Numbered from the stretch's first letter, positions 1 to 64,000 are shown. The stretch: 64,000 nucleotides of DNA from Acidobacteriota bacterium (GCA_965209055.1 OZ242374.1:2592001-2656000), one strand, 5' to 3'. A program made the numbers and translations. The notes: generated by a model from the letters alone, not told the origin.

Positions 1-1770
1 TTGGGAATCCCTCAACTGCTGGAGACGGAGATCGACCGCGATGGCATTCCCCTGGTGTCGATCCAGGGATATACGGGCTTCGGGGACCTCCAGAGGATCG
101 GACCCGTCAACATCGGCAACTGGCAGGTGAAGGACGATCTGACGCTTCAGCGCGGACACCACTCGATCCAGATGGGCGTGGAGTTTCGCCAGAATTACAA
201 CTTATTCGGGCTGCAGGGACGGTCCCAAATAGATTTCTACGATCGCTACACCGGAAACGGGTTTGCCGACTTCCTGTTGGGCTACCCTTCCAGGACCCTG
301 TTGGGTGGCGAGGAACGCCGGGGCAACTATCATCAGAACAGCATCTACAGCTACCTTCAGGACCGCTGGCGCATCACGCCCGATCTCTCTCTGACCCTGG
401 GCCTCCGGCACGAGTGGAGATACCCGTGGCGGGACAAGCGGGGATTCATGGGCAACTTCGATCCCGTCTCAGGAGAACTGATTCCTCCTCTCCTGGACCT
501 GGATCTGGCGCCGTGGGAAACGGGCCGTTTCCGCCCCAATTATCCGCTGGTCGAATGGCGGCCCTGGGAGGGCCTGCTGCCCAGGCTGGCAATGGCTCTC
601 CGGCTGGGACGGTCCTCGGTGCTCCATCTGGGACTCGGGCTCTATTCCAATGAAACCGATCTCTCGATGATTCAGGGAATGGGGAAGAATCCCCGGCCCG
701 GATCCCGGCTTCTGATCTTCAACGGCCCGCTGGAGAGTCCCGGGTTGTCCCTCTCCGATCCTTTTCCCGCCGAGTTGGCCAGTTCAGCCGTTCCCCTCCT
801 GACGGGGCACGAGACACCCACGGCGTTGCCCCGGACCCGCGCCTGGGGACTTTCGCTGCAACATCGATGGACCCCCGAGCTGATACTGGACGTGGGATAC
901 CAGAACTCGCGAACCGGCGGACGGTTGGAAACGGTCTCCTTCAACGACGCGGCGCCCGGCAGCGGTGACCGGCAGTCCAGGCGCCCCTTTCCCGAGCTGC
1001 AGACGGTCCTGTTCACGGGAGCCTTCGCCGATGCCTGGTATCACAGCTCATTTCTCCAGTTGGAAAAGAGGCCGGGCACGGACGGGCTCAGATTGCAGGG
1101 GGCATTTTCCTGGTCGAGCCTGATGGACACGGGGGGAGGGGACCAGGGGAACCAGAGCAACCTCCTGCTGCGGTCCATCAACCTGTCGCCGGAACTGAAT
1201 CGAGGGGTGGCGAACTCCCAGATTAAGAAGCGTCTCCTCTTATCCGGCAGTTACGACCTCCCCTTCGGTCCCAGGAGGCAATTCGTGCGGACCGGATGGG
1301 CGGGACGAATCCTGGGCGGCTGGTCGCTCCATGGCATCTCCACCTTCCAGGACGGGCCCTGGTTCACCGTCTATCTGCCCGGCGATCCGCTCGACACCGG
1401 GTCGCAATACTCCCAGTGGCCTGATCGCATCCGCGAAGCCAATCTGCCGTCGTCGCAGAGGCACCCCCAGCGCTGGTTCGACACCTCCGCCTTCGTCCGG
1501 CCGAAAGGATTTCGCTACGGGAACGGGGGGCGCAACACCATCGAGGGTCCCGGGGTCATCAATCTCGACGTATCCCTTCGCCGTGTCTTGCAGGTTCGCG
1601 ACGAAGAGACACTCGAGGTGAGGCTGGAGGCGTTCAACAGCCTCAACCGCGCCAACTTCAACCCCCGGGCACGGGATGGGATCACCCAGTTCGGAACCCC
1701 CGAATTCGGAGTCGTCGGCCGCGCCCTTGCAGGACGCCAGCTTCAATTGGCGCTCAAGTACTCCTTCTAA
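1..1770 (+). CDS. TonB-dependent receptor (Oar-like, acidobacterial type), C-terminal part; 5' end outside window
   Basis: Amphipathic beta-strands, motifs YLQDRWRITPDLSLTLGLRHE, GNGGRN..EGPG..NLDVSL, RLEAFN.LN..NF, ending QLALKYSF with terminal Phe. Confidence 0.9.
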   Translation: MGIPQLLETEIDRDGIPLVSIQGYTGFGDLQRIGPVNIGNWQVKDDLTLQRGHHSIQMGVEFRQNYNLFGLQGRSQIDFYDRYTGNGFADFLLGYPSRTLLGGEERRGNYHQNSIYSYLQDRWRITPDLSLTLGLRHEWRYPWRDKRGFMGNFDPVSGELIPPLLDLDLAPWETGRFRPNYPLVEWRPWEGLLPRLAMALRLGRSSVLHLGLGLYSNETDLSMIQGMGKNPRPGSRLLIFNGPLESPGLSLSDPFPAELASSAVPLLTGHETPTALPRTRAWGLSLQHRWTPELILDVGYQNSRTGGRLETVSFNDAAPGSGDRQSRRPFPELQTVLFTGAFADAWYHSSFLQLEKRPGTDGLRLQGAFSWSSLMDTGGGDQGNQSNLLLRSINLSPELNRGVANSQIKKRLLLSGSYDLPFGPRRQFVRTGWAGRILGGWSLHGISTFQDGPWFTVYLPGDPLDTGSQYSQWPDRIREANLPSSQRHPQRWFDTSAFVRPKGFRYGNGGRNTIEGPGVINLDVSLRRVLQVRDEETLEVRLEAFNSLNRANFNPRARDGITQFGTPEFGVVGRALAGRQLQLALKYSF

Positions 1771-1777
1771 GAAAAAC

Positions 1778-1915
1778 GAGGGACGATTTCCAATCGCCCA
1801 GTCTTCGTTGCCAAGTTTGTCATTCAGGAGTTCGGCGATTGGAAATCGCCGCTCCAGTTCGGCGATTGGAAATCGCCGCTCCAGTTCGGCGGTTAGGAAA
1901 CCGCCGCTCCTTTCC
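1778..1915. repeat. REP-like palindrome cluster: one degenerate inverted copy (1778-1799) plus three tandem 27-28 nt units
   Basis: AGTTCGGCGATTGGAAATCGCCGCTCC at 1829-1855 and 1856-1882, variant at 1883-1910; each has a GGCGATT/AATCGCC-type hairpin; reverse complement recurs at 5715-5784. Confidence 0.85.
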
Positions 1916-1956
1916 TTTTTCTACCGGGCGTCCGCCGGACCGGGCCGGCGGGAGGA

Positions 1957-1981
1957 GGGCGGCCACAAGGGTCTCCTCTAC
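1957..1981 (-). repeat. GTAG-type REP-like element
   Basis: Minus strand reads GTAGAGGAGACCCTTGTGGCCGCCC: GTAG tetranucleotide followed by an imperfect palindrome. Confidence 0.55.
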
Positions 1982-2028
1982 GGACGAAAACCAGCTATGT
2001 GTCGGCAGGTGAGAATCGGACTTCCACC

Positions 2029-2307
2029 CTAAACCAATTGGATATTCACGCGTCGTCCCACGACCTCCGCCGCCCGCTGGAGGCTGGAGAGCGTAATGTC
2101 GTCGTTTGGATCGAGCAAACGGTCCACTTGAGAACGGCTGGTCTTCAGCAGCATGGCCATCTTGCTTTTGGAGAGATTCCTGCTCTTCATGGCGGCGGCT
2201 AGTTGCCACGCGACAACCTCTTTTATCGCTTGTGTTTGAGCTTCATCGAAGGTGCCTTCTGCTTTGAGAAATTCATCAAGGGTCGATCCCATGTGTTTCT
2301 CGCTCAT
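2029..2307 (-). CDS. XRE-family HTH antitoxin (HigA-like)
   Basis: MSEKHMGSTLDEFLKAEG...LSKSKMAMLLKTSRSQVDRLLDP..ITLSSLQRAA; start overlaps the toxin stop (ATGA). Confidence 0.88.
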   Translation of the reverse strand: MSEKHMGSTLDEFLKAEGTFDEAQTQAIKEVVAWQLAAAMKSRNLSKSKMAMLLKTSRSQVDRLLDPNDDITLSSLQRAAEVVGRRVNIQLV

Positions 2308-2663
2308 CGTTCCAACTCCTTCTTGCGGTTGTGCGCTTTGGCAAGATCGGATTTCGGGGTAGCTCGAGTCTTCTTGATGAACCCGTGCAACGCCACGAGA
2401 TGTTCGCGGAAAAAACAGAGCAGCACTCGCGCCGTCCGGTTCGTCGGCAGGTCTGTCCGTACTTCCCAAAGACCTTCGCCCAACGGTCGAACTAGGGGCA
2501 TACCCACCGGCCAACGCCATTGCGCCCGCATCAAATCGATCCCTATCGCTCGTCGCTCTTTTTTATCCAACCCTTTCAGCCATTCCCTGACGGGTTCCCG
2601 ACCCGCACCGGTGCGGTAGAACACCAACGGGGTTTTCTGCGGTGCTTCTACCATGTCGTCCAT
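2304..2663 (-). CDS. Type II toxin, RelE/ParE superfamily (HigB/Gp49-like)
   Basis: FYRT.AGREPVREWL, WPVGMPLVRPLGEGLWEVR, ALHGFIKKT; toxin-before-antitoxin order. Confidence 0.88.
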   Translation of the reverse strand: MDDMVEAPQKTPLVFYRTGAGREPVREWLKGLDKKERRAIGIDLMRAQWRWPVGMPLVRPLGEGLWEVRTDLPTNRTARVLLCFFREHLVALHGFIKKTRATPKSDLAKAHNRKKELER

Positions 2664-2683
2664 TCAGTGGCATTTCGCCGCGA

Positions 2684-2704
2684 ATTGTACCATAAAAAGT
2701 GCAT
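2684..2704 (-). promoter_or_regulatory. Extended -10 promoter with overlapping imperfect palindrome (probable TA operator)
   Basis: Minus strand TGCACTTTTTATGGTACAAT: TG-n-TACAAT overlapped by TGCAC-N8-GTACA, ~20 nt upstream of the toxin start. Confidence 0.55.
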
Positions 2705-3032
2705 CTTCCACGGTCCGGCCGGAGTGGATTCCCACTGCGTCAAATTCGTGCAAACTGAGACTCCGGCAACAAATCGCACTAGCACGCGACCGGCACGGTA
2801 CAACAGGCCCAAAACGAAGGAAGGGAGTATCGAAGCGGTCGCCCCGAATGCCCAACTGCGCTTCCGGTTTCCGGAGGATTGCGCTATGCTCTCTTTTCGC
2901 CTGAACGGCCCCCTTTCGAGTCGTTTTCGAGGACTTTTCGAGCGCTCCCGGGAACGCCTGCCAAGGCTGGGATTTTGGGGAATGCAGGCGCCGTGATCCC
3001 GCTTCATAGGCTGCTTCGGAGACCAGCAGAAC

Positions 3033-3452
3033 GTGGCCGTCATCGAGATCAACAGGCACCCTTCGAGCCGTGAGCTGCGCCAATTTTCTACCATCGGATG
3101 GCCCATTTTCTGCGGTCTCCTGGGAGCCTGGAGGGTCTATGGTTCCGATGATTGGACCCTGGCTGGAGCCGTCTGGTCGCTGGGTGTGACCGGCGCCATC
3201 GTCGGATGGCTGAGGCCGGCCTGGGTGCGGCCCGTGTACGTGGGTTGGCTGTATGCCGTATTTCCCATCGGTTGGACCATCTCGCATCTGATCCTGGCCG
3301 TCATCTATTACCTGATCCTCACTCCCATCGGACTCGTGGTACGCTGGTTCCGGCCCGACCCGCTGGGGTTGAACCTGGACCGGAAGCGGGACACCTATTG
3401 GGTTCCCCATGATCCCGGCCACGATCCGAAGCGTTACTTTCGACAATTCTGA
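3033..3452 (+). CDS. SxtJ-family membrane protein
   Basis: RELRQF, hydrophobic helices, VY.GW...FPIGW.IS..IL...YY..LTPIG...R....DPL, TYW, ending YFRQF. Confidence 0.8.
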   Translation: MAVIEINRHPSSRELRQFSTIGWPIFCGLLGAWRVYGSDDWTLAGAVWSLGVTGAIVGWLRPAWVRPVYVGWLYAVFPIGWTISHLILAVIYYLILTPIGLVVRWFRPDPLGLNLDRKRDTYWVPHDPGHDPKRYFRQF

Positions 3453-3473
3453 GGGAGGTTCCGGAAGCGTTCC

Positions 3474-3680
3474 ATGACCGACGAAGGCTCGTCCGAGGTT
3501 TCGCGATTCCGCCGGGACGCCGAACGGCCCCAGACCGGAATCGTCCGGGAATTCTGGGACTTCCTGCGCCACAACAAGAAGTGGTGGCTGACCCCAATCA
3601 TCGTCGTGCTGTTGCTGTTGGGGGTTCTGATCGTGCTGTCGGGTTCGGCGGCGGCGCCATTCATCTACACTCTTTTCTAA
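3474..3680 (+). CDS. DUF5989 (SxtK-like) small membrane protein
   Basis: EFWDFL..NKKWWL.PII...[11 protein letters not shown] signature. Confidence 0.88.
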
Positions 3681-3693
3681 CGGGGCCGAGACC

Positions 3694-4737
3694 ATGAACA
3701 ACTATCCGAAGCTTCACAATGCCGGCTGGCCGGGAGTCGTGGGGAAGGGACCGGATGCCGAGGAGCCCTTCATCGATCTGGACACCATGCTGGACTGGAC
3801 GGCGGCAGCCGAGGTGGACGGCGTCCGGTTCGACGGGGTCGACCTCTTCCTGAGCGCTCCCCACGTGGACATCGACTCCACCGACGACGATCTGAAGAGA
3901 CTGGCCGAGAAGGTCCAGGCGCTGGGTCTGGTCATCGGAAGCGTGGTGGCCCCCGTGTGGCCTCCCACCGGCGGCGGATCGGCCATGGGAGACGAGGCCG
4001 AACGGGGACGGTTCCTGAGCATGGTCGAAAAGGCCTGCGCCATTGCCCGGCGGCTCCGGGAGTTGGAAGTGCGTCCCTACGGCGTGGTCCGCATCGATTC
4101 CTCGGTGGACCCCGGGACCTGGGCGGCCGACCCGGAGGCCAACACCAGGCGTATCGCCGACACCTTTCGGGAAGCGTGCTCCCGGGCCGGGGACCAGGGC
4201 GAGCTCCTGGCGGCCGAGGGAGAGGTCTGCTGGGGCGGCATGCACAGTTGGAAGGAGATGCTGAAGCTGCTGGAACTGGTCGACCGGCCGGAAATTCTGG
4301 GTTTTCAGGCGGACATGGCTCACACCTTGCTCTATCTGCTGGGCGTCAACGCGGCAAGCGACGCGATCCTGCCGGCGGACTTCGATTGGCAGGACCAGGA
4401 GACGTTCGGGCAGGCGTACCGGACCCTGACCGACAGCCTCAGGCCCTGGACCATCGATTTCCACGTGGCCCAGAACGACGCTACGGTCAAGGGTTCCGGC
4501 TCCCACGACAAGACGGGCCGCCACTGTCTGCCCGCCGATCCCGGTGGCAAGCTGGACATCGTCCGGGCGGCCGGACACTGGCTTCGGGACTCCGATGGGG
4601 AAGTCACACGAGCTTGCCGGCACATCTGTTGGGACGGCTGCATGTTCCCCAACCGGATCATGTCGGACCCTGGAACCTGGAACCAGATTCTCTCCAGCAT
4701 GATCCAGGTTCGCGATGCCCACGGTTGGGAGGAGTGA
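3694..4737 (+). CDS. Xylose isomerase-like TIM-barrel sugar isomerase/epimerase
   Basis: [33 protein letters not shown] motifs. Confidence 0.8.
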
Positions 4738-4755
4738 GCCGGCATCGGGACTGAA

Positions 4756-5772
4756 ATGGCTCGAAACGAGTCCCTTCTGCCCTCCGCCGTAGAGGCCATC
4801 GGCCGGACTCCGCTGGTCGAGCTCTCCCGGATCGCCAGCGGCGTGCAGGGCCGGATCCTGGCGAAGCTGGACCACCTCAATCCGGGTTTTTCCAAGAAGG
4901 ACCGGATCGCGCGGCAGATCATCGAAGATGCCGAAGCGGGCGGCGAGATCCGCCCGGGACAGACGGTGATCGAGCTCACCAGCGGGAACACCGGCACCGG
5001 CCTGGCCATCGTCTGCGGCCTCAAGGGCTATCCCTTCGTGGCGGTCATGTCCAAGGGAAACTCGGGAGAGCGGGCGCGCATGATGAGGTCGCTGGGGGCG
5101 GAAGTGGTCCTGGTGGACCAGCTTCCCGATTCGGTTCCGGGACAGGTGTCGGGGGGAGATCTGGAACTGGTGGAGCAGGCGACGCGGGAACTCGTGCGGG
5201 AGCGCCGCGCGTTTCGCGCCGATCAGTTCCTGCACCGGGGCAATTTCCGGGCCCACTACCTGCATACCGGTCCCGAGTTTCTGGAGCAGTCGGACCATTC
5301 GATCCAGGCCTTCTGCGACTTCGTGGGGAGCGGAGGCACTTTTGCCGGCTGTGCGGCGGCGTTCAAGGAGTACGATCCCGGGATCCGGTGCTACGTGGTG
5401 GAGCCGCATGGGGCCGCGGTCCTCGCCGGGGAGGAGGCCGCCCATCCCGGCCACAGGATTCAGGGAGGCGGCTACTCCATGGCCGACCTGGCCTGCATCG
5501 ATGGCGCCCACGTGGACGGTTATCTGCAGGTCACGGACGACGAGGCGGTCGGGATGGCTCGCCGCCTGGCCCGGGAGGAAGGCATCTTCGCGGGTTTCTC
5601 CAGCGGCGCCAACCTGGCCGGCGCGCTGCAGCTCCTGAACGGGCCTTGCGCCGGGAGGACGGTGGCCATCATGATCTGTGATTCGGGATTGAAATACCTG
5701 AGCACGGATCTTTGGGAAAGGAGCGGCGGTTTCCAACCGCCGAACTCCTCGGAAAGGAGCGGCGGTTTCTAA
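4756..5772 (+). CDS. PLP-dependent cysteine synthase-family protein
   Basis: IGRTPLV, NPGFSKKDR (PLP Lys), TSGNTG, GSGGT, GFSSGAN, DSGLKYLST; C-terminus runs into REP repeats. Confidence 0.88.
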   Translation: MARNESLLPSAVEAIGRTPLVELSRIASGVQGRILAKLDHLNPGFSKKDRIARQIIEDAEAGGEIRPGQTVIELTSGNTGTGLAIVCGLKGYPFVAVMSKGNSGERARMMRSLGAEVVLVDQLPDSVPGQVSGGDLELVEQATRELVRERRAFRADQFLHRGNFRAHYLHTGPEFLEQSDHSIQAFCDFVGSGGTFAGCAAAFKEYDPGIRCYVVEPHGAAVLAGEEAAHPGHRIQGGGYSMADLACIDGAHVDGYLQVTDDEAVGMARRLAREEGIFAGFSSGANLAGALQLLNGPCAGRTVAIMICDSGLKYLSTDLWERSGGFQPPNSSERSGGF

Positions 5773-5784
5773 CCGCCGAACTCC
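5715..5784 (+). repeat. Two tandem GGAG-type REP-like units (36-nt period)
   Basis: GGAAAGGAGCGGCGGTTTC(C/T)AACCGCCGAACTCC at 5715-5748 and 5751-5784. Confidence 0.85.
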
Positions 5785-5894
5785 GATGGATCCAGAGAGA
5801 GACGCGGCAGGGTGGACAAGATGGTCCCTCTTCCCGACGGTGACGAGCCTGGCTGGGAGTCGTCATGAGTCCTGTTTCGCAGAATTGAGGTGTA

Positions 5895-6734
5895 GTGATG
5901 AGAGCGACCAGACGCGGACTTTTTAAGCTGGGGATGATGGCTTCTGCGGGGATCCTTGCAGGCCGGACCAAGGTGGCGCATGCGAAGAAGCGGGCCTTGA
6001 AGTTAGGTGTGGCCAGCTACTCGCTGCGGAACATCCCCCGTCCCGGGGCCATCGAAATGGTGCGGGCGTTGGGGACGCCTTACGTCAACATCAAGTCGTT
6101 TCACATTCCGTATGAGACCTCGAAGGCGGAGCGGGCGCGGGCGCGGGCCCAATTCGAAAAGTCCGGCCTGCAGATCGTCGGTGGAGGGGTGGTCGCCTTC
6201 AAGGAAGACACGGACGACGCCGTAGAGTTTTTCTTCAAGTACGCCAAACAGTGCGGCATGCCTCTGATGGCGATCGCCCCCACGGCTCAGGTCATGCCGC
6301 GGGTGGAGAAATTCGTCAAGCGTTACGGCATCGCCGTGGCCATCCACAATCACGGCCCCGAGGACAAGCATTTCCCGGCGCCCTCGGACGGGCTCAAGGT
6401 GATCAAGGGAATGGACCCCCGGGTGGGATTGTGCGTTGACGTGGGCCACACGGCCCGCACCGGTGTCGACGTGGTGGATGCGGTCCGCGAAGCGGGCAGC
6501 CGAATTCTGGACGTGCACATGAAGGACCTGCGGGATCTCACGGACCACAGGAGCCAGTGCGCCATCGGTGAGGGCAAGATGCCGGTGGCCGACATCTTCC
6601 GGGAACTGATCCGAATGGGCTATGCGGGCCACGTCAACCTGGAATACGAGATCGAACCGGACAATCCCCTGCCGGGCATGAAGCAGTCCTTTGCGTATAT
6701 GCGGGGAGTCCTGGACGGTCTGGCCGGGTCGTGA
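5895..6734 (+). CDS. Tat-exported sugar phosphate isomerase/epimerase (TIM barrel)
   Basis: TRRGLFK Tat motif; LGVASYSLR, IHNHGPED, DVGH, HMKD, LEYE. Confidence 0.85.
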   Translation: MMRATRRGLFKLGMMASAGILAGRTKVAHAKKRALKLGVASYSLRNIPRPGAIEMVRALGTPYVNIKSFHIPYETSKAERARARAQFEKSGLQIVGGGVVAFKEDTDDAVEFFFKYAKQCGMPLMAIAPTAQVMPRVEKFVKRYGIAVAIHNHGPEDKHFPAPSDGLKVIKGMDPRVGLCVDVGHTARTGVDVVDAVREAGSRILDVHMKDLRDLTDHRSQCAIGEGKMPVADIFRELIRMGYAGHVNLEYEIEPDNPLPGMKQSFAYMRGVLDGLAGS

Positions 6735-6761
6735 CGGGCTCTTGAACCGGATCTCGGAAGT

Positions 6762-7877
6762 TCAGTCGATCCTGCCGAAGATCCCGACGTAGGTGGGTTT
6801 CTCGCTCGTGGGAACCGGGCCCCCGAACCGGGTCAGGCGGCCGTCCGGTCCGATCCGGAAGATGAGGATCGAGTCGGCGTCCTGATTCGCCACCAGCAAC
6901 AGCCGTCCGCCGGGATCGATGTCGAAGTTCCGCGGAATCCGGATCAATCCGTCTCCCTGCTCCCAGCCGATCCGTTCCAGTCGCCCCGTTCCGGGATCCA
7001 CCCGGAAGATGACGATGCTGTTGTGTCCCCGGTTGGACGCATAGACGAACTCCCCCGACGGAGAGACCAGGATGTGGGCGCCGGTGTTTCTGCTGCGGTC
7101 GAACCCGGAGGGCAGCGAGTCCACCGTCTCCCTGCCGGAGAGCCGGCCGGTGGCTGCGTCGTAGCGCCAGGAGTGGACCGTGCTGTTGGTCTCGTTGACG
7201 GCGTAGGCGAAGCGGCCGCCGGGATGAAACGCCATGTGCCGGGGACCGGCTCCCTCGTCGGTGGGAGCCACCGCCGGATCGTTCGGTTCCAACCGGCCCG
7301 ATTCGGCGTCGAAGCGGAACTGGGCAATGTAGTCGGAGTTGGTGCAGGGAATGAAATAGTAGTTGCCGCCGGGGTCCGCTTGGACCATGTGCGTCTTCTT
7401 TCCCACTTTTCTCGTTAGCACGGGGTTTCCCGCAGCGCCGTCGGGACCCAGGGGCAGGACCGAGACGTAGCCCGCTCCGGGATGATAGTGAACCACCAGG
7501 AGCCAGCGTCCCGAGGGATGCACGTGGAGGTGAGGAGGCGATCCCGGACCAACCGGGGTCCGTGAAATCCGCCGCAGGCCGCGGTCTCCGTCCTCGATGG
7601 CCAGAGCGACCACGTGGGGCGGTTCCAACCGGTCCAGGGCATACAGGAATTTCCCGTTGGGATGGCGCGCCACGTAGGGAAAGCTGCCCGAGTCGTCGGT
7701 GGGCCGCAGGGCCCCGGAGCCCCGCTTCTCCAGGATTCCCCGATTCAGGTCCAGCGTGTGGATGTCGATCCGGCTGCTCCCTCCGGCAACGTAGACGATC
7801 GGGTCCGGGTTTCGAGCCTTCACCGTCTGAGTCAAGAAAAGGACCATGAAGCAGTATCCGAGGTGTTTTTTAGCCAT
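6762..7877 (-). CDS. Lactonase family 7-bladed beta-propeller (6-phosphogluconolactonase-like), probably secreted
   Basis: GAGPRHMAFHP, YAVNE, YASNRGHNSI, PRNF.IDP.G..LLVANQ; start uncertain (7877 or 7934). Confidence 0.85.
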   Translation of the reverse strand: MAKKHLGYCFMVLFLTQTVKARNPDPIVYVAGGSSRIDIHTLDLNRGILEKRGSGALRPTDDSGSFPYVARHPNGKFLYALDRLEPPHVVALAIEDGDRGLRRISRTPVGPGSPPHLHVHPSGRWLLVVHYHPGAGYVSVLPLGPDGAAGNPVLTRKVGKKTHMVQADPGGNYYFIPCTNSDYIAQFRFDAESGRLEPNDPAVAPTDEGAGPRHMAFHPGGRFAYAVNETNSTVHSWRYDAATGRLSGRETVDSLPSGFDRSRNTGAHILVSPSGEFVYASNRGHNSIVIFRVDPGTGRLERIGWEQGDGLIRIPRNFDIDPGGRLLLVANQDADSILIFRIGPDGRLTRFGGPVPTSEKPTYVGIFGRID

Positions 7878-7948
7878 CTGTGTGCCTGCGGCGGCCCATG
7901 ATAGCATGCCTTTTCCGAGATCCCGGAGAGCCAAAGAGGAGGGTGGCC

Positions 7949-9460
7949 ATGTCTCAAACCATCGATCGGCGCCAGTTCCAGAAACGGCTCACGGCCGCGC
8001 TTGCCGCCACTGCCGTGCTGCCGCTGGGATGCGAGACACGGGGCCCGGCTTCCGAGGCTCCGGTTTCGTCCGGAGACAAAACTCCCGAGGGAGGCAGCGG
8101 AATCCTGAGCGTGACCCGGGGGGCTCCCGTCCTCACGGTGCCGGAGGTCATGCCGGAGGGCGCGCGATGGCGCTACGGCCTGATACTCCCCTTCCAGGCC
8201 GGGCCCTACACCGGGGGAGCCTTCGTCAACGTGCGCATCCGCAACGGGGTCATGGGCCACAAGAGCGGCCATGGCGACTACGAGGTGGGAAACGACGTGG
8301 TGCTCTTCGATTCCATCGATGGGATTCGTTCGGGCTCGACCTTGAATCTCCACCGCAATCACGACGAGCCGAATCCCCACTCCGATCCGCCGGGGCAGAC
8401 GTCCATCATGGTCAAGTACCCCATGCGGGGTGGCTTCGTTCCCCTGGGAGCCAAAACCGCCTCGGGAGCGGATCACTCGGCCGCGGGGACGGGGTTCGGT
8501 ATCAGCCTGGCGCTGGCGCGGCGCAAGAAGGGGACGGACCACCCCGACGGAGCCGAGTACAGCCAGGAGGAAAATTACCAGTACTTCGAGGTGTTCCAAC
8601 TGTCCTTCGACGGCGAACGGATGCGGCGGACCGATGTGCAGAGGTTCCGGCCGGAATCCATGGTCGAGGGGTGGTGGATCTACAACGGCGGGCTCGCCAA
8701 CGCCATTCCTTCGGGCGACGATCTTCTGCTGTGCGTGTCCGCGGCCGCGCGCAAGGGCGGTGACGGCTACGATCCCCGCGTGCCGGGCGGCTCCGGTGTC
8801 CTTCGCTGGAGCCGGCAGGGAGGCCGGTGGCAACCCGAGTCGTTCGTCATGGTGACCGGCGCCGACTCCTCCAGCGAGGCCAGCCTGATCCGGGATCTGG
8901 ATGGATCGCTTCTCTTCGCAGCCCGGCCCGGCCCGCAGGATTTCCACTCGATCCGGGTCTGGCGGTCACAGGACGAGGGGCGGAGCTGGAAGAAGATCAT
9001 CGATGTCCGGGGGGTCATCTCCATCGCCCCCATCACCCTGAACCAGGCTGTGGACGGGACTCCCTACATTGCTTCGAACATCTACCTGGTGCCGACCCAT
9101 CCCATCGACAAGCGCTTCCGGACCATTCGGGACCGCCAGGGCCGAGTGAGGGGAGGCGGATGGACCCGGCAGAAGCTCTACCTCTGGCCGCTGAACCAGG
9201 AGCGCACCGGTTTGGAGGCGCCCATTCCGGCCCGCGACTGCCGGGCGGAGTTCGGTCCGCCGCCGGGAGATTCCATGTGGCGGGTGGACCACCCTTTTGC
9301 CGCCAATCTCCATCTGGGAGACGGGAATTGGCACAACGTCATGGGTTACCGGATCCATGAGGATGTGGAGGACCATGATGCCGTCCTTCCCCCCGAGACC
9401 GGTTCGTACCTGGAGGAGGTCATCTCCGCCGGCCCGCCGATTCCTGCTTGGAAATTCTGA
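7949..9460 (+). CDS. Tat lipoprotein with sialidase-like (Asp-box) propeller features; function unknown
   Basis: SD GAGGAGG; DRRQF Tat motif, lipobox LGC, Asp-box SQDEGRSW. Confidence 0.65.
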   Translation: MSQTIDRRQFQKRLTAALAATAVLPLGCETRGPASEAPVSSGDKTPEGGSGILSVTRGAPVLTVPEVMPEGARWRYGLILPFQAGPYTGGAFVNVRIRNGVMGHKSGHGDYEVGNDVVLFDSIDGIRSGSTLNLHRNHDEPNPHSDPPGQTSIMVKYPMRGGFVPLGAKTASGADHSAAGTGFGISLALARRKKGTDHPDGAEYSQEENYQYFEVFQLSFDGERMRRTDVQRFRPESMVEGWWIYNGGLANAIPSGDDLLLCVSAAARKGGDGYDPRVPGGSGVLRWSRQGGRWQPESFVMVTGADSSSEASLIRDLDGSLLFAARPGPQDFHSIRVWRSQDEGRSWKKIIDVRGVISIAPITLNQAVDGTPYIASNIYLVPTHPIDKRFRTIRDRQGRVRGGGWTRQKLYLWPLNQERTGLEAPIPARDCRAEFGPPPGDSMWRVDHPFAANLHLGDGNWHNVMGYRIHEDVEDHDAVLPPETGSYLEEVISAGPPIPAWKF

Positions 9461-9470
9461 GTTCGGGGGA

Positions 9471-9662
9471 CGGGTCGGCGCCGAGTCGCTTCTGTGGGGG
9501 AGCGACAGCCCGTACGGGGTGTCGCAGTGGTGCACCTACCGGCAGTCGCTCGACTTCATCCGGGTGCACTGCGGCTTCCTGTCGGCGGCGGAGAAGGCGG
9601 CCATTTTGGGTGGCAATGCCGCCCGGCTGTTCGAATTGGAACGATCGGCGCGGCGTAGCTGA
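9471..9662 (+). pseudogene. Orphan 3' fragment (63 codons) of an amidohydrolase
   Basis: RVGAESLLWGSDSPY...ILGGNAARLF; 53/63 aa identical to 11986-12177; no start of its own. Confidence 0.88.
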
Positions 9663-9693
9663 AGCCGTCCTGCCACCGCACTCGGCCGTCGGG

Positions 9694-10107
9694 TTACGCT
9701 CGTTGGTAGGCCAGGGCGGCTGCATATCCGCAAGCCAACGTCTGGACTATGCCGTATATGTACCAGTGCATGGACATTGAGAACGAAATGGGCATCACGG
9801 CGTAGCTGGTGAACACCGCAGGTAAGAAGATGAGATTGCCAATCAACATCCCGTATGGGCCCCCCTCCTTGAGACCTTCCCCTTTGTAGCCAACGGTGAA
9901 ACCGAAGGTGAACAAAAAGGAGAAAATCAAGCCACCCAGCATGATCAGCCCCATGTTGATGTCCTCCGGCATGCGCCACATCGTATGGGTTTCCTGGTAG
10001 AAATCTGTCATGAGCACCTGATGAATTATGAATCCCAGCACCTCATGTACGACGAAAACCGCTGCGACGGCCAGGAAAAATTTCTTACTGTTCACGTTGC
10101 TGCTCAT
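9694..10107 (-). CDS. Small ~4-TM membrane protein (DUF1761-like), copy A
   Basis: Strong SD GGAGGAG; aligns without gaps to 12188-12589 (~55% aa identity). Confidence 0.8.
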   Translation of the reverse strand: MSSNVNSKKFFLAVAAVFVVHEVLGFIIHQVLMTDFYQETHTMWRMPEDINMGLIMLGGLIFSFLFTFGFTVGYKGEGLKEGGPYGMLIGNLIFLPAVFTSYAVMPISFSMSMHWYIYGIVQTLACGYAAALAYQRA

Positions 10108-10168
10108 TCCCTCTCCTCCCACGAAATGAATTCTGTGTCGTACTGAACGACAAGAGGACAATTCTTGT

Positions 10169-10237
10169 TCACTCAATCCGCTGAATCAATGGCGCCACCT
10201 TGGATTCCTGGACTCTTCCTCCGGGAATGCAAGGTTT
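10169..10237 (-). pseudogene. Relic of promoter palindrome and first codons of a DUF4143 ATPase gene
   Basis: 10178-10236 matches 13853-13911 ungapped (38/59 nt), with conserved palindrome arms; reads LIQRIE* where the intact gene reads TIPRVL. Confidence 0.6.
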
Positions 10238-10274
10238 GTTGTTTTGGCCTGACGATTCAGGCGCGTTTATGATT

Positions 10275-10490
10275 TGACCCTTGGTGTACTCGTGAAGATC
10301 GACCTTCACCCCGACCCTGTCAGCGGCCCGGGGCAACGGCTTGTCGGGAATCGCCCATCTCATCCCTGTCCGTCTGTTGACGAAGACGTAAGGGGTGCTC
10401 CGGTAGCGGGGGAGCCCGGTCAGGGATCCGGCGGCGTACTTCGAGAGTGGTATCTCCCTCGACTCACGTTTCTCAACCGCTGATCCTCGC
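10275..10490 (-). pseudogene. Tyrosine recombinase/integrase internal fragment
   Basis: K.RESREIPLS..A...L..LPR...PYVFVN..TG.RW..P.KPL.RAA..VG..V.LH resembles the segment leading into the HxLRH box, broken at the His. Confidence 0.6.
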
Positions 10491-10848
10491 CCTTCCACTA
10501 CGGCTTGGCCGAACGGTTACTTCGATGCCGGCTTTTTGGCTGTCCCACCCGGAAGCTCCTTAGCCAAGCGTCCCTTTCCCGTCGCCGCGAAGATCGCAAT
10601 CGAGGACCCTTACGCCCGAAGGGAAAAAAGTTTGTGACCGATTCCGTTTTCGGGCGTTGTATTGACTAGAGCGCGAAAATGCGAGGTCCGTCGAAGGAAA
10701 TGAGATGCTCAATCCATGGCACTTGGCTTGCGACGGCATTGACCTCCAGGTTTCTTCAGGGCAGGCCCCGACCTGTCCCCCTTGTGCCCGCCGACTGGCG
10801 AAACGCCGAATCCGGATGCGCCGGGATTCTTCCCCGGAAGGAGGCTGT

Positions 10849-10941
10849 ATGAGAACACGCACCAAAAATGATGACCGGGAATTCAGGATCGCCTTGCTGC
10901 TGCTGGTGGCCTTGTTGCTGCTGGCCAGCCTGCCGGGCTGA
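10849..10941 (+). CDS. 30-aa single-TM peptide MRTRTKNDDREFRIALLLLVALLLLASLPG
   Basis: SD AAGGAGG at 10838-10844, charged N-terminus plus Leu-rich helix. Confidence 0.5.
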   Translation: MRTRTKNDDREFRIALLLLVALLLLASLPG

Positions 10942-11225
10942 GTGGCGCGGCACGCGCCGGACTGATCCAAAGTGCGAGATGTGAAGCCGACGTGGAGACC
11001 CAGGTGCGGCTGTACGATCGAGCTGGGGGCGACGCTTCCGCAAGACCGTGGAAGACCAGTCGCAGGCGGCGGGCCTCTTGACGCATTCGTGCCTCGATTC
11101 GGTCAGTGCGATTCTGGACCTCCGCGACCGGCGCCAACGAGAAGGACTGCCTCATCCGGCGGCAGCGGGACCCTCGCCCCCCGTGAGATGAGTAGATCCG
11201 AACGAGTTCCCATGAAAGGTCACCC

Positions 11226-11324
11226 ATGAATCCGGAAGCATCCCTCGAAGACCTCATCGACGGAGTCGCGCTGAGCCTCCTGATTGTCGTGGCGGCGTTC
11301 TTTGCTTTGCAGGTCGCCTGCTGA
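11226..11324 (+). CDS. 32-aa single-TM peptide MNPEASLEDLIDGVALSLLIVVAAFFALQVAC
   Basis: SD-like GAAAGGT just upstream; acidic N-terminus plus ~20-residue hydrophobic helix; below the ORF-track cutoff. Confidence 0.45.
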   Translation: MNPEASLEDLIDGVALSLLIVVAAFFALQVAC

Positions 11325-11344
11325 ACCGGGGGCATTCCCAGGGA

Positions 11345-12177
11345 CGCAGATCTACCCGCCCAGCCTGACCAACAACGAAGCCAGCCCGGAGCGGATGGTG
11401 GCGGAAATGGACATGGCGGGCGTCGACATCGGCGTGCTGCAGTCGGACCTTGTCTATGGCGATCTCAACGAGTACTACGCCGAGGCGGCCGCCCGTTATC
11501 CGGGCCGCTTCATCCCGCTGGCACAGATCTGGGAGCCGGAAGCGGTCGATGCCGGCCGGCTGTCCCGCCTGAGGGAGGGATTCGATGAGCTGGGCATGCG
11601 CGGCCTCTATTTCAGTGTCGAGCCCCTTTCGGTCATGCAGGCCGACCGCTCGCTGAACGATCCCACGTTCGACGCCCTCTGGCAGGTGGAGGAGGAGTGG
11701 GCGCTTCCGGTGTTCTGGTTCCTGGACGACCGTGCGTTGGACCGGGTGGGCCTGTTCATGCGCCGCGTCGCGGAACTGGACGAGTGGACCGGGCGCCACC
11801 CGGACGTGCCGTGCGTGATCACCCACGGCCTGGTGCCGGCTGCGATCATCCACCAGATCGGTGTGCCGGAGGAGCTGCTGCAGGTGCTCGAACGGCCGCA
11901 GGTGCACGCCGAACTGCTGATGCCGGCCAAGTGGCCCGATTACCCTTACCCCGAAGGCCAGAAGCTCTTACGGGTACTGCGCGACCGCGTCGGCGCCGAG
12001 TCGCTGCTGTGGGGGAGCGACAGCCCGTACGGGATGTCTCAGTGGTGCACCCACCGGCAGTCGATCGACTTCATCCGTGTACACTGCGACTTTCTCTCGG
12101 AGACGGAAAAGGCGGCGATCCTGGGCGGCAATGCCGTCCGGCTGTTCGGCCTGGAGCGCGCGGCGCCGCGAAGCTGA
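11345..12177 (+). pseudogene. Amidohydrolase_2-family gene, apparently 5'-truncated
   Basis: EMDMAGVD..VL, YPGRF, ITHG, LLWGSDSPY and ILGGNA..LF are present, but the N-terminal DxHxH metal motif and a credible start are missing. Confidence 0.65.
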
Positions 12178-12187
12178 AACCGCCGGG

Positions 12188-12589
12188 TCAAGCCCGCTCG
12201 TAGACCAGGACGGCAACGAGTCCGCAGGCCACGACCTGGACCGTCCCATAGATGGACCAGGCGATGGCCAGCGCCAAAGTGATGGGCTGCACGGCGTAGG
12301 TCCCAAATGCCGCGGGGACCGAGATCAGGAGGCCGACCAGCAGTCCGTACCGAAGCCCTTCCATAAGACCTTTCCCTTCATAGCCCTTGGTGAAGATATA
12401 GGTGAAGAGCAGGGACCACACGAGCCCGACCAGATAGACCAAGCCGATGTTGACCTCTTCCGGCATCCGCCACAACGAGTACGTCTCTTGGTAGTAGGGT
12501 GTCAAGAGCACCGCGTGGATGACGTATCCCAGGACCTCACGAACGACGAGAACCGCCAAGGCGGTCAAAAGGAATCTCTTTATGTTCAC
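12188..12589 (-). CDS. Small ~4-TM membrane protein (DUF1761-like), copy B
   Basis: GTG start with SD GGAGG; EGLRYGLLVG motif; paralog of 9694-10107. Confidence 0.8.
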   Translation of the reverse strand: MNIKRFLLTALAVLVVREVLGYVIHAVLLTPYYQETYSLWRMPEEVNIGLVYLVGLVWSLLFTYIFTKGYEGKGLMEGLRYGLLVGLLISVPAAFGTYAVQPITLALAIAWSIYGTVQVVACGLVAVLVYERA

Positions 12590-12694
12590 CTCATTTCCTC
12601 CCCTGGATAGGAATTTGCATCGGAATGCAAGACGCGATCCGAAGATTTCGTTCTGAATCTACTACGGCCGCTCCTTACCGATCCAGGAGGGTGC

Positions 12695-13870
12695 CTAATG
12701 GTCCCGGCTGGAGAGTTCGTCGGCGAGAGCCTCCAAGCCGATGGCTTCGAGGTTGTCCCCTTTCGGATAACGATCCTCGCCCGAGTGCACCAGAAACGCC
12801 TTTTCCGGCTGTAGATCGGTCAGCGCGACCCGCAAGCCCCGCTCCACTTTGGGGGCGAGTCCGCGTTTGATCTCGATGGCCCAGAGGCGGCCTCCCGGAA
12901 GCTCCAGTACCAGATCGACCTCGACGCCGGTGGCGGTGCGATAGAAGCTGGCTTGGGTGCGCTCGGGGGCGGCCCGGATCAGGGTTTCCAGGACGAATCC
13001 TTCCCAACTCTTGCCGGCGACGGGGTGACCGAGGACGCTCTCCTCATCACCGAGGCGCAGCAACGTGTGGACGATGCCGCTGTCGCGGACGTAGAGCCGG
13101 GGGGATTTCACCAGACGCTTCCGAACGTTGGCGAAAAACGGCGGCAGCCGGCGAACCAACAGCAGGTCAACCAACAGGTCCAGGTACTTGGCCACGGTCT
13201 TGCCGTCGACGGCGAGAGCGCGGGCCAGATTCGCCGCGTTCAGTAGATCCCCCTGGCCATGGGCCAGCATGGTCCAGAGCCGCCGCAAGGTTTCGGCCGG
13301 GATCCGAGGCCCCAACTGAGGGATGTCCCGTTCCAGATAGCTCCGGACGAACTGATCCCGCCACCGCGCGCTCTGATGATCGCTTGGCGCCAGAAAGCTG
13401 GGCGGGAATCCGCCCCTGATCCAGAGTGAAGTCCGGGTCTCTTCTCGGGTCTCCCGGATGTCCAGCGGCGACAGTTCCAGGCAGGCAATACGTCCAGCCA
13501 GGCTCTCGCCCGATTGCCGCAACAGATCGATGGCGGCGGAACCGAGAATGAGGAATTGACCGGCGGGCTCGCCACCCCGGATGCGTTCGTCGATGAGAAC
13601 GCGCAAGAGCTGGAAGAGCTCCGGCGCGCGTTGCACTTCGTCGAGCACCACGAGCCGTCCGCGCAGGGAGCGGAGGTAGGCGCCCTGATCCTCCAGCTTG
13701 ACCAGATCGGCGGGGTCTTCCAGATCCAGGTACACGCTGCCGGCAGTGCGCGCTAAATCCCGGGCCAGAGTCGTCTTTCCCACCTGCCGGGGCCCAAGAA
13801 GGGCAACGGCCGGGAACTGACGCAGATATGACTCGACTTTGGGTCGCAACACTCGCGGAATCGTGGACAC
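12695..13870 (-). CDS. AAA_14 ATPase with DUF4143 and C-terminal restriction-endonuclease-like domain
   Basis: GPRQVGKTT, VLDEVQ, ESLAGR, RGGFP, KRLVKSP..Y.RDSG, EVDLV...AIEIK. Confidence 0.92.
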   Translation of the reverse strand: MSTIPRVLRPKVESYLRQFPAVALLGPRQVGKTTLARDLARTAGSVYLDLEDPADLVKLEDQGAYLRSLRGRLVVLDEVQRAPELFQLLRVLIDERIRGGEPAGQFLILGSAAIDLLRQSGESLAGRIACLELSPLDIRETREETRTSLWIRGGFPPSFLAPSDHQSARWRDQFVRSYLERDIPQLGPRIPAETLRRLWTMLAHGQGDLLNAANLARALAVDGKTVAKYLDLLVDLLLVRRLPPFFANVRKRLVKSPRLYVRDSGIVHTLLRLGDEESVLGHPVAGKSWEGFVLETLIRAAPERTQASFYRTATGVEVDLVLELPGGRLWAIEIKRGLAPKVERGLRVALTDLQPEKAFLVHSGEDRYPKGDNLEAIGLEALADELSSRDH

Positions 13871-13951
13871 AACCTTGCAATTACGGAACTGATCTCCAGG
13901 AATGCAAGTTTAAACGAGAAAATGAGGGAGTCTCGAGGTGGAAATTATCGT

Positions 13952-13983
13952 TTGACACTAGGTGTACTATGTGAAATAGTACA
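13952..13983 (+). promoter_or_regulatory. Sigma70 promoter with overlapping YtrA-type operator
   Basis: TTGACA (13952-13957), 17 nt, AATAGT; perfect inverted repeat TGTACTAT-N5-ATAGTACA (13963-13983) ending 3 nt before the ATG. Confidence 0.8.
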
Positions 13984-13986
13984 GCT

Positions 13987-14397
13987 ATGCTTCCGTTCGC
14001 GGTCCGGTTGCGCACCGGCGTCTCCGTTTACCGGCAACTGGTCTATGCGGTCCAGAAGGCGGTGGTCTCAGGACAGTTGCTTCCCGGCGACCGGTTTCCT
14101 TCCGTACGGAACCTGAGCCAGGAGCTCCGGATCAATCCCAACACGGCTCAGAAGGTGGTGAGGCGGCTGGTGGATCAAGGGCTCCTGGAGGTCCAACCGG
14201 GCATCGGCACCATCGTCGGCCAGCTGCCGGAGGCGACCCCGCGGGAACGCTCGGCGCTGCTGGAGGACGAGGTCGAGCAGGTGGTGGTGGAGGCCAGAAG
14301 GTTGTCCCTGACTCGGGACCAGCTCGTCCGAGCGGTCGAGGACCAGTGGGAACGGCTCTCGAATGCCGGGAATCAGAGGAAGCAGAAGGAGGGGTGA
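13987..14397 (+). CDS. GntR-family regulator, YtrA subfamily
   Basis: VYRQL, L.PGDRFPSVR.LS.EL.INPNT..K, GIGT; short C-terminal domain; precedes ABC ATPase. Confidence 0.92.
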   Translation: MLPFAVRLRTGVSVYRQLVYAVQKAVVSGQLLPGDRFPSVRNLSQELRINPNTAQKVVRRLVDQGLLEVQPGIGTIVGQLPEATPRERSALLEDEVEQVVVEARRLSLTRDQLVRAVEDQWERLSNAGNQRKQKEG

Positions 14398-14398
14398 C

Positions 14399-15313
14399 AT
14401 GAACGCCGTCATCGAGACTCAAGGACTGACCCGCCGATTTCGGAAGACCGTTGCCGTCAAGGATCTCTCTCTGGAGGTCCCGGCCGGCAGCATCTTCGCC
14501 CTGCTGGGCCCCAACGGCGCCGGCAAGACCACACTCATCAAGATGGTCATGAACATGGTCCGGCCCTCCGGTGGCAGGGCCACGATTCTGGGAACCGATT
14601 CGCTTCGTCTGGGACCGCCCCAGTTGGAGCGGATCGGCTACGTCTCCGAAAACCAGGAGTTGCCGGAATGGATGACCGTCCAGGAGCTGATCGATTACTG
14701 CCGGCCCTTCTACCCGGCTTGGGACGACGACTTATGCCGCCGGCTAATCCGGCAGTTCAACCTCCCCCTGGCGCGTCAGCTGAAGACTTTTTCCCGCGGG
14801 ATGAAGGTCAAGGCGGCGCTGTTGTCGTCCCTTTCCTACCGGCCGGAACTGATGATCCTGGACGAACCTTTCACCGGCCTGGACGCGCTGGTCCGGGATG
14901 AGTTGATTCGGGGCCTGCTGGAGGTGACGGACAGGAAGGAGCGGACCATCTTCATCGCCTCCCACGACATCGACGAAGTGGAGCGTCTGGCCGATTGGGT
15001 GGGAGTGATCCACAACGGCGAGATGCAGATGTCCGAGCCTGCGGCGTCGCTTCGAATCCGCTTCCGCCGGTGCGAGGCGACTTTGGAACGAGGCCAAGAG
15101 ATACCGGAGACCCTCCCGGAAACATGGCTGATGGCAGAGCGGGCCGGACAGGTGCTCCGTTTCGTGGATAGCCGTTTCCAAAACGGAACCGGCGCGGAAA
15201 CCATTCGGGAGGTCCTTCCGGGAGTCAAGGACCTCGACGTGAGCCCCATGTCTCTGAAGGAAATCTTTCTCGCATTGGCTCGATCTTGGCGGCTCTACGA
15301 GGAGGAGGGATGA
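14399..15313 (+). CDS. ABC transporter ATP-binding protein (YtrB-like)
   Basis: GPNGAGKTT, FSRGMK, ILDEPFTGLD, ASHD. Confidence 0.93.
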   Translation: MNAVIETQGLTRRFRKTVAVKDLSLEVPAGSIFALLGPNGAGKTTLIKMVMNMVRPSGGRATILGTDSLRLGPPQLERIGYVSENQELPEWMTVQELIDYCRPFYPAWDDDLCRRLIRQFNLPLARQLKTFSRGMKVKAALLSSLSYRPELMILDEPFTGLDALVRDELIRGLLEVTDRKERTIFIASHDIDEVERLADWVGVIHNGEMQMSEPAASLRIRFRRCEATLERGQEIPETLPETWLMAERAGQVLRFVDSRFQNGTGAETIREVLPGVKDLDVSPMSLKEIFLALARSWRLYEEEG

Positions 15314-16953
15314 AGCTGATACTACACATCTTTCGCAAGGACTTTCGTCACCTTCGTCTCTACCTGGCCGGTTGGTTGGGATTGTTGATATCTGTGTGCC
15401 TCTTCGTCCGTCTCGGGTGGGGCCTTGGTCTGGGTTGGATCGCTGTCATTGGAGTGCTGAAGGTCGCATTGTTGGCGTTGATCGTTTCCAATCTGGTTCA
15501 GGAAGACTCTCCCGTGGGAAGCACCTCATTCTGGCTGAGTCGGCCTGTTTCCGGTCGGCAGTTGCTGGCCGCCAAGTCGGTCGTTTTGGCGGTGACATTG
15601 ATAATTCCGGCACTTCTGGTCGAGGTTATGTTTCTCCTCTTCAATGGAGTTACCGCGCACGACACCCTCCGTTCAATCCCCGAGACACTGATCTACACGC
15701 TCTTCGCTATTGCAATCCTCATGATGCTAGCCGTTTTGACACGCAGTCTCTCCCAGATGGTGGCGTTGGGTCTCTTTTTTTCGGTTTCCATGATTGTTTT
15801 CCTGCTGGTGAGAGCGGACATATTTTTCCCTGGGATTCGATTGGACATCGATCCTTTAACCTCGATGACCCTGAGGAGTTCGAAGTGGATTGGGTTTTTT
15901 CTAATCCTTCTGACAATGGCGGCAATCGTGGTCTGCCTCCAATATCTGACTCGGCGGAGGAAGCTCAATGCCATCCTCGCGCTGGCAGGTCTGCTTCCAT
16001 GCATCCTGACTGTTGAAATGTGGACTTGGGATTTCGTGGCTGCGTTACGACGACCAGAACGGACTGTCGTTGACCCCGAAAAGTTGGTGGCTAGGATCGA
16101 CGAACAGAGTCTGAAGTTTTTTTCCAACGCCTCTGTGCCTTCGCGAGATAGACGAATGGTTCTCCACGGGACCATCGTGACCGAGAATCATCCTGACGAT
16201 CTGATGGTTGTACCGTTGCAGGTCGGTTCCAAGGTGTCATTTGGTCCCATAGGTCCTGGGCATCGTGGGCATTGGGAGCGCGATGTCAACGAGTACGAAG
16301 ACCGGCAACTAGACGACATGGATTTTGACTATTGGGACTCGGAATTGGACGACGGACGAATCGAGGCTTTTGAACAAGCCTTAGGGGGCGTGCGCCTATT
16401 GGCCGACAAATACAGAATTGAAACCGGGTACTATCCCAAGTTTTTGGAAATTTCCCAAACAGACTATGAAAGTGACGCGGCAAGCAACGGCAGGTTCTCG
16501 GCGGAGGTAGATTTTCTAATTCAACGGATTGAGATCGTGCCGTTACCGATGGAAATAGGGGCTCGGTACCGCCGGGGTTCAGATCACGCCGAAATTCTCA
16601 AGGTAACTCCTGACGGGATGATGATGTGGATCGAACTGAAGGAGTCCCGCCACAGGTTGTTGTCTAAACAACCACGAAAACGATGGTACGTCTTGCGCAA
16701 CCGCTCTCGTGGGGAGGCACTGCTAGGGGACGGAGTGAACTCCAATTCCTTCGGTGTGGCCCGTTTTGTCCTCCCCACGGTGAGCTTCAATCATTTGCGA
16801 CTACATTTCAATCTGCCTTTGCAGAATCCGTCATATGGTCCCGAATGGTTCGAGGGTGCAGAGCTCTTGAGAATCGACATGACGTATCTCGGCGTCGTTT
16901 CCAAGTCGCTTCGAATAGAAAACTTCGTTATGAATCGCATACCCGGTCCGTAG
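15310..16953 (+). CDS. Large ABC permease-like membrane protein 1 (multi-TM N-half plus soluble C-domain)
   Basis: Start overlaps ATPase stop; HIFRKDFRHLR, D..VGST.FWL.RPVSG.QLL..K; paralog of next gene. Confidence 0.75.
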   Translation: MKLILHIFRKDFRHLRLYLAGWLGLLISVCLFVRLGWGLGLGWIAVIGVLKVALLALIVSNLVQEDSPVGSTSFWLSRPVSGRQLLAAKSVVLAVTLIIPALLVEVMFLLFNGVTAHDTLRSIPETLIYTLFAIAILMMLAVLTRSLSQMVALGLFFSVSMIVFLLVRADIFFPGIRLDIDPLTSMTLRSSKWIGFFLILLTMAAIVVCLQYLTRRRKLNAILALAGLLPCILTVEMWTWDFVAALRRPERTVVDPEKLVARIDEQSLKFFSNASVPSRDRRMVLHGTIVTENHPDDLMVVPLQVGSKVSFGPIGPGHRGHWERDVNEYEDRQLDDMDFDYWDSELDDGRIEAFEQALGGVRLLADKYRIETGYYPKFLEISQTDYESDAASNGRFSAEVDFLIQRIEIVPLPMEIGARYRRGSDHAEILKVTPDGMMMWIELKESRHRLLSKQPRKRWYVLRNRSRGEALLGDGVNSNSFGVARFVLPTVSFNHLRLHFNLPLQNPSYGPEWFEGAELLRIDMTYLGVVSKSLRIENFVMNRIPGP

Positions 16954-17066
16954 GAAACTCCGCGATTGGTCCCGGTGAATCCTTCCGGAATTGTGACCCC
17001 AATGGCCTTGGAACCAGACATTCACCCATTGGTTGGGAGCCGCCGGAATCGCGGCGAGGAGGCGAG

Positions 17067-18728
17067 ATGAATATGGTGGTGCACCTCATTCGCAAGGACT
17101 TTCAGCATCTCCGCTTCTATCTGGCCGGATGGCTCGCTCTGGTGATCCTGCGCGCGGCCGTGATCGGGTACGGGCCGCTTGATCCCAGCATCTGGAACTT
17201 CAGTTCATTCAACTATTTCGAGAGTTTGGCCTGGTTTCCGCAGATCTGTTTGCTGGCAATCATGATCGCGCGCCTGGTGCATGACGACTCCCTGGTCGGC
17301 AGCACCGCTTTCTGGTTGGATCGGCCGATTACCGGTCGCCAGCTTCTGTTGGGCAAATTGTCGTTTCTCGGCCTTGCCGTGATGCTACCGCTCTTCGTAG
17401 TCGAACTCCTGCTCCTCGGTTTCCACGGCGTGACTCTACCGGACGTCATTCGCTCGATTCCGCAGATTCTGGCCCTTGAACTCCTTCTGACTTCGGTGCT
17501 GTTGATGCTTGCCGCCGTAACGCGGAAGTTGGTTCACGTGGCCCTATTGGGTCTGCTTGGTCCGATCGTTTGGATGTTGTTCTACAATTTTTCGCGCAAT
17601 CTCTTCTTCGAACACGTTGACCTCAGCGACGCTTTCGGCATCTCGCTGGCGACATCACGGGAAATCGCATTCATGCTGAGCCATCTTGCCGTCGCTGGAT
17701 TCGTGGTCGGCCATCAGTATCTGACTCGACGGACGGCGAGGAGCGCCACCTTGGCCTGCTCCGGACTCCTGGCCGTAGGTTTGGTGGCAGTGATCTGGAG
17801 TTGGGATTTCGTGGCGTCGGCCCAACGATTGGACCGGAGGGTCGTCGATCCGGAACAGTTGACGCTCCGGATCGAGGAGGGAAGCCTGCGTTTCTTTCGA
17901 CGCGTGCGGTCCCAACCATTGAGACGAAGTATGGTCCTGAACGGAAACATTGCGCTGGAGGGCTTGCCGACGGGTGTTTTGGCGGTTCCCGAGCAGGTCA
18001 TCTCACAGGTTTCATTCGGGTCAACGGAAGAGGCGTTTTCCAGCCGACACGGTCACCCGTACGCAATCGAAGGTGACGGCTTCTGGTGGCGATTCAATCA
18101 TCCGCCCAGATTGCATGAAGAGAGAGCCAATATCCTCTCGGCTGCTTTGGGCGGCGTCGACTTTCTGGACGGCGGAAGAAGGCCGATTCTCGAATACCTG
18201 CCCGAGTTGTTGTCTATCGACGAGGAGTCCTACGATCTCCACGGTGGGACTCGGTCCGATCTTACGGTCAAGGTCGGCTTTCTGGTTCAAAGGAACGATA
18301 TCGCGACCTTCCCGTTGGAGCATGGCGCCCGCTACGACAGGGGATCGGACCACGTCGAGATCCTCGGTGTGACCACGAACAAGAACAGCCTGAGGATCGA
18401 ACTGAAAGAGTCGCGTCATCGCCTGATCCAGGACCGGATGAAAAGCCGGTGGTACCTGCTCCGCAACCGGGCTAAGCGGCAGGCGGTTCTGAGCGAAGGA
18501 TCGATTGCCTTTGCCATTCTGACCCCTCCTCTGGGGCCACTTTTGTTTCCCATGCTGGGAATCAGCCATTCGAGTCTGTATTTTCAGTTGCCTTCCACCG
18601 ACTCTCCCGTGGACCCGGACTGGATTGACGACGCCGAGCTCGTCCGGATCGAGACCAGGAACCTGGGCCGTTTCTCCAAGACGATCCGAATGGAGAACCT
18701 CGTCCTGCAAGACATCCCCGGTCCCTGA
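17067..18728 (+). CDS. Large ABC permease-like membrane protein 2
   Basis: SD GAGGAGG; HLIRKDFQHLR, DDSLVGSTAFWL.RPITG; both paralogs end in IPGP. Confidence 0.75.
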   Translation: MNMVVHLIRKDFQHLRFYLAGWLALVILRAAVIGYGPLDPSIWNFSSFNYFESLAWFPQICLLAIMIARLVHDDSLVGSTAFWLDRPITGRQLLLGKLSFLGLAVMLPLFVVELLLLGFHGVTLPDVIRSIPQILALELLLTSVLLMLAAVTRKLVHVALLGLLGPIVWMLFYNFSRNLFFEHVDLSDAFGISLATSREIAFMLSHLAVAGFVVGHQYLTRRTARSATLACSGLLAVGLVAVIWSWDFVASAQRLDRRVVDPEQLTLRIEEGSLRFFRRVRSQPLRRSMVLNGNIALEGLPTGVLAVPEQVISQVSFGSTEEAFSSRHGHPYAIEGDGFWWRFNHPPRLHEERANILSAALGGVDFLDGGRRPILEYLPELLSIDEESYDLHGGTRSDLTVKVGFLVQRNDIATFPLEHGARYDRGSDHVEILGVTTNKNSLRIELKESRHRLIQDRMKSRWYLLRNRAKRQAVLSEGSIAFAILTPPLGPLLFPMLGISHSSLYFQLPSTDSPVDPDWIDDAELVRIETRNLGRFSKTIRMENLVLQDIPGP

Positions 18729-18790
18729 CCGGCTCCGCTGTTGATTCCGGCATTCTCGGCTGCTATCAATCTCGCAAGGAGGGAGCGCTG

Positions 18791-20347
18791 ATGAAACCCG
18801 GATCAGGCCAGAAAAATCCCCACGACCAGTTGGACCGACGCCGATTCATCCAGACTAGTGCCGTCTCCGCCGTGACGGCGGCTGCGGCCTGCGCTGGGCC
18901 TGGAGGGAAATCCTCCGGGACTGCAACGGCCATCGAGCTGGAGAACCGGAAGCCGGGCACCCGGGAATGGCAATTGACCCGGGTCTGGGTCGACCGCGGA
19001 AAGTACCGAAGCGCCCGCATCGAGGGGTACTGCTCCCACCAGTCCATCGAGGCCGGCGACACCCTCTCCCTATTCGTCAGCGCCGAACCCGCCAGCCCCT
19101 TCCGCGTGGACTTCTACCGGTTGGGCTACTACGGCGGCCACGGCGGACGCCTGATGAGTTCGGCGGGGCCGCTGGAGGGCACGCCCCAACCCCTCCCCGA
19201 GGTCGGTCCCAACCGCTTGCGCGAGTGCCGGTGGGAACCGAGCCTCGAGTTCACGATTCCCGAGGACTGGACCAGCGGAGTCTACCTGGGCAAGCTCACC
19301 ACGCTCCCGGCGGGAAATGCGCCCTACTGGCAGAGCTACGTGATCTTCATCGTCCGGGACCGGAGGCCGGCGCACCTTCTCTTCCAGTGCTCGGACAACA
19401 CCTGGCAGGCCTACAACCGCTGGCCCGACGACTACTCACTCTACACCCACCCCGAGGGGGCCCATCATCCCGGCGTGGCGGGCAGCTTCGATCGGCCCTA
19501 CGCCAAGTTTTCCATGTTCGCGGACTTCCCCCTGTCGGTAGGCACGGGGGAGTTCCTGCTCTGGGAGTATCCCCTCTGCTACTGGTTGGAACGGGAGGGG
19601 CTGGATGTCACCTATTGCAGCAACGCCGACGTGCTGGACTCCTCGTTCGTGACCCGTTGCCGGGCCTTCGTCAGCGTCGGACACGACGAGTATTGGGATA
19701 TTCGTCAGTACCGGGCCATCGAGGCTGCCATCGGAGAAGGGGTCAACGTCCTCTGGCTCAGCGCCAACGACGTCTACATGGTCAGTCCCTTCACGCCTTC
19801 CTCGACCGGCGTCCCCAACCGGATCATCACCCGGCTCCACAGCTACGGCCCGTTGCGTCCCGAAGAGATCGAGAGATATTCGGAGATTCTGGGGCCCTTC
19901 GAGGGGGCCGGCCCGGACGAGCGGAACATCATCGGAGCCCGCACCGTGGTGCCCTTCAACGGATCGGGCGACTGGATCTGCACGACTCCCGATCACTGGA
20001 TCTTCGAAGGGACCGGGATGGCGAAGGGGGACTTCATTCCCGGTCTGGTGGGCTGGGAATTTCACGGCGACCCCGACCTGGAACGCGAGGGCCTGGAGGT
20101 CGTAGGCCAGGGGACCGTCTGGACCCATGGGGTAACTCCCGGCGAGTGGGCCGCAACCATCTTCCCCGGTCCCAAGGGGAACTTCGTCTTCAACGCCTCC
20201 ACCATCTTCTGGGCCCAGGGTCTGGACTCTCCGCCCGGGCACACTGTGCCCTGGACCCATTTCACCCGGCCCCTCGGGCCCGACCCGAGGGTTCAGCGCA
20301 TCACCCGCAACCTCATCGACAGAGCCGCCGCTCCCAATCCGGCCTGA
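18791..20347 (+). CDS. Tat-exported N,N-dimethylformamidase large-subunit-like protein (DUF6605-like)
   Basis: DRRRFI Tat motif; IELEN.KPG, YRLGYYGG.GGR, W.SGVY, NTWQAYN.W, SFDRPY, SVGHDEYW. Confidence 0.8.
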   Translation: MKPGSGQKNPHDQLDRRRFIQTSAVSAVTAAAACAGPGGKSSGTATAIELENRKPGTREWQLTRVWVDRGKYRSARIEGYCSHQSIEAGDTLSLFVSAEPASPFRVDFYRLGYYGGHGGRLMSSAGPLEGTPQPLPEVGPNRLRECRWEPSLEFTIPEDWTSGVYLGKLTTLPAGNAPYWQSYVIFIVRDRRPAHLLFQCSDNTWQAYNRWPDDYSLYTHPEGAHHPGVAGSFDRPYAKFSMFADFPLSVGTGEFLLWEYPLCYWLEREGLDVTYCSNADVLDSSFVTRCRAFVSVGHDEYWDIRQYRAIEAAIGEGVNVLWLSANDVYMVSPFTPSSTGVPNRIITRLHSYGPLRPEEIERYSEILGPFEGAGPDERNIIGARTVVPFNGSGDWICTTPDHWIFEGTGMAKGDFIPGLVGWEFHGDPDLEREGLEVVGQGTVWTHGVTPGEWAATIFPGPKGNFVFNASTIFWAQGLDSPPGHTVPWTHFTRPLGPDPRVQRITRNLIDRAAAPNPA

Positions 20348-20364
20348 GGGAACGACCCATCGCC

Positions 20365-21270
20365 ATGAGCCTGACGTTGCTGGTGCTGGCTGCGGGGATG
20401 GGAAGCCGCTACGGGGGCCTCAAGCAGATCGACCCGGTGGGACCCGGCGGGGAGACGCTGCTGGACTATTCCGTCTACGACGCCGTCCGCGCCGGCTTCG
20501 ATCGGGTGGTCTTCATCGTGCGCGGGGATATGGAGTCCGATTTCCGGTCTGCGGCGGGGAGCAAGATCGAGCAGCAGGTTCCGGTGGAATACTGCCGCCA
20601 GGAGTTGGAAATGGTTCCCGGGTGGTTCTCCATTCCGCCCGGGCGCCGCAAGCCCTGGGGCACGGGCCATGCCGTATGGGCGGCCCGGGACGCCATCGAC
20701 GGCAACTTCGCCGCCGTCAACGCCGACGACTTCTACGGCGCCGGCTCCTACCGGAAGCTGGCGGTCCACCTCCAGCAGGCGGCGGACGGCCGCCGGGGAG
20801 ACTACGGAATGGTGGGATTCCGGCTGCGCGAGACGCTCTCGGATCACGGCACGGTGGCCCGGGGGGTCTGCCGCAGCCGTCAGGGCCTTCTGGAGCAGGT
20901 CGTCGAGCTGACCCGTATCGCCAGGACCGGTGACGGGGCCGTTCATTCCGATCCGCAGGGACGGGCCCACAACCTCTCCGGAGACGAGTTGGTCTCCATG
21001 AACATGTGGGGTTTCACTCCCAGCATCTTCGACCATCTTGAACGGGCCTTCGCCCGCTTCCTGCGAGAGCGGGGCGGGGAAGACGGAGCCGAGTTCATGA
21101 TCCCCACCCTGGTCAACGACCTCGTCGCCGCCGGCCAGGCGAGGGTCCGGGTGCTCCGGTCCTCCGATTCCTGGTTCGGGGTCACCTACCGGGAGGACCG
21201 AAAACGCGTGACGAGTCAGATTCGGGATCTGGTGCGCCGTGGATCCTATCCGACTCCCCTTTGGCAATAA
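20365..21270 (+). CDS. Sugar-phosphate nucleotidyltransferase
   Basis: LAAGMGSRYGGLKQ, KPWGTGHA, NADDFYG, SMNMWGF, WFGVTY.ED. Confidence 0.9.
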   Translation: MSLTLLVLAAGMGSRYGGLKQIDPVGPGGETLLDYSVYDAVRAGFDRVVFIVRGDMESDFRSAAGSKIEQQVPVEYCRQELEMVPGWFSIPPGRRKPWGTGHAVWAARDAIDGNFAAVNADDFYGAGSYRKLAVHLQQAADGRRGDYGMVGFRLRETLSDHGTVARGVCRSRQGLLEQVVELTRIARTGDGAVHSDPQGRAHNLSGDELVSMNMWGFTPSIFDHLERAFARFLRERGGEDGAEFMIPTLVNDLVAAGQARVRVLRSSDSWFGVTYREDRKRVTSQIRDLVRRGSYPTPLWQ

Positions 21271-21380
21271 TTTGTCTATTGATAGATAATAACGAGTCAG
21301 TGTTTATCATTTAAAGTAAATTCACGTGCCATTTTGGGGACGCGGCGGATGGCGATGCAGCGCCAGAACCGGTGCATCGC

Positions 21381-21410
21381 TTGACACGGATTCGGCTTCA
21401 GGGGTACCTT
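21381..21410 (+). promoter_or_regulatory. Possible sigma70 promoter for the DUF1501 operon
   Basis: TTGACA-N18-TACCTT, ~30 nt before the ATG. Confidence 0.4.
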
Positions 21411-21441
21411 CCGGCTATCAATCTACACCGGTGGTGATTCC

Positions 21442-22920
21442 ATGCATCTACCTGAGAGTTCTCAACTTCCGGGACCCAATTCCATTTCCCGGCGGCAACT
21501 TCTGGCCCGGTCCGGGCTCGGTTTCGGCAGCATCGCCCTGGCCAGTCTCCTGGATTCCGAGAACCTCCTGGGAACTCCGGCGCTCGACAAGCCCGGGCGG
21601 CCCTACATGGACCTCAAGCCGCGGAAAGGCCACTTTCCGGGTCCGGCCAAGGCGGTGATTCAACTGGTCCAGAACGGCGGACCCAGCCAGATGGATCTCT
21701 TCGACCCCAAGCCTGAGCTCACCAGGAGAGCCGGCCAGCCCCATCCCGACGGCGTCGAGATCCACCAGCCCAACAACCTGAACATCCTCATGCCCTGCCC
21801 CTACGAGTTCAAAAAACACGGGCAGTCGGGCATGGAGATCGCGGAAGTGCTGCCCCAACTGAGCGGCGTGGCCGACGAACTCTGCATGGTCCGGTCCATG
21901 TACTCGGTGCACAACAACCATCCCGAGGGGCTCAACAACCTCCTCACCTCCCAGATCTTTCCGGGGCGTCCGGTGATGGGCTCCTGGATCAGCTACGCCC
22001 TGGGGACCGAAAACCAAAACCTTCCCGCCTACGTGGTGCTCCGGGCTCCGGAGGGGTACAGCGTCAGCGGAAAGATCCTCTGGTCCAGCGGTTGGCTGCC
22101 GGCCCTATACCAGGGGGTCGAGTTCAGCTCCATCGGAACCCCCGTGCATCACCTTCAGCAGGAGGTGCCCCTGCCGCCGGGCGTGCAGCGGCAGAGCCTC
22201 GACCTGTTGGCCCGTCTCAACCAACGGCATCTCGTCCATCACCCGGAAACGTCGGAGTTGGAAGCCCGGATCCAGAACTACGAGCTGGCGGCGAGGATGC
22301 AGTTGGCGGCGGCCGACATTTTGGATCTCTCCCGGGAGTCGGAGGCCACCCGAAAGATGTACGGCCTGGACAACCCTCTGACCGCCCCCTACGCGACCCG
22401 CTGTCTCATGGCTCGGCGCCTGGTGGAATCGGGAGTCCGGTTCGTGCAGGTCTTCTCCGGGAAGGGCCAGCCCTGGGACAGCCACGACAACCTCAAGAAC
22501 AATCTGGCCAAGATCTGCGCCAAGACGGACCAGCCGACGGCCGCACTGATCAAGGACCTCAAGAGCCGGGGTCTACTCGAGAGCACCGTCATCATGTGGG
22601 CCGGCGAGTTCGGCCGGCTCCCCACGACGCAGAACTCCGACGGGCGGGACCACAACCGCAATGCCTTCACCATCCTGTTCGCCGGTGGGGGATTCAAGCC
22701 CGGTCTGACCTACGGCGCCACCGACGAGTTCGCTTACAAGGCGGTGGAGAACCGGGTGAGTTGCCCCGACATGCAGGCCACGCTCTATCGGCTGCTGGGG
22801 ATCGACCACTCTCGCCTGACCTACCGCCACGGCGGCCGGGAGGAGACGCCCACCAACCTGGCCATCACTGGCGCCAAGGTGGTGAACGACCTCATCGAGC
22901 ACCCCCTTCCCGGAGCCTGA
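21442..22920 (+). CDS. DUF1501 domain protein (Tat signal)
   Basis: SRRQLL, AKAVI...GGPSQMDLFDPKP, ARRLVESGVRFV, WDSH, GEFGRLP, GRDH. Confidence 0.92.
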   Translation: MHLPESSQLPGPNSISRRQLLARSGLGFGSIALASLLDSENLLGTPALDKPGRPYMDLKPRKGHFPGPAKAVIQLVQNGGPSQMDLFDPKPELTRRAGQPHPDGVEIHQPNNLNILMPCPYEFKKHGQSGMEIAEVLPQLSGVADELCMVRSMYSVHNNHPEGLNNLLTSQIFPGRPVMGSWISYALGTENQNLPAYVVLRAPEGYSVSGKILWSSGWLPALYQGVEFSSIGTPVHHLQQEVPLPPGVQRQSLDLLARLNQRHLVHHPETSELEARIQNYELAARMQLAAADILDLSRESEATRKMYGLDNPLTAPYATRCLMARRLVESGVRFVQVFSGKGQPWDSHDNLKNNLAKICAKTDQPTAALIKDLKSRGLLESTVIMWAGEFGRLPTTQNSDGRDHNRNAFTILFAGGGFKPGLTYGATDEFAYKAVENRVSCPDMQATLYRLLGIDHSRLTYRHGGREETPTNLAITGAKVVNDLIEHPLPGA

Positions 22921-22925
22921 CCTCC

Positions 22926-25847
22926 ATGAGATCCGGACCGGTCTTGCAAGGGGCGTTGCCGCTGCGTTTCTGCGGCGTTCTGGCCGCCGCTCCTGGGCCC
23001 ACCTTCGAAAAGGACGTGCTCCCCATCTTCACGGCCCACTGCTTCGCCTGCCATGGGGGCACCTCCATGATCGGCCTGGACCTGCGCACGGCCCAGTCGG
23101 TCATGAAGGGATCTCACAACGGTCCGGTATTGGCGCCGGGCGACTCTGCCGAAAGCCTGCTCTACCAAAAAATTTCTGCCCGGGAGATGCCGCCCAAGGC
23201 CTTCACCCTGGACCTGTCCGACGCTCAGATCGAAACCATCAAGGGCTGGATCGAGGCGGGTGCGCCTCATGAGAAGGTCCAACCTCTTCTGGCCGCGGAT
23301 CAGGTGGAGCGGTTCAACCACCAGGCGCTGCCCATCTTCGAAGTCAAGTGCCTCGCCTGCCACGGTCAGGAACCCCCACCCGGAGGCCTGGATCTGAGGA
23401 CGCTGGAGGCCACCCTCAAGGGGAGTGAAAACGGACCCGTCGTCGTGGAGGGAGCCTCCGAGCTGAGCATACTGATCCGCATGGTCTCCGCCGGGAGCAT
23501 GCCCCCGCCCGGAGTCGGACCCCCCCTCACCGAAGAGGAGATCGACGGCCTTCGGGCCTGGATCGATTCCTCCCGCTTCGGACCCGATCTCATCACCGAA
23601 GAGCGGGAGACCTTCAGTCTGGCGGAGGCGCCTCCCATCACCGGGGAAGATCGGAATTTCTGGGCTTACCGCAAGCCTGTGGCCGCTCCGGTGCCTCGAG
23701 TCAAGGACCGGAAGCAGGTCCGAACTCCCATCGACGCCTTCGTCCTGGCCAGGCTGGAAGCCAAGGGTCTGGGAATTTCCCCCGAGGAGTCGCGGCCGAC
23801 ACTGATGCGCCGCGCTTATTTCGATCTCATCGGTCTGCCCCCGACCCCGGAGGAGATGGAGAAGTTTCTTTCCGATACCCGCTCGGACGCTTATGAACGC
23901 TTGGTGAACCGGCTGCTGGAGTCGCCCCACTACGGGGAGCGCTGGGGCCGCCACTGGCTGGACCTGATGGGCTATACCGACGTCACCGGATTCGACAACG
24001 ATCTTCCCATCACCAACCTCTTCGAGGGAATCTGGCGGTACCGGGACTGGGTGGTGGAGGCCCTCAATCAGGACAAGCCGTATGATCGTTTCCTGACCGA
24101 ACAACTGGCCGGTGACGAGCTGGTCGACTGGCGGTCCGCCCGGCAGTACACGCCGGAGACGGTCCGGCTCCTGACCGCCACCGGCTACATGCGCAGCAGC
24201 ATGGACCGGACCGACTCCGACATCGTCAATCTGCCGGGCGAGAGATACTCGGTCATTTTCGACATGGTCGAGCGGGTCTCCACCGGTGTCATGGCCCTCA
24301 CGGTCGGCTGCGCCCGTTGCCACTCCCACAAGTTCGATCCCATTCCCCAGCGCGACTACTACCGGCTGATGGCCGTCTTCACCCCCGCCTTCAATCCCAT
24401 GCGTTGGAAGCAGCCCAAGGACCGTTTCCTTCCCGACGTCTCCCGCGCCGACCAGAAGGACATCGAGCGGCACAACGCCGAGATCGACGCGCCTCAGAAG
24501 AAGCTGAAGGAGAAGCTGACTGCTCTGCGCAAACCTTACGAGGAGATGCTCCTGGACAAGAAGCTGGAGCCAATCTCCCATGAGATCCGCTCCGACGTGA
24601 AGACGGCGTGGCAGATGCCCGAAGAGAAGCGCGACGAGATCCAGAAGTACCTGGCGGAGAAATTCGGGACCCTGTTGGAGGTGAAGCCGGAGGAGGTGGA
24701 CAAGGCCCTCTCGGAGGAGCACAAGGCGGAGGCGGCAGGGTTTCGGAAGAAGATCGACACCCTCGAGGGGTATCGGCGGAGCTTCAACAGGATCGAGGCG
24801 CTGTTCGACGTGGGACCTCCCCCCGTGACCCGTCTGCTGCAGCGGGGAGACATCGAGTCTCCGGGACCCCGGGTCACGCCGGGGGGGTTGGCGGTCCTGA
24901 GCCCGCCCGGCGAGGAATCGATCCGGAGACCGGAAGAGACCCGGGGAGAAACCAGCGGCTACCGCCTCGGTCTGGCCAAGTGGCTGACCAGCCGCGACCA
25001 TCCCTTGACGGCCCGGGTCATGGTCAACCGGGTGTGGCACCACCTCATGGGACGGGGGATCGTGTCCACTCCCGGCAACTTCGGCCGCAACGGTTCTCCG
25101 CCCACCCATCCCGAGCTGCTGGACTGGCTGGCGGTGGACTTCATGGAAAACGGCTGGTCCGTGAAGCGGCTGATCCGAACCATCATGACCTCCAGCGTCT
25201 ACCGCCAAGCCCTGCGGCAGCCGGACGGCGCGCCCGGCGAGACGGTGGATCCCGAGAACCTGCTCCTCTGGCGCATGAACCTGAAGCGCCTGGAGGCGGA
25301 GACTCTTCGCGACGCCATCCTGGCGGCCAGCGGGAGATTGGACCGGAGTCTGGGCGGGACGCCGGCGCTGCTCGAGTTCGACGCCGCGGGCCTGCAGACC
25401 GTGGGGGGCGAAGAACCGGACACCCGGAACCCGTTGCGCCGCAGCCTCTACATTCTGGCCCGGAGGAACTACCCGCTCAATTTCCTGGAAGCCTTCGACT
25501 ATCCCAAGGTCACGGTCAACTGCACCCGCAGGGTGAACTCGGTGACGCCGATCCAGTCGCTGACGCTCATGAACGATCCGTTCGTGGTGGAGGAGGCCGG
25601 CCATCTGGCTCGGAGGGTCCGGGATCTGGCCGGCGAGAGTCCCGAAGACAGAGTCCGCATGGCCTATCTCCTGACTCTTTCACGTCAACCCAAGCCGGAG
25701 GAGGTCCGGATCGGCCGGGATCATCTGCGGAAGCAGGAACGGAACTACCGTTTTGCCAATGCCACTCCGGAGAAGGCGTCCGAGGCGGCGTTGTCCAACC
25801 TCTGCCAGACGCTGTTTGCCACGAACGAATTTCTGTATCTGGAATAA
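22926..25847 (+). CDS. Planctomycete-type cytochrome c protein: 2x PSCyt1 + PSCyt2 (DUF1549) + PSD1 (DUF1553)
   Basis: CFACH, CLACH, CARCHSHKFDPI; YGERWGRHWLD; TARVMVNRVW; HPELLDWLA; NEFLY. Confidence 0.92.
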   Translation: MRSGPVLQGALPLRFCGVLAAAPGPTFEKDVLPIFTAHCFACHGGTSMIGLDLRTAQSVMKGSHNGPVLAPGDSAESLLYQKISAREMPPKAFTLDLSDAQIETIKGWIEAGAPHEKVQPLLAADQVERFNHQALPIFEVKCLACHGQEPPPGGLDLRTLEATLKGSENGPVVVEGASELSILIRMVSAGSMPPPGVGPPLTEEEIDGLRAWIDSSRFGPDLITEERETFSLAEAPPITGEDRNFWAYRKPVAAPVPRVKDRKQVRTPIDAFVLARLEAKGLGISPEESRPTLMRRAYFDLIGLPPTPEEMEKFLSDTRSDAYERLVNRLLESPHYGERWGRHWLDLMGYTDVTGFDNDLPITNLFEGIWRYRDWVVEALNQDKPYDRFLTEQLAGDELVDWRSARQYTPETVRLLTATGYMRSSMDRTDSDIVNLPGERYSVIFDMVERVSTGVMALTVGCARCHSHKFDPIPQRDYYRLMAVFTPAFNPMRWKQPKDRFLPDVSRADQKDIERHNAEIDAPQKKLKEKLTALRKPYEEMLLDKKLEPISHEIRSDVKTAWQMPEEKRDEIQKYLAEKFGTLLEVKPEEVDKALSEEHKAEAAGFRKKIDTLEGYRRSFNRIEALFDVGPPPVTRLLQRGDIESPGPRVTPGGLAVLSPPGEESIRRPEETRGETSGYRLGLAKWLTSRDHPLTARVMVNRVWHHLMGRGIVSTPGNFGRNGSPPTHPELLDWLAVDFMENGWSVKRLIRTIMTSSVYRQALRQPDGAPGETVDPENLLLWRMNLKRLEAETLRDAILAASGRLDRSLGGTPALLEFDAAGLQTVGGEEPDTRNPLRRSLYILARRNYPLNFLEAFDYPKVTVNCTRRVNSVTPIQSLTLMNDPFVVEEAGHLARRVRDLAGESPEDRVRMAYLLTLSRQPKPEEVRIGRDHLRKQERNYRFANATPEKASEAALSNLCQTLFATNEFLYLE

Positions 25848-25928
25848 CGGGCGACCGCCCCGCCCGGCTGACCTGCAACCCCATCCTTCGGACCCGTAGG
25901 AGAATGGCCCCGGCCGAGTCGAACCATC

Positions 25929-27212
25929 ATGTCCCTGGAACTGCGAAACCGGATCTTCAAGCAATTGGACTCGATGTGGCTCATCGATCCCCACACCCAC
26001 ATCGACCCTCACCGGCCCGCCGCCGACACGCTGGCCGACATCCTGGGATATCACTACTACACGGAGCTGGCGCACTCCGCCGGCATGCCCCGGGAGGAGA
26101 TCGAAGAGCCGGGGGTCGGACCCCGGGAAAAGACCAGGCGGCTGATTGCCAACCTGGGGCCGGTGGAAAATACGGTCCAGTACAGTTGGCTGGTGGAGAT
26201 GGCCCAGTCGCTGCTCGGCTTCGAAGGCGACCGGATCACGCCGGACAACTGGGAGGCGCTCTACGATACCTCAGAGCGCCTCATGTCCTCGGCGACCTGG
26301 GAACAGGACGTGCTCCGGAGGAGCCGTCTCCGGCGCGTGTTCCTGACCAGCGATTTCGACGATCCCCTGGAGGGGTTCGATACGGAGTTGTACATCCCCT
26401 GTCTCAGGGCCGACGATCTGGTGTTCGGCCTCGCCGATCCTGCCGTCCGGGGGCGCCTGGAAAAAGCGGCAGGCGTCTCCGTCCACGACCCCGCAGGCTT
26501 GCGGAGAGCCCTTGGCTCCCTCTTCCGGCATTTCGCGTCCCGCAACGCCCGAGCGGCCGCGATCTCACTGCCGCCCGACTTCACTCCTGTGAAAATCTCC
26601 GAGCGAGAGGCGGCGGCCGCTCTGGACCGCATTCTGCCGGGTAGAGAAGACGGCGGCCTCCACTCGCGGCGATCGTTGTCCCATTTCGTTTTCTGGACGC
26701 TGGCCGAGTTCTGTGCCGAGTTCCGGCTGCCCTTCGACCTGATGATCGGGGTCAACCGGGGCGTTTACGAGGCCGGGGTCTTCCAGGGGCAGGACCTGTA
26801 TGACAGCCGCGTCTCGCTGATTCAGTACCGCGAACTGTTCAACGCCTTTCCCCAGGTGACCTTCCCCATCTCGGTGCTGGCCAGCGTCACGAATCAGGAA
26901 CTGACCAGCTACGCCTGGATCTTCCCCAACGTGGTGACCCACGGGCATTGGTGGTACTCCAACGCCCCCGCCTTTCTGGAAGGGGATCTGGCGGCCCGGC
27001 TGGAGACCGTGCCCGCCACCAAGCAGATCGGGTACTACAGCGACATGTACAAGCTGGAGTTCGCGCTGCCCAAGTTCGCCATGTACAAGAGGACCCTGGC
27101 CAAGGTGCTGGCCGAGCGGTTCGTCATCGATCGGGGCTGGCCGGAAGTTCGAGCCTTGGAACTGGGACGGCAGGTGTTGCGCGGCAACGTCGACGCCATC
27201 TTCGGGTTGTAG
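25929..27212 (+). CDS. Uronate isomerase-like amidohydrolase
   Basis: IDPHTH, LGYHYY.E, GHWWY, YYSDMYKLE. Confidence 0.72.
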   Translation: MSLELRNRIFKQLDSMWLIDPHTHIDPHRPAADTLADILGYHYYTELAHSAGMPREEIEEPGVGPREKTRRLIANLGPVENTVQYSWLVEMAQSLLGFEGDRITPDNWEALYDTSERLMSSATWEQDVLRRSRLRRVFLTSDFDDPLEGFDTELYIPCLRADDLVFGLADPAVRGRLEKAAGVSVHDPAGLRRALGSLFRHFASRNARAAAISLPPDFTPVKISEREAAAALDRILPGREDGGLHSRRSLSHFVFWTLAEFCAEFRLPFDLMIGVNRGVYEAGVFQGQDLYDSRVSLIQYRELFNAFPQVTFPISVLASVTNQELTSYAWIFPNVVTHGHWWYSNAPAFLEGDLAARLETVPATKQIGYYSDMYKLEFALPKFAMYKRTLAKVLAERFVIDRGWPEVRALELGRQVLRGNVDAIFGL

Positions 27213-27238
27213 GAGGGGGGACAGTCTTGTCCCCCTCT
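27209..27238. terminator. REP-like hairpin between convergent genes (possible bidirectional terminator)
   Basis: GTAGGAGGGGGGACAGTCTTGTCCCCCTC: GGGGGACA/TGTCCCCC stem starting at the stop codon. Confidence 0.55.
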
Positions 27239-27262
27239 TCGCTCTCGACCCGAAACCGGCGA

Positions 27263-28312
27263 CTAATACCCCGAAGCGTACTCCGGCTCCGGTTTCGGGA
27301 TGTCCACCTTGGCCAGGTAGATGCTCGTCTTCCCCTCGTGGGTCGAGTAATAGCTCATCCAGAGCATTCCCTCGTGCCACACCATCCCGGGGTAGCTGGT
27401 ATCCCCGCCGGAAGGGAGCCGAAGCAGCTCGGAGACGGTCCCGGCCTCGAGGTCCACCGACCAGAGGAGGGTTCTTCTGTCCCCGTCGGGAAGATAGAGC
27501 CGTCCCGAGGCCACCAGGCGCCCGTCGGGGAGGGAGATCAGGTTGGGGCCGCCGATTCGCTGACCGGAATCCTTCCAGTTCCACAGCGTGTAGGGCGGCT
27601 CCGAGACGCCGATCTGGGCCGAGTTGTCCTGCTTTCCGTCCCGCCGCAACAGGCAGACCGCGGTCCCGTCCTCAAGAAAGATGATGGTCGACTCGTTGGG
27701 GTAGCCGCGGCTGAAGAAGACGTTCACGTGCGTCTCGTACCGGACCCCGTCCCGGGTTCTGTAGAGCCGGGCGAATTCCTGCTGGCTGTTGCGACTGCTG
27801 TACGCTTCTCTCGTCGTGTAACCGGCCCCGTAGCCCGTTCCTTCGCGCCAGGACACTCTCCAGAGCCAGAAATCCGGTTCGCCCACCGGTTCCCTGGGAG
27901 TCCACTCCTTTCCGTCCTTGGAAAAGGAGACCCAGGGATTGTAGTCCTCCTGTTCGCCGCCCAACGACTTCCGCTCCGCGGCCAGCAGCATCAGCCTGCC
28001 GTCGGGTGTGACGCCGAGCTTGGGATCCCTCAGATCGTTTCCCGGTTCAGGCTGCATGTGGACGACCGAAGACCAATCCTCCCCGTCGGTCGAAGTGATC
28101 ACGCGGATGGAACCGTCATGGGAGGTGTGATCCTGGCCCTCGCGGAAGGTGCAGTACCACTGTTCCTGGAACCGGACCAGGTCGGTGAAGGCGCTGTGGG
28201 GAGCCTGGTCCCAGATCTTCTGGACCGAAACCAGCTTGGCGCCGGAAGGTCCGCACCCCGCCGCGGCGGCCAGCACCAGAAGCAATCGACAGCAACGGCT
28301 CCAACCTGACAT
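27263..28312 (-). CDS. Exo-alpha-sialidase-like BNR lipoprotein
   Basis: Lipobox AAGC; HSAFTDL, FREG..H, STDGEDW, DLRDPKL, LPSGGDTSYPG. Confidence 0.78.
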   Translation of the reverse strand: MSGWSRCCRLLLVLAAAAGCGPSGAKLVSVQKIWDQAPHSAFTDLVRFQEQWYCTFREGQDHTSHDGSIRVITSTDGEDWSSVVHMQPEPGNDLRDPKLGVTPDGRLMLLAAERKSLGGEQEDYNPWVSFSKDGKEWTPREPVGEPDFWLWRVSWREGTGYGAGYTTREAYSSRNSQQEFARLYRTRDGVRYETHVNVFFSRGYPNESTIIFLEDGTAVCLLRRDGKQDNSAQIGVSEPPYTLWNWKDSGQRIGGPNLISLPDGRLVASGRLYLPDGDRRTLLWSVDLEAGTVSELLRLPSGGDTSYPGMVWHEGMLWMSYYSTHEGKTSIYLAKVDIPKPEPEYASGY

Positions 28313-28379
28313 TTCGTCTCCCCTTCTTCGGTCCGAGTTGATCCAAGACCCCGCGGCCGCAGCAACCCACCTAAAACAA

Positions 28380-28454
28380 TGGAGCCGGCGAAGGGAATTG
28401 AACCCCCAACCTACGCATTACGAATGCGCCGCTCTACCGTTGAGCTACGCCGGC
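28380..28454 (-). tRNA. tRNA-Thr(CGT)
   Basis: GCCGGCGTAGCTCAACGGTAGAGC...CATT-CGT-AATG...GGTTCAATTCC...GCCGGCTCCA; cloverleaf with encoded CCA. Confidence 0.97.
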
Positions 28455-28475
28455 TCCGAGTGGAGGAAAGGACAC

Positions 28476-28505
28476 ATTATAGGTACAAGTCCCCGGGACT
28501 GCCAA
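28476..28505 (-). promoter_or_regulatory. Sigma70 promoter of tRNA-Thr
   Basis: Minus strand TTGGCA-N18-TATAAT, ~20 nt before the tRNA. Confidence 0.7.
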
Positions 28506-28528
28506 CGAACCTGAGCCGAACCGGGAGT

Positions 28529-28858
28529 TCAGGACCGGGCTTGTTTGAGGGCGGCGGCCTGGGCCTTGGCGCCCATGTCCTCCGCCTCCTGGATCCAACC
28601 CTTCGCGTGGTAGAACATGGACAAGCTGGTGTAGGCCAACGGGTTGTCCGGTTCCACGTCCCGGTAGCGCAGGCCGTACCGGAGGGCCCGTTCCAGGTCC
28701 TTGTTGTGGTAGCAGCACATGGCCGCGGCGTGCAGGGCGTCGCCGTAGTCGGCGTCCTCTTCCAGCGCCCGGTCGAAGGCGGCGACCGCTTCGTCCATGC
28801 GGTCGTCGGCGAAAAGGTCCATCCCCTTCACGTAATGTTCTTCTTTGGACATCGGCAC
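28529..28858 (-). CDS. Small TPR protein
   Basis: TPR-like helices (EAVAAFDRALEED..Y.DA, EPDNPLAYTSLS). Confidence 0.8.
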   Translation of the reverse strand: MPMSKEEHYVKGMDLFADDRMDEAVAAFDRALEEDADYGDALHAAAMCCYHNKDLERALRYGLRYRDVEPDNPLAYTSLSMFYHAKGWIQEAEDMGAKAQAAALKQARS

Positions 28859-28947
28859 CTCGAAGACATCGTCCTCCAGCCCCGGCGTTCAGTCAAGGCG
28901 CCGGACCGGCGACCCATGGTTCGTGAAATCCCGTCGTTCCGATTCGG

Positions 28948-30303
28948 CTACTCCAGCCGATTCCCGTCCGTGTCGTAGACCGACACGGGGCCAAAACGCG
29001 CCAGGTCCTTCTCGACCTGGGAACGGTCCGCCACCACCGTGATGACGGTCCGCCCCGAATCCAGATAGGTTCGAGCCGTTTCCCGGATCGTCTCCGGAGT
29101 CACCTGCCGCAGCCGCTGGACGTAGTTCCGGTAGTGGTCTTCCGGGAGGCCGTCCAGGCGGCGGCTGACCTCAAGATCCGCCACCGAATCGGAAGTCTCC
29201 AGGACGCGGATGAATCGTCCGGTCAGCTCCGCCCGGCAACGGTTCAACTCCCGGTTCCCGGGCGGCTCCCGCCTCAGGCGCTCCATCTCCTTCAGGCTCT
29301 CCTGCAACGACTCGGCCGCCACGTCGCTGCGCACGTCGGCGCCCATGAGGATGACCCCGTCGCGCCGGTACCATCTCATGACGCTGTAGGCCCCGTAGGT
29401 GTATCCCTTGTCCTCCCGCAGGTTCAGGAAGAGACGGGAGCTGGCGCTGCCCCCCAGGACCTGATTGGCCAGGAACAGGGGCGTCCCGTCCCGGTGGCCC
29501 CGGCGAAGCCCGCGCCCGGCCACGACGATCCGGGCCTGGACCGAATGAGGCCGGTGAACCAGCATCACCCGCCGTGATTCCGGGGCCGGCGGCAGCGGGA
29601 CCCGGTCCTGCGGGGGCGCCTCGCCAGTCCAGCGTCCCAGGTAACGCTCGGCCAGGCGTGCGGCCCGGTCCGGTGTCACGGCTCCCGAGAAGGCAAGCAG
29701 AGCTCCGCGCGGCGCCAATAGCCTCCCGTGCACTCCAAGCAACGCGTCGCGGTCCGCGTCCTCCACGTGCGACACGGGAAACGAGACTCGCGAATACGGG
29801 TGGCCGCGGTAGAGGGCGGCATGGCTCCGCTCCCGGGCCAGGAAGACCGGTTGGGATCGCTGCGACAGAAGGTGGCTTCTCCACCGGCTCCGGGCCTTCT
29901 CCAATTCCTCCTCGGGGAATGCCGGGCGCAGCACCAGGTCCGCCAACAGTTCCAGGGCCGGCTCCAGGTAGCGGGCCAGCACCGTCAGGGTGAGCCGGCT
30001 CTGCTCCATTCGGACCTGGGTGCCGTAGTGAATGGCCAACTGGTCCATGAGGTCCGCGATCTGCCGGGAGTTCCGGGTCTCGGTCCCCTCTTCCAGCAGC
30101 TCGACGGCCAGGCTCGTCAGGGCCAGGTTTCCGGTGGAATCGGAGGTGCGGCCGGTGGGCCAGGCCAGGCAGAGGGAAACCTTCGGAAGGGCGAATTCCT
30201 CCACCGTCAGAACCCGAAGCCCGTTCCCCAGGACGGCATCCGGAATCCTTGGATAGCCGGGTGTCGGCAACGCCGCTATCGGTGGGGGCCGATCCGTCTT
30301 CAT
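28948..30303 (-). CDS. M16 peptidase, non-catalytic partner subunit
   Basis: L.NGLRV, P.FPEEE, NQVLGG..SSRL..NLREDKGYTYG; no HxxEH. Confidence 0.88.
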   Translation of the reverse strand: MKTDRPPPIAALPTPGYPRIPDAVLGNGLRVLTVEEFALPKVSLCLAWPTGRTSDSTGNLALTSLAVELLEEGTETRNSRQIADLMDQLAIHYGTQVRMEQSRLTLTVLARYLEPALELLADLVLRPAFPEEELEKARSRWRSHLLSQRSQPVFLARERSHAALYRGHPYSRVSFPVSHVEDADRDALLGVHGRLLAPRGALLAFSGAVTPDRAARLAERYLGRWTGEAPPQDRVPLPPAPESRRVMLVHRPHSVQARIVVAGRGLRRGHRDGTPLFLANQVLGGSASSRLFLNLREDKGYTYGAYSVMRWYRRDGVILMGADVRSDVAAESLQESLKEMERLRREPPGNRELNRCRAELTGRFIRVLETSDSVADLEVSRRLDGLPEDHYRNYVQRLRQVTPETIRETARTYLDSGRTVITVVADRSQVEKDLARFGPVSVYDTDGNRLE

Positions 30304-30352
30304 GGCCTTTCCTTCACGCGTCTCCCCGGCCGGCTATGGGGCAAGCTCCCAC

Positions 30353-31657
30353 TCAACCCTGTCCCGCCTGCCCCGGCTCCACCAGAAGCAGGGTGCGGTT
30401 CTCGGGACGGAAGGTCCCGGCGGCCGCCCGGAGAATATCCTCGGACGTCGTCTCGGCATACCGGGACCATTCCCGGTTGATTTCCCCGGCGTCTCCGTAG
30501 AACACGGCGTGGTGGGCCAGGATCTCGCCCACGTCCGACACCTTCTCCAGCCGGCGGACGAAACGAAACGCCAACTGATTGCGCGCCTTCTCCAGCTCCT
30601 GCGGAGTCACCACCTCCCGGCACACCCGGCCCAGCTCGGCCTCGACTAGGTCCAGGACCGGGTCGACCGGGACGCCGTCCTGAATCTGCAGGAAGATGTC
30701 GAACATGCCCGGGCCGCGGTACTGGTTGGGTCCGGCCGACAGTCCGGCGACCCAGTTCCGTTCGTAGACCAGTTGTCGGTAGAGGCGCGAGGAGGAGCCG
30801 TCCGTCAGCAGCAGGGCGAGGATGCTCAGGGCGTAGTACTCGGAACTGCCCACGGGCGGCATGTGGTAGCCGGCGATAACCAGGGGAAGCACGGCCAGGG
30901 GGTCCCCGATCGTCTCCCGTTTCTCCTCCTGTTGAGACGGCTCCCGGAATACCGGCCGTCTGGATCGTGTCCGATCCGGAATCGGGCCGAAGTACCGATG
31001 GATCGATTCCAGGGCTGCGGCCTCCTCCAGGTCTCCCGACAGGACCAGCACGGCGTTTCCCGGTCCGTAGTGCGTCCGGTGAAACTCCCTGGCGTCGGCC
31101 AGGGTCGCCCGTTTCAGGTCTTCGACGGCGCCGATGATGGGATGGGCGTATTCCCAACTCTCGTAGGCCAGGTCGTCCAGCCTCAGAAAGGCTCGGCCGT
31201 AGGGCCGGTTGTCGTAACTCTGCTTCTTCTCTTCGATGACCGTCTGCCTCTGGTTCTCGAAATTCTCCGCCGTCACCTCCAGGGAATTCATCCGGTCCGC
31301 CTCCAGCCACAGCCCCAGGTCCAGGCAATTCGAAGGCAGCGTTTCGTGGTAGGCGGTGCGGTCCTTGCTGGTGGTGGCGTTCCAGCGTCCCCCCGCCTCG
31401 TCCACGTATCGGCCATGCTCATTTTTGGCCACGTTCCCGGATCCCTGGAACATCATGTGCTCGAAGAGGTGGGCGAGACCCGAAAGTCCCGGAACTTCGT
31501 AGGAGGAGCCGACCCGGTAGTGGAGGCTGATATGCACCAGGGGGACGCGGCGGTGGGGCCGCAGGATGACCTGGAGGCCGTTGGACAAGGTTTCCTGCCG
31601 GAACTGGACGTGTGGGATATCCAGACGTTCTCCTGCCGGGACGGGATCCGTTTTCAT
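30353..31657 (-). CDS. M16 zinc peptidase, catalytic subunit
   Basis: GLAHLFEHMMFQGS (HxxEH), NA.T..DRT.Y, LWLEADRM, Y.HP.IG. Confidence 0.92.
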   Translation of the reverse strand: MKTDPVPAGERLDIPHVQFRQETLSNGLQVILRPHRRVPLVHISLHYRVGSSYEVPGLSGLAHLFEHMMFQGSGNVAKNEHGRYVDEAGGRWNATTSKDRTAYHETLPSNCLDLGLWLEADRMNSLEVTAENFENQRQTVIEEKKQSYDNRPYGRAFLRLDDLAYESWEYAHPIIGAVEDLKRATLADAREFHRTHYGPGNAVLVLSGDLEEAAALESIHRYFGPIPDRTRSRRPVFREPSQQEEKRETIGDPLAVLPLVIAGYHMPPVGSSEYYALSILALLLTDGSSSRLYRQLVYERNWVAGLSAGPNQYRGPGMFDIFLQIQDGVPVDPVLDLVEAELGRVCREVVTPQELEKARNQLAFRFVRRLEKVSDVGEILAHHAVFYGDAGEINREWSRYAETTSEDILRAAAGTFRPENRTLLLVEPGQAGQG

Positions 31658-31672
31658 GCGGGGATTCTACCG

Positions 31673-32329
31673 TTATCGGGCGTCGAACTCGAAGAAGACC
31701 AGAGGTTCCTTGGCCGAAAAATTGAAGACCTCGGGGAGATAAAAGCGGCTCTTGGAAAGGTTCCATCCTTCCCACGGGATTTCGTAGAAGACCACGCCGA
31801 AATCCTTGGTGTAAGGCGCTATGAGCTTTTCGCCAAAGGATTTTTGCTCGAAGTCGGCGAGCATCTCCTCGCTGGCGACCCTTACTTTCCGGGACCCGCG
31901 GCGGCCGGGGCCCCGGGGCGGAAAATCCGAGAGCGGGGGCCGCCGCTTGTTGTTCAGGTCCGCCAGCACGTCCAGGTAGTGCATCGGACGGTGCTGGGTC
32001 CCGGCGTCGTCGATCAGGAATATGGCCCGACCGTCCAGGCTCACCACGAAATCGTTGTTGTTCTCCACCACCATGAGCACCGGGAGGATCCGCTTCTTGG
32101 CGAACTTGTCGGTGTCGAACAACTGGCGGGCCTTGTGCCGGGTGTCGCAGGGATAGGCGGCAATGATCAGATTCTGGGATTCCTGGTGGGCCGCGTACTT
32201 GCTGGCTTCTTTCGTACGGATCTCCACGGAGTCGTAGCCCGGAATCAGGGCGCCCGCCAGAAGTTGGGCGGCCAGAAGAACGTAAATTCCCGTCATTGCG
32301 CTTCGATACTCATTGTAAGCCGTGAGCAT
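31673..32329 (-). CDS. Hypothetical exported protein (start possibly 32296)
   Basis: Signal-like hydrophobic N-terminus, coding-like composition, co-oriented in operon. Confidence 0.65.
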   Translation of the reverse strand: MLTAYNEYRSAMTGIYVLLAAQLLAGALIPGYDSVEIRTKEASKYAAHQESQNLIIAAYPCDTRHKARQLFDTDKFAKKRILPVLMVVENNNDFVVSLDGRAIFLIDDAGTQHRPMHYLDVLADLNNKRRPPLSDFPPRGPGRRGSRKVRVASEEMLADFEQKSFGEKLIAPYTKDFGVVFYEIPWEGWNLSKSRFYLPEVFNFSAKEPLVFFEFDAR

Positions 32330-32360
32330 CGCATTGTGCCGGGCAGCGGCATCTTCCCGG

Positions 32361-32918
32361 TCAGACCTCCCCCGTTCGCGATGCCCGGTCCAGGATTCGG
32401 TCCAGGCGCCGGAGGATCTCGCCTTGCAGAACCGAACGGTTCTTGCGAGTCAGTTTGACCAGTTGCACATCCTCCCGGTCCCGAATTCGCTTCAGAATGC
32501 CGGCCCCGTGCAGCGAGATGGTGCCCAGGACCGGACAGGGCGAGTTCAGGAGATCGAGTATCGCCTCCCGCAAAGGCCGGGAGAGGAGTTCCATCTTGGC
32601 GATCTCGTCCACCACCATGAGGTCCGGCCGCTTCCTTTTCCAGTCGAGATGAGGCAGGACCAGGTTTTCCAGCATCCCGGGGTGGACGCCGTAAGGTCCC
32701 AGCCGGTGTCGGGAGGTCGTCTGGAAGTCCCGGTGCGCAAACACGCCTGAAGGCCCGCTCAGGGCCACCGCCCGGAATCCCGCGCGCCGGCCCCGGGTGC
32801 GGATCTCCTCGGTGTAGAAGCCGCTCAGAGCCAGGTGTCCGAGGCGCTCGACAAGCTGTTTGACAAGAGTGGTCTTCCCGATTCCCGGATGTCCCGTGAG
32901 CAGCAGGTTCGTGGTCAT
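32361..32918 (-). CDS. Nucleoside triphosphatase, THEP1/NTPase_1 family
   Basis: LLTGHPGIGKTT, GFYTEEIR..G.R.GF, VVDEIAKMEL.S; start overlaps upstream stop. Confidence 0.88.
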   Translation of the reverse strand: MTTNLLLTGHPGIGKTTLVKQLVERLGHLALSGFYTEEIRTRGRRAGFRAVALSGPSGVFAHRDFQTTSRHRLGPYGVHPGMLENLVLPHLDWKRKRPDLMVVDEIAKMELLSRPLREAILDLLNSPCPVLGTISLHGAGILKRIRDREDVQLVKLTRKNRSVLQGEILRRLDRILDRASRTGEV

Positions 32919-33937
32919 TGCCCGCGCCCCAGGTGGCGATGCAGGTAACGGGTGATGTGCCATCCGTCCATGCAGATGAAGGGGAATCGGGCCGTCGTGT
33001 AGTGGCCGCAGGGGAGCTCGACCCGATCGAACGGGATTCCATGCTCCCGGTATCTCAGAAAGACCTGCTGCGAGAGTTCCGGGGTGAAGGTCAGATCGTA
33101 GCGGGCGGTGATCAGGAGATGGGGCCGCCGGGCCTCCCGGAGCCGGGGAATGAAGTACCAGGGACTGATGGGCGCCCAGCAGTGCTCCAGGTCGTCCCGG
33201 GTGATGTAGCCTTCCAGTCCCCACCGAACGTATCGCGTGGCCAGTCCCGTCCAGACGACCTGGGCGAAGGAGGAGGAGACGTGGTTGAACACGCCGGTCT
33301 CGATGAGTGGGTCATGGACGAAGGCCAGGAACGTGACGCAGGAGCCGATGCTGGTTCCCACGACCCCCACGTGTTCGTAGCCCTCGTCCCGGAGCCAGCG
33401 GGCGGCCTGCAGCACTTCCAGCACGGCTTGGCGCGTGGCCTGAAGGGTCCTGCCGATGTTGGGGCTGACCATGTGTTCGGCCCGGACTTCCCCCGGAGGC
33501 AGCCGGTCTTCGTGGTAGGGCAGGGACAGGCGCACGGCGGTGATGCCCAGGCGTGTCAAGAGCCGGCAAAGTCCCACGTGGCTGGTGGCGTCGGCGTTCC
33601 ACTGGGGGACTACGACGACGGCCCGGCGCCGGTCCGGACCCGGGAAGATCCGGGCATGGACCGTATTGTTCGCGGAATAGTCGCTCTCGACCGGGGTCTG
33701 AAACGTGAGTCGGTCGGCGGAGCGGCGGGGATTTTGCGGGGCCTTGCTCTCGTAGAAGCGATGGTCCGCCAATGCCGTCGTGGCGTACCGCTTCACCTGG
33801 GAGAGGGGATCGCCGCGGCCCGCCCGGCCGAGGCACTCCAAGCCCCAGTCGAAGGGCAGGATCCGGCGGCTCGTATCCCGCAGCGTCAGGGTCCGTTCCC
33901 GGCGCTCGATCCAGCGGCCATATCCCGCAATTCTCAT
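32915..33937 (-). CDS. Alpha/beta hydrolase
   Basis: GTSIG nucleophile elbow, YD acid, PCGHY catalytic His. Confidence 0.85.
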   Translation of the reverse strand: MRIAGYGRWIERRERTLTLRDTSRRILPFDWGLECLGRAGRGDPLSQVKRYATTALADHRFYESKAPQNPRRSADRLTFQTPVESDYSANNTVHARIFPGPDRRRAVVVVPQWNADATSHVGLCRLLTRLGITAVRLSLPYHEDRLPPGEVRAEHMVSPNIGRTLQATRQAVLEVLQAARWLRDEGYEHVGVVGTSIGSCVTFLAFVHDPLIETGVFNHVSSSFAQVVWTGLATRYVRWGLEGYITRDDLEHCWAPISPWYFIPRLREARRPHLLITARYDLTFTPELSQQVFLRYREHGIPFDRVELPCGHYTTARFPFICMDGWHITRYLHRHLGRGQ

Positions 33938-33962
33938 CAGGGGGCGTGACGATCGCGCAGGA

Positions 33963-34044
33963 TTTTCGCCCTCAGCGCGTGCTCGCGACCGAGAGCGTAG
34001 TGGTGACTACGTTTGAGGGAGCACGTGCGCGCTGAGGGCGAAAA
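33963..34044. repeat. Long intergenic inverted repeat (structured element)
   Basis: 17-bp perfect stem TTTTCGCCCTCAGCGCG/CGCGCTGAGGGCGAAAA enclosing TGCTC/GAGCA and CGTAG/CTACG stems. Confidence 0.75.
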
Positions 34045-34171
34045 GACCAGCGAACGCGCGCCCAGCGCAGGCGGTTCCGGAGAAGCCCTGGAAAAAATCT
34101 CATAAATGCCCAAAAAATACCTCTTTTTCATCATACGCATAGCGACCTGGTGAGAAATGCGGGATAGGTGT

Positions 34172-35266
34172 TCATTCGGACGGCCGATCGGTCGCGCGCT
34201 GTCCGAACTCGAGTTGGAAGAGCTCCAGGAACGACAGTCCCAGGGCCACCAATATGGGACCGAAGATGAGGCCCGGCAATCCCAGGTAGGAAACTCCTCC
34301 CATCAGGGAAAAGAAGACCAGCAGGCTGTGCATCTTCACTCTGCCCTCGATGAAGAAGGGCCGGACCACGTTGTCGAGAAGCCCGACCAGGAGGAAGAGG
34401 CCGATGAACACGAAGCCGCTGGCGCCCGAGACGGTGCCCAGGAGATAGATCGCCCAGGGAACCCAGACGATTGCCGTTCCCACGACGGGAACCAGGGAGA
34501 AGAAGGCCGTGAGCGTGCCCCAGAAAATGGCCTGGTCGATGCCCACGATCCAGAAGACCAGGCCTCCGGCGATCCCTTGGACCACCGCCGTGACCAGGCT
34601 CCCCACGACCGTAGCCGAGGCAACCTGGCGAAACGTGGACATGATCTGGCTCTGATACTCGTCCGAGAGGGGAGACAGATGCCTGAAATCCTGGGTCAGG
34701 CGGGCGCTGTCCCGGAAGAGGAAGAACATGGTGACCAGCATGATCAGGAAACTGGTGACGAAACTCAGCAGTCCGGTCACCAGTTCGGAGCTGTGTTCCA
34801 AGAGGAAGAGGCTGAGTTTCTCCAGAAGCGTGGCCAACCCCTCCCCCAGGTCGAGTTGACCCAGCCCGATCCGGTCCAGGTCGACGTACCGTTCAACGAA
34901 TTGCCGCAGTCGATCCGGGATCATGTCGTCGCTCAATTGCCAGGTGGCGCCCTCCCACTCCCTTTGGTCCAGAGCGGCCTGGAACTTGTTGTAGATCTCC
35001 TGCGCCTGGGTCGTCACCTGGGTCAGAATCAGGGCGAAAGGCAGCAGGATGAGAGCCGTCATCCCCAGGCAGGTGACCAGCGCCGCCAGTCCGTTGCGGC
35101 CCTTCAGCCTCCCGCGGATCCAGTCGAAGGCGGGATAGCACAGGCTCACCAGCACCGCGGCCAACGCCACCGGCAGCAGAAACGGCCGGAAGATCTGCAC
35201 CACGAAATAGAAGACGGGCAGGGAAAAGAGGAGCAGAACCAGTCGCGCGTAGCGTCCCCGATACAT
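34172..35266 (-). CDS. AI-2E family transporter
   Basis: PFL.P..LA, FFLFRD, QG..GG, SLVP.VGT..VW.P, DNVVRP, GLIFGP. Confidence 0.9.
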   Translation of the reverse strand: MYRGRYARLVLLLFSLPVFYFVVQIFRPFLLPVALAAVLVSLCYPAFDWIRGRLKGRNGLAALVTCLGMTALILLPFALILTQVTTQAQEIYNKFQAALDQREWEGATWQLSDDMIPDRLRQFVERYVDLDRIGLGQLDLGEGLATLLEKLSLFLLEHSSELVTGLLSFVTSFLIMLVTMFFLFRDSARLTQDFRHLSPLSDEYQSQIMSTFRQVASATVVGSLVTAVVQGIAGGLVFWIVGIDQAIFWGTLTAFFSLVPVVGTAIVWVPWAIYLLGTVSGASGFVFIGLFLLVGLLDNVVRPFFIEGRVKMHSLLVFFSLMGGVSYLGLPGLIFGPILVALGLSFLELFQLEFGQRATDRPSE

Positions 35267-35426
35267 CAGTCCGAATGATACACTGAAACCCGCTTCCGCA
35301 GTCCGCGGTGAGAGTCCCGCGAAATAGCGACAGCAGTGATCGCCAGGTCATGGCGGCGTCCCTTCGTTCGGCATGCGGCTTTGGTCCGGTAGTGTGACGG
35401 ATACGGCAACCAGCCAGGAAATCCCC

Positions 35427-36389
35427 ATGGATCCCTGTCCCATCTGTCGAGGTCTTGGCTGGGATCACTTCTGCTCCGTTCCGGACCGGCTCCGAAAGAT
35501 CACGGACCAGAGCTGGGAAATCTACCGTTGCCGCTCCTGCGGTTTTGGCCGGACCGAGCCCGCGCCGGGTGAGCAGGACCTCATGGCGTTCTACCCTCCC
35601 GGATACTGGGGAGACGTGGTCAGGACGGTGGAGCAGTTTCGGTCCGGACAACTCGTGTCGGCCCGTTCCTGGCGCCAGGAGGCCGAAAAGGTCCGCTTGC
35701 TGGAACGCTACTTGCGGGAAGGGTCCGTGCTGGATGTGGGTTGCGGGGACGGCAAGTTCCTCTGGGGTCTGGATTCCGGCCGCTGGCGGCGGACCGGGGT
35801 CGAACCCTCGCGGCGAGTGGTCCAACTGGTCCGCGGGCGGATTCCGGGCATCGATTTCGTAGTCGGGGACCTGTACTCGGCTCGTCTGCGGCCGGGTTCC
35901 TTCGACGCCATTACGTTCTGGCACGTGCTGGAGCACATTCCGGAGCCGAGGCGAGTGATGCGCCGGGTCCGGGATCTGCTGCGGCCCGGGGGCTGGCTCA
36001 TCGTCTCGCTGCCCAATCTGAGCAGCTTGCAGGCCCGAATTTTTCGCCGGCACTGGTATGCGTTCGATGACGTCCCCCGCCACCTGTTCCACTACTCTCC
36101 GCGCTCTCTGGCGCTGCTTCTGAAACAGGAGGGATTCGAGGTCAGGGATCAGCTCGGTTTTTCCAGGATCATCGGGTTTCACTGCCTGAAGCACAGCCTG
36201 GTCAACTGGTCGGAAAGCCTCTTCGGCTCCCGGGCGCCCTACTATTCGCTGAAGCCGATCCTGCCCCTGTGCGCTCTTCTGGAACGAGTGGTGCGGCGCT
36301 CCGGAATCATTACTCTGGTCGCCCGGACTCCTGGCCGTCCGCGGCCGGGGCCTGAAGTGAAACAGAGCCCACAACGGTTCGTACTTTAG
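35427..36389 (+). CDS. Class I SAM-dependent methyltransferase with N-terminal Zn-ribbon
   Basis: CPIC...CRSCG, VLDVGCGDG, FDAIT.WHVLEH, LRPGG, PRHL. Confidence 0.88.
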   Translation: MDPCPICRGLGWDHFCSVPDRLRKITDQSWEIYRCRSCGFGRTEPAPGEQDLMAFYPPGYWGDVVRTVEQFRSGQLVSARSWRQEAEKVRLLERYLREGSVLDVGCGDGKFLWGLDSGRWRRTGVEPSRRVVQLVRGRIPGIDFVVGDLYSARLRPGSFDAITFWHVLEHIPEPRRVMRRVRDLLRPGGWLIVSLPNLSSLQARIFRRHWYAFDDVPRHLFHYSPRSLALLLKQEGFEVRDQLGFSRIIGFHCLKHSLVNWSESLFGSRAPYYSLKPILPLCALLERVVRRSGIITLVARTPGRPRPGPEVKQSPQRFVL

Positions 36390-36397
36390 GTTGGAGG

Positions 36398-36994
36398 ATG
36401 GAGAAGACCGATGCCGAGTTGGTCATCGCGAGCCTCGAGGGCGCGCCATATGCATTCGAGCAGATCGTCCAGCGCTACGAGCGGCTGGTCTTCAGCATCA
36501 TTTACCATCAATTGGGCCGGCGGCGGGAAGTGGAGGACGTGGCTCAGGAAGTCTTTCTCAAGGTCTTCAACTCCCTGGGCCGATTTGATCGGCGCCGCCC
36601 GTTGAAGGCCTGGATCGCCAAGATCACGGTCAACCAATGCCGGGACGTATTGAGAAAGCGACGGAGTTCCAGGGTGGAGGCGTTTTCCAACTTCACCGAG
36701 GAAGAGGAGAGGAGAATCCAGTCCCTTCACGACGTTTCCGCCGGCACCGCCGCCATGACGGAGGCGGAATCCAGAGCCTGCCTCAAGCTCCTGGACCAGC
36801 TCGTGCGCCGCTTGTCTCACAAGGACCGGACTGCATTCCTGCTCAGGGAGGTGGAGGGATTCGGATATGATGAGGTGTCCAAGGCCCTGGGAAGCAGCCA
36901 GGTGGCGGCTCGAATCCGAGTCAGCCGCACCCGCAAGCGGCTGCTTGCGGCGCTGTCTCAAGTCCTTTCCGGCGGAGAAACCTTGAAACCATGA
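36398..36994 (+). CDS. ECF sigma-70 factor
   Basis: AFE.IV.RY, VEDVAQEVFLKV, WI.KI.VN.C.D, region 4 LREVEG.GY.EV. Confidence 0.92.
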   Translation: MEKTDAELVIASLEGAPYAFEQIVQRYERLVFSIIYHQLGRRREVEDVAQEVFLKVFNSLGRFDRRRPLKAWIAKITVNQCRDVLRKRRSSRVEAFSNFTEEEERRIQSLHDVSAGTAAMTEAESRACLKLLDQLVRRLSHKDRTAFLLREVEGFGYDEVSKALGSSQVAARIRVSRTRKRLLAALSQVLSGGETLKP

Positions 36995-37413
36995 ATCGGA
37001 AGCACATTCGGTTTGAAGACCTGGAGCCGAACGGGGTCCTGGATGAGGAGCATTTGAAGTCATGCAGGCGGTGCCGCCGGGAATTGCGCGCCTACCGCCT
37101 GTTTCGATTTCACCTGGAGCATTTGCCCCAAATCGAACCTCCGGCCCATTTTGCCCGGACCGTGGCCCGGCTGGCCGAGGAAAGGCGGGTTGTGCCGTTC
37201 GCCCTGTTCCTGGAACGGGCCGCCCGGCAATTGGCCCCCGGTTTGATCACTCTGATGGGAGCCGTCACCATCCTGCTCTACCTGTTTTCACAGCCGGTTG
37301 ACGTGGGCTTGACGCCTATGGAGAGCCTGCCCGAGGAGGCCTCCCTGGAATACACCGTCGATTCCTTGAGGGCGTCGTCGGAAGGGGGTTGGATCATTGA
37401 CGAATCGAACTAA
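36991..37413 (+). CDS. Putative zinc-finger anti-sigma factor
   Basis: HL..C..C motif plus one TM; coupled to the sigma gene. Confidence 0.75.
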   Translation: MNRKHIRFEDLEPNGVLDEEHLKSCRRCRRELRAYRLFRFHLEHLPQIEPPAHFARTVARLAEERRVVPFALFLERAARQLAPGLITLMGAVTILLYLFSQPVDVGLTPMESLPEEASLEYTVDSLRASSEGGWIIDESN

Positions 37414-37837
37414 GGCCGTCTTCTGGATCATCTTCGTATTCCTCTCGGGCAGCTTCGTCGGTGGCGTCCTGACCCATGTTTTGGTCCGGCCGGCGCACTT
37501 CCATGCCGGAGGCGGCCCGGACCGGCGGCCGCCGGCGCGAGAGCCGGGACAGCCCCGCCGCAACGGGTCGCGGTTTCTCCAACGCCTGGATCAGGCTCTG
37601 GATCTGGACCCGGACCAGGAAGACGAGGTTCGCCGGATCGTGGAGACGACTCGGAAAAGGTTTCGGGGGGCGGCCGAAGAAGCCTCCCGGATGCACAGAG
37701 AGATTCGTAAACAGGCCCGGAATCAGATTCGCGTTCTCCTCAGGCCGGAGCAGGTGGAGAAATACGACGAGATGACCCGGCGGAAGGATCGAAGATTCCG
37801 CGAGGGAAGACGCCGCGGCTCTGGCGCCTGCCAATAG
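37397..37837 (+). CDS. Periplasmic Spy/CpxP/ZraP-like helical protein
   Basis: N-terminal TM, LDLDPDQ and LRPEQ (LTxxQ-like) motifs. Confidence 0.7.
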   Translation: MTNRTKAVFWIIFVFLSGSFVGGVLTHVLVRPAHFHAGGGPDRRPPAREPGQPRRNGSRFLQRLDQALDLDPDQEDEVRRIVETTRKRFRGAAEEASRMHREIRKQARNQIRVLLRPEQVEKYDEMTRRKDRRFREGRRRGSGACQ

Positions 37838-37882
37838 TTCGGTTCGCCTTTCGAGGCGGTCCCCGCATCTTCCTGTTATAGA

Positions 37883-38728
37883 ATGACAGCTCTTGCATAT
37901 CCGCGGCGAGAGCCGCCGCGGGGTTCGACCAACATTGTTTCCGGACGGGCGCCGGGCCTATTCGTGAGACGAACGGAGCCTCCGGTCACGCTGACACGAA
38001 CGGCTTCTCCCGGTTCTTCCTTCCTCGGCATGTGTTGCCTCGCACTGGTCCTGGCGGGCGGCATCGCCCAGCCGGTCCGGGGCCAGGCTGCAGCCGATTC
38101 CGATCCCAGGAAATGGGAGTTCTCGTTCCTGGCCGGGACCGGGTTCCTGTCCGACGGGACCTTTGGAGCGGCGGCCTCCGGGAATGTTTCCGCCTTGGTC
38201 AGGCTCGACTACGATGCCGGCTACTCGCTCGCATTCGGTGTGATCGAAAACCTGGCCGAGAACTTCGGCGCCGAGATGCGCTACGGCATCGGCAGCCTTC
38301 CGGTCGCGGCCGGCAGCCCGACGGAGGGATCCGCGGCGCCGAAGCAGGCCCATCATGTCCATGGGCTCGTCTACAGCCTGATCGTCTACCCTCAGGGCTG
38401 GCGGCGGGGCCGGTTCGTGCCGTATGCGTTGGCCGGACTCGGAGCGTCGCTGTTCCAGCCATCCGGCAATGCCGATGCGGCCTCCCAGGCCTTGGTCCTG
38501 AAGAACCGCTGGAAATTGGCGGGCGACATGGGCGGTGGCGTCAAACTCTACCTGGATCCGCCGTGGAGCCTCCGTTTCGAGGTTCGCAATCGGATCACGG
38601 GAGTCCCCGATTACGGTCTTCCCCGAGTGGAATCCCAGGGGGAGGGCGCCGGTGCAGTGCCGCCGGCAAGCGGCCGCCTGCACCATTGGCAGTTCCAGGC
38701 CGGGTTCACCTACAACTTCGCCCCCTGA
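37883..38728 (+). CDS. Outer-membrane beta-barrel protein (true start possibly ~38030)
   Basis: Signal peptide, FVPYALAGLG, GGGVK, LRFEVR, C-terminal QAGFTYNF. Confidence 0.72.
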   Translation: MTALAYPRREPPRGSTNIVSGRAPGLFVRRTEPPVTLTRTASPGSSFLGMCCLALVLAGGIAQPVRGQAAADSDPRKWEFSFLAGTGFLSDGTFGAAASGNVSALVRLDYDAGYSLAFGVIENLAENFGAEMRYGIGSLPVAAGSPTEGSAAPKQAHHVHGLVYSLIVYPQGWRRGRFVPYALAGLGASLFQPSGNADAASQALVLKNRWKLAGDMGGGVKLYLDPPWSLRFEVRNRITGVPDYGLPRVESQGEGAGAVPPASGRLHHWQFQAGFTYNFAP

Positions 38729-38823
38729 GCGTCTTCCCGGAAGTTTCCAACCGCGAGTGAGGCCGGGAGACCGGCGGGAGGATCCCTGCACCGCGCCTCT
38801 CACTCCGTCCGGTCTCTCCGGCG

Positions 38824-39606
38824 TCAGTGGGTCATGGCGTAAACGATGTAGTTGATTCCCAATTGGAAGGCCAGATTGGCGTATTTCCGAGGGTATTCTT
38901 CCACTTCGGCCCACTCCCACGCATCTCCGAGATCCACGTTGTGGTTGATCATCACCATGAGGCGGCCCCGCTCATCCATGACGCCCATGTAACGCGCGTC
39001 GTAGCCGCCCTTCTCCCAGGTTTTCCCATAGAACAGGTACTGGATTCCCGGAATCTGAATCAACTCGTCGATGTTGTAGTAGCAATGGAAAACCGGGTGA
39101 GACAAAGGAAGGTCCACCGGCTCGTATTCCGGGAAGACCTTCTTGATCTGCTGGTAGAAGTTGTTCCACTCCCAGGGGCCGTGGAAGTCGTCGACCACGA
39201 GAAAACCGCCCCGCAGGAGGTATTCCCTCAGCTTCGACGCTTCCTGGTCGGAGAGGTGCATCCTCCCGACCTCCACGGCGTAGAGAAAAGGATAGTCGAA
39301 CACCTCCGAGTCCAGTATGGAGAGCGCCTTGTTGCCGGAAGAGACGAAGGTGAAGTCGCTCAATTTCTCCAGGCCGTACAGGAACTGGAGATCGGCTTTG
39401 GGATAGTCGGTCTGCCAACTCCAGTTCCACCCCCGGCGCGCCCAGCCGGGACCCGAGTAGACGAGGCGCAAAAAGGTGAACTCCGAGTCATGCCGGCCTT
39501 CCGCTTCGGGCTCATGGTGGTCGCCTGCGGCAGCCAGGACCAACCAGGTCGCCGGCACCGCCGCGATCAGCAGCCACATCTTTCCGAATGCCGGTCTCCT
39601 GAACAC
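38824..39606 (-). CDS. DUF4159 domain protein
   Basis: FTFLRL.Y, W.TDYP.AD, YPFLY, LREYL.RGGFL.VDDF, DLGDAWE, GINYIVYAMTH. Confidence 0.88.
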   Translation of the reverse strand: MFRRPAFGKMWLLIAAVPATWLVLAAAGDHHEPEAEGRHDSEFTFLRLVYSGPGWARRGWNWSWQTDYPKADLQFLYGLEKLSDFTFVSSGNKALSILDSEVFDYPFLYAVEVGRMHLSDQEASKLREYLLRGGFLVVDDFHGPWEWNNFYQQIKKVFPEYEPVDLPLSHPVFHCYYNIDELIQIPGIQYLFYGKTWEKGGYDARYMGVMDERGRLMVMINHNVDLGDAWEWAEVEEYPRKYANLAFQLGINYIVYAMTH

Positions 39607-39926
39607 GGCTAACGGCCTCGTTGCGGATAAACGGGAGCGTTCATATGAGATGCCGATTCACTGTAAGGGACCCGGGCTTCCGAGACAACTCACAAGATGT
39701 GGGATGAGGCGGGGGAGGCGGCAATCTTTCTGCTCCGTCCATCCGGTGAGACCCTCCCCACGCGGTTCGTCTCCTCGTCTTCGTTCCCACCCTCGTGTAT
39801 ACTCTTTCTCCCGTTGCAATAGTCCACGGGTTGCCTTTTTCTCCTTTCATCTGAAGCGTACTTGGTCGAGGAAATCTGATGCAGTGGATCACGCCGATCG
39901 GTCGTAGTGGACGAGGGAATGACGGG

Positions 39927-41189
39927 GTGACGGTGGTCTTTGCCAAGGGCAAGTTGGCGATTCTACTGCTTTCGGCGCTGGTGGTCGGCTACGGGCTGGT
40001 GGGCGGATCCATGGACCGGGTCGCGGCCAGAGATGCGTCATACGAGGAAATTGGCCTCTTCATGTCGGTCTTCAGGCGGGTCCGGGACGACTATGTCGAA
40101 GAACCTGTGATGAAGGACGCCCTGTTGGGAGCCCTCCACGGAATGGTCGAGGCGGTGGACCCCTACTCGAGCTTCGTTCCCCAGGCCAGTTACGAGCAAG
40201 TTCAGGCGCGGACCGAAGCCCAGGCCTCGCCCGGGATCTACATTTCCAAACGTTACGGGTACGCCTACGTAGTCGCGGTGGTGCGCGGCAGCCCGGCCGA
40301 GCGGGAAGGAGTGCGCACCGGTGATTGGATCGAGTCCATCGATGCCCGGAAAACGACGCAGATGAGCCGCTGGGAGGCGCAGTACATGCTCGAGGGAGCA
40401 CCCGGCACCGAGGTGAAGCTCAGGTTGATCCGGGCACGCCGGCCGCCCACCGAAATCCGGTTGGTGCGGGAGGCCCCCGTCCCCGAGAAGGTCAAGGCGG
40501 AGGTTGTGGAGACGGGGCTGGGCCAACTCCGGATTCCGAGCCTTCAAACCGGCAGTTCCGGCCAGGTGCGCAAGGGATTGCGGATGCTGCGGTCCGCCGA
40601 TGTGAAGGGACTCCTGCTGGACGTACGGGGTGTGGCCGAGGGGGAGGTGGCGGAGGCCGTCGAGATCGCGGGACTCCTGCTGCCCAAGGGGAGCAAGGTG
40701 CTCACCGTCAAGGATCGTCAGGGTCGTTCCGTGGTGCACGCCACGACCGCCGAGCCCTTGCTGGCCGGCGTTCCCGCGGTGGTATTGGCCGACGGGGGAA
40801 CCAGCGGGGCGGCGGAGATACTTGTGGCGGCGTTGAAGGACCACAAGGCGGCCACGGTGGTGGGTTCGAAGACCGATGGCAGGGGATCAGGACAAGAGCT
40901 TTTCCACCTCGGAGACGGATCGGTCCTGTATCTCGCGACCAAAATCTACTATCGGCCCAACGGCAATGCGATTCAGGAGAAAAAGCTCAAGGATTCGGGA
41001 ATTTCCCCCGATGTTCGAGCTCCGGACGAGGATTTCGTCTCCAGTTTTTACTTGGAGAACGTCTCGGACGACCCCGATGCGGAATTGGGAGTGGACTTTT
41101 ACAAGGGTCTGGAAGAAGCTGTCCGCGAAAGGCAGTTCCAACAGGGGCTCGACAGACTGCGACGCCGCTTGGCCGAGAAAGCTGCATGA
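39927..41189 (+). CDS. S41/CtpA-family PDZ protease homolog with degenerate catalytic motifs (start approximate)
   Basis: DYVE, GM...DPYS, GSPA...G...GD.I..ID (PDZ), Y..PNG..I...GI.PD; catalytic motifs read TSGAAE and TDGRG. Confidence 0.82.
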   Translation: MTVVFAKGKLAILLLSALVVGYGLVGGSMDRVAARDASYEEIGLFMSVFRRVRDDYVEEPVMKDALLGALHGMVEAVDPYSSFVPQASYEQVQARTEAQASPGIYISKRYGYAYVVAVVRGSPAEREGVRTGDWIESIDARKTTQMSRWEAQYMLEGAPGTEVKLRLIRARRPPTEIRLVREAPVPEKVKAEVVETGLGQLRIPSLQTGSSGQVRKGLRMLRSADVKGLLLDVRGVAEGEVAEAVEIAGLLLPKGSKVLTVKDRQGRSVVHATTAEPLLAGVPAVVLADGGTSGAAEILVAALKDHKAATVVGSKTDGRGSGQELFHLGDGSVLYLATKIYYRPNGNAIQEKKLKDSGISPDVRAPDEDFVSSFYLENVSDDPDAELGVDFYKGLEEAVRERQFQQGLDRLRRRLAEKAA

Positions 41190-41242
41190 GGGTCGGGCTC
41201 GGAAGGATCATATGATCGATCGGCAAGAAAGGAGAACCGGGA

Positions 41243-41515
41243 ATGAACAAGGCTGAGTTGATCGGATCAGTCGCCGGGAAGGCGAAGCTCAGCAAGAGCG
41301 ATGCCCGAGCCGCGGTGGAGGCCGTAGTGTCCACGATCCATGCGGCCATGAAAAACGGCGATAAGGTGTCCCTCGTGGGGTTCGGCACCTTTTCGGCTCC
41401 CGTCCGCCCCGCCCGGTCAGGGCGAAACCCTCAGACCGGAGAAGCGATTCAGATTCCCGCCAGAAAGGTTCCCAAATTCACGCCCGGCAGGTCTTTGAGG
41501 GACTCGATTCAGTAG
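41243..41515 (+). CDS. hup: DNA-binding protein HU
   Basis: MNKAELI, VSLVGFGTF, R.GRNPQTGE.I.IPA.KVPKF.PG. Confidence 0.96.
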   Translation: MNKAELIGSVAGKAKLSKSDARAAVEAVVSTIHAAMKNGDKVSLVGFGTFSAPVRPARSGRNPQTGEAIQIPARKVPKFTPGRSLRDSIQ

Positions 41516-41610
41516 GGGGCGAGTCCGCCTTCGAGTCCAGGAAATTGTCGACGCGCCTTCGTGGATTGGTCCCGGTGAGATGCGGGATTCGTGTGTTATG
41601 ATCGCCTCGT

Positions 41611-41685
41611 AGGTGCGTAGCTCAGGGGGAGAGCACTTCCTTGACGCGGAAGGGGTCAGCGGTTCAAATCCGCTCGCACCTACCA
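41611..41685 (+). tRNA. tRNA-Val(GAC)
   Basis: AGGTGCGTAGCTCAG...CTTCCTT-GAC-GCGGAAG...GGTTCAAATCC...CGCACCTACCA, followed by a T-run. Confidence 0.97.
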
Positions 41686-41747
41686 TTTTTTTATCTTGCG
41701 GTTGGCGTGGACTCCGGGGTTCTATCGAAATGTCCGGACAGAGCATT

Positions 41748-43532
41748 ATGAGGACCATCCATCGGGATGGGACCGTTCATGAGGTCTTCGATCCCGACGA
41801 AGCTCTGGAAACCCTGCGCCATTCGACGTCCCACCTGATGGCCCTGGCGGTCAGCCACCTCTTCCCGGAAGTGAGTCTGGGAATCGGTCCTCCCACCGGC
41901 GATGGCTTCTACTACGATTTCCAGATGCCGCACCGGCTGACGGAGGACGATCTGCCCCGAATCGAAGCCAAGATGGACGAGCTCAAGGCGGAGAATCTGG
42001 ATTTCGAGCCGTCCATTCTGGAGCTGTCCGAAGCGCTGGATTTCTTTCGCAGTCACGGCGAGGAGTTGAAGACCGAGTTGATCGAAGAGCGGAAGGACGA
42101 GGTGCTCTCTTCCTATCGCCTGGGAGACCTGGTGGATTTCTGCACCGGGCCGCACGTGCTCTCCACGGCTCAGCTCGGCTCGTTCCGGCTGCTTTCCGTT
42201 GCCGGTTCCTATTGGAGGGGCGACGAACACCGGGAACAGTTGCAAAGGATTTACGGAACGGCGTTTTTCTCGTCCCGGGAACTGGATGACTATCTGCAGC
42301 GGCTGGAGGAGGCCAGGAACCGCGACCATCGGAAACTGGGCCGGGAACTGGATCTCTTTTCGGTTCCGGAGGGCGTCGCTCCGGGTCTCATTTTCTGGCA
42401 TCCGAAGGGCGCCAAGGTTCGGGAAAAGATCGAAGAGTTCCTGCGCGAGGAGCACGAAGCGCGCGGTTACCAGTTCGTATACACGCCCCATATCGCCAAG
42501 TGCGACCTTTGGAAGACGTCCGGCCACTACGAGTTTTTCCGGGAGAACATGTACACGTTGCCCGTGGACGACGAAGAGTACGTGCTCAAGCCCATGAACT
42601 GTCCCGGCCATATCCTCATTTACAAGTCGAGGAAACGCAGTTACCGCGAACTGCCCATCCGTCTCGCCGAGTTCGGAACGGTCTATCGGTACGAGAAGTC
42701 GGGAACCCTCCATGGGATGCTTCGCGTGCGGGGATTCACCCAGGACGACGCGCATATTTTCTGCCGTCCGGACCAGGTTTTTTCGGAAGTGGTTGCCACC
42801 TTGGACCTTGCAGAGCATCTTCTCAGCACGTTCGGCTTTCAGGGCCATGAGATCATGTTGGCCACCTGGGACCCGGAACACACCGAGCACTACGCCGGAA
42901 AACGTGAAGATTGGGAGAGGGCCGAGTCGGTTCTGGTCCAGGCGTTGGAGGAAAAGGGTTGGCCGTACCGCCGCCAGCCAGGCGAGGCTGCTTTCTACGG
43001 TCCCAAGATCGACATCAGTCTGATCGATGCTCTGGGGCGAACCTGGCAGGTCACCACCTTGCAGTTCGATTTCAACCTGCCGGCCCGCTTCAACATTACC
43101 TATGCCGATTCCGAATCCCGCGAACAGCAGGTCATCATGTTGCATCGGGCTCTGCTGGGTTCCATGGAGCGGTTCATGGGGATTCTGGTCGAACACTTTG
43201 GAGGCGCGTTTCCGCCCTGGCTGTCGCCGGTGCAGGCATCGGTGGTCCCGGTGAGCGAACGGCACCATGAATACGCGGTCGAGGTCCGCGACCGGCTGCG
43301 GGGGACGGGCTTGCGTGTCGAGGCGGACTTGAGAAACGAGAAGTTGGGATACAAGATCAGGAGTGCCCAGATGAGCAAAGTGCCATACATGCTCGTCGTG
43401 GGCGATCGAGAGGTGCAGGGCCGTACCGTATCGGTGCGGGATCGCCGGCGGGGCAACCAGGGGGCATGCCCGTTGGACGATTTTTCCCGAATGCTTGGTC
43501 GACAGGTGGCGCAAAGAGCGCTGGACGTCTGA
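41748..43532 (+). CDS. thrS: Threonine--tRNA ligase (short N-terminus; alternative start 41730)
   Basis: RHSTSHLMA, GFYYD, DFCTGPH, RDHRKLG, KPMNCPGH, RVRGFTQDDAH, AFYGPKID. Confidence 0.97.
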   Translation: MRTIHRDGTVHEVFDPDEALETLRHSTSHLMALAVSHLFPEVSLGIGPPTGDGFYYDFQMPHRLTEDDLPRIEAKMDELKAENLDFEPSILELSEALDFFRSHGEELKTELIEERKDEVLSSYRLGDLVDFCTGPHVLSTAQLGSFRLLSVAGSYWRGDEHREQLQRIYGTAFFSSRELDDYLQRLEEARNRDHRKLGRELDLFSVPEGVAPGLIFWHPKGAKVREKIEEFLREEHEARGYQFVYTPHIAKCDLWKTSGHYEFFRENMYTLPVDDEEYVLKPMNCPGHILIYKSRKRSYRELPIRLAEFGTVYRYEKSGTLHGMLRVRGFTQDDAHIFCRPDQVFSEVVATLDLAEHLLSTFGFQGHEIMLATWDPEHTEHYAGKREDWERAESVLVQALEEKGWPYRRQPGEAAFYGPKIDISLIDALGRTWQVTTLQFDFNLPARFNITYADSESREQQVIMLHRALLGSMERFMGILVEHFGGAFPPWLSPVQASVVPVSERHHEYAVEVRDRLRGTGLRVEADLRNEKLGYKIRSAQMSKVPYMLVVGDREVQGRTVSVRDRRRGNQGACPLDDFSRMLGRQVAQRALDV

Positions 43533-43607
43533 CCATGCTTTGAGGCATTGTCATCATTTGTCCCCGGTGAGTCGAAATTGATTCGAAGAAGAAGAGGAGC
43601 CGATTCT

Positions 43608-44120
43608 ATTCAGAGAGCACGAGTCAATCATCGGATAAGGGCCAGGGAAATTCGGGTCATCGACGAGAATGGGAGCCAGTTGGGCATCATGGCTCCGCCC
43701 GAGGCAAGGCGGCTGGCTCAGGAGAGGTCCCTCGACCTGGTCGAGGTCGCTCCCACCGCCAGGCCTCCGGTTTGTCGAATCATGGACTACGGGAAGTACC
43801 TGTACCAGCAACGCAAGAAGGCTCAGGAGGCGCGAAAGCACCAGAAAGTCATTCAGGTCAAGGAAGTCAAATTCCGGCCCAAGATCGACCAGCATGACTA
43901 TGAGTTCAAAAAGAAACACATTCTGCGTTTCTTGAAGGACGAAAACAGGGTCAAGGCCACCGTCATCTTCAGGGGTCGGGAGATCACCCACTCCGAGCTG
44001 GGTGAGGAGATCCTGAACCAGCTCCGTGGCGAGCTGACCGAGGTCGCGGACGTCGAGCGGCGGCCCCGGTTGGAAGGCCACACCATGACCATGATTCTGG
44101 TGCCCAGAAAACAGCCCTGA
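43608..44120 (+). CDS. infC: Translation initiation factor IF-3 (probable AUU start)
   Basis: [19 protein letters not shown]...[23 protein letters not shown]; SD GAGGAG before in-frame ATT. Confidence 0.95.
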
Positions 44121-44223
44121 ATTCACTCGGAATTCTGCTTCAGACCCGGTTCCTTCAACGGCCGGGCCCGGTATTCACCAAGCCGGGCATGAGCGATCCG
44201 GGTACACAGCGAGGAAAACGGCG

Positions 44224-44415
44224 ATGCGATTGAAGACCAAGCGCGCGGCAGCCAAGCGATTCAAGGTCACGGGGTCGGGCAAGATCAGCCGGCGGCACAG
44301 CCATCACAGCCACATCCTGACCAAGAAGAGTCGCAAGCGGAAGCGGAATTTGAAGGATTGGGCCGGCCTGTCCTCTGCGGACAAGAAGCGGGTCCGGAAG
44401 ATGCTGCATATTTAG
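44224..44415 (+). CDS. rpmI: 50S ribosomal protein L35
   Basis: [30 protein letters not shown]. Confidence 0.97.
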
Positions 44416-44452
44416 CGGCCGCGGGATTTTCGCGGGTGCTGGAGGTTCCATC

Positions 44453-44809
44453 ATGTCGAGGGTAAAGAGAGGGGTTAAGCGAAACCGGAGACGGAAGAAG
44501 ATCCTGCGCCTGGCCAAGGGTTACTGGGGCGCCAAGGGCAGGCTTCACCGCGCAGCCAAGGAACAGGTAAACCGTTCTCTGGCCTACTCCTATCGGGACC
44601 GGCGGCAGAAGAAGCGGAACTTCCGGAGGCTCTGGATCATCCGGGTCAACGCGGCCGCGCGGCAGCACAGCCTTTCCTACAGTCAGTTCATGTACGGTCT
44701 GAAGAAGGCCGGTTTGGAGTTGAGCCGTAAGATGTTGGCCGATCTGGCCGTCAGGGATCCACAGGCCTTCGGCAAGATCGCCGACATGGCTCGCAATGCC
44801 TTGCGTTAG
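44453..44809 (+). CDS. rplT: 50S ribosomal protein L20
   Basis: MSRVKRG, AKGYWG, YRDRR.KKR.FRRLWI.RVNAA. Confidence 0.98.
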
Positions 44810-44868
44810 GTAGCCGTTCGCCCCGGATTCTCAACCTTCCTCCAAGTTCCATTCCCGGGTCCGAGTCG

Positions 44869-45894
44869 ATGAAGCCGGTAGATCCGACTCACCTCTGGCA
44901 GAGCTTTCAGGCTGAACTGCAGGAGGTCTCGTCCAAGCCGGCTCTCACCCGGCTCCGCGACCGCTATCTCAGCCGTCAAAGGGGCCTGCTGACGCTCCAG
45001 TTGAGGGGTCTGGGACGACTCGCTCCCCAGGAACGGCCCCGGGCGGGCAAGAGCCTGAACCGGATCAAGGGCCGGATCGAATCGGCCCTGGCCGAGCGGG
45101 GGCGGGAGCTTGAGGCCGAGCAGCGCCGGTCCCAGCTCGAATCGGAACGCCTGGACATTACACTGCCGGGTTATCTTCCTCCTCAGGGCCGTTCTCATCC
45201 GCTGACACGGGTCCGGCGCGAGATGGAGGAGATCGCCGTGCGAATGGGATTCTCCGTCCTTTCGGGACCTGAACTGGAACTGGATCACTACAATTTCGAA
45301 GCGCTCAACATGCCCAAGGAGCATCCTGCCCGGGACACGCAGGATACGCTCTACATCACCGGGAACCTGCTGCTGAGGACCCATACGTCCCCCGTCCAGA
45401 TCCGGACCATGGAGCGCCAGCAGCCCCCCGTCCGCATCGTGGTTCCCGGACGCGTCTATCGCCGGGACACCGTGGACGCCACCCACAGCCCCATGTTTCA
45501 CCAGATGGAAGGCCTGGTCGTGGACGAGGGGATCACGTTCGGAGACCTGAAGGGAACTCTGGAGCTCTTCTTGCGGGAGCTCTTCTCCAGTGACCTGCGG
45601 GTGAGGTTCCGGCCCAGCTACTTCCCCTTCGTCGAGCCTGGAGCCGAGGTGGACATCGAGTGCATCTTCTGCTCGTCGCGAGGGTGCGGAGTCTGCAAGC
45701 GCACCGGATGGATCGAGATCATGGGCGCGGGCATGGTCCATCCCCGGGTGTTTTCCATGGTGGGATACGACGCCGAGCGCTACACGGGATTCGCTTGGGG
45801 AATGGGAATCGATCGGATCGCCATCCTCAAGTACCGCGTCAGCGACCTGCGGCTCTTTTTCGAAAATGACCTGAGATTTCTCCGGCAGTTCTGA
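44869..45894 (+). CDS. pheS: Phenylalanine--tRNA ligase alpha subunit
   Basis: HPARD.QDT, LLRTHTSPVQ, DATHSPMFHQ.EG, RFRPSYFPFVEP, GFAWG.GIDR. Confidence 0.98.
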   Translation: MKPVDPTHLWQSFQAELQEVSSKPALTRLRDRYLSRQRGLLTLQLRGLGRLAPQERPRAGKSLNRIKGRIESALAERGRELEAEQRRSQLESERLDITLPGYLPPQGRSHPLTRVRREMEEIAVRMGFSVLSGPELELDHYNFEALNMPKEHPARDTQDTLYITGNLLLRTHTSPVQIRTMERQQPPVRIVVPGRVYRRDTVDATHSPMFHQMEGLVVDEGITFGDLKGTLELFLRELFSSDLRVRFRPSYFPFVEPGAEVDIECIFCSSRGCGVCKRTGWIEIMGAGMVHPRVFSMVGYDAERYTGFAWGMGIDRIAILKYRVSDLRLFFENDLRFLRQF

Positions 45895-45929
45895 CCCGGC
45901 CGCGCCGTGTTGCGCCAGACAGTGACGTC

Positions 45930-47984
45930 ATGAAGATCGGATGGAATTGGCTGCAGGACTACCTGGACCTCCAGGGAATGGATTCGGATCGGCTCTCGGA
46001 AGCTCTGGGCATGCTGGGTTTCCCCGTGGAGTCGGTGGATGAGACCGGGGACGGCCGGGTCCTGGAGCTGGAAGTGACGACGAACCGGCCTGATTGCCTG
46101 AATCACCTGGGCATCGCCCGGGAGGTGTCGGCCAGATTCGGACTGGAGCTCAGAGTTCCCGACCTTTCGGAGCCTCCGGGGAGAGTCGTCGCGAATCCCG
46201 GAGCACGGGTCTCCATTGAGGCGCCGGACCTGTGCCCAAGGTATGCGGCCCGGGTCATGTCGGGCGTCAAGATCGGCCCCTCCCCCGATTGGCTCAAGAG
46301 ACGGATCGAGTCGGTGGGGCAAAGACCCATCAACAATGTCGTCGACGTCACCAACTTCGTCCTCTACGAGTTGGGCCAACCCCTGCACGGGTTCGACCTG
46401 GACCGATTGAGCGAGCGAAGGATCATCGTCCGCCGAGCGGCGGAAGGGGAGCGCCTGGCCACGTTGGACGGAGAGGACAGGCGCCTCGACCCGTCCATGC
46501 TGGTCATTGCCGACGCCACTCGAGCCGTGGCTCTCGCCGGCATCATGGGAGGGATGGAAACGGAGATTTCCGGCGCGACCACCGATCTTCTTCTGGAGAG
46601 CGCCTACTTCGAGCCGTTGTCCGTCCGCCGCACCGCCAAGCGGTTGGGAATGCGAACCGATGCCTCCTACCGTTTCGAGCGGGGCGCCGACCCGGATATG
46701 GCGACCAAGGCCTTGAACCGGGCCTGCCGCATGATCCGGCAAATCGCCGGCGGCTCCTGCCGGGGGCCGGTGATCGACGAGTTTCCCCGGCCCATTCCCG
46801 CCCGGGAGATCCGGCTTCGAAGCGGCCGTTTGACCCAGGTGCTGGGTGTCTCGGTGGATCCGGATTTCGTCGAAGAGGTGCTGGGCCGCCTGGGTTTCGA
46901 ACCGGAGCCGCAGGATGAGGGCTCCTGGAGGATTCGTGTGCCCAGCTTCCGGGCGGACGTGGCCCTCGAGGACGACCTGGTCGAGGAGGTCGCACGCGAA
47001 TATGGCTATGAGCGGCTTCCGACCACCTATCCCGCCGCCGCGGCGGTCGGAAAGTTCTCCGAGTCGGAAGGTCATAAGAGGCGGGTATCGTCCTCGCTGG
47101 AGTCCTGTGGATTCTATGAAGCAATGAACTACGCCTTCACCAATCCGGGCAGGGAGGAGATCTTTCTGGGCCGGCGGACGCCGCTGGTTCCCATTGCCAA
47201 CCCACTGTCCGAGGAACATACGCATCTGCGAAGCACGCTCCTTCCGGGACTGGCGGAATCGATTCGGCACAATCTGAATTTCGGCAACAGGAGCGTCCGT
47301 CTCTTCGAGACCGGGAAGGTCTTCTTTCGGAGAGGCGATGACCCCGAGCAAGCGCAGGAGGAGCCGTATCTGGGGCTGGCGGCAACCGGGTCGGCCCATG
47401 GTCCGTTCTGGAGCGGTGCTTCCGAGCCTTTCGGGTTTCATCACCTGAAGGGGGTTCTTCAAATGCTGTTCCGGAAATTCGGCTTCGAGGTCGAATACCG
47501 CGCGGCCGCCGGGCTCCCGTTTCTTCATCCCGGTATCTCCGCTGAGATCCTGCGGGAGGGACGCCGCCTCGGCGTCTTGGGAAGACTTCACCCCCGGCTC
47601 CATGCCCACTACAAGTTCTCTCAGGACGTGCTGGTGGCGGAGCTCCGGTTGGACGAGTTGTACGGCCGGAACCTCGAGGACCCGGCGTATCGGGTGTTGA
47701 CGCGGTTTCCGTCGGTGGAGCACGACTTTTCGTTTCTCGTTGACAAGAGTGTGAGTTTCGCTACACTGATAAACGCCATTCGGGGCTTGAGCATCCCGGA
47801 GCTTCGGGATATCAGGCTCATTGATCTCTATCGCGGCTCGAGTGTTCCCAAAGATAAGGTTGGCTTGACTCTGCGTCTGACCTTCGCCGATGCGGAGAGG
47901 ACGCTGACTCTGCCTGAGGTCAAGCACCTTAGTGAACGGGTTTTTTCCTTTATGCGCCGGGAATTGGGCGTGGAAGGGCGTTAG
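45930..47984 (+). CDS. pheT: Phenylalanine--tRNA ligase beta subunit, short form
   Basis: NRPDCL...GIARE, INNVVDVTN, GQPLH.FD, RTDAS.RFERG.D, DLVEEVAR.YGY, FDX-ACB C-terminus. Confidence 0.96.
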   Translation: MKIGWNWLQDYLDLQGMDSDRLSEALGMLGFPVESVDETGDGRVLELEVTTNRPDCLNHLGIAREVSARFGLELRVPDLSEPPGRVVANPGARVSIEAPDLCPRYAARVMSGVKIGPSPDWLKRRIESVGQRPINNVVDVTNFVLYELGQPLHGFDLDRLSERRIIVRRAAEGERLATLDGEDRRLDPSMLVIADATRAVALAGIMGGMETEISGATTDLLLESAYFEPLSVRRTAKRLGMRTDASYRFERGADPDMATKALNRACRMIRQIAGGSCRGPVIDEFPRPIPAREIRLRSGRLTQVLGVSVDPDFVEEVLGRLGFEPEPQDEGSWRIRVPSFRADVALEDDLVEEVAREYGYERLPTTYPAAAAVGKFSESEGHKRRVSSSLESCGFYEAMNYAFTNPGREEIFLGRRTPLVPIANPLSEEHTHLRSTLLPGLAESIRHNLNFGNRSVRLFETGKVFFRRGDDPEQAQEEPYLGLAATGSAHGPFWSGASEPFGFHHLKGVLQMLFRKFGFEVEYRAAAGLPFLHPGISAEILREGRRLGVLGRLHPRLHAHYKFSQDVLVAELRLDELYGRNLEDPAYRVLTRFPSVEHDFSFLVDKSVSFATLINAIRGLSIPELRDIRLIDLYRGSSVPKDKVGLTLRLTFADAERTLTLPEVKHLSERVFSFMRRELGVEGR

Positions 47985-48007
47985 CGGCGAGTTCTGGAGC
48001 CGGACAC

Positions 48008-48265
48008 GTGGATGTCGACCGGGCTTGGCGGGACCTGGAAGTCTCAACCGACGAGGTGGTGAGACTCCTGGTGCGCCTGCGGAATGAGAACGCTTCGCTC
48101 CTGGAGAAAATCGATCAGCTAAACCGAGAATTGGAGGAGCTGGGTAGAGACAACCAGATCAGGAATGGGGCGGTCGAGCGTCTGCGAAGCGACGTGAAAT
48201 CGCGAGTGGAAAGCATCATGGAAAAGGTGTCCACCTTGGAGCAGCATCACCCCTACGGGATGTAG
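48008..48265 (+). CDS. ZapB-like coiled-coil protein
   Basis: Heptad pattern, LR.EN..L, VKSRVE.I..KV; directly upstream of zapA. Confidence 0.65.
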   Translation: MDVDRAWRDLEVSTDEVVRLLVRLRNENASLLEKIDQLNRELEELGRDNQIRNGAVERLRSDVKSRVESIMEKVSTLEQHHPYGM

Positions 48266-48284
48266 GAAAGACCAGGCAGCCGTC

Positions 48285-48587
48285 ATGGATCAGAGCGTCA
48301 GTGTCAAGATCTTTCACCGTACGTATCGTCTTCGGAGCCGAGGTGATGCCCAACACGTCCGGGACCTGGCGGACTACGTGGACCGCCACATGGTCCGGAT
48401 CTCCGACCGGACGCCGACGGTAGACACGCTCAGGGTCGCCATTTTGGCCGCGTTGAGCATTGCCGACGAGTGCCTTTCCGCCCAAAGGCGGCTAGAAAGA
48501 GTTGAAGCGACGGTCTGCCGCAAGAGCGGAGAATTGAACGAGCTCTTGAGGTCAGCGCTGAGTCCTGAGGGTTCCGAACGGACCTGA
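48285..48587 (+). CDS. zapA: Cell division protein ZapA
   Basis: V.V.IF.R.Y.L, LADYVD..M, RVAILAAL.IADE. Confidence 0.92.
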   Translation: MDQSVSVKIFHRTYRLRSRGDAQHVRDLADYVDRHMVRISDRTPTVDTLRVAILAALSIADECLSAQRRLERVEATVCRKSGELNELLRSALSPEGSERT

Positions 48588-48607
48588 GTGGACAGGAATG
48601 TAAGCCC

Positions 48608-48782
48608 GGCCCCTGCGATGCGCGTGATGGTTTGTGAGATTTGAGTCAACACTTATGAATCGGGAGCCTGAGTCCGGACGTCATGAGTTTCTCCGGGATC
48701 GGTGAAACCTGAGGCCGACGGCAGGGCACCCACCTGTTTTCAACAGGTTCAATCTCACGTTCCACACGGCAGAGCGGGGGTG
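48608..48782 (+). ncRNA. ssrS: 6S RNA (ends approximate)
   Basis: Between zapA and rny; 5' CCCCTGC..CGTG..GTGAGATTTGAGTC pairs with 3' GGTTCAATCTCAC..CACG..GCGGGGG, with a central bubble and GGGAGC/GCACCCACC inner stem. Confidence 0.85.
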
Positions 48783-48850
48783 ATCCATCGCGTGCGCATC
48801 GTCCCGTCCCGCATCGGTTGCTCACCCTGGCTCCAGCAGGAGCGCATGAC

Positions 48851-50419
48851 ATGGACCAGCTATCCGGAATCATTCTGGTTCTACTGGCCGTGGTCCCGGT
48901 GGCCGCGATCGGAGGGTGGTATCTCCTCAAGACTCGCGTGGTTGACCGGCGGCTGCGAGACGCGGAACGAAACGCCCGCAGGATCGAGGAGAATGCCGCC
49001 AGGGAAGGGGAACGGATCCGCAAGGAGAGTCTCCTCGAGGCCAAGGACCAGGTCTTCAAGTGGCGCACCGAGGCGGAGCGGGAGCTTCAGGAGCGCCGGC
49101 AGCAGCGCCAAGCGGTGGAACGCCGCCTGTCCCGGCGGGAAGAAGACCTGGAGCGGCGGGACCGGCAGTTGCGCCGTCGCAATCGGGATTTCGAACAGCG
49201 TGTCCGGAAGCACCAGGGGCGCGAGAGCCGGCTGGAAGAGCAGCGGAAGAGAGTTGGCGAACTGGAGCAGGAGTGCCTCGATCGGCTGGAAGCAGCCGCG
49301 GGCATGAGCATCGAGGAGGCCAAGCAATCTCTGCTCACGTCGGTGGAATCCGAGGCCATGAAAGAGGCCGTGGTCCTGGTCAAAAACGTGGAAGACGAGG
49401 CTCGCCGGAAGGCGGATCAAGAGGCGAGGAAGATCATCACCCAAGCCATCCAGCGTTGTGCGGCCGAACACGTGGTCGCCACTACCGTATCCGCCGTGGA
49501 CCTCCCCGCCGAGGACATGAAGGGCCGCATCATCGGAAGAGAGGGGCGGAACATACGAGCCTTGGAGCAGGCCACCGGGGTCGAGTTGATCGTCGACGAT
49601 ACGCCCGAGGCCGTTATCCTCTCGGCCTTCGATCCCTATCGCAGGGCGGTCGCCAAGATCGCCATCGAGCGGCTGATCCAGGACGGCCGTATCCACCCGG
49701 CCCGCATCGAGGAGGTGGTCGCCCAAGTCGAACGGGACATGGAAAAACACCTGCTCCACGAGGGGGAGCAGGTGGTCTTCGAGTTGGGAATCCACAACAT
49801 GGATCCGGAGTTGGTTCAGTTGCTGGGACGGCTCAAGTACCGGACCAGCTACGGACAGAACGTGCTCAACCACAGTCGCGAGGTGGCCTATCTTGCCGGC
49901 ATCATGGCCCGCGAGCTGGGAGCCGACGTCGAGGTCTGCAAGCGCGCCGGGCTGCTGCATGACGTTGGCAAGTCCATCGACCGGGACGTGGAACGAACTC
50001 ACCTGCAGCTTGGCGTGGAGGTCGCCAAGAAGTGCGGAGAGAGTCCCGAAGTGGTCCACGCCATTGAGGCCCATCATTTCGACGTCGAGTTCGGCACCCT
50101 GGAAGCCATGCTGGTGCAGGCTGCCGACGCCGTATCCGCGGCCCGGCCCGGAGCGCGCCGGGAGATGCTCGAGAACTACATCAAGCGGCTGGAAGACCTG
50201 GAGGCCATCGCCAATTCCTTCAAGGGCGTGTCCAAAGCCTATGCCCTGCAGGCCGGCAGGGAGGTCCGCATCATCGTCGAGAGCAGCGAAGTGTCCGATG
50301 AACAGACTTTCTGGCTCACCAAGGACATCGCTCGGCGGATCGAGGGTGAAGTCCAGTATCCGGGTCAGGTCAAGGTGACGGTCATCCGGGAGATGAGGGT
50401 GGTGGACTACGCCCGGTGA
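48851..50419 (+). CDS. rny: Ribonuclease Y
   Basis: N-terminal TM, coiled coil, MKGRIIGREGRNIR (KH), RTSYGQN, GLLHDVGK (HD), ADAVSAARPGAR. Confidence 0.97.
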   Translation: MDQLSGIILVLLAVVPVAAIGGWYLLKTRVVDRRLRDAERNARRIEENAAREGERIRKESLLEAKDQVFKWRTEAERELQERRQQRQAVERRLSRREEDLERRDRQLRRRNRDFEQRVRKHQGRESRLEEQRKRVGELEQECLDRLEAAAGMSIEEAKQSLLTSVESEAMKEAVVLVKNVEDEARRKADQEARKIITQAIQRCAAEHVVATTVSAVDLPAEDMKGRIIGREGRNIRALEQATGVELIVDDTPEAVILSAFDPYRRAVAKIAIERLIQDGRIHPARIEEVVAQVERDMEKHLLHEGEQVVFELGIHNMDPELVQLLGRLKYRTSYGQNVLNHSREVAYLAGIMARELGADVEVCKRAGLLHDVGKSIDRDVERTHLQLGVEVAKKCGESPEVVHAIEAHHFDVEFGTLEAMLVQAADAVSAARPGARREMLENYIKRLEDLEAIANSFKGVSKAYALQAGREVRIIVESSEVSDEQTFWLTKDIARRIEGEVQYPGQVKVTVIREMRVVDYAR

Positions 50420-50467
50420 GTTCTTCTCCGTCCCCGGCATCGACTTTTCCGGAAAGCGAGTTTCCAC

Positions 50468-51268
50468 ATGAAGGTTCTTTTTGTGGGAGATATCGTGGGC
50501 AGGCGGGGCCGCAAGGTCGTTCGCCGCATGATCCCGGCTCTTCGCCGCAAGAACGACATCGACCTGATCATAGCCAACGTGGAGAACTCCGCCGGTGGAT
50601 TCGGCATCACTCCGCGCGTCGCTCGCGAGATCCTGGCCATGGGCGTGGACGTCATGACTTCGGGCAACCATATTTGGGACAAGAAGGAAGTCCTGCAGTG
50701 CATTGATGACGAACCCAGGTTGCTGCGTCCGCACAACTATCCTCCCGGAGTCCCGGGACGCGGGGCCTATCAGGGCGTCACGGACCAGGGCGTTCGGTAT
50801 GGGGTTCTGAACCTGCAGGGCCGGGTCTTCATGCCCAACATCGATTGTCCCTTCCGTTGCGCCGAGGAGCAGGTCTCTCGGCTCCGCAAGCGAACGCAGG
50901 TTCTGATCGTCGATTTTCACGCCGAGGCCACGTCTGAGAAGCTGGCCCTGGGATGGTCCTTGGACGGCAAGGTTTCGGCCGTCCTGGGGACTCACACCCA
51001 CGTTCCCACGGCGGACACGCGGCTGCTCCCGAAGGGAACGGCCTATGTCTCCGACGTGGGAATGACCGGCTGCTACGACTCGGTCATCGGGGTGAGCGTG
51101 CAGACGGCATTGCCGCGGTTTCTGACGGCGATGCCCACGCGTTTCGCGGGGGCGACCGGATTGGCCAGCCTGGCTTCGGTCCTGCTGGACATCGACGAGG
51201 CGACCGGATTGGCCCGGTCCATCGAGAGGATCGGTCCCGACCTGCCCACAGGTTGCTCCGGCGGCTAG
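50468..51268 (+). CDS. ymdB: YmdB-family (TIGR00282) metallophosphoesterase
   Basis: GDIVG..GR, N.ENSAGG.G, TSGNH.WD, DFHAEATSEK, GTHTHV.TAD. Confidence 0.93.
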   Translation: MKVLFVGDIVGRRGRKVVRRMIPALRRKNDIDLIIANVENSAGGFGITPRVAREILAMGVDVMTSGNHIWDKKEVLQCIDDEPRLLRPHNYPPGVPGRGAYQGVTDQGVRYGVLNLQGRVFMPNIDCPFRCAEEQVSRLRKRTQVLIVDFHAEATSEKLALGWSLDGKVSAVLGTHTHVPTADTRLLPKGTAYVSDVGMTGCYDSVIGVSVQTALPRFLTAMPTRFAGATGLASLASVLLDIDEATGLARSIERIGPDLPTGCSGG

Positions 51269-51302
51269 GCGGAGAGGGATTCCGGCGGACGAGGACTTCG
51301 AA

Positions 51303-54122
51303 TCAAGCCCGTTCCAGGGCCTGTCTCAGAAATCGCCCGGTATAGGATCCGTCGGTGCGGGCGATGGTCTCGGGGGTTCCCTCCGCCACCAGGTGCCCGC
51401 CCTTGTCCCCTCCCTCGGGACCGAGGTCGATGACCCAGTCGGCGCTGCGGATCACGTCCATGTTGTGCTCGATAATCACGACGGTGGCCTGTTTCGAGAT
51501 CAACCGGTCCAGAGCTCGCAGGAGCTTCTGGATGTCGTCGAAGTGGAGTCCGGTGGTCGGCTCGTCCAGGATGAAGATCGAATCGGACCGGGTGGACTTG
51601 GCCAGGTAGGAAGCCAGCTTGATCCGTTGCGCCTCCCCTCCGGAGAGAGTGGTGGAGGGTTGGCCCAGTTTTACGTATCCGAGGCCCACGTCTTCCAGCA
51701 CCTTGAGCTTTTTTGAAAGGCGGGGAAACGGCCGGAAAAACTCCAGAGCCTCAGTCACGGTCAGGCCGAGCACTTCGGCGATGTTCTTGCCCCGGTAGCC
51801 GATTTCCAGAATCGTGGACTTGTATCGCGTCCCGCGGCAGTCTTCACAGGTCAGCTCCACGTCGGCCAGGAACTGCATGTTCACCGTTGAGAAGCCCACT
51901 CCGTCACAGGTCTCGCAACGGCCTCCCGGTATGTTGAAGGAGAAGTGGCCGGGACGGAGGTTCTGCCGCTGCGAAGCCCGCTGCGACGCGAAGATCTGGC
52001 GAATCTCGTCGAACGCTTTGAGATAGGTGACGGGGTTGGAGCGCGGCGATTTCCCGATGGGCGACTGGTCCACCAGGAGGATCTCCTCCACCAGTTCGGC
52101 GCCTTCGATGCGGTCGAACTTTCCCACCTCGCCCTTCCATTGAGACTTCTGTTTCTTGAGGCCGGCGTAGATCACGTCCCCCACCAGGGTCGATTTTCCG
52201 GACCCTGAGACTCCCGTGATGCAGACCATCAGTCCCAGGGGCAGGCGCACATCCAAATTTTTCAGATTGTGCTGGCGGGCTCCACGGACGGTCACGAACC
52301 GGTCGCCGCAGGAACGCCGGTAGAACGGTGTGGGGACCCGGCGCTCGCCGCGGAGGTACTGCGCCGTCAGGGAGTCGGCGGCGGTCCGCAGGGAGTCCAC
52401 GCCGCCGCTGTAGACCACGTGTCCGCCATGCTCCCCCGGCCCCGGGCCCAGGTCCACCACCTGATCCGCCGATTCGATCATTTCCCGTTCGTGCTCGACC
52501 ACCACGATGGTGTTGCCCAGATCCCGCAGATTTCTCAGGATGGAGATGAGGCGCCGCGTGTCTCTGGGATGGAGTCCCACGGAGGGTTCATCCAGCACGT
52601 AGAGGGTTCCGGTCAGGGACGAACCCAAGGCGGCGGCCAACTGGATCCGCTGCATTTCTCCTCCGCTCAGGGTGCTGGTGATGCGGTCCAGGGTCAGATA
52701 GTCGAGTCCCACCTTCATCAGAAAGTCGAGGCGTTGCCGGATCTCTCGGAGCAGGGAATCCGCCACTGCCCGCTGGCTCTCATTCAGGCGGAGCCGGCGA
52801 AAGAATTTCTGGATTTCCTGAATCGGCATGGAGGTGAGCCGGGAGATGCGGCGCCCTCCCAGTTGAACGTCCCTCGCCTCCTGGCAGAGGCGTTCTCCCG
52901 AACAGTCGGGGCACCGGGTGTATCCCCGGTATCGGCTGATCAGGATCCGGATGTGCATCTTGTACTTCTTCCGTTCCAGGTAGGCGAAAAACCCCTTGAC
53001 TCCGGGAAAGCCGTCGCTTCCGTCCCAGATCCGGCGCCGAACCGTCTCGGAGAGGTCCTGGTAGGGGACGTCCAACGGGATGCCCTCTCGAAGCGCGTAC
53101 TCCTGCAGCTTCCGGCCGAATCTTCGATAGCGCGGCTTGTTGAAGGGGTCTACGGGTCCCTCGGCCAGCGTCCTCGCCGGGTCCGGGATGATGAGGTCCG
53201 GATCCAGGGTGATGGTGCTCCCGAAGCCATGGCAGGTTGGACAGGCCCCATAGGGATTGTTGAAGGAGAAGAGCCGGGGTTCCGGAACCCGGTAGGAGAT
53301 CCGGCAGTACTGGCACTCCAACCGTTGGGTGAACTCCAGTTCCCGGTCGGCGCTCCGGCCGTCATTGGAAAGGATCGAGATCCGGGCAGCCCCTCCACCC
53401 TGGTGAAAACAGGTCTCCAGGGAATCGCGCAATCGCTGGCGCGCAGTGTCCCGGACCACAACTCGATCGACCAGGACCCGGGCGTTCGAAAGATCTGTGG
53501 CCAGCAGTCCGTCCTGGACCTGGACCACCCGGAGGCGTCCCGCGTCTTCCAGCACGAGGCGATGAAACCCCTGCTTCATCAGGGGGCCGGCCAGTTCCGT
53601 CAAGGGCGCGCCCGGTTCCGGCTGCAGGATCGACCCGGACAAGGAAAAACAGAGAAACAGCCGGGTCCCTTCCGGTAGCCGAAGCAACTGGAGGACCACC
53701 TGTTCCACGGTGTCGCGTTTCACCTGGCGGCCGCATCCGCGGCAGACCAGAGTGCCGATCCGGGCATAGACGAGACGCAGATGGTCGTAGATCTCGGTGA
53801 CGGTTCCCACCGTCGATCTGGGGTTTCGGGAGACCGTCTTCTGCCGTATGGCGATGGCGGGACTGAGCCCGTCGATCTTCCGGACCAAGGGTTTGCGGAT
53901 CCGTTCCAGGAACTGGCGGGCGTACGCCGACAGAGACTCCACGTAGCGGCGCTGGCCCTCGGCATACAAGGTGTCGAATGCCAGCGAAGACTTGCCCGAT
54001 CCGCTGACTCCGGTAATCACCGTGAGCCGGTTGATGGGGATCCGAAGATCGATGTTCTTCAGATTGTTCTGGCGCGCACCCGCAATTCGGATCCAGGCGC
54101 CGTCGTGGTCTTCGCCATTCAT
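51303..54122 (-). CDS. uvrA: Excinuclease ABC subunit A
   Basis: GARQNNLKN, TGVSGSGKSSLAFDTLYAEGQRRYVESLS, two ABC modules, zinc fingers, LSGGEAQRIKLA. Confidence 0.97.
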   Translation of the reverse strand: MNGEDHDGAWIRIAGARQNNLKNIDLRIPINRLTVITGVSGSGKSSLAFDTLYAEGQRRYVESLSAYARQFLERIRKPLVRKIDGLSPAIAIRQKTVSRNPRSTVGTVTEIYDHLRLVYARIGTLVCRGCGRQVKRDTVEQVVLQLLRLPEGTRLFLCFSLSGSILQPEPGAPLTELAGPLMKQGFHRLVLEDAGRLRVVQVQDGLLATDLSNARVLVDRVVVRDTARQRLRDSLETCFHQGGGAARISILSNDGRSADRELEFTQRLECQYCRISYRVPEPRLFSFNNPYGACPTCHGFGSTITLDPDLIIPDPARTLAEGPVDPFNKPRYRRFGRKLQEYALREGIPLDVPYQDLSETVRRRIWDGSDGFPGVKGFFAYLERKKYKMHIRILISRYRGYTRCPDCSGERLCQEARDVQLGGRRISRLTSMPIQEIQKFFRRLRLNESQRAVADSLLREIRQRLDFLMKVGLDYLTLDRITSTLSGGEMQRIQLAAALGSSLTGTLYVLDEPSVGLHPRDTRRLISILRNLRDLGNTIVVVEHEREMIESADQVVDLGPGPGEHGGHVVYSGGVDSLRTAADSLTAQYLRGERRVPTPFYRRSCGDRFVTVRGARQHNLKNLDVRLPLGLMVCITGVSGSGKSTLVGDVIYAGLKKQKSQWKGEVGKFDRIEGAELVEEILLVDQSPIGKSPRSNPVTYLKAFDEIRQIFASQRASQRQNLRPGHFSFNIPGGRCETCDGVGFSTVNMQFLADVELTCEDCRGTRYKSTILEIGYRGKNIAEVLGLTVTEALEFFRPFPRLSKKLKVLEDVGLGYVKLGQPSTTLSGGEAQRIKLASYLAKSTRSDSIFILDEPTTGLHFDDIQKLLRALDRLISKQATVVIIEHNMDVIRSADWVIDLGPEGGDKGGHLVAEGTPETIARTDGSYTGRFLRQALERA

Positions 54123-54226
54123 TGAAACACGCCAGTCTATCATCGAATGGGAACAGGATTTGCGACTTGAAGATTCTGGTCCGCAAATTGAAATTCGGCC
54201 CCTTCGGCCCATGATATAGTGACCTC

Positions 54227-55195
54227 ATGAGAATCACTTCGGTCTTTCCGGGGGCGGCTCTTCCGGCGGGAATCGTCCGGATCGAGCTCGATTCTTCGGA
54301 CAACGTTCCGGCCCGTTCCGTTGACGTGGGCGGAGCGGATGCCTCCATCATGGGCGCTTCGCCCCGGGCGCTGACCGTCCGCATCCCCGAAACCGCCGGA
54401 CATGGGATCGCGGTTCACAATCACGCCGTGGCCCGGGCGGAGCTGAACGTGGGCCGCGCCATCGCCTCGGATCTGCAGCCGGTTTCCAATCCGGTGGTGG
54501 ACACTTTCGGGAACGTTTACGTGACCTACAGCGGGACTCGCGGGGAGAAGGTTCCATTCAGCGTTTTCGTCGTCTACACCGACGGCAGCAAGCACCCCTT
54601 TCTGGCGGACATCGTCAATCCGACCGGTCTGGCCATCGGTCCCGACGACTACCTCTACATCAGCAGCCGGCATACCGGGTCCATCTATCGATCGACGTTC
54701 GACCGCCAGGTGGAAAAATTTGCCGAGGGGTTGGGGTTGGCGTCCGGGCTGGTCTTTTCCCCCGCCGGCGACCTCTATGTGGGTGACCGGAGTGGATTCA
54801 TCTACAGGATCTCGCCGAATCGGGAAACCTCGGTGGTGTGTGAGTTGGAGCCGAGCGTCTCCGCCTACCACCTGGCGTGGGGTCCCGACGACCGGCTCTA
54901 CGTCACCGGTCCGACTCTGGCCACACAGGACTGTGTGTACCGGGTCTCGACCGAGGGAGATGTGGAGGTCTTCTTCAAGGGCGTGGGGAGACCCCAGGGT
55001 CTGGCGTTCGACGCCGCCGGCACCCTTCATATCGCCGCTTCGTACCGGGGCAGAAGGGGCCTCTTCTCGGTGGACCGGGAGGAAGCCCGCCTGGTCGTTT
55101 CCGGTCCCATGCTGGTGGGTCTCGCATACAGTGGCGACGGACGACTGCTCTACCTGGTGGACGGATCGCACCTGTACCAGATCGAGCTGAGTTGA
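54227..55195 (+). CDS. Beta-propeller protein (SMP-30/gluconolactonase/NHL-like) with N-terminal IPT/TIG-like segment
   Basis: Repeated P.GLA..PD/G.LYV blades. Confidence 0.75.
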   Translation: MRITSVFPGAALPAGIVRIELDSSDNVPARSVDVGGADASIMGASPRALTVRIPETAGHGIAVHNHAVARAELNVGRAIASDLQPVSNPVVDTFGNVYVTYSGTRGEKVPFSVFVVYTDGSKHPFLADIVNPTGLAIGPDDYLYISSRHTGSIYRSTFDRQVEKFAEGLGLASGLVFSPAGDLYVGDRSGFIYRISPNRETSVVCELEPSVSAYHLAWGPDDRLYVTGPTLATQDCVYRVSTEGDVEVFFKGVGRPQGLAFDAAGTLHIAASYRGRRGLFSVDREEARLVVSGPMLVGLAYSGDGRLLYLVDGSHLYQIELS

Positions 55196-56364
55196 GCCGG
55201 TCCCGTCCCTCTCTACAGAACTCTTTCCGGGTCGAGCGGAAGGACCCCTGCAGCCACGCCCGGTGCGGTGTGTTGGAGACCGCTCACGGCGCGGTCGAGA
55301 CCCCGGTGTTCATGCCGGTGGGAACCGCGGCCACGGTCAAGGCCATGTCCCCGGATGTCCTGGAGGAGCTTGGGGCCGGGATCATCCTCGCCAATGCGTA
55401 TCATCTTTACCTGCGTCCCGGCGAGGCCGTGGTCGGGAAGATGGCGGGTTTGCACCGCTACATGTCGTGGAATCGCGGCATTCTGACCGACAGCGGCGGG
55501 TACCAGGTCTTCAGCCACCGGAGGCTCAGGACCATTCGGGAGGATGGCGTCGAGTTCCGCTCCCACCTGGACGGAAGCCCCCATTTTCTGAGTCCGGAGG
55601 ATGTGGTCCGGATCCAGGAGACTCTGGGTTCCGACATCGCCATGGTCCTGGACGAGTGCACGCCCTATCCCGTGGACCGGGAGCGGGCGCGGAGTTCCAT
55701 GGACCGTTCGATGCGCTGGGCGCGCCGTTCGAAAGACAGGCACCGGGACCGCGGGCAGATGCTCTTCGGCATCGTGCAGGGAGGCATGTATCCCGACCTT
55801 CGCCGGGAGAGTCTCGAGCGGCTCGCGGAGATGGACTTTCAGGGGCTGGCGCTGGGAGGGTTCAGCGTCGGCGAACCGAAACCGCTCATGTATGACCTGG
55901 TCCAGGAGCTGGGCCCGCGCATGCCGGCGATCCTGCCGCGCTACCTGATGGGCGTGGGAACCCCTCTGGATCTTCTTTTTTGCGTCCGGCAGGGAATCGA
56001 CATGTTCGATTGCGTGCTGCCGACGCGGAACGCCCGCAACGGCACACTCTTCACCTCCCGGGGACGGCTCAACATCAGGAACGCGGCCTACCGGACCCAG
56101 GAGGAGGCGTTGGACCCCGATTGCGCGTGCCGGGTCTGCCGGCGTTTCAGCCGAGCCTACCTGAGGCATCTGCACGTCGCCGGAGAGATCCTTTCCCTAG
56201 TCTTGAACACCTACCACAACCTCTACTTTTACCTTGACTTGATGCGCAAAATCCGCCAGAGTATCGCGTCCGGAACGCTCCTGGAATTGGAGAATCACTA
56301 CCGGGTTCAGTACCGTGCGGCAAAGCGCGGGGATGGACCCTCTGAGGCAGACAAACAATCATGA
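55192..56364 (+). CDS. tgt: tRNA-guanine transglycosylase
   Basis: TPVFMPVGT, ILANAYHL, LTDSGGYQV, LDEC, GIVQGG, YLMGVG, DMFDCVLPTRNARNG, CxCxxC..H; TTG start overlaps upstream stop. Confidence 0.96.
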   Translation: MSRSRPSLQNSFRVERKDPCSHARCGVLETAHGAVETPVFMPVGTAATVKAMSPDVLEELGAGIILANAYHLYLRPGEAVVGKMAGLHRYMSWNRGILTDSGGYQVFSHRRLRTIREDGVEFRSHLDGSPHFLSPEDVVRIQETLGSDIAMVLDECTPYPVDRERARSSMDRSMRWARRSKDRHRDRGQMLFGIVQGGMYPDLRRESLERLAEMDFQGLALGGFSVGEPKPLMYDLVQELGPRMPAILPRYLMGVGTPLDLLFCVRQGIDMFDCVLPTRNARNGTLFTSRGRLNIRNAAYRTQEEALDPDCACRVCRRFSRAYLRHLHVAGEILSLVLNTYHNLYFYLDLMRKIRQSIASGTLLELENHYRVQYRAAKRGDGPSEADKQS

Positions 56365-56657
56365 CGGAGTCACTCTTCCTGGCCCAGCAATCCGGTTCGT
56401 CCTTGACCGGATTCCTCCCGATCCTGCTGCTGGTGGCGATCTTCTACTTCATGCTCTATCGGCCGATGCGAAAGCGGCAGAAGAATCATGAGGAGATGAT
56501 CTCGTCGCTCAAGACCGGCAGCAAGGTGATCACGAGCGGCGGCGTTCATGGAACCGTCGTGGCCGTCAAGGACAATACGGTCATGTTGAAAGTGGCCGAT
56601 CAGGTCAAGATCGAGGTGACCAAGAGCGCCATATCCTCGCGGCAGGTCACCGACTAG
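56361..56657 (+). CDS. yajC: Preprotein translocase subunit YajC
   Basis: IFYFM..RP..KRQK, L..G.KVITSGG.HG. Confidence 0.95.
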   Translation: MTESLFLAQQSGSSLTGFLPILLLVAIFYFMLYRPMRKRQKNHEEMISSLKTGSKVITSGGVHGTVVAVKDNTVMLKVADQVKIEVTKSAISSRQVTD

Positions 56658-56692
56658 TCCGTTTGACCCCGCGGTTTTCAAGCTGAAGCAAG

Positions 56693-58279
56693 ATGAAGAG
56701 GAAACTTCAGTACAGATTGCTCTTCGCCCTGGCCGTCTTCGCGGTCAGCGTCTATTTCTTCTACCCCCCCTCCGAGAAGGTCAAGCTGGGCCTGGACCTC
56801 AAGGGCGGAATACACCTCGTGCTTCAGGTCATCATCGACGACGCTCTCAAGGCGGAGGCGCATCTCCTGAGAGATCGCCTGGCGCGGGCGCTCGAGGATG
56901 AGGAAGCCGCGTTCCAGGAAATCCGGGTCAATCCACAACTGGAGATCGAGATCCTCGGTGTGCCCGAGGAATCGGCCGATGCCGTCGAGGATCAACTGGA
57001 CGGGTATTCGGGGGGCTACAGCTACCGGACCCGGTACAATCAGGGCCGGCAGGACTTCACCCTCGGGATCAGTTCGGCATATCGCAAGGAGTTGGCGAAC
57101 CTGACGGTCCGTCAGGCCCGGGAGACGATCCAAAACCGGGTGGACCAGTACGGCGTCGCCGAGCCCACCATCACCGTTTACGGAAGCGGCGAGGTCCAGG
57201 ATCAGATCATCGTCGAATTGCCCGGAGTCGAAGATCCCGACCGGGTGATCAAACTCATCCGGAGCACGGCGAGGCTGGAACTGAAGCTGGTGCATCCGGC
57301 CCGGGGCGGCCCCTACGGGACTCGACAGGGGGCGGAAGACGCTTTCGACGGCTCGGTCCCGGACGAGTACGAGATTCTGCCCTATCGGAACCCCTCCGAA
57401 ATCGGGAGCCAGACGCAGTACATGGTGGTCCGCAGGGCCGCGACCATCAGCGGCCAGCACATGAAGAACGCCCGGCGAACCCAGGACAGCTTCACGGGGC
57501 GCTGGAACGTCACCTTTTTTCTGAACTCGGAGGGGCGACAGTTGTTTGCGCCCGCCACCGAGCAGAACGTGGGCAATCCGCTGGCCATCGTTCTGGACGG
57601 CGAGATCCGGACCTTTCCCAATATCAGTGAGAAGATCGACACGGAATCGGCCCAGATCACCGGGAACTATACGCCCGAAGAGGCGGAGGATCTGGCGTTG
57701 GTGCTTCGGTCGGGAGCTCTCCCTGCCTCCATCCGGATCATCGAGAACCAGATCATCGGACCCTCTCTGGGGATGGACTCGATTCGGAGCGGCCTGTCGG
57801 CGTCCGCACTGGGACTGCTCCTGGTGATCGTCACGGTCCTGTTCATCTATCGCTTTTCCGGCGTCAACGCCGTGGTCTGCCTGGTATTGAACCTGGTGAT
57901 CCTGGTGGGGGTCCTGGCCTACTTCAGGGCGACGCTGACTCTGCCGGGAATTGCCGGGGTCATCCTCACCATCGGCATGGCCATCGACGCCAACATTCTC
58001 ATTTTCGAGCGGATCAAGGAGGAGCTGCGCCTGGGGAAGACGGTCCGGTCGGGGGTCGAAGCGGCGTTCGGACGCGTCTTCATCACCATTTTGGACACCA
58101 ATATCACGACCTTGATCGGAGCCCTCTTCCTGTTCCAGTTCGGTACCGGACCCATCCGTGGATTCGCGGTGACCCTTTCGGTGGGACTGGTGGCAAACAT
58201 CTTCACCGCGACCTTCGTCTCCCGCACCCTGTTCGGGCTGATTCTCCAGGGTAAACCGCGAGAGTCGCTGTCGATCTGA
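56693..58279 (+). CDS. secD: Protein translocase subunit SecD
   Basis: LGLDLKGG, NRVD..GVAEP, LRSGALP, IGPSLG, LTLPGIAG, DANILIFERIKEE. Confidence 0.97.
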   Translation: MKRKLQYRLLFALAVFAVSVYFFYPPSEKVKLGLDLKGGIHLVLQVIIDDALKAEAHLLRDRLARALEDEEAAFQEIRVNPQLEIEILGVPEESADAVEDQLDGYSGGYSYRTRYNQGRQDFTLGISSAYRKELANLTVRQARETIQNRVDQYGVAEPTITVYGSGEVQDQIIVELPGVEDPDRVIKLIRSTARLELKLVHPARGGPYGTRQGAEDAFDGSVPDEYEILPYRNPSEIGSQTQYMVVRRAATISGQHMKNARRTQDSFTGRWNVTFFLNSEGRQLFAPATEQNVGNPLAIVLDGEIRTFPNISEKIDTESAQITGNYTPEEAEDLALVLRSGALPASIRIIENQIIGPSLGMDSIRSGLSASALGLLLVIVTVLFIYRFSGVNAVVCLVLNLVILVGVLAYFRATLTLPGIAGVILTIGMAIDANILIFERIKEELRLGKTVRSGVEAAFGRVFITILDTNITTLIGALFLFQFGTGPIRGFAVTLSVGLVANIFTATFVSRTLFGLILQGKPRESLSI

Positions 58280-58286
58280 GGGATCC

Positions 58287-59462
58287 ATGGACATCGTCAA
58301 AGAGCCCAAGATCGACTGGCTGCGCAAGAGGTGGCTCTTTCTGGGCATGTCGCTGCTTCTGATCCTGGCCGGATTGGCTTCCATCGTCACGAAGGGCGGG
58401 CTCAAGATGGGCGTCGATTTCGTCGGCGGCACGCTGGTCTACGCCCGCTTCAAGGAGGAGCCCTCACTGGATCGGATCCGGGGAGCTCTGGCGGAGGGCG
58501 GGCTCCGGGCCGAGGGAGTGACCCGGTTCGACGATCTTACCAAGAACGAAGTCCAGATCCGCCTCGCCCGCATCGAAAGTGAAGAGACCGCCGACCTGAT
58601 CCTGGAAAGCGACAACATCGCTCAAGCCCTGCGCCAGGAATACGACTCGGATTCGCAAGGGAAGCTCCGGGTGGACCTCAACAACGTCCCCCGGTCGGAA
58701 CTCTCCACGCGGCTCCAGGAATGGAACCCCGAAGGGTTGCAGGAGGATTCTTCGGCAACGGGCCTTTCCGCCCACTACCAGGAGGTGGCTTCCAGGATCG
58801 TCGATCTCAGGACCAGCGTCGGACTGTTCGGAGACTACTCGGAATTGTCCGAGGCGGGTCTGGGACCGGATACGATCAAGGCGATCGAGGAGAATTCCTA
58901 TCTCGGCAACTTCGTGGTGCTGAGCGTGGAAAGCGTGGGTCCCAAGGTCGGGCAGGAGATGCAGGAGAGGGCCTGGAACGCCGTCTTCTTCTCGCTGCTG
59001 GGCATTCTGGCCTACATCACGATCCGGTTCAAATTCGTGCATGGCCTCGCGGCCATCGCGGCGTTGTTTCACGACGTGCTGATTACCGTGGGCGCCCTGT
59101 CGCTGACGGATCGGGAATTGACATTGACGGTCGTGGCGGCGTTGCTGACCCTGGTCGGCTATTCCATCAACGACACCATCGTCGTATTCGACCGGCTGCG
59201 GGAGAACGAGGTTCGAATGAGGCGATCGAGTTTCTACGATCGCATCAATGCCAGCATCAATCAGATCCTGAACCGTACCATCATGACCTCCGGATCGACG
59301 TTCGTGGCTCTGCTGGCCCTCTTCCTTTTGGGAGGACCGGTGCTCAACAGCTTCTCCTTCGCCCTGGTCATAGGTATAATCGTCGGGACATACTCGTCCA
59401 TCGGCGTCGCCAGCCCCATCGTTTCGGGCTGGCACAAGTTCAGGGAGTCCCGGCGCAATTGA
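58287..59462 (+). CDS. secF: Protein translocase subunit SecF
   Basis: GVDF.GGT, VGPKVG, HDV, GYSINDTIVVFDR.REN, GTYSSI. Confidence 0.97.
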   Translation: MDIVKEPKIDWLRKRWLFLGMSLLLILAGLASIVTKGGLKMGVDFVGGTLVYARFKEEPSLDRIRGALAEGGLRAEGVTRFDDLTKNEVQIRLARIESEETADLILESDNIAQALRQEYDSDSQGKLRVDLNNVPRSELSTRLQEWNPEGLQEDSSATGLSAHYQEVASRIVDLRTSVGLFGDYSELSEAGLGPDTIKAIEENSYLGNFVVLSVESVGPKVGQEMQERAWNAVFFSLLGILAYITIRFKFVHGLAAIAALFHDVLITVGALSLTDRELTLTVVAALLTLVGYSINDTIVVFDRLRENEVRMRRSSFYDRINASINQILNRTIMTSGSTFVALLALFLLGGPVLNSFSFALVIGIIVGTYSSIGVASPIVSGWHKFRESRRN

Positions 59463-59488
59463 GAAAGCGTTTGGGTCGGGTTAGACTC

Positions 59489-59517
59489 TTGACTCGCCAA
59501 AAGGCGGGTAGTAGTAT
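59489..59517 (+). promoter_or_regulatory. Sigma70 promoter of the tonB-exbB-exbD operon
   Basis: TTGACT-N17-TAGTAT. Confidence 0.7.
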
Positions 59518-59582
59518 CTCCGGCGTGTTTTCCGGGGGGAGCTTACCTTAAGATCTTCGGGGCATAGAGAGGGCGGCTGACC

Positions 59583-60344
59583 ATGTTTGATCAACTCATT
59601 GAATCTTCGACGACACGGGAGAGCCGAGGCAAAAGCCTCGTGTTCATGTCCCTGATGATCCATCTGGTCATCGTGGCAATCCTGATCGTGATTCCTCTGA
59701 TCTACTATCAGGGGCTCCCGGAGCAGGAACTCCTGACCATGTTGGCCCCGCCGCCACCGCCACCGCCGCCGCCGCCGCCACCGCCGCCGCCACCGGCGCC
59801 CATCAAGAGACAGCGAGTCCAGGTGGTCAAGTTGGATCCATCCCAGTTCGTTGCTCCGACCGAGGTTCCCAAGGAGATTCCCGTACCCATGGATGACATC
59901 CCCGAGGTGTCCTCTCTGAGCGGTATCACCGGAGGGATCCCGGGCGGTGTTCCGGGAGGCATCCCGGGTGGGATTCCGGGCGGCATGATCGGCGGAGTGA
60001 TCGGTGCGCTTCCTTCAGAGGCGCCGCCACCGCCGCCACCGCCCAAGAAGAAGAAGGATCCGATCCGCGTAGGCGGCAACGTCCAGGCTTCAAGGCTGGT
60101 CCATCGGGTGGAGCCGGAGTATCCCGAGTTGGCCAAACGGGCGCGGGTTTCCGGCATGGTCATTCTGCAGGTCATCGTCAGCGAGGGTGGCTCGGTCCAG
60201 GAAGTCAAGATCGTCCGGGGACATCCCTTGTTGAACGATGCCGCCACTCGTGCAGTGAGACAGTGGCGTTATTCGCCGTACCTGCTCAATGGCGAGCCAA
60301 TTCCGGTCATCGCCACCGTCACGGTGAACTTCGTCCTCAGGTGA
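59583..60344 (+). CDS. tonB: Energy transducer TonB
   Basis: TM with S..IH motif, polyproline tracts, (GGIP)n repeats, P.YP..A..ARV.G.V C-domain. Confidence 0.92.
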   Translation: MFDQLIESSTTRESRGKSLVFMSLMIHLVIVAILIVIPLIYYQGLPEQELLTMLAPPPPPPPPPPPPPPPPAPIKRQRVQVVKLDPSQFVAPTEVPKEIPVPMDDIPEVSSLSGITGGIPGGVPGGIPGGIPGGMIGGVIGALPSEAPPPPPPPKKKKDPIRVGGNVQASRLVHRVEPEYPELAKRARVSGMVILQVIVSEGGSVQEVKIVRGHPLLNDAATRAVRQWRYSPYLLNGEPIPVIATVTVNFVLR

Positions 60345-60412
60345 GGGCGTTTTCTTGAGATCGCTTCGGCGCGAAATCGCAAGTTATTCAGGTCATTGGG
60401 GAGGATAGAAGG

Positions 60413-61090
60413 ATGGAAGTAGGATTTGTCGAGCTTTGGGGCCATATGGGATTCCTGGCCAAGGCGGTCGTTGTCGTTCTGGGGATACAGTCCGTGTGGT
60501 CCATCGCCGTTATGGCCGAACGGTATCTCTTGTATCGGGCGGCCCGGAAACAGTCGCAAGAGTTTGCTCCGGCAGTCGCCGAGAGTCTTGCGAACGGAAA
60601 TATCCAGGAAGCCATCGAACTGTCCGAGGAAAAGAAGAAGAGCCACCTGGCCAAGGTGGTCGCCGCCGGCTTGAACGAGTTCCAGGCGCATCAGGGCTCC
60701 ACGGCTACCATTTCAGGTCAGACCATCGACGCGTCTCGCCGGGCGCTGCAGCGCGCGACGGCGGTCGGAGTCGAAGAGTTCAAACGCGGCTTGGGCGGTC
60801 TCGCCACCATCGGCGCCACCGCGCCGTTCGTCGGACTGTTCGGAACGACGGTCGGCATCATCAATGCCTTCGCCGGCATGAGCCAAGCCGAAGACACGGG
60901 TCTGGCCGCGGTGGCCGGCGGCATCTCCGAAGCCTTGGTGGCGACGGCCATCGGTCTCTTCGTGGCGGTGCCCGCAGTCTGGATGTACAACTACTTCACG
61001 GGGAAGGTCGAATCGTTCGTGGTGGAGATGGACAACTCCTCCTCCGAGCTCATCGACTACTTCCTGAAGAGGAATTCCGATGGCAGTTAG
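60413..61090 (+). CDS. exbB: MotA/TolQ/ExbB proton channel protein
   Basis: LATIG.TAPFVGLFGT..GI, VAGGISEALVATA.GL.VA.PA. Confidence 0.9.
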   Translation: MEVGFVELWGHMGFLAKAVVVVLGIQSVWSIAVMAERYLLYRAARKQSQEFAPAVAESLANGNIQEAIELSEEKKKSHLAKVVAAGLNEFQAHQGSTATISGQTIDASRRALQRATAVGVEEFKRGLGGLATIGATAPFVGLFGTTVGIINAFAGMSQAEDTGLAAVAGGISEALVATAIGLFVAVPAVWMYNYFTGKVESFVVEMDNSSSELIDYFLKRNSDGS

Positions 61091-61514
61091 CGGAATGGGT
61101 CAGAGCGGCGTCAGCGCCGACATCAACGTGACTCCCATGGCCGACATCATGTTGGTCCTCCTGATCATCTTCATGATCACGACCCCGCTGCTGCAGGAGG
61201 GCGTCTTCGTCAACAAGGCGAAGGCCAAGAATGCGCAGGAAGCGGAAGGCGTGGAAGCGGAAGAGGCCACCACGGTGACGGTCACTCGTGATGAACTCAT
61301 CTATATGAACAAGAGGCCGGTTCCGGATGAGAATCTGATCGAGCAGTTGACGGAGCGGGCCGAGCTGGCCGGCGACAGGCCGCTGTTCATCAAGAGCGAC
61401 GTGGCCACGTCCTATGGGCGGGTTGTGCAAGTGATCAACAGCGCCCGGGATTCCGGTTTCCAGAAGATCGGCCTGTTGGTGGACCGGGAAAAGCAGCAGG
61501 AAAGGATATTCTGA
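61080..61514 (+). CDS. exbD: ExbD/TolR family protein 1
   Basis: DINVTPMADIMLVLLIIFM. Confidence 0.9.
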   Translation: MAVSGMGQSGVSADINVTPMADIMLVLLIIFMITTPLLQEGVFVNKAKAKNAQEAEGVEAEEATTVTVTRDELIYMNKRPVPDENLIEQLTERAELAGDRPLFIKSDVATSYGRVVQVINSARDSGFQKIGLLVDREKQQERIF

Positions 61515-61517
61515 GCC

Positions 61518-61928
61518 ATGGCGATGCAAACCGGTGGCAGGGGGGCGATGGGCGACATCAACGTCACGCCGTATATTGACATCCTCCTGGTGCTCCTCAT
61601 CATCTTCATGGTGATTCAGCCCACCACCCAGTACGATCTGGAGGCCAGGGTTCCTGAGAAGGCGCCCGAAGACATCCCGGAAGACGTCATCGTCAAATCG
61701 GACGCCATTGTCGTCTCAATCGATTCCCAGGGACTGCTGCGCATCAACCAGGATCCGGTGACTCTGGACCAGTTGCCCAATCGATTGTTCGACATCTACA
61801 GCGCGCGTGCCAACAAGAACATGTTCATCCAGGGGGACCCGGATCTTTCCTTCGGAGATGTGGTTCGCATCATCGACATTGCAAAAGGGTCCGGAGTCGG
61901 AGATATCGGCCTGATGACGCCGGAGTGA
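61518..61928 (+). CDS. exbD: ExbD/TolR family protein 2
   Basis: DINVTPYIDILLVLLIIFM. Confidence 0.9.
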   Translation: MAMQTGGRGAMGDINVTPYIDILLVLLIIFMVIQPTTQYDLEARVPEKAPEDIPEDVIVKSDAIVVSIDSQGLLRINQDPVTLDQLPNRLFDIYSARANKNMFIQGDPDLSFGDVVRIIDIAKGSGVGDIGLMTPE

Positions 61929-61997
61929 TCGCGCTCCCTCCGGAGCCGGCATCAGGCGGACTCCACGAAACCTGAAAGAGGCAAGGGCAGGTTTGAG

Positions 61998-62801
61998 ATG
62001 AGTCAGATGAGTAGATTCGGATGTGCATTTTTGGCTTTGGGCCTGGCTGCGAGTTCGCTGGGCTGCAACCTTTTCACGCTCCTGGACAAACTCAGCGCCC
62101 GGGACGAACTCAACAAGGGTGTGAAAGCCTATTCCGGTCAAAAATTCGAAGAGGCGGTGACGCACCTCCAGAATGCTGTTGACCTGGACCCGGAGTTGAT
62201 CGACGCCGAGTTGTATCTGGCCACGACCTACCGGGTGCAGTACCAGCCCGGCGGTCAGAGCATGGACAATCTGCAGATGGCCCAGAAGGCCATCCAGATC
62301 TTCGAGAGAGTGCTGGCGAAAGATCCGGGCAATGAGAGTTCCATCGCGAACATTTCCGGTATCTACAACAGCATGGGCGACTACGACATGGCCAAGGAGT
62401 GGTACCGGAAGCAGATGGAAGTCAATCCAAGCAATCCGGAGCCGCTTTACGGAATCGGCACCATCGACTGGCAGCTTTCCTACGACCGGACCGGAATGAC
62501 CGGCGAAAACGTGGAGAATCTGACCGACGAGGAAAAGGCCGAAGTCAACGCCACCGTCGATGAGGGCGTGGAGGCCCTGAGGAAGGCCCTGGAAATCAAC
62601 CCGCAGTACACGGATGCCATGCAGTATCTGAACCTTCTCTACCGGGAGAAGGGCAAGTTGGCTTCTGACGAAGAAGAGAAAAACAACTGGGAGCTGGAAG
62701 CCGACAAGCTGGCCCTGGAGTCTCTCGAGATGAAGAGAATGCAGGAAGAAGAGGCCGAGCGGGCCAAGCGCACATTTACCGGCGCCACCGAGGCCGAATA
62801 A
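61998..62801 (+). CDS. TPR lipoprotein
   Basis: Lipobox SLGC, several TPR units. Confidence 0.85.
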   Translation: MSQMSRFGCAFLALGLAASSLGCNLFTLLDKLSARDELNKGVKAYSGQKFEEAVTHLQNAVDLDPELIDAELYLATTYRVQYQPGGQSMDNLQMAQKAIQIFERVLAKDPGNESSIANISGIYNSMGDYDMAKEWYRKQMEVNPSNPEPLYGIGTIDWQLSYDRTGMTGENVENLTDEEKAEVNATVDEGVEALRKALEINPQYTDAMQYLNLLYREKGKLASDEEEKNNWELEADKLALESLEMKRMQEEEAERAKRTFTGATEAE

Positions 62802-63136
62802 GGGATCCTGCTCAAAGAACTGCTTTCCGGAGATTCCCCGACCGCGATTTCTGCAACGACCGCTGTTCGTGTGCCTGCCGGCGCTGTTTCTTCTTGGCGG
62901 GCGGCGGTCATATTCGCCGCACGTAATCTTCGCTGGCGGCGCGCGGCGCCGGCTGAACCCTCCTTGAACCGGTCCCAACCGGCATCCTCGCCTCAGCCGA
63001 TCACCTCCGGTGCCGGAGATGCCTCTGCGCAGCTTCCTCCTCCGTTCCACATCCGTGCTTGCCGGAACCCGGTTACGCCGCTTTCGTGGGTCTGTATACG
63101 GCGTGCCAAGGTGTTAGAATACCGGGCACAGGCGCC

Positions 63137-64000
63137 ATGATCCGTTACGAGGACTTGGAGGAGAAGGTCCTCAACCACTATCCCAGCGCAGACCTGGAGA
63201 GTCTTCGGAAGGCGTACGTCTTCTCTGCCCGGGAGCACAAGGACCAGGTCCGCCAGTCCGGGGAACCCTATCTTTCCCATCCCCTCGAGGTGGCCAACAT
63301 CCTGGCCGAGATGCGCCTCGATGAAGCCTGTGTCAGCGTCGGCCTGCTCCATGACGTCGTCGAGGACACTCTCACCCCCATCGAGATGATCCATGACTAT
63401 TTCGGCGAAGAGATCAGTCATCTGGTGGACGGCGTCACCAAAATCAGCCGGATTCAATTTTCTTCGCGGGAACAGCGTCAGGCCGAGAACTTCCGGAAAC
63501 TGCTTCTGGCCATGGTGGATGACGTCCGAGTCATCCTGGTCAAGCTGGCCGACCGGCTCCACAACATGCGGACGCTGCAGTATCTGGCTCCGAACAAGCG
63601 GCGCGACATCGCCCAGGAAACGCTCGACATCTACGCTCCGATCGCCCACCGTCTCGGCATGGCCAAGATCCGGGAAGAGTTGGAGGATCTGGCGTTCGCC
63701 AACCTGGACCAGTCCGCCTATCAGGACCTGACCGCCCAGATCGAGCAGAAGAAGATCGACAGCCGGGAGTTCATTCGAGACCTTTCGGCCCGGTTGGTGA
63801 AACAACTGGCGGAGCAGGGCATCAAGGCTCGGATCGAGAGTCGAACCAAGCGCATCTACAGCACCTATCAGAAGATGATGCGCCAGAAGATTCCCCTGGA
63901 TCAGGTCTACGACTTCATCGCCATTCGGGTCCTCGTGGATACGGTCCGCGATTGTTACTCCGTCCTGGGCCTGGTCAACAACCTCTGGCGTCCGGTGCCG
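63137..64000 (+). CDS. relA: Bifunctional (p)ppGpp synthetase/hydrolase RelA/SpoT, 5' part (runs off window; absent from the ORF track)
   Basis: H..Q.R.SGEPY..HP..VA, GLLHDVVEDT, LVDGVTKI, VKLADRLHNMRTL, IYAPIAHRLG, R.KRIYS. Confidence 0.95.
   Translation, partial: MIRYEDLEEKVLNHYPSADLESLRKAYVFSAREHKDQVRQSGEPYLSHPLEVANILAEMRLDEACVSVGLLHDVVEDTLTPIEMIHDYFGEEISHLVDGVTKISRIQFSSREQRQAENFRKLLLAMVDDVRVILVKLADRLHNMRTLQYLAPNKRRDIAQETLDIYAPIAHRLGMAKIREELEDLAFANLDQSAYQDLTAQIEQKKIDSREFIRDLSARLVKQLAEQGIKARIESRTKRIYSTYQKMMRQKIPLDQVYDFIAIRVLVDTVRDCYSVLGLVNNLWRPVP

Follow-up and report, generated by a model that had tools for sequence, protein, structure and literature searches.

A diverged repeat beside an integrase relic in an Acidobacteriota genome: most likely a rearrangement scar that leaves a second membrane-protein paralogue

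The repeated unit found in a 64,000-nt window (the whole stretch of Acidobacteriota DNA analysed here) is most likely an ordinary rearrangement scar, which has left a second, apparently functional membrane-protein paralogue at the locus. We consider it probable (about 0.65), on the basis of sequence comparison, that the left-hand copy, termed fragment A (about 9462–10290), represents ectopic DNA from a different haplotype of the same locus, joined illegitimately and most likely derived from another lineage of the genus. The locus was compared with its counterparts in seven genus relatives (G001–G005, G007 and G008, the last being the closest), giving eight genus genomes in all. Its features are as follows.

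7880–9460, plus strand: upstream flanking gene for a secreted-looking protein of 526 aa (ORF; syntenic in 7/7 genus loci)
9471–9662, plus strand: tail A, the orphan last 63 codons and stop codon of an Amidohydro_2 gene (PF04909, profile positions 235–289, 32.3 bits)
9663–9693, no strand: tail-to-memA spacer, consisting of the 10-nt tail–memB spacer of all species plus a 21-nt insertion (side-by-side alignment)
9694–10107, minus strand: memA, intact gene for an A-type DUF1761-like membrane protein of 137 aa (PF08570, weak, 20.7 bits)
10108–10290, no strand: native upstream region of memA, with leader/RBS, inverted-repeat block and half of a GntR promoter/operator (aligned to 13854–13974)
10290–10465, minus strand: internal 176-nt relic of a tyrosine recombinase gene (75–84% nt identity to 28 other genomic matches)
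10466–11283, no strand: patchwork spacer (common to G008 at about 92%)
11284–12177, plus strand: amidohydrolase B, an Amidohydro_2 gene truncated at its 5' end (matches the intact gene of G001 from 11342 onwards)
12188–12589, minus strand: memB, gene for a B-type DUF1761-like membrane protein of 133 aa (76–88% aa identity to the single or first copy in 7/7 genus loci)
12695–13870, minus strand: DUF4143/AAA_14 ATPase (PF13635, 161 bits; PF13173, 89 bits; PADLOC PDC-S01)
13871–13986, no strand: intact intergenic region with inverted-repeat block, GntR promoter and palindrome (sequence alignment)
13987–14397, plus strand: short GntR-family regulator of 136 aa, the right flank (PF00392)

A preliminary description of this DNA had claimed that an ordered unit is present twice, and this repeat is confirmed as real and beyond chance. 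Positions 9471–10117 match 11986–12604 in blastn with 70.3% identity over 647 columns (E 3e-88), the sole such pair in the whole 6.08-Mb genome, while a third block (10179–10295 and 13854–13974) shares 76 identical bases among 113 aligned and the 5' leaders of the membrane genes also align (about 10102–10178 and 12589–12659), with 0 of 1000 shuffles reaching the score in either case. Units A (9471–10290) and B (11986–13968) run colinear through three parts: the amidohydrolase tail, a DUF1761-like gene convergent with it, and the GntR-upstream region. The one large indel between them is the ATPase (about 12660–13853), which only copy B contains. The identities reported earlier were reproduced for the tails (84% claimed; 53 of 63 aa, or 84.1%, and 85.9% over 192 nt) and for the membrane genes (roughly 55% claimed; 55.6% over 133 aa and 66.4% at nucleotide level), and GC content calculated per gene agrees with the impression that gene A is the more AT-rich (memA 51.4%, GC3 71.7%; memB 58.7%, GC3 79.1%). 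The membrane gene is, as had been proposed, the only part intact in both copies. The statement that copy A retains the ATPase promoter and a few codons holds only in part: the third block does span the position of the ATPase start codon, but the 'few codons' are only loosely true since in copy A that position carries neither a start codon nor ATPase coding sequence.

The polarity of the event is given by G008, which aligns to window positions 7800–9461 and then to 10290–11003 at 92–96% identity, with no counterpart of 9462–10289. About 50 of its 88 intervening bases form a REP-like hairpin region that also follows the 526-aa gene in G002 and G003 (E 1e-9) and is absent in this genome; the remaining bases continue the integrase reading frame, as in full-length copies of that gene, so that the orthologous relic in G008 extends approximately 40 nt further. 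Because G008 lacks A and retains both the hairpin and the additional relic bases, fragment A replaced approximately 90 bases in this lineage only, and the same comparison makes the integrase relic older than fragment A. Unit B is contiguous with orthologous DNA in G008 (91%) and G001 (87.5%), as befits native status, and memB is, judged against its orthologues, the vertically inherited copy.

Both joints of fragment A abut unrelated DNA, the left lying at the stop codon of the 526-aa upstream gene (whose product has no Pfam or NCBIfam match) and the right in the interior of the dead integrase gene. They coincide with microhomologies of 3–7 nt, namely GAG at the stop codon and T-GTGAA inside the relic, and neither the conserved tail nor the GntR-upstream block was used as a joint. 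Apart from the homology that the units share with each other, none of the borders (9461/9471, 10290, 11986 and 13968) showed a repeated or inverted att-like site. The joints thus read as short microhomologies and not as recombination sites, with some 90 resident bases replaced and no longer homology at either end, as would be expected from microhomology capture. Identity to G008 is 93.8% over 9171–9461 as compared to 95.9% further upstream, a non-significant difference that gives no more than a hint of a homologous anchor on one side, in the upstream gene.

The available text of the relevant papers describes two comparable processes: homology-facilitated illegitimate recombination (HFIR), which combines one homologous anchor with one illegitimate end (PMC3240628; PMC5361080), and double illegitimate recombination at microhomologies (SPDIR), in which ectopic single strands anneal at microhomologies (bioRxiv 10.1101/2023.11.22.568220). 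As in both, a stretch of resident DNA has here given way to heterologous sequence whose ends meet the older DNA at few-base microhomologies; however, SPDIR is presented in that text for microindel mutations whereas the piece seen here is of approximately 825 bases, and the anchor in the upstream gene that HFIR would call for is only putative for fragment A, the mechanism being deduced from sequence.

The uneven divergence of the two units is explained by their parts having different histories, since the tails are versions of one gene at about between-species distance while memA and memB are paralogues that predate the genus radiation. Tail A is 84.4–89.6% identical to the tails of other species at nucleotide level and 85.9% identical to the co-resident tail B, and so is no closer to B; tail B is closest to that of G008 (93.2%), and tails across seven sequences are 84–95% identical (pN/pS 0.15–0.59). 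The A/B divergence is therefore at about the between-species level, and pN/pS values of 0.19–0.39 for tail A date it to a time when the tail still belonged to a working gene. Lacking an upstream body, tail A is itself a non-functional remnant. The suspected 5' truncation of amidohydrolase B was corroborated: homology to the G001 orthologue begins at 11342, hence approximately 99 N-terminal residues, including a DAHYH motif, are missing. The N-terminal His-x-His motif of the Amidohydro_2 family has a metal-binding role, and a complete barrel bearing it is found neither in tail A, which covers profile positions 235–289 only, nor in copy B. The gene is intact in just one of the seven relatives; in most species it is eroding from the 5' end inwards, with the 'conserved tail' as its final remnant.

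Concerning the membrane genes, memA and memB (20.7 and 22.4 bits) resemble Pfam DUF1761 (PF08570), a family of small multi-pass membrane proteins of unassigned function, in matching nearly the whole profile, but differ in scoring below its gathering cut-off of 31; homologues P0009, P0015 and P0022 carry the domain in precomputed annotation. Among the listed titles and abstracts (7 of 8 papers using the term DUF1761), none is about the family. The tree groups memA with the second copy of G005 (support 100/99 for protein and 98/98 for DNA) in a clade inside the genus, after outgroups G026 and G020, and dS between memA and memB is 1.04 as opposed to 0.46 between the B-type orthologues in G000 and G005. 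The two genes are old paralogues whose split preceded the genus radiation. The earlier assertion that this is not a simple recent duplication is right, as is the one that the two membrane genes are divergent forms. Both are under purifying selection, and memA is apparently functional given its intact reading frame, its dN/dS of 0.22 against the second copy of G005 and the 137-aa proteins, 85% identical to it, in metagenomes.

Upstream of memA, fragment A retains a conserved inverted-repeat block (about 10199–10236), a relic -35 element (TTGACC, 10274–10279) and a left half-site (GTGTACT, 10284–10290), and breaks off 19 nt short of where the GntR start codon would lie. In G002, the sequence that precedes the GntR gene and adjoins the memA relic is 88.8% identical to this piece over 80 nt; unit B reaches only 67%. 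The corresponding region of unit B has its -35 element at 13952–13957 and a full palindrome (GTGTACT...AGTACAG, 13962–13984). The 136-aa GntR gene is the first of a GntR-ABC-permease operon, matches the NCBIfam short regulators PmtR and Rv1152 below cut-off and is syntenic in 6/7 loci, the G008 contig ending before it. Both Pfam domains of the ATPase score above cut-off, and its match to the phage-defence candidate PDC-S01 (profile PDLC04790, E 1e-95) makes it a candidate, and only a candidate, for a role in defence; it has 17 tblastn matches in the genome, some of them within one paralogue.

The integrase fragment reported between the copies was confirmed at 10290–10465 as 59 of about 360 codons of a family with 26 full-length copies in the genome, which targets REP-like hairpins and carries a tRNA-like half-site; beside the array, this 176-nt fragment is all that was found of a site-specific recombinase gene. 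Within the patchwork spacer, 10522–10680 resembles DNA that follows ECF-sigma genes elsewhere in the genome and 10750–11017 resembles genome position 1598125–1598393, while the micro-ORFs at 10705–10941 and 11226–11324 have no Pfam match.

Across the seven relatives the locus is a decaying variable region in which the ATPase and the A-type gene are patchy. One membrane gene is present in five of the seven, a B-A tandem in G005 and B with a decayed A in G002; this genome has two copies, and no genus genome has more. Between tail and GntR-upstream region lie B and the ATPase in G003, G008 and this genome, B and a partial ATPase in G001 and G004, B and A in G005 and G002, B and some short unrelated sequence in G007, and just A in fragment A. 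Outgroup genomes carry the membrane gene in unrelated contexts beside sulfatase-like ORFs, which makes the linkage genus-specific.

The assembly itself is sound at this point. Two diverged versions of a locus 2.5 kb apart, in a genome with an estimated contamination of 7.4%, might reflect a strain-chimeric misassembly in which the versions of two strains were stitched consecutively, as the preliminary description had allowed, but contigs of four studies cross the joints and render this extremely improbable. A 9914-nt contig from the short-read assembly of run X15, possibly the sample behind the genome assembly and thus not independent, matches 8800–11832 without a single difference; the left joint is crossed by contigs of X1 and X3 (9226/9236–9525, four differences each) and the right by one of X19 (10215–10590), these being three other studies, and another X19 contig skips from 9452 to 10290 as G008 does. 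The joints, moreover, lie at a stop codon and inside the relic, with microhomology, and not at a repeat edge. Quite unlikely, too, is an old in-place tandem duplication of the whole unit in the genus ancestor, with gene conversion keeping the tails alike, the ATPase gained in B or lost from A, and A secondarily lost in G008 and most others. It would accommodate the pre-radiation split of the membrane genes, the tandem copies of G005 and G002 and the colinearity of the units over three parts, but a deletion cannot yield the state of G008, where the ancestral hairpin and extra relic sit exactly at the site of fragment A. The copy order is also A-B here and B-A in G005 and G002, whose inter-copy spacers are homologous to each other and contain no tail (the best tail match was equalled by 103 of 300 shuffles), and tail A is not drawn towards tail B, the opposite of what gene conversion predicts.

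A gene-replacement hotspot, in which the tail and the GntR-upstream block act as homology arms that swap or stack A and B alleles and ATPase cargo between strains, and selection favours carrying several alleles, is likewise unlikely, if less far-fetched. The slot content does differ among the eight genomes, the tail–gene spacer is identical for A and B, both membrane genes are under purifying selection and the memB tree and flank identity disagree slightly, G001 being nearest by the former and G008 by the latter; nonetheless, the single event that can be reconstructed used neither arm, copies never exceed two, neither a recombinase nor a repeated site is present, the linkage is confined to the genus and most species retain the tail only as a decaying pseudogene remnant. 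The earlier view that conserved flanks are anchors capturing and stacking cassettes is not supported, given the lack of an att-like site, the dead integrase and joints that avoid the flanks. Exchange of alleles through the flanks by ordinary homologous recombination is possible, since the slot holds A or B with the same spacer, but it is not the event seen for fragment A.

The known system nearest to that view is the C-terminal displacement array of polymorphic toxin loci. In Rhs, CDI and Vibrio cholerae T6SS arrays, according to the available text of Kirchberger et al. 2017 (PMC5361080), gene transfer and illegitimate recombination lead to the accumulation of orphaned 3' ends of genes at one locus, each followed by a small gene. 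Those orphans are located downstream of a complete gene, their tails vary and form the toxin part, and their small genes are co-directional, whereas the orphan in this window precedes the longer gene on its 5' side, the tails are conserved (84–95% nt), the membrane genes are convergent with them and the enzyme family (Amidohydro_2) is metabolic and decaying; assignment to such arrays was rejected on the orphan's 5' side, the convergent small gene and the conserved non-toxin tails. An integron-like or recombinase-driven cassette array is likewise not supported, there being neither an intact recombinase gene nor a common border site.

Integrating elements can duplicate the 3' end of their target gene, e.g. 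phage 21 and e14 in Escherichia coli icd. A diverged 3' gene end adjoins an integrase gene here as well, but this integrase family, which carries a tRNA-like half-site, targets REP-like hairpins and not the amidohydrolase, the relic predates fragment A, and relative to the longer gene the orphan tail lies on the side opposite to that expected.

In the illegitimate joining that we favour, the first steps are shown by the sequence comparison. Before the split from G008, an element of the 26-copy REP-targeting integrase family entered behind the upstream gene and decayed until an internal piece of the integrase and patchwork DNA were left, and the amidohydrolase lost its 5' end. After that split, the approximately 90 bases comprising the hairpin and relic end were replaced in this lineage by approximately 825 bases, which hold an A-type membrane gene with its leader, flanked by an amidohydrolase tail on one side and by part of the GntR-upstream region on the other. 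The donor may have carried tail, memA and GntR-upstream region in that order through collapse of an older tail-memB-memA tandem, still present in G005 and decayed in G002; the crossover cannot be located because the A-type character of memA continues up to 28 nt from its stop codon. Such a donor was not found among the eight genus genomes, in which the only other full A-type gene lies in the B-A tandem, and a metagenome scan gave one distant match. In an X19 contig, ATPase-like sequence is linked to a gene resembling memA (86% nt), so that A-type haplotypes with an ATPase may exist and the history may be more complex. Entry would have been by gene transfer, with fixation by double illegitimate recombination or through a one-sided anchor in the upstream gene.

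The outcome is an extra intact membrane gene under purifying selection, with its own leader but just half of the regulator's operator, beside a dead tail. A more adventurous and very unlikely reading is that carrying both A and B DUF1761-like proteins is useful and memA is kept for that reason, the slot between tail and GntR-upstream region being a genus-wide exchange point where alleles and the defence-candidate ATPase are swapped and sometimes stacked. The two proteins might, for example, be small membrane-bound 'immunity-like' or sensor partners of the adjacent short-GntR/ABC export module, directed against different membrane-active compounds in a sponge or coral habitat. If true, the locus would represent a chromosomal analogue of orphan immunity arrays that operates without a dedicated recombinase.

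The preliminary description of a two-copy unit in this region was borne out. When the region was compared with itself by blastn, positions 9471–10117 aligned with 11986–12604 at 70.3% identity over 647 columns (E 3e-88), while no third copy was found in the 6.08-Mb genome (one contig, 62.8% GC, with the window at 2,592,001–2,656,000). The amidohydrolase 3' ends (tails A and B) agree at 53 of 63 residues and at 85.9% of 192 nt, and the convergent DUF1761-like membrane genes (memA and memB) at 55.6% over 133 residues and 66.4% at the nucleotide level, memA being the more AT-rich (GC 51.4% and GC3 71.7%, compared to 58.7% and 79.1% for memB). Homology extends past the membrane genes, as their leaders align (~10102–10178 with 12589–12659), as does a further block (10179–10295 with 13854–13974, 76 of 113 positions identical), each with a score reached in 0 of 1000 shuffles, and the two units were delimited on this basis:

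9471–10290, unit A (fragment A): tail A, convergent memA and an upstream piece
10290–10465, integrase relic: 176 nt from the interior of a tyrosine recombinase gene
10466–11283, patchwork
11226–11324, micro-ORF of 32 codons preceding amidohydrolase B
11986–13968, unit B: tail B, convergent memB, ATPase (12695–13870) and the block upstream of a GntR regulator gene

The single large difference between the units is the DUF4143 ATPase (~12660–13853). Unit A had been thought to retain a few codons of it; the shared block does span the ATPase start in B, but no recognisable ATPase codons are present in A. Two short repeat-like words, CTCAATC and CTGAATC, are still adjacent in A, which fits either ATPase loss from A or its insertion in B. 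A conserved imperfect inverted repeat (10199–10236 and 13871–13908; arms resembling CCTTGCAAT and GGAATGCAAGG, spacer of ~14 nt) lies in an intergenic block kept in all haplotypes, i.e. A and B of this genome and those of the genus relatives G002, G005 and G007, and borders a slot of variable content; it may represent an operator or a hairpin.

Tail A and the copy B amidohydrolase belong to Amidohydro_2 (PF04909). The orthologue in the relative G001 comprises 386 aa with an N-terminal DAHYH motif, and since homology of amidohydrolase B to it begins at 11342, approximately 99 N-terminal residues are missing. The membrane genes score 20.7 and 22.4 bits against DUF1761, under the Pfam cut-off of 31, have no NCBIfam match and fall into unnamed clusters only in a protein atlas; a literature search by title and abstract retrieved no paper on DUF1761. 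The ATPase combines AAA_14 and DUF4143, matches the PADLOC phage-defence candidate PDC-S01 (E 1e-95) and has 17 tblastn matches genome-wide, some of them within one paralogue. On the right flank, the gene for a 136-aa GntR regulator precedes those for an ABC ATPase and large membrane proteins. The latter are multi-pass products of two tandem genes (15286–16953 and 16683–18728) that have no NCBIfam match; with one or two copies in relatives (39–78% identity), these genes constitute another duplicated, diverging pair in the same operon.

The assembly was checked against contigs assembled from sequencing runs. A 9914-nt contig of run X15, possibly the source sample, spans 8800–11832 with 0 differences. 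In X1 and X3, which belong to other studies, contigs bridge the left joint of fragment A (9226/9236–9525, 4 differences each); the parts of the stretch left uncovered in these two runs were given no weight as evidence. The right joint is bridged by an X19 contig (10215–10590), while another from that run jumps from 9452 to 10290 at ~91% identity, as in the relative G008. A third joins a memA-like gene (86% nucleotide identity) to ATPase-like sequence, which hints at further haplotypes.

The polarity of the event was deduced from G008, the closest relative, whose flanks are 94–96% identical. It matches the window at 7800–9461 and then directly at 10290–11003 and onward, with 88 intervening bases, of which ~50 form a hairpin region that also follows the 526-aa gene upstream of the locus in G002 and G003, while the remaining ~40 extend the integrase reading frame exactly as the full-length copies do. 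This genome has neither the hairpin region nor the integrase extension, and since a deletion in G008 could not have created them, fragment A took the place of these ~90 bases in the lineage of this genome once it had separated from that of G008. The relic and patchwork (10290–11322) are common to both genomes at ~92%, indicating that the integrase element had already decayed before the capture.

The relic derives from a gene of ~360 codons with 26 full-length genomic copies (e.g. 6059355–6060497 of G000:C1, the source genome), and downstream of each lies half of a REP-like hairpin, joined to a tRNA-like 5' half; the tested REP-like hairpin word occurs 32 times exactly and 138 times with up to 2 mismatches. 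Pieces of the patchwork resemble DNA from other genomic sites, located after ECF-sigma genes and near a P4-type integrase. The micro-ORF is conserved in G008, where a 314-nt deletion (locus L028, 5313–5966) places it in frame with the amidohydrolase remnant.

At the left joint, the stop codon of the 526-aa gene meets amidohydrolase sequence, with GAG in common. At the right joint, the GntR operator half-site GGTGTACT passes into integrase CGTGAAGA, the operator continuation being ATGTGAA and the integrase having TCGTGAA. No shared site was found at the unit borders. A recombination tract in the 526-aa gene was considered as an anchor and rejected: identity to G008 drops from ~96% to 91–94% in its last 300 nt, but this excess divergence is not significant and is confounded by a gap in the G008 contig.

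The divergence of the unit is uneven for reasons that differ between the membrane genes and the tails. memA groups with the second copy of G005 (support 100/99 for protein, 98/98 for DNA) inside the genus, after the outgroup genomes G026 and G020, and dS is 1.04 between memA and memB, compared to 0.46 between memB and its B orthologue in G005, which marks the two membrane genes as old paralogues. Tail A is 84.4–89.6% identical to every other tail, the co-resident tail B included, whereas tail B is nearest to that of G008 (93.2%). With a pN/pS of 0.19–0.39 against other tails, tail A acquired its differences within a gene that still worked, and these tail sequences argue against a long orphan history and against intragenomic gene conversion alike. 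In its upstream piece, A shares 88.8% identity with a stretch beside a memA relic in G002 but only 67% with unit B. The tail–memA spacer equals the tail–memB spacer plus a 21-nt insertion and differs from the DNA after memA in G005 and G002, whose tandem spacers are homologous to each other. These relationships would be explained if a donor lineage had collapsed a tail-memB-memA tandem to tail-memA, a piece of which was then captured in this genome. No tail remnant was detected in the tandem spacers of G005 and G002: the best match to the tail start scored 22, against 16.8 on average for shuffled sequence, and in a second test 103 of 300 shuffles did as well. A B/A chimera was likewise rejected, as memA carries A-type characters to within 28 nt of its stop with no visible breakpoint. 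The dS between memA and G005 copy 2 (0.75) is above the B-orthologue value, by only about two standard errors in this short gene, and together with the lower GC3 of memA would suit a donor at the edge of the sampled genus or slightly beyond it. No donor with a tail-memA arrangement was found among the genus genomes in the collection, and a metagenome scan for A-type loci yielded one distant match (41% identity).

The collection holds nine genomes of the genus, eight of which possess the membrane gene (it is absent from G006, whose genome is 94% complete), and the locus was fetched from the seven relatives having it. All seven show the order lactonase, 526-aa gene, variable middle and GntR-ABC operon, the short G008 contig stopping inside the ATPase.

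Components of the locus in the seven relatives
B-type membrane gene: 7/7, 76–88% aa identity
A-type membrane gene: complete in G005 only, as a B-A tandem; G002 retains a 33-codon relic in that position
Amidohydrolase: only G001 has a full-length ORF, which is shortened or interrupted in G002, G007, G008, G003 and G004; ~70 nt remain in G005
ATPase: G003 has a complete gene, G008 at least residues 55–390 (cut by the contig end), G001 and G004 a partial one; absent from G002, G005 and G007
Integrase relic: G008 only

Because component states differ among these relatives, the locus is a decaying and variable region, and what had been described as a conserved tail is the remainder of a gene that is being lost from the 5' end beside a neighbour that is retained. 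In the ATPase slot, G007 (L027, ~10200–10400) and G005 (L026, 10530–10677) share a stretch of ~150 nt, 80% identical and with no detectable ATPase similarity, and possibly represents a small ORF or a further relic. In the outgroups G026 (L029, 8289–9644) and G011 (L012, 13–1461), the DUF1761-like gene adjoins ORFs called sulfatase-like by eye from N-terminal sequences alone, the two genes being convergent in G011 and co-directional in G026; no GntR or ABC matches were found beside these membrane genes.

The cassette-stacking or gene-replacement locus proposed at the outset is nearest to the C-terminal displacement arrays of polymorphic toxin loci (PMC5361080). Compared with the arrays as outlined in that source, this locus has its orphan upstream, conserved rather than variable tails, a convergent small gene and a metabolic, decaying enzyme. 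The defining features of an array are thus lacking, as is a common border site, and a single illegitimate capture is the more likely origin of fragment A. A weaker reading as an exchange hotspot has a low probability; in its favour, A or B can fill the same slot with the same spacer. The fragment A event itself resembles illegitimate capture of ectopic DNA, for which HFIR and double illegitimate recombination are the relevant models (PMC5361080).

The locus does not reveal a new system, and its main value is as a worked example of a misleading pattern: the appearance of cassette stacking (conserved flank, divergent core, nearby integrase) can result when an old pair of paralogues and gene decay are combined with a single illegitimate capture of a fragment from a homologous locus. 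It also provides a dated natural case of a ~0.8 kb insertion with microhomology joints in an acidobacterium. The captured memA ORF is intact, follows a GGAGGAG-type ribosome-binding site, has a dN/dS of 0.22 against G005 copy 2 and has relatives in metagenome assemblies (137 aa, 85% identity). Its 183 nt of native upstream DNA retain only the -35 box and one half of the palindrome overlapping the GntR promoter, so that memA regulation is probably no longer the native one. memA and memB are divergent forms, both maintained by selection, of a small and unstudied membrane protein family, and they could be compared experimentally.
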